Assembly: GCA_046581755.1 (NCBI GenBank)
Contig: JAYGFR010000149.1
Location: 1-14,638, forward strand
DNA: 14,638 nt
Origin: Nitrospinota bacterium
GTDB taxonomy: Bacteria > UBA8248
Direction of reading: 5' to 3'
In this document: positions 1 through 14,638 of the stretch, piece after piece
Layout: the number at the start of each line of letters is the position of its first letter
Numbering within the stretch: position 1 is the first letter of the stretch
Translations under genes and position numbers: made by a program
The notes under the pieces: generated by a model
Told to the model about the DNA's origin: nothing
Database searches by the model: none
Seen by the model: only the letters and a program-made list of their open reading frames with translations

Positions 1-77
1 TCTGGTGGCCCAAAATAAGATGGAAATTGGGGACGTGTTGTGGCTAGAATGCTGCGAAAATACAAAATCGGGGGAAA

Positions 78-440
78 TTAGGCCGCTTTTAGAGGTTGCC
101 TTCTTTTTAAATGAAGAAGGAGCGTCATCGTGTGGTCCACCACAGAGTCCGAGATCGGCATCGCAAACGTTGCGACGGGGATTCCGCGCGAGGCCGCCTC
201 TTCGGGTTTCAGGCGCTCGAAAAAATAACCGCCCGCCTGGATGAGTTTGAGCCCTCCCGCATGGGGGTAAAATTCGGGACCCAGGTCGTCGTTTTCGCAG
301 ATAAAAAACGCCGCCTCCTCGAGGGCTTTGAGCCGTTTTCTCTCGTCGGGCTCCACGATGAGGTCGATTCGGTCCCCGTCCAGGGCGGCATCGATTCTTT
401 TCGTAATTTTCGGCCGGCAGCGGCCTACTTCGCAGGGCTC
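78..440 (-). pseudogene. Truncated D-isomer-specific 2-hydroxyacid dehydrogenase (N-terminal substrate-binding part only)
   Basis: The open frame 440->78 contains LKLIQAGGYFFERLKPEEAASRGIPVATFAMPISDSVVDHTMTLLLHLKRR. This matches the family segment LK.I....G.D..D...A..RGI.V.N......SVAEH...L.L...RR. It stops (TAA at 80-78) where the NAD-binding domain should begin, and there is no good start codon or RBS upstream of the homologous part. Confidence 0.6.
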
Positions 441-588
441 TCAGGCAGGGAAGTATCCGGGTCACAACACGGATTTTGGTTATGGGAAATCCCTCTTGAA
501 ACGGCCCGCTGGGCGGGGCCCGTTTGAAATAATCCACGGCTCCAGAATTTCAAACCTGAATCCTCCGGGCGCTTTTAGGGGCGCCGGG

Positions 589-597
589 TGGTATAAT
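589..597 (+). promoter_or_regulatory. Extended -10 sigma70 promoter (TGgTATAAT) for the redoxin-DinB operon
   Basis: Exact TGnTATAAT at 589-597 in GC-rich DNA, 75 nt upstream of ATG 672. No clear -35 element. Confidence 0.6.
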
Positions 598-671
598 TAC
601 TAAATGCCGAACCCCACAAATTGGAAAACCGGGGAAAGTGTTTCTCCCCGTCCATCTCGGAGGCGATTCTC

Positions 672-1439
672 ATGGAACCGGTAAAAGTCTACACGAGACA
701 CGGCTGATTCTCTTGCGCCAGAACGAGAGAGTTTCTCTCGGACAAGGGCGTCACTGTCATCGACCGCGACGTGGAAAACGACGAGGAGGCAGCCCGGGAG
801 CTCGCCAATATGGGCCTCAAGATTCTGCCAGTCTCGGTGCGGGGGGACCGCCAGGTCATCGGTTTCAATGCCAAGGAGCTGATCGAGACCTTCGGCTTGG
901 ATAAAGGGGGCGACGAGCTTCCCGAGCCCGGGTGGATGCTCGAAAAGTACCGGTTCGTATTCGAGGCGACAAAGCGCGCCGTCCGGCAGATTCCACCGGA
1001 CAAGCTCACCTGGGAGACTCCCAAGCGGAAGCGCGACCTGCGCATGCTCACCTGGCACATTTTCGAGCGGGTGCGGATTTGCCTCCAATCGCTGGAGGTG
1101 GGCGAGTATACGCGGGCGGCGGTGACGAACTACCGGAAGGACATGGACTACGAAGCTGCCGGCCTCCATACGCCCGAGGACATTTGCACGTACGGCGGCG
1201 GGGTGGAGGAGGAGCTCGAACCCTATCTGATTGGCGATAAGACGGACCTTCTCGAGAGGACGGTGCCTACCTACGCAGGGGATAAGACGCTTCACCAGCT
1301 TCTCGAACTAGCGCTTGCCCACGCCTATCAGCACCTTCGCCAGACCTATGAGTATCTCAAAATGCTGGATATCGAGCCGGACCGTCCTCTTTCCGCGGGC
1401 GATTACGAGGGGATACCGGTGACGAAAGACCTTTTCTAG
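672..1439 (+). CDS. Probable selenoprotein: glutaredoxin/NrdH-redoxin domain (U-F-S-C) fused to a DinB-like four-helix domain, 255 aa
   Basis: RBS GGAGG 659-663 and ATG 672, in frame with the 771..1439 ORF. Translation MEPVKVYTRHG-TGA(705-707)-FSC-ARTREFLSDKGV..DRDVEND..A.REL..MG..ILPV...RQVIGFN is a complete Grx/NrdH fold with TGA at the first Cys of CxxC. The C-terminal part has DinB-type His motifs (TWH129, H217AYQH221). Confidence 0.85.
715..751 (+). promoter_or_regulatory. Putative bacterial SECIS element
   Basis: Upper stem CGAGAG(724-729)/CTCTCG(735-740) with loop AGTTT. Lower stem GCGCC(715-719)/GGCGT(747-751). The loop begins 22 nt after the UGA and has G followed by U in its first positions. 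Confidence 0.7.
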
Positions 1440-1470
1440 GAAAAATCATCCGGCGGAAGGAGGGGGCGCG

Positions 1471-2148
1471 ATGACGAAAGAGGAAAGGCGGGAGCTTCAG
1501 GCGTCTCTCTCCGCGTTCCCCGGAGGGCTCCGGGAGGAAACCGAGGGCCTTTCCTTCGAGCAAATGACGTTCGCCGCCCTGGAACCGGGTTGGGCGCGTT
1601 GGTCCATCGATAACCACCTTCGCCACGTGGCCCAGATTCCCGCCAACTGGCTCTATGTGCGGACCCAGGAGGCGATATCCGCCGCAGGATATTTCTTTCC
1701 GCCCACCGCCGAGGCCATCGCGCAAGTCCGCCGCTCAGGTCCCCGGCTGGTTCCGCCCCATGTCGCTCCCGACCGGAAGGCGCTCCTCGATATTCTGACG
1801 ACCTGGATGATCTTTTGCTGCTGGATTCTCGACCGGGAGGAAGATGAGGGGTTGCGGAAAATTCAGGTCCAGCTATGGGTGGATCCGGATGAAAAAAGGC
1901 CGGACGATCCCCGGAAGACGGTTGAATACACCAGGGACGCGGCGGCGCTCCATCCCTCCGGTTACATCGAAGATCCCCAAAAACCGGGGCATTTCACCGT
2001 CGAGCTCGGCACGGCTCTTTGCCATATCCACTGGAATATGCTGGCCCACCACAGGAATATTCAGCGAATCAAGACCCTGTTGGGGCTGCCCGAGGCGATA
2101 GACCTTCCCCGGGTGGGCTACCTCTCACTCCCGAAGTATTACGACTGA
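1471..2148 (+). CDS. DinB-family protein (DinB_2-like), 225 aa
   Basis: RBS AGGAGG 1458-1463. Motifs EGLS.EQM.F.....WARWSIDNHLRHVA and ALCHIHWNMLAHHRNIQRIK..LGL are typical of DinB helices 2 and 4. Starts 31 nt after the previous stop. Confidence 0.75.
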   Translation: MTKEERRELQASLSAFPGGLREETEGLSFEQMTFAALEPGWARWSIDNHLRHVAQIPANWLYVRTQEAISAAGYFFPPTAEAIAQVRRSGPRLVPPHVAPDRKALLDILTTWMIFCCWILDREEDEGLRKIQVQLWVDPDEKRPDDPRKTVEYTRDAAALHPSGYIEDPQKPGHFTVELGTALCHIHWNMLAHHRNIQRIKTLLGLPEAIDLPRVGYLSLPKYYD

Positions 2149-2241
2149 ACGGGTCTGCGAGAATCTCCTCCTCCCCCCTTCTCCCTCCCCCCCCGGTAAG
2201 CCGGGTCTGAACCGCGAAAGGGATTGAATCCTGCATCAATA

Positions 2242-2299
2242 GGCTCCTCTTATACGCGGCGGCCCCCTCGAATATGCAGTAAGCCCCCTCGAATACGCA
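2242..2299. repeat. Phased direct repeats, putative transcription-factor binding array
   Basis: GCCCCCTCGAATATGCA (2262-2278) and GCCCCCTCGAATACGCA (2283-2299) are 16/17 identical and 21 bp apart. A degenerate copy GGCTCCTCTTATACGCG lies at 2242-2258. Confidence 0.6.
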
Positions 2300-2451
2300 T
2301 TCGCCTAAAATTTCCGCCGAATCCTCATTTTCCGGCCCCCGGGCAGAATTTAGTGGTGGGATTTCGAGGGCAGGCATACATTAGATATCAGGATATATTT
2401 ATCTTGTTATTGACAGGGATCGAGCCTGGGAAAAAAAAGGAGGTAATTGTG

Positions 2452-2735
2452 ATGGCCGAAACCGGGTATTAATCGCTCCCATCGTCGCATTGGCGATTGT
2501 TTATGGCTTTTTGCCTCAAATGTCCTCTGTCTATCGGCAGTTCAATAGGCCGCTGCCGGTGCGGTGCCCCGAGACAGGCGATTTTGCTTCGGTGCTGATC
2601 GATTCGCCTTATGCCGCCCGCACATCCTTGGTGGGAATCCCCAAACTTCGGATCAAGGACTGCTCCCGGTGGCCGGTATGGAGTGTCTGTGAGCGGGGCT
2701 GCCTGAAAGGGGAAGTGGACCGAAAGTTCGCCTGA
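2452..2735 (+). pseudogene. Small membrane-anchored 4-Cys protein (CPETG...CSRWP....C...CL), frameshifted near the start
   Basis: Perfect SD AAGGAGGT 2437-2444 and ATG 2452 give MAETGY* (TAA 2470-2472). Adding 1 nt at ~2464-2466 joins this to VLIAPIVALAIVYGFLP (TM helix) and the Cys domain, giving ~94 aa. TTG 2490 is an alternative, RBS-less start. Confidence 0.6.
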
Positions 2736-2834
2736 ACGGAGGGCGGGGCCGCTTCCGGCCGCCCCCAATCGAACACGGGAGCGGGTTTTGGAATGGACCT
2801 TTCAAACGAAGGGAAACGTGAGAAGGAATGGGAT

Positions 2835-3289
2835 ATGAAAATTCACCGGGTTTGGCTCCCGTCGATTTTTCCGCCGCCAGCCGGGATGAATTGGGCTATG
2901 CGATCGAGCTTGCCGGGGAGTGCGGCGCGGAGTTGATCGCGCTCCATGTGATCCCCCCTTACGTCGCGGAGATGTATGCCCAAAAAGGCACCGACTGGGG
3001 CGCTTTCCGGGCGGAGATCGAAAAGAAACTTCATGCCCTCGTCGGGAAAGAGGCGGCGAAAAACTAGGCCGCCGGGATTCATCACAGGTGGTGCGTCGTT
3101 TCCGGAAATCCCGCCAATGAGATTTTGCGCGTGGCGAAGCGGGAAAAAGCCGATCTCGTGATCATGTCCACGCATGGGCGCTCCGGAATTCCGCGCGCCG
3201 TCATGGGCAGCGTTGCCGAAAAAGTGATCCGCCAATCGACGGTGCCGGTCCTGACCTTGAGTCAGGCCGGAATGTCCAAGGCGGCATGA
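2835..3289 (+). pseudogene. Universal stress protein (Usp), disrupted
   Basis: LAPVDFS...LIALHV in the first half. The same frame continues past TAG 3065-3067 into GNPANEILRVAKREKADLVIMSTHGRSGIPRAVMGSVAEKVIRQSTVPVLTL. The likely start ATG 2835 (MKIHRV, RBS AAGGA 2823-2827) needs 1 extra nt at ~2851 to join LAPVDFS. Confidence 0.8.
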
Positions 3290-3359
3290 TCGAAGCGGCG
3301 GTTTTTGGGGGCGCGTGGTTCAGGATTCGGGAGGCCAACCATTGAGAAAGGATAGGAGA

Positions 3360-3830
3360 ATGTACAAGAACATTATGGTCCCTCTGGACGGATCGAAGCT
3401 GGCCGAAGTGTGCGATTTCGCCCGCCAACAAGGGGCGAAACTGAATATTTTGAGAGTGACCTACGCCAAGGTATTTCCGGGCGCGGACCCGGCCGATTCT
3501 CAACTGAAAGTCGTCGGAGAGGCGGAGGACTATACTCAAATGGTTCAGCGCCGCCTGGAGGAGGAAGGATTTACCGTCGAAAGCCATGTCCGCTATGGAT
3601 TTCCCGTGGAGGAAATTTTAGACCATGCCAAACGGGGAGGCGTTGACCTGATCGCCATGGCGACCCATGGGCGTTCGGGGCCCGCCCGCTGGATGCTGGG
3701 CAGCGTTGCCGAGGAGGTTCTTCGCCACGCGCTCGTCCCTGTATTGCTCTTCCGGGTCCGCGGGGCGCAGGAGGCGGGGATGGACCCGCCTTCGGCCGCC
3801 GAGGTGGACGAAAGGAGAAAAGTGTCATGA
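3360..3830 (+). CDS. Universal stress protein (Usp)
   Basis: MYKNIMVPLDGSKLAE...G.PVEEILDHA....VDLIAMATHGRSGPARWMLGSVAEEVLRHA.VPVLL, a Usp with the G-2x-G-9x-GS ATP-binding-type motif. Helix 1 looks shortened by about 5-6 residues. Confidence 0.88.
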   Translation: MYKNIMVPLDGSKLAEVCDFARQQGAKLNILRVTYAKVFPGADPADSQLKVVGEAEDYTQMVQRRLEEEGFTVESHVRYGFPVEEILDHAKRGGVDLIAMATHGRSGPARWMLGSVAEEVLRHALVPVLLFRVRGAQEAGMDPPSAAEVDERRKVS

Positions 3831-4286
3831 CAAAATTCAGGGCGAAAAAAATCCTTGTGCCGGTGGATTTCTCGGCGTTCAGCGAAGGGGCTCTCGAGAC
3901 CGCCGCCGATCTGGCCCAGACCCAGGATGGAGAGCTCACCTTGCTCCACGTCATGATGGAGCCGCGCGCTTCGGTCCCTTATGAGGTCTACATCGACTGG
4001 CAAAAGGTGAAAGACGAAATTTGGCGGGACGTCGAGAAAAGCCTCGAAACCATGAAAGAAAAAAAACGGTTTCGCGGGCAAGGCCCAGCACGCGCTCTTT
4101 TGGGGAGACCCGCCCGGGGCGATTGTGAAGTATGCGAATGAGAACGGATTCGACCTGATCGTGATGGCGACCCACGGGCGGACGGGCGTGGGCCGGCTGT
4201 TCATGGGCAGCGTGGCCGAGAACGTCATTTGCCACTCACCGTGCCCGGTTGTGGTGCTCCGGAGCTCGGAGCTCGTTGCCGCCTAG
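3827..4286 (+). pseudogene. Universal stress protein (Usp), frameshifted in an A8 run
   Basis: KKILVPVDFS...LTLLHV in the first frame. Removing one A from the run at 4059-4066 restores NGFAGKAQHALFWGDPPGAIVKYANENGFDLIVMATHGRTGVGRLFMGSVAENVICHSPCPVVVLR to TAG 4284-4286 (152 aa). ATGA overlap with the previous gene. Confidence 0.85.
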
Positions 4287-4361
4287 CACATAAAAAGCCT
4301 CCGGGCGGGAATCGTGGAGATAAGCCGTTTGAAGCGAAGCCATTCCAGGAGGGCAACAAAA

Positions 4362-5066
4362 ATGAATATTCGGCATTTCGGTTGTTGTCCCGCGGATGTC
4401 CGCGGCCGGCGGTCCCGCTCCGGGGTTTTCTTCCTGGCGATGGCCTTCGCGGTCCACCTGATGCTCCTTCTCGGGGCGGCCAGCGGCCAGGGCCGGGTGC
4501 GGCCGCTGAAGGAGACAATCGATTCCGGAAGGTTCCTTTTCCAAACCCAAGGCTGCGCGAGCTGCCATTCGGTCATGGGCCAGGGCGGCACGGTGGGCCC
4601 CGACCTCACCCGAACCACCGTCTGGGCCTCGCCCATGCTCGGTGCCGCCGTCATGTGGAACCATGTGCCCCTGATGGCAAAAGCCAGGCGGGAGAAAAAT
4701 CTTCCCTGGCCGATGTTTCAAGGCAGGGATATCGGCGACATATTCACCTTTCTCCACTCCTTGAGCCACCGGAAAGGGGGCGCCTACTCCTTTCCGGGCG
4801 AAGTTAGAAAAGGGGAGATTCGGTTTTCGGGAACCTGTCAAAAATGCCACGGACAGCCCTTTCAGGGAGGGAAGATCGGACCCGACCTCGGCCCGGTGGC
4901 GGCGCGCATGAGCGATGAAATCGAATTCGCCACGCGAATGCTCCGCCATGCGCCCAAAATGGTGCCCATCGCCAGAAAGAAGAGCATCCCCTGGCCCCAA
5001 TTCAGCGGGAGCGAGATGGCCAGCATATTCGCCTACCTGAAGTTTTTCCGGCGGAGCAAGCCGTGA
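4362..5066 (+). CDS. Exported dihaem c-type cytochrome
   Basis: RBS AGGAGGG 4347-4353, ATG 4362 and a hydrophobic signal-like segment. Two haem motifs, CASCH and CQKCH, each followed by GG..GPDL and M..H.P.M...PWP.F. Confidence 0.85.
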   Translation: MNIRHFGCCPADVRGRRSRSGVFFLAMAFAVHLMLLLGAASGQGRVRPLKETIDSGRFLFQTQGCASCHSVMGQGGTVGPDLTRTTVWASPMLGAAVMWNHVPLMAKARREKNLPWPMFQGRDIGDIFTFLHSLSHRKGGAYSFPGEVRKGEIRFSGTCQKCHGQPFQGGKIGPDLGPVAARMSDEIEFATRMLRHAPKMVPIARKKSIPWPQFSGSEMASIFAYLKFFRRSKP

Positions 5067-5242
5067 GATTTTTCACCTGATTCGGGTCCCTGATATTCGA
5101 TAAGATACACTCTGCCCCCGGCTCCATTATTGACCTCGGCCTCCGCTGGCAGGCGGAGAGGAGCGGATTCCCCCACTCGAATTCGGCCCCGCCACCGATT
5201 GCCAAGCACCCGCTAATCCCCCAAGGTATGGGACGAATCCCG

Positions 5243-5257
5243 AAATGAATTTCATTT
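5243..5257. promoter_or_regulatory. Perfect 7-1-7 palindrome, putative operator of the SDR pair
   Basis: AAATGAA-T-TTCATTT, AT-rich in a GC-rich context, 75 nt upstream of ATG 5332. Confidence 0.5.
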
Positions 5258-5331
5258 GATTTCCCCGCCCGCCGGGGGGGCGTGGACGCTCTCCGGCGGC
5301 TCCGGCGGGCCGCTTCAAGGGAGAGGCGCAC

Positions 5332-6141
5332 ATGATGCTCGAGGGAAAGAAGATCATCGTCACCGGGGGCGGGAGCGGAATCGGCCGGGCCACCTGCGTC
5401 CTCGCCGCCCGCGAGGGCGCCGGCGTGGCCGTCGCCGATATCAACCCCGAGACCGGGGCCGAAACCGTGGAGATGGTCAAGGCCGAGAGGCGGGAGGCGA
5501 TTCTCATCGAGATGGACACCTCGAAAAAGGCCGACGCCCTGCGCATGGCGGAGGAGACCCTGGCCGCCTTCGGGACCATCGACGGCATCGTCTGCTGTGC
5601 CATCAAGCTCGTTCCCGGGCGGCTCGAGGATCTTCCCGAGGAGGACTGGGACATGGTGATGGACATCGGGCTCAAAGGCTATTTTCTCTGCGCCCAGGCC
5701 GCCGGGCGGACCATGATCAAGAACAAGAGCGGGGCCATCGTGTTCGTCTCCTCGGTCGGGGGGATGCAGACCTACCCGCTGGCGGGGGCTTATTCGGTCT
5801 GCAAGGCGGGGGCGATCATGCTCAGCAAGCTCTTCGGGGTGGAGTGGGCCGCCCACGGCATCCGGGCGAACACGGTATCGCCCGGCCAGGTGCGGACCCC
5901 GATGACCGAGGCGATGTTCCAAGACCCCGTGATCGCCAAGGGGCGTGCCGCGGTCGTGCCGATGGGCCGGGTGGGGGCGCCCGAGGAGATCGCTGAGGGG
6001 TGCGTTTTTCTCCTCTCCGAGCGGGCGCGCTACATCACGGCGGCCAACCTGCCCATCGACGGCGGGCAGGGGGAGAGCAAGATGATTCACACGCCGGGGC
6101 GAAACTGGGGGGGCAAGAAAATCGACTACGATGCGAGATAA
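5332..6141 (+). CDS. Short-chain dehydrogenase/reductase (probably NAD-dependent)
   Basis: TGGGSGIG glycine motif, Asp at the end of beta2 (VADIN), catalytic Ser region (VSS) and YSVCK, then IRANTVSPG and GRVG.PEEIA. Confidence 0.93.
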   Translation: MMLEGKKIIVTGGGSGIGRATCVLAAREGAGVAVADINPETGAETVEMVKAERREAILIEMDTSKKADALRMAEETLAAFGTIDGIVCCAIKLVPGRLEDLPEEDWDMVMDIGLKGYFLCAQAAGRTMIKNKSGAIVFVSSVGGMQTYPLAGAYSVCKAGAIMLSKLFGVEWAAHGIRANTVSPGQVRTPMTEAMFQDPVIAKGRAAVVPMGRVGAPEEIAEGCVFLLSERARYITAANLPIDGGQGESKMIHTPGRNWGGKKIDYDAR

Positions 6142-6156
6142 AGGAGGATGAAAGTC

Positions 6157-6933
6157 ATGGGACGTCTCGAGGGGAAGACTTGCATCGTCGCGGGTGGCGC
6201 TCGCGGCATCGGCGCGAAGACCTGCGAATTTTATGCGGCGGAGGGCGGCCGGGTCGTGATCGGGGACGTGCGGGAGGAACTCGGCGCGGAGCTCGCCGCC
6301 AAGATCGGCAAGCGGGCGGTTTTCCAGCCGCTCGACGTGACCGACCCGGAATCGTGCCGGGCGGCGGTCGAGCGGGCGGCGGGTGAATTCGGATCCGCCG
6401 ATCATCTGGTCAACTGCGCGATCAAGATGGACCCGGCCCCGCTGATCGACCTCAAGCTCGAAAGCTGGAAGCTGGTCGTCGATATCGGCCTGACGGGGAT
6501 GTTCCTCATGTGCCAGGCGTTCGGGAGGTGGGCGATCGAAAACGGCCGGGCCGCCTCGATCGTGAATCTCTCCTCGAACGCCGGCGTCCAGCCCTACGGA
6601 ATGTCGGGGGCCTACAGCACCGTCAAGGCGGGTATCATCATGCTGACCCAGCATTTCGCCATCGAATGGGCGCGAAATAAAATCCGGGCGAACACCATCT
6701 GCCCGGGGCACACCGAGACGCCGCTGACGGCCTACCTGCAGGACCCGGAAATCAAAAAGGGAAGGAGCGAGGTCACCCCCTTGGGCCGGGTGGGCCAGCC
6801 CGAGGACATCGCCCACGGAATTCTCTTTCTTCTATCGGACGAGGCGGACTACATCACCGCCGCCCGGCTGGATATCGACGGGGGCCTCACCAGCAGCATC
6901 TTCAACCACATGCCGGGAAGAAAATGGGATTGA
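6157..6933 (+). CDS. Short-chain dehydrogenase/reductase, paralogue of the upstream SDR
   Basis: AGGARGIG, IGDVR, NLSS, YSTVK, IRANTICPG and GRVGQPEDIA. Start 6157 is preferred over 6148 because of its spacing from AGGAGG 6142-6147. Confidence 0.92.
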   Translation: MGRLEGKTCIVAGGARGIGAKTCEFYAAEGGRVVIGDVREELGAELAAKIGKRAVFQPLDVTDPESCRAAVERAAGEFGSADHLVNCAIKMDPAPLIDLKLESWKLVVDIGLTGMFLMCQAFGRWAIENGRAASIVNLSSNAGVQPYGMSGAYSTVKAGIIMLTQHFAIEWARNKIRANTICPGHTETPLTAYLQDPEIKKGRSEVTPLGRVGQPEDIAHGILFLLSDEADYITAARLDIDGGLTSSIFNHMPGRKWD

Positions 6934-6954
6934 CGGCGCCTTTTTCCGCCGCGC

Positions 6955-8331
6955 CTATCTCTCGCGGCAGGCCGCGGTCACCTCGGCCGCCCCGCCCCGG
7001 CTGTCCAGATTCATCACGGCATCGATAACGCCCTGAATCCTTCCGGGGGGCAGCCCCCGTCCGGCGTTGCCCCGGAATTTTTCCTCGACATCGGCTCGGT
7101 TCATGGGGTTTTCCGGGTTGCCCCAGTTGACGGGCTCCTCGCGCTCCAGTGTGCGCCCGTCCGCGAGCTTCATCCGGACGCCGCCGTGCAGGTACTTGGG
7201 AAACCGGTCCGAGTCCACGGTGATGTAGCTGAATTTTCCGGCCAGGGCGAGGATCTCCGGATCGCCCAGATTCTCCTCGTCGAAATCGGCGAGCTCCGCG
7301 CGCCCCTTAACCGCGCTCAGCGCCATGCAGTAGGGCAGGCTGAACAGGGCGGCGTAGGAGGATTCCGGTTTTTTCTTCTGCTCAACCGGCTCGCAAACGA
7401 GGTGCGCGATGGGCTCGGGGATCACGGCTTCAAAGGCCTCGATCTCCTCCGGGCGGATGCCGGCCTCGCGGACCAGGTATTTTGCCGCGTCCATGGCGGC
7501 GTGGTTAAAGTGGCAGCAGGGATAGGGCTTGAAGGAGATGTTCAGCGTCTCCCAGCGCTCCCCGAAGCCGCCCGCCAGCGCCTCGGGGTCGTATTCGCGG
7601 TCCTGGACATGGGTGGCGTAGAGCCCGAAGCGGCCCTCGAAGACCTTGCGCGGGCCCAGATACCCGTGGCCCGCGAGCTGGGCGGCGGTGATGCCGGCGT
7701 GGCAGGCCCATCCGGGGTGAAAGCGCTTCGCCCAGGAGCCGTCGTCCAGGAACTCCTGGATTCCCGAGGCCTGGCTGCCGGCCGTCCCCATCGCGTTGGC
7801 GATGACCTCAGGGGCGTGGCCCCAGAGACTCCCCGCGATGGCCACGGCGCCGAACGTGCCGCAGATGGGGGTGGCGTGGTAGCCCTTGGCGTGAAAGCCG
7901 CCCTTCATGGCCCCGCCCACCCGGGCGATGATCTCGTATCCCGCCACCATGGCAGCGAGAATTTCTTTGCCCCCCGCGCCGGCCGCCTCACCCACGGCCA
8001 GGGCGGTGGGCACCACGCAGGCGCTGACGTGGGTGATGGATTCGGTGTGCGTGTCGTCGAAGTCGATCCCGTGGATCAGGCTCCCGTTCACCATGGCGGC
8101 GTGCGCGGCGGGGAGCTTGTCGCCGTAGCGGAGGAGGGTGGCCTGGGGCGCGCCGCCCCATTCGCGCGCCACCGCGACGATCCCCTTAGCGTAGTTCTCC
8201 TCGGTGGAGGCGAGGCCGATGCCCAGGGCGTCGAGGATGTGGAGCTTGACCTTCTCGATGACCTGGGAGGGGATGTCCTCATAGCGCAGGGCGGCGGCGA
8301 AGGCGGAAAGTTTGTCGCTCATCGTTTCCAT
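6955..8331 (-). CDS. MmgE/PrpD family protein (third in operon)
   Basis: NGSLIHGIDFDDTH....TH, GYHATPICGTFGA, KRFHPGW, FKPYPCCHFNH and GNPENPM....VEEKF motifs. Confidence 0.92.
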   Translation of the reverse strand: METMSDKLSAFAAALRYEDIPSQVIEKVKLHILDALGIGLASTEENYAKGIVAVAREWGGAPQATLLRYGDKLPAAHAAMVNGSLIHGIDFDDTHTESITHVSACVVPTALAVGEAAGAGGKEILAAMVAGYEIIARVGGAMKGGFHAKGYHATPICGTFGAVAIAGSLWGHAPEVIANAMGTAGSQASGIQEFLDDGSWAKRFHPGWACHAGITAAQLAGHGYLGPRKVFEGRFGLYATHVQDREYDPEALAGGFGERWETLNISFKPYPCCHFNHAAMDAAKYLVREAGIRPEEIEAFEAVIPEPIAHLVCEPVEQKKKPESSYAALFSLPYCMALSAVKGRAELADFDEENLGDPEILALAGKFSYITVDSDRFPKYLHGGVRMKLADGRTLEREEPVNWGNPENPMNRADVEEKFRGNAGRGLPPGRIQGVIDAVMNLDSRGGAAEVTAACRER

Positions 8332-8371
8332 GGGCTGTCTCCGTTCAAAGGGTGGCGCCGATCCGCGAGGT

Positions 8372-9760
8372 TCAGGCTCCGGCCGCCGGAAGCGAGGCCG
8401 CGAGGCGGCTCACCACGGGCGCCAGGGAGTCCAGTTCGCCGATCCTCTGGGATATTTCGATGAGATAGGCCTGAAGCTCATCATCGATGATGGATTCGGT
8501 CACCCACCGGAATTTTTCGGCGACCTCGCCAAAGGCCATCGGGTTTTGCGGAGATCCCCTCGGGCCTTCCCGGGAGCTGGTGTAGGTCCCCCCGCTTTTG
8601 GTTCGAACCGTGACTTTTCCGGGAAATGTTTGGGGATATTTTTTCTCGATCTCGGGGTCCACCGTGAAACGCGCCCGCTGGGCCAGGGCGACGATGGCCG
8701 AATCCGAAAACCGCTCTTCCGAGAACTGGGCCGGTCCGGCCGCGCCGTCGGCCAGAGCGACGGCGGCGCAGTATTCGATGTTCATCTGGGCGTTCAACGC
8801 GGTGAGGGGCTCGTATTTCCAGCTGCACTGCCTCTCGACCACGCTGTGGTTGAAGATTTCGATCTCCTCGATATCCTCCGGCTTGAGGGCGTTCTTTTCG
8901 CGAAGGTCCAGGATGGCGTCGATGGTGGAGTGGACGCTTCCGCAGCAGCAATAGGGCTTGATCGAGGTGTCGATCGCCTCCCAGCGTGTGCCCAGGCCCT
9001 CGGTGAGCAGGGCGGGATCGCCCTCGCCGCTGAAGGCCGAAAGAAATCCCCCGTCGCCGAACTCGAATATCTGCGTCGGGCCGGTGTAGCCCCTCCGGGC
9101 GAGGTCGGCCGCGAGCAGGCCGGCCTGGGCCGCGCGGCCGCCGTGAAAACGCTTGGTCTCGGAGCCGTCACAGTTAAACGCCCAGAGGCCGGCGGATTGG
9201 GTCCCCGCCAGGCCCAGCGCGTTGGCCGTGGTCTCCGGGCCGAGCCCGAGGAGGCGGCTGGCCACCGCCGCCGCGCCGAAGGTGCCGCAGATGCCGGTGA
9301 GGTGAAAGCCGCGCTTTCGGACGGCTATCGAGCCCGCCGCCAGGCTGGTGCGGATCATCGTCTCGTATCCGGCCGCGGCCGCCGCCAGGAAGGTTTTTCC
9401 GTCCGACCCCAAAAATTCGGCCAGCGGAATGGCGGCGGCGAAGACGGGTCCGCCCGGATGCAGCTTGGCGCCGCCGTGGTAGTCGTCGAGCTCGTAGGCG
9501 TGCATCCAGGTGCCCAGGCAGAGGCCGACGCTCTCGAGGGGGCCGCGCCAGCCGTGTCTCCAGAGGGAGGCTTCCTCTTTTCCGCCTTTTTCCAGCGCCT
9601 GCGCGGCGAGAATCCGCCCCGATCGGGTGATGATTCCGTACAGGCCGCAGCCCACGGTGTCGAGAAATAATTTGCTCATCGAGGAGCGCAACTCGCCGGG
9701 CAAATCGCCGTATTCGATTTGGCTGATGAAACGGGAAAGATCGCGTGTGGGTGAGGTCAT
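8372..9760 (-). CDS. MmgE/PrpD family protein (second in operon)
   Basis: HAYELDDYH....LHPG, GFHLTGICGTFGAA, TKRFHGG, IKPYCCCGSVH and GSPQNPM...EVAEKF. 4-bp overlap with the upstream gene. Confidence 0.92.
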   Translation of the reverse strand: MTSPTRDLSRFISQIEYGDLPGELRSSMSKLFLDTVGCGLYGIITRSGRILAAQALEKGGKEEASLWRHGWRGPLESVGLCLGTWMHAYELDDYHGGAKLHPGGPVFAAAIPLAEFLGSDGKTFLAAAAAGYETMIRTSLAAGSIAVRKRGFHLTGICGTFGAAAVASRLLGLGPETTANALGLAGTQSAGLWAFNCDGSETKRFHGGRAAQAGLLAADLARRGYTGPTQIFEFGDGGFLSAFSGEGDPALLTEGLGTRWEAIDTSIKPYCCCGSVHSTIDAILDLREKNALKPEDIEEIEIFNHSVVERQCSWKYEPLTALNAQMNIEYCAAVALADGAAGPAQFSEERFSDSAIVALAQRARFTVDPEIEKKYPQTFPGKVTVRTKSGGTYTSSREGPRGSPQNPMAFGEVAEKFRWVTESIIDDELQAYLIEISQRIGELDSLAPVVSRLAASLPAAGA

Positions 9761-11181
9761 GAAGGCAGCTCCCGTCCGGTTACCCGGTTCTCGAAACAGC
9801 CCGCGATATCGGTCATCTCCTCCACCCCGGCCGGGGAGAGTTTTTCCAGCGAGGCGCAGAGTTCGATCAACCGCTCGGCGGCGGATTCATCCAGGCGCAG
9901 CCGCAGGCAGTCCCGGATTTTCTTCATGTGCTCGTCCCGGGAGACCTTGGGCGCTCCCCAGAAATCCTTCGGGCCATCGCACCGGGCCGCGGTGCTATCG
10001 CCGTTTTTGAGTGTGACCGAGATTTCCACGTACATTTTGTCCATGTCTTTGGGAATGTCTTCCGATTGGACGAAGGTGGTTTTTCCGAGGAGTTCCTGGA
10101 CATCGCTCTTTTGCACGCGGCTGTCCTTGAAGGTGCCGATCCCGACTTCTCCGTCCAGGAGCGCGGCGGTGGCGGCGTACTGGAAACTGAACTTTCCCTC
10201 GAGGCCCGTTTGGGGCGCGGGCCGGTTCACATAGTTCATGACGGGGCCCGTGATTTTCACCGAGGCGATTTCAGAGGGATTGGAAACCCGCGAATGGAGT
10301 TCCAGGGCGGCGGTGATGACGAAGTGGGAGGGGTATTGGGAGGGAAACTGCTTGATGGCGAAGCCGGGGTCCACCATGCGGTAGGGCTGCCCGAACGCGA
10401 GGAGCGCGGTGTAGTCGAATTCCTCCAGAAAAAAAGCGTCCCGGTACCCGTTTTCCGCCTCGATCACGGATGGATTCCCGGTAAAGCCCCGCGCCGCAAG
10501 CATGGCGGCCTCCAGGCCCAGCGAGGCGGAGTAGCCGCAATGGGTGGCCTTGGTCATGGTGCCGATGTTGCCGATAAGGCTTCCCGCGCGGGAGGCCGCA
10601 ATGCCCAGGGCGTTCGAAAGCTGCCCGGCATTCAGCCCGAGGAGATGGCCCGCGCCCACGGCGGCTCCCATCACGCCGAGATATCCCGGCGGATGGTGAA
10701 CGAGAAGGGCCGGGGCGTAGAGCTTGCCCGCGAGATTGAGGCGCCCTTGAATCTCGCAGGCCTTGATGAAAGCGGCGAGGGTCTCGCGCCCATCCGCCTT
10801 TTTTATTCCCGCGGCCGCCAGCACCGAGGGCAGGGAGGGCGAGACCGCGTGGGTGGGCGGCATCCACATGGGCTCGAAATCCAGGACGTGAATCGAAATG
10901 CCGTTCACGAGGGCCGCCGCGACCGGATTGGCCCGAATGCCCATGCCCAGAACGGCGGAATCGCCCCCTCCGCCGAGGCTTTGGATATGGGCCGCCGCGA
11001 TGCGGGGGCCTTCCTCGTCCGCGCCCGCGATGCCCACGGCAATGCCGTCGAGCATCACGCGCTTGGCCACCTCGACCGCCTCCGGTGGAAGGGAGCCGAA
11101 GCCGATTTCCGTAATCGTTTGGCAGAGGCGCTCGGTGATGCCGGACGGCCGCGCCTGATCCCCCTTTTTGCCTTGCATCAT
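9757..11181 (-). CDS. MmgE/PrpD family protein, cis-aconitate decarboxylase (ACOD1/IRG1)-like subgroup
   Basis: MmgE/PrpD architecture with AALVNGISIHVLDFEPMWMPPTH, EIQGRL, HHPP, TMTKATH, AIKQFP, YVNRP.P, SFQY, LLDG and YVEISVTLKNG. Starts immediately after the tcuA-like stop. Confidence 0.88.
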   Translation of the reverse strand: MMQGKKGDQARPSGITERLCQTITEIGFGSLPPEAVEVAKRVMLDGIAVGIAGADEEGPRIAAAHIQSLGGGGDSAVLGMGIRANPVAAALVNGISIHVLDFEPMWMPPTHAVSPSLPSVLAAAGIKKADGRETLAAFIKACEIQGRLNLAGKLYAPALLVHHPPGYLGVMGAAVGAGHLLGLNAGQLSNALGIAASRAGSLIGNIGTMTKATHCGYSASLGLEAAMLAARGFTGNPSVIEAENGYRDAFFLEEFDYTALLAFGQPYRMVDPGFAIKQFPSQYPSHFVITAALELHSRVSNPSEIASVKITGPVMNYVNRPAPQTGLEGKFSFQYAATAALLDGEVGIGTFKDSRVQKSDVQELLGKTTFVQSEDIPKDMDKMYVEISVTLKNGDSTAARCDGPKDFWGAPKVSRDEHMKKIRDCLRLRLDESAAERLIELCASLEKLSPAGVEEMTDIAGCFENRVTGRELPS

Positions 11182-12693
11182 TCAGGCCCCGTTCGCCATG
11201 GCCCCGGCGTTCGTTCCCGCGATTTTTCCGAAAACGGCGCCCCGGACGAGCCCCGCGCCTCCCGGATAGTTCTGGTAGAAAAACCCGCCCGCGATTTCGC
11301 CCGTGGCGAAGAGGCCGGGGATGGGCCGCTCCAGGTGATCGGTGACGGCGGCGTCGGTATTGATTCGAATTCCGCCGAAGGTGAACGTGATCCCCACCGT
11401 GACCCCGTACACCCGGTAGGGAGGCGAATCGATGGGCACGGCCCAGTTGGTCTTTTCGGGGTCGAGCCCCCGAGTGGCCTTTCCGTCCTTGATGGTCGGG
11501 TCGAAGCGCCCCTCCCCGCAGGCCGCGTTGAAGCTGTGGATCGATTCGATGAAGGCATCCTTGTCGAATCCCATGTGGCCGTATTTTCGATCGACCGCCC
11601 CGACCAGCTCCTCGACGGTATCCGCTTCGAGCGGAACGCCCGTGCTATAGCGCGGCTCGAGGTAGGGGACAGTCTTTTGGTCGAATACCTGGAAGGTGAT
11701 CGCGTTGCGCTGTTTGAGAATCTCCTTGCCCATCTTGGCGTAGGTGTAGAGCACCGTGTCCTCGCCCTCGTCCGCGAAGCGCTTGCCCTCCAGGTTGAGC
11801 ATGACCCCGTAGAGATAGGAAAGGCGGTTGGTCTTGTCGGTGAGCTTCAGATCGCCGTATACCGGCGCGTCCGAGTCGATGGGCGTGGCGTGGCAGCCCG
11901 ACCACTCGCCGTAGCTCTGGGCGCCGATGTCGAGCGCAGCCCGGGTCAGGTCGCCCGTATTGAAGCGCGTTCCCCGGACCTTGACCAGGCTCCAGTCCGG
12001 GCCCAGGTAGGAGGTCCGCATGTTGGGGCTGGACTGAAACCCGCCGCTACCCAGCACCACCGCCCGGCACCGGATCGTCCGGCCGCCCTCGGGCCCGCGG
12101 ACCTCGACCCCCGCCGCCTCGCCGGCCGGGCCCGTCACGATGCGGTGGGCCTGGGTCTCGTAGAGGACGGGAATATCCGCCTCGTCCAGGAGCCGGAACA
12201 GATTCGCCGAAAGGCCCACCCCTTCGTGCAGGCTGCGGATGGCGCTCCCCGGGGCGAGCTTGATCTTCTCCTGATCGCCGGTGCTGACCCCGCCCACCAC
12301 CCGGCTGAACTCGAAGGGCACGCCCAGGTCGGCCATCCAGCAGACAGTCTCGTAGGATCGCTCGACCATTACCCTGGTCAGCTCCGGATCGGAGCGCCCG
12401 CCCGTCACCCGCGCCATGTCGGCGTAGTAATCATCCGCCGTGTAGGGGTCCGCGATGATGTCGCGGGGGGCGTCGTTGTCCTTGACGATGGGCAGGAGGT
12501 CTTCGACGCTGTTATAGGTGTGCCGGAAAATTCCTCCGGTGAACCGCGTGTTGCCGCCCCGGAGGTCCTTGCTGGCCTTCTCCAGAACGGCCACGCGGGC
12601 GCCTTCGGCATGGGCCGCGAGGGCCGCCGTGATCGCCGCGTTTCCTGCTCCCACCACCACGACATCGAATAAATCCTGGTTGGAATCGCTCAA
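11182..12693 (-). CDS. tcuA: FAD-dependent tricarballylate dehydrogenase TcuA/CobZ-like flavoprotein
   Basis: DVVVVGAGNAA..AALAA...GA.V.VLEKA....RGGNTRFT, GGF, VRG...NTGD, GITFTFGG and NYPGG.GL..G.VFG. TTG start at 12693 is inferred from GGAGGAG just upstream. Family is clear; substrate is not proven. Confidence 0.8.
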   Translation of the reverse strand: MSDSNQDLFDVVVVGAGNAAITAALAAHAEGARVAVLEKASKDLRGGNTRFTGGIFRHTYNSVEDLLPIVKDNDAPRDIIADPYTADDYYADMARVTGGRSDPELTRVMVERSYETVCWMADLGVPFEFSRVVGGVSTGDQEKIKLAPGSAIRSLHEGVGLSANLFRLLDEADIPVLYETQAHRIVTGPAGEAAGVEVRGPEGGRTIRCRAVVLGSGGFQSSPNMRTSYLGPDWSLVKVRGTRFNTGDLTRAALDIGAQSYGEWSGCHATPIDSDAPVYGDLKLTDKTNRLSYLYGVMLNLEGKRFADEGEDTVLYTYAKMGKEILKQRNAITFQVFDQKTVPYLEPRYSTGVPLEADTVEELVGAVDRKYGHMGFDKDAFIESIHSFNAACGEGRFDPTIKDGKATRGLDPEKTNWAVPIDSPPYRVYGVTVGITFTFGGIRINTDAAVTDHLERPIPGLFATGEIAGGFFYQNYPGGAGLVRGAVFGKIAGTNAGAMANGA

Positions 12694-12721
12694 GGTTCTC
12701 TCTCCTCCCAGCGCGGGATTC

Positions 12722-12760
12722 CCGCACATCCGCGGGCGGGGATGTCCCGCGGATGTGCGG
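12722..12760. repeat. Perfect 15-bp inverted repeat (hairpin) in the leader of the tcuA-like operon
   Basis: CCGCACATCCGCGGG (12722-12736), 9-nt loop, CCCGCGGATGTGCGG (12746-12760). Confidence 0.8.
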
Positions 12761-12862
12761 CTCCGCTGACTGGTCTCGCTGCAAATAGAAAGGCTTCGGA
12801 AACCGTGGAATCAACGCCAATGCGCGGATGGTTTCTTCGGAAAAGCTTCCAAGACGAAGGTG

Positions 12863-12891
12863 ATTATTATGCTTTTTCCGGATTGCCGCAA
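12863..12891 (-). promoter_or_regulatory. Putative sigma70 promoter of the tcuA-like/MmgE operon
   Basis: On the - strand: TTGCGG (12891-12886), 17 nt, AATAAT (12868-12863). Confidence 0.35.
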
Positions 12892-13252
12892 CGAGGGCGG
12901 AATCGATTCAAGGCCGGTTTTGGCCCCATTCGCGGGGAAAGGGCGGGGCGGCCACACGCAGCCCGGATTTCGGAGCGAATCATCCATGAAACGGCCGCTC
13001 TTTCGGCTCCGCGCGGGTTCGGGGTGTGGGCAATCCTCTCCCGCCCCGGGCGAGGTCCCGTATCCGGCGGCGAGCGGCAGATCATGAAACGTATTCGAAA
13101 TATTCCGGCAACATGAATTTAACCTCAGGGAAATACCCCCGAAATCCCCCTCGGCTAGATTTCTCCTACGGATTCGAAGATTGCCCATGCACATCAGGCC
13201 GGCCTTCCGGCGATTGGCTAATTCAACTCTAATACGAGGGAGTCAGGAAATC

Positions 13253-14596
13253 ATGAAGAAAAAAAAGGAACGAGAGGGGGCAGTAAAAGGGGCTTCTAAA
13301 AACGAAGCTATCTCCCGCCGAAGTTTCATGCGAAAGACGGGGGCATTCGGCCTGGGAGCGGTTGCCGTGAGCGCGCTTCCGTTTCCGAACGTTCTCCGGG
13401 CGGCCGAGCCCATCAAGGCGGGTATCTTGCATTCGCTCAGCGGGACCATGGCGATCAGCGAGGTCTCCCTCCGCGACGTGGTGATGATGGCGTTTGAGGA
13501 GATCAACTCCAAGGGCGGCGTCACGGGCCGGCCCATCAAGCCGGTCGTGGTCGATCCCGCGTCCGACTGGGATCTTTTCGCCGAAAAAGCGAAGCGGCTT
13601 CTCCTCAAGGACAAGGTGTCCGTCACCTTCGGTTGCTGGACCTCGGTGAGCCGGAAATCCGTCCTGCCGGTGTTCGAGAAGAACAACGGCCTCCTCTTCT
13701 ACCCGGTGCAGTACGAGGGCGAGGAGTGCTCGAAGAATGTCTTCTACACCGGCGCGACGCCCAACCAGCAGCTCATTCCGGCGGCCGCATATCTCATGAG
13801 CGAGGACGGGGGCGGCTTCAAGAAGTTCTATCTGCTGGGGACGGACTATGTGTTCCCGAGGACGGCGAACAAGATTCTGCGCGCCTTCCTGCTGGCGAAG
13901 GGGGTTCCCGCCGCGAACATCATGGAAGAGTACACGCCCTTCCATCACCAGGACTACCAGACCATCGTGGGCAAGGTGAAATCCTTCGCCTCGGCCGGCG
14001 ACGCGGCCGTCCTGAGCACGATCAACGGCGACAGCAACGTTCCCTTCTATAAAGAGTTCGCCAACCAGGGCCTTCGCTCCGAGGACGTGCCCATCATGGC
14101 CTTCAGCGTGGCCGAGGACGAGCTCCGCGGGATGGACGCCAAATCGGTGGTGGGCCACCTGGCCGCGTGGAACTACTACCAGTCCATCGACACGCCGCAA
14201 AACAAGAAATTCGTGGCGAACTTCAAGACCTACTGCAAAAAGAAGGGTCTTCCGGGCGGCGCCTCCCGCGTGACCGACGATCCGATCGAGGCGGCCTATC
14301 TGGGCGTCTACATCTGGAAACAGGCGGTCGAGAAGGCGGGATCGGTGAATGTCGATGACGTGCGCAAGGCGACCTACGGGATGGGATTCGAGGCGCCCGG
14401 CGGATTCAAGAAGATCGACGAGAAGAATCACCATCTCCACAAGCCGGTTCTCATCGGAGAGATTCTCAAAACGGGGCAGTTCCGGACCATCTCCCAGAGC
14501 AAGGGACTTGTGGCCCCGGAACCGTGGAGCAAATACACCAGCCCGGACAAAAGCTGCGACTGGGTGAATCATCAGGGGACATATAAAACGAGCTAA
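13253..14596 (+). CDS. urtA: Urea ABC transporter substrate-binding protein, Tat-exported
   Basis: Tat motif SRRSFM, then IKAGILHSLSGTMAISE, DPASDW, FGCWTSVSRKSVLPVFE, LLFYPVQYEGEE, GTDYVFPRTANKI, STINGDSNV.FYKE, GHLAAWNY and VTDDPIEAAY. Start 13253 chosen from purine-rich RBS candidates at 13236-13248. Confidence 0.93.
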   Translation: MKKKKEREGAVKGASKNEAISRRSFMRKTGAFGLGAVAVSALPFPNVLRAAEPIKAGILHSLSGTMAISEVSLRDVVMMAFEEINSKGGVTGRPIKPVVVDPASDWDLFAEKAKRLLLKDKVSVTFGCWTSVSRKSVLPVFEKNNGLLFYPVQYEGEECSKNVFYTGATPNQQLIPAAAYLMSEDGGGFKKFYLLGTDYVFPRTANKILRAFLLAKGVPAANIMEEYTPFHHQDYQTIVGKVKSFASAGDAAVLSTINGDSNVPFYKEFANQGLRSEDVPIMAFSVAEDELRGMDAKSVVGHLAAWNYYQSIDTPQNKKFVANFKTYCKKKGLPGGASRVTDDPIEAAYLGVYIWKQAVEKAGSVNVDDVRKATYGMGFEAPGGFKKIDEKNHHLHKPVLIGEILKTGQFRTISQSKGLVAPEPWSKYTSPDKSCDWVNHQGTYKTS

Positions 14597-14638
14597 CCGA
14601 GGGGATCCGCGCCGGAAAAGGACGCCGCGTTTCGGCGG

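Follow-up and report, generated by a model that had tools for sequence, protein, structure and literature searches.

In the window, as we call the whole stretch of 14,638 nucleotides of marine bacterial DNA that was analysed, the in-frame UGA codon at 705-707 almost certainly encodes selenocysteine. Judged from the sequence, the gene around it almost certainly specifies a 255-aa selenoprotein that joins a UxxC redoxin to a DinB domain with three histidines. The two parts are known, stand-alone UxxC glutaredoxins among them, and their combination is a real, uncatalogued selenoprotein architecture. Features of the gene are collected in Table 1. Its N-terminal readthrough is VKVYTRHG-TGA-FSC, whereas the mechanical ORF list begins the gene at GTG 771, 33 codons late. 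The skipped codons, the ribosome-binding site with its ATG at 659-674, and the cis-Pro of ILPV (Pro53) followed by a GF motif (IGF) had all been recognised in the first-pass annotation and were recovered here. Purine-rich stretches of the GGAG/GAGA type also precede the ATG in the relatives that were read. A consensus scan of the upstream region holding the candidate promoter element returned no -35/-10 pair. At the other end of the protein, the tail covaries with the last DinB helix (Y219-Y245, Q220-I248, and A216-P249).

Table 1. Features of the redoxin-DinB gene (positions of the window)
Feature	Position	Strand	Basis
Extended -10-like element TG-n-TATAAT, candidate promoter	589..597	+	spotted by eye
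Shine-Dalgarno GGAGG, 8 nt before the ATG	659..663	+	read from the sequence
Full coding sequence, 255 aa, predicted Sec at residue 12 (start ATG 672-674, stop TAG 1437-1439)	672..1439	+	readthrough, comparison
Grx/NrdH/YruB-type redoxin, aa 1-75 (U12-F-S-C15, Pro53 at the cis-Pro position, GF motif)	672..896	+	Pfam and model
In-frame TGA, read as U12	705..707	+	30/30 copies; Cys in homologues
Cys15, predicted resolving cysteine	714..716	+	30/30 copies; 58/59 database rows
SECIS-like hairpin within the coding sequence	724..740	+	7 Watson-Crick pairs, 724-730 with 734-740
DinB/YfiT four-helix bundle, aa 82-241 (codons of His129 at 1056, His217 at 1320, His221 at 1332)	915..1394	+	model, profiles
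C-terminal tail (GIPV..LF; GLPxP..W in distant members) and stop codon	1395..1439	+	conserved

A search of 61 genomes gave full-length matches in 33 of them, and all 34 matches carried exactly one TGA. Thirty were read directly, namely the window copy, its paralogue, and copies from 28 other genomes. The TGA stood at codon 12 in all 30, the upstream codons were conserved too, Cys15, His129, His217, and His221 were kept throughout, and no stop separated the two domains in any copy, at 46-53% identity to the window protein among the extracted copies. Two metagenome relatives with 84-85% identity likewise carried TGA at codon 12. Among database proteins, 59 of 158 had a residue at this column, which was Cys in 55 (query counted), Trp in three, and Ser in one. 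The search for homologues with Cys or TGA at residue 12 that the first-pass annotation had proposed therefore returned both forms.

The TGA at 705-707 is no assembly error. An independent metagenome contig differed from window 1-1311 at seven positions, none of them at 705-707, and three RNA-library runs, each from a different study, have contigs in which the codon is unchanged (X15, 468-907, and X18, 641-832, with 0 differences each; X16, 615-1148, with one, at 830). Contigs of four RNA-library runs, picked with this stretch, overlap parts of 468-2220; they carry no strand or level and are thus not counted as proof of transcription.

The SECIS-like hairpin went unmentioned in the first-pass annotation. 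Its GUU loop (731-733) lies 23 nt after the UGA, the folding energy of 718-747 is -9.9 kcal/mol, and the hairpin agrees with the bacterial SECIS model given in the legend of Fig. 2A of PMC13188914. Out of 5000 synonymous recodings, 8 gave the 7-pair stem and 126 folded as stably. Over 27 distinct rows of the host family, 94% of stem cells pair, which 0/500 shuffles matched and against which slid-register controls reached 34-73%. Two-sided changes were seen at 2/8 pairs and amount essentially to a single event within one genus. The G of the loop occupies the third position of a Glu codon, which is GAG in 30/30 copies, compared with 16 GAG and 14 GAA at Glu43. For the wider comparison, 113 of the 120 listed GTDB loci were kept and seven short or stand-alone ones dropped. 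All seven pairs occurred at the same register in 33/52 TGA forms but in 0/61 Cys forms, and GAG at the loop codon in 51/52 and 30/61, respectively; kin occur among these loci, so that neither this comparison nor that of selA counts independent cases. The remaining 19 TGA forms show 4-6 pairs at this register, several of them with a shifted hairpin. An Rfam search of the window gave no match.

Selenium machinery was present in the host genome, which is 96.5% complete. The genes selA and selB share one contig and score over the curated cut-offs, selD is over its cut-off and itself holds one TGA, and tRNA-SeC with anticodon tca completes the set of selA, selB, selC, and selD that had been suggested as a check. 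In the listed GTDB fusion loci, selA was detected in 32/35 TGA-form genomes versus 9/38 Cys-form genomes. The first-pass placement of selenocysteine at the nucleophile position of the redoxin therefore stands, with TGA in 30/30 copies, Cys in homologues, a hairpin conserved together with the TGA, the sel genes present, and neither TGC nor TGT at the codon. The host genome also holds a stand-alone 80-aa UxxC redoxin (contig C351, ~8043-8290, minus strand), which reads STT-U-TPC and has the same hairpin at the same spacing. The thioredoxin reductase gene trxB lies ~3 kb downstream of it, as do genes that presumably encode a zinc-ribbon protein, a CopZ-like protein, and MerR. Weak Grx-like matches with TGA stops occurred in most host-family genomes.

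The AlphaFold2 model of the 255-aa product has a mean pLDDT of 95.7 and a pTM of 0.90, the latter suggesting a fixed domain arrangement. PF00462 matches residues 4-48 with 35.2 bits (cut-off 22.9), and the model superimposes on the Sec-glutaredoxin cGrx1 (7c10; Z 13.2, rmsd 1.3 over 75 residues) and on NrdH (1h75; Z 12.2, rmsd 1.9 over 75 residues). The best NCBIfam matches of residues 4-70 were the NrdH, YruB, and Uxx-star models (TIGR02194, TIGR02196, and NF041212), all sub-threshold at E 1e-10 to 3e-9, with scores against cut-offs of 36.8/85.75, 41.6/88.55, and 37/66 bits, respectively. The C-terminal bundle resembles DR0053 most closely (6iz2; Z 15.4, rmsd 2.6 over 144 residues), followed by YfiT (1rxq; Z 13.3, rmsd 3.2 over 164 residues), the mycothiol S-transferase MST (8f5v; Z 11.8), BstA (5wk0; Z 11.7), and MDMPI (2nsg; Z 11.6, rmsd 3.4 over 164). 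A Z near 13 can be common among helical bundles; here the top five VIA matches, at Z 15.4-13.3, were all DinB/YfiT. The sequence-profile search returned 6iz2 (E 2.7e-7), 3gor, 1rxq, and 8fx9, Pfam DinB_2 matched residues 97-224 below its cut-off (19 bits against 24.8; E 0.002), and close relatives carry PF12867. The Grx/NrdH-type domain and the three-His DinB fold named in the first-pass annotation are hence confirmed by Pfam and profile scores and by the model matches.

Both predicted sites are conserved. The triad positions agree with the model helices, with one His on helix 2 and HxxxH on helix 4, and the complete triad is present in 112/127 near-full-length database proteins. The other 15 lack one or more of the triad His, with P0017 lacking both helix-4 His, and form a possible metal-free sub-branch. 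In homologue P0110, SxxS replaces CxxC while HxxxH is kept, possibly a redox-dead variant. Arg119, Arg121, Arg223, and Gln224 are conserved at 89-96% across the family. Weighted conservation was 0.99 and 0.99 at the redox positions and 0.96, 0.94, and 0.98 at the His triad, and this joint conservation points to selection on the two sites within a single chain. The DinB domain is predicted, with good confidence, to bind a metal. Weak covariation links the active-site side of the redoxin with the DinB lid and tail (E35-K120 at rank 26, L52-V250 at rank 89, and E35-P117 at rank 98), and some pairs between the domains that rank similarly connect other regions (E43-W88, G58-P108, and R32-T173); the underlying alignment is shallow, with an effective 201 sequences.

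The host genome contains a second copy of the fusion, with 51% identity to the window copy. A full-length copy was found in 32/36 other host-family genomes and a further one split over two contigs, while the window query found none in 3/36. The window copy is itself a divergent second copy, with a 4-residue insertion and Val34 as opposed to Cys34 in the other 29; Cys172 is invariant in the host lineage (30/30). Named database relatives are labelled Nitrospinota and Tectomicrobia. A HMMER scan recovered 628 cluster representatives with E-values of up to 0.001, and 161 of these remained at 1e-10. A GTDB motif scan permitting TGA, TGC, or TGT found at least 120 loci, with 58 TGA and 62 Cys among the matches listed; its motif excludes the window's own subfamily, so that these counts are not family-wide proportions. 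The whole fusion could be demonstrated in 35 TGA and 38 Cys loci, the other 47 being cut short or stand-alone redoxins. The 35 listed TGA-form fusions are labelled Pseudomonadota, Binatota, Myxococcota, Chloroflexota, and Eremiobacteraeota, with record labels of Beta-, Alpha-, and Gammaproteobacteria, Binatia, Deltaproteobacteria, Chloroflexi, and Eremiobacteraeota. A quick tree from which column 12 was left out requires five changes between Sec and Cys, at least two of them forced by well-supported branches; being unrooted, it does not make Sec the ancestral state. A back-translation scan with the deep alignment yielded no usable conserved stretch. Truncation by automated annotation, also foreseen in the first-pass annotation, is common, as 83/127 near-full-length public records begin at position 16 or later.

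Several known systems share one part of this architecture. Sec-glutaredoxins (PF00462; cGrx1, PDB 7c10/7c12) have the same fold, UxxC position, cis-Pro, and GF; they are single domains of ~80-120 aa described as GSH-dependent (Table 1, PMC13188914), whereas the window protein carries a fused 170-aa DinB domain and belongs to a lineage without gshB. The NrdH/YruB-type redoxins and Uxx-star proteins, the best profile matches of residues 4-70 at 37-42 bits against cut-offs of 66-89, are represented by stand-alone models, none of which spans the C-terminal 180 residues of the fusion. No fusion model occurred among the 20 NCBIfam families matched by any of 130 members. On the DinB side, known enzymes combine a His-bound metal with a small thiol (PMC10950700, PMC5815605), and in multi-domain DinB enzymes the second domain is thought to set the co-substrate (PMC5815605). 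The YfiT triad H67/H160/H164 (PMC5815605) is equivalent in spacing to H129/H217/H221. YfiT/BstA, mycothiol S-transferase, and DR0053 share the four-helix bundle and basic residues beside the site, but are single-domain proteins using BSH or MSH, unlike the fusion with its Sec redoxin in the same chain. EgtB, SenA, OvsA, LmbV, and MDMPI join DinB to a second domain that is no redoxin, whereas the redoxin of the fusion is N-terminal. A similar plan is also seen in Cys-type GSTs (omega, lambda, DHAR), with a thioredoxin-fold N-domain that bears the nucleophile on helix 1 and a helical C-domain. Their helical domain is unrelated (whole-chain Foldseek matches with TM 0.25-0.35, rmsd 11-16 A), the C-domain of the fusion fitting DinB far better, and GSTs have no His-triad metal site.

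The same architecture with PGC[ST]SC is found in Cys-form clusters called 'DinB superfamily/Glutaredoxin domain-containing protein', with a score of 0.98 to a Cys homologue for ESM Atlas clusters that have 53-115 members. Fusions of the CxxC type, which the first-pass annotation mentioned for other bacteria, thus do exist; their names are automatic, and neither a functional description nor any sign that the Sec form had been recognised was found for these clusters. A description of a selenocysteine redoxin-DinB fusion was likewise not found in the literature. In the accessible parts of the sources, the 2026 selenoprotein inventory PMC13188914 has UxxC Grx in its Table 1, no DinB fusion, and 'DinB' 0 times in its text, the GOS paper lists fusions but none with DinB, and 'DinB' occurs 0 times in the text and four supplements of deep-Sep and in the BSepDB paper text and partial supplement (excluding Table S2), where single members may sit under 'Grx'. 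The accessible part of PMC13188914 also bears on the first-pass claim that, among bacterial selenoproteins, those with a UxxC thioredoxin fold are the commonest: the thioredoxin fold indeed accounts for most characterised selenoprotein families, but the most widespread family is formate dehydrogenase.

For the function of the protein, the reading to which we give the highest weight, with a probability of roughly 0.45 for the mechanism as a whole, is a self-contained reductive enzyme whose own selenolate would replace the small thiol. SelB would bind the hairpin and insert Sec12, and His129, His217, and His221 would bind a divalent metal. Arg119, Arg121, and Arg223 may hold an anionic substrate at this metal, be it a disulfide, a thiol conjugate, or another electrophile. 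Sec12 would then attack the metal-bound substrate, and Cys15 would resolve the adduct, releasing the reduced product and leaving an Se-S bond that thioredoxin reductase would re-reduce. Direct attack by Sec12 and recycling by thioredoxin reductase are favoured because thiol markers are absent, trxB is present, and no DinB-domain Cys is conserved across the wider family (Cys172 occurs in 12/158 rows), which would leave the redoxin without an internal partner thiol to recycle. In the host lineage, Cys172 (30/30) and Cys34 (29/30) could mean a different local relay. The more specific picture, in which the selenocysteine redoxin is docked over the His-triad metal and performs selenol chemistry on a metal-bound substrate without GSH, bacillithiol, or mycothiol, is put forward only tentatively.

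The strongest competitor, though an unlikely one, is a reading of two linked but separate activities. Here the DinB domain would act as a metal-dependent small-thiol transferase and the Sec-redoxin would remove or recycle mixed disulfides, with GSH as the thiol in Proteobacteria and cysteine, CoA, ergothioneine, or selenoneine in the host. The fold matches to BstA (Z 11.7), MST (Z 11.8), and YfiT (Z 13.3) agree with it, as do the basic pocket residues, which in BstA bind the carboxylates of the thiol (PMC10950700). Among carriers outside the host family, taken from the listed loci, gshB was found in 65/73, so that most of them make glutathione and GSH could be the partner there. Against this reading, gshB, bshC, and mshC were each found in 0/42 host-family genomes, with positive controls where they were expected. 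All 42 are MAGs, and 25 of them are >=90% complete and <=5% contaminated. Neither gshA type was found in the host genome. A classical transferase role with glutathione, bacillithiol, or mycothiol is therefore improbable in the host family, although marker absence in MAGs is compatible with an unknown or imported thiol, with cysteine, or with CoA. The thiol transferase or isomerase function proposed in the first-pass annotation is not established; its models, the bacillithiol and mycothiol transferases and mycothiol-dependent maleylpyruvate isomerase, need thiols whose marker genes went undetected in these 42 genomes. An EgtB/SenA-like gene does occur in the host, but such genes were found in only 48/80 carriers and are missing from three single-contig host-family genomes that hold the fusion; ergothioneine or selenoneine as an obligatory partner was rejected on the 48/80 count. 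The host gene, in locus L157 (C118:3101-7363), scores 320 bits, below the EgtB cut-off. A glycosyltransferase-like and a methyltransferase-like gene follow it, which we take to be SenB-like and EgtD, respectively, and the cluster looks selenoneine-type.

Gene neighbourhoods revealed no conserved operon or pathway when 1938 ORFs at 83 loci were clustered, and the largest real neighbour cluster, a transporter receptor, was present at 13/83 loci. The main host-family orthologue is usually followed by one common gene (6/9 host-family loci), presumably peptidase-M20/amidohydrolase-like, which we read as synteny among kin. In the window, a 225-aa ORF (1471-2148, plus strand) 31 nt downstream encodes a distant DinB-like protein. 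It falls into an Atlas cluster in which 35% of members have DinB_2 (score 0.95), and its family shows weak DinB_2 in 4/11 members, eight matches in the host genome, and occurrence in 38/42 host-family genomes. Of two metagenome relatives, one has this ORF after the fusion, which shows that the two genes are not always paired. Comparing the profiles of the two families gave nothing meaningful (probability 25%). On the other side, a divergent 2-hydroxyacid-dehydrogenase-like gene (1-483, minus strand) has a frameshift near 409 and a stop at 78. As the frameshift is repeated in an independent contig and relative L172 has an intact 347-aa gene, this is a real remnant. Universal-stress-protein genes occupy 2828-4141 (plus strand), of which 3315-3830 passes PF00582 and the ORFs 2828-3067 and 3827-4141 resemble broken Usp genes; in one DNA contig a base is inserted after 2850 and another is missing at 4059. 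Further along, an FAD-binding flavoprotein gene is followed by three MmgE/PrpD-family genes in tandem (6955-12729, minus strand), which face two short-chain dehydrogenases (5332-6933, plus strand). Judged by its genes, the region appears to be a so far uncharacterised cluster for organic-acid catabolism.

An isomerase or lyase that needs no thiol and resembles maleylpyruvate isomerase, in which Sec would add transiently to a metal-bound C=C and depart without net reduction, or a DinB domain presenting a protein substrate to the disulfide reductase, is improbable. The MDMPI fold match (2nsg, Z 11.6) and the recurrence of CoA transferases, hydratases, and transporter receptors nearby, at low counts, fit the isomerase or lyase. 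Transient addition needs no resolving Cys, yet Cys15 is conserved in 58/59 rows, TIGR03083 matches only 2/130 members and weakly, and no conserved aromatic-ring pathway was found among the neighbours.

A role in selenium or metalloid handling has little likelihood. The His site would bind selenite, arsenate, a heavy-metal ion, or a thiol complex, which the UxxC would reduce, for instance as selenide supply to SelD. Its main argument is the proximity of selA, which lies within 4 kb in 9/35 TGA-form but 0/38 Cys-form loci among those listed; all nine are Betaproteobacteria-labelled and not independent. In these loci (L038, L042, L071, L080, L088, L089, L100, L105, and L113), the Sec-form gene is just upstream of selA, selB was seen in three, and mnmA is upstream in most. 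The host's stand-alone sister redoxin also lies among putative genes for a MerR regulator and metal-binding proteins. The proximity of selA may reflect clustering of selenium genes rather than function, 29/38 Cys-form genomes, in which no selA was found, retain the gene, and neither host fusion copy is on the selAB contig or the selD contig.

It is hardly credible that the UGA is a real stop, whether in a pseudogene or ahead of a protein starting at GTG 771, or that it is a sequencing error or is read as Trp in another genetic code. The late starts of 83/127 public records, Trp at column 12 in three, and the frameshifted remnant next door speak for these readings. On the other side, TGA persists in 30/30 copies at ~50% protein identity with conserved upstream codons, and the TGA state is accompanied by the hairpin and by selA. 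The gene also uses the standard code for Trp at other positions, and 2/30 orthologues end in TGA.

The finding adds a widespread architecture to the bacterial selenoproteome, with about half of the sampled members using TGA, and the 83/127 truncated records, which lack the redox motif, are named simply 'DinB family' or hypothetical proteins. The fused, near-invariant UxxC/CxxC points to redox chemistry in this branch of DinB proteins and provides a handle on a mostly uncharacterised superfamily. If the self-contained enzyme is the correct reading, the family would parallel Cys-type GSTs through independent evolution, with a metal-dependent enzyme that began as a selenoenzyme and spread over several phyla. 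A lineage without the three classical thiol markers keeps the gene almost universally, which makes the replacement of a small thiol directly testable.
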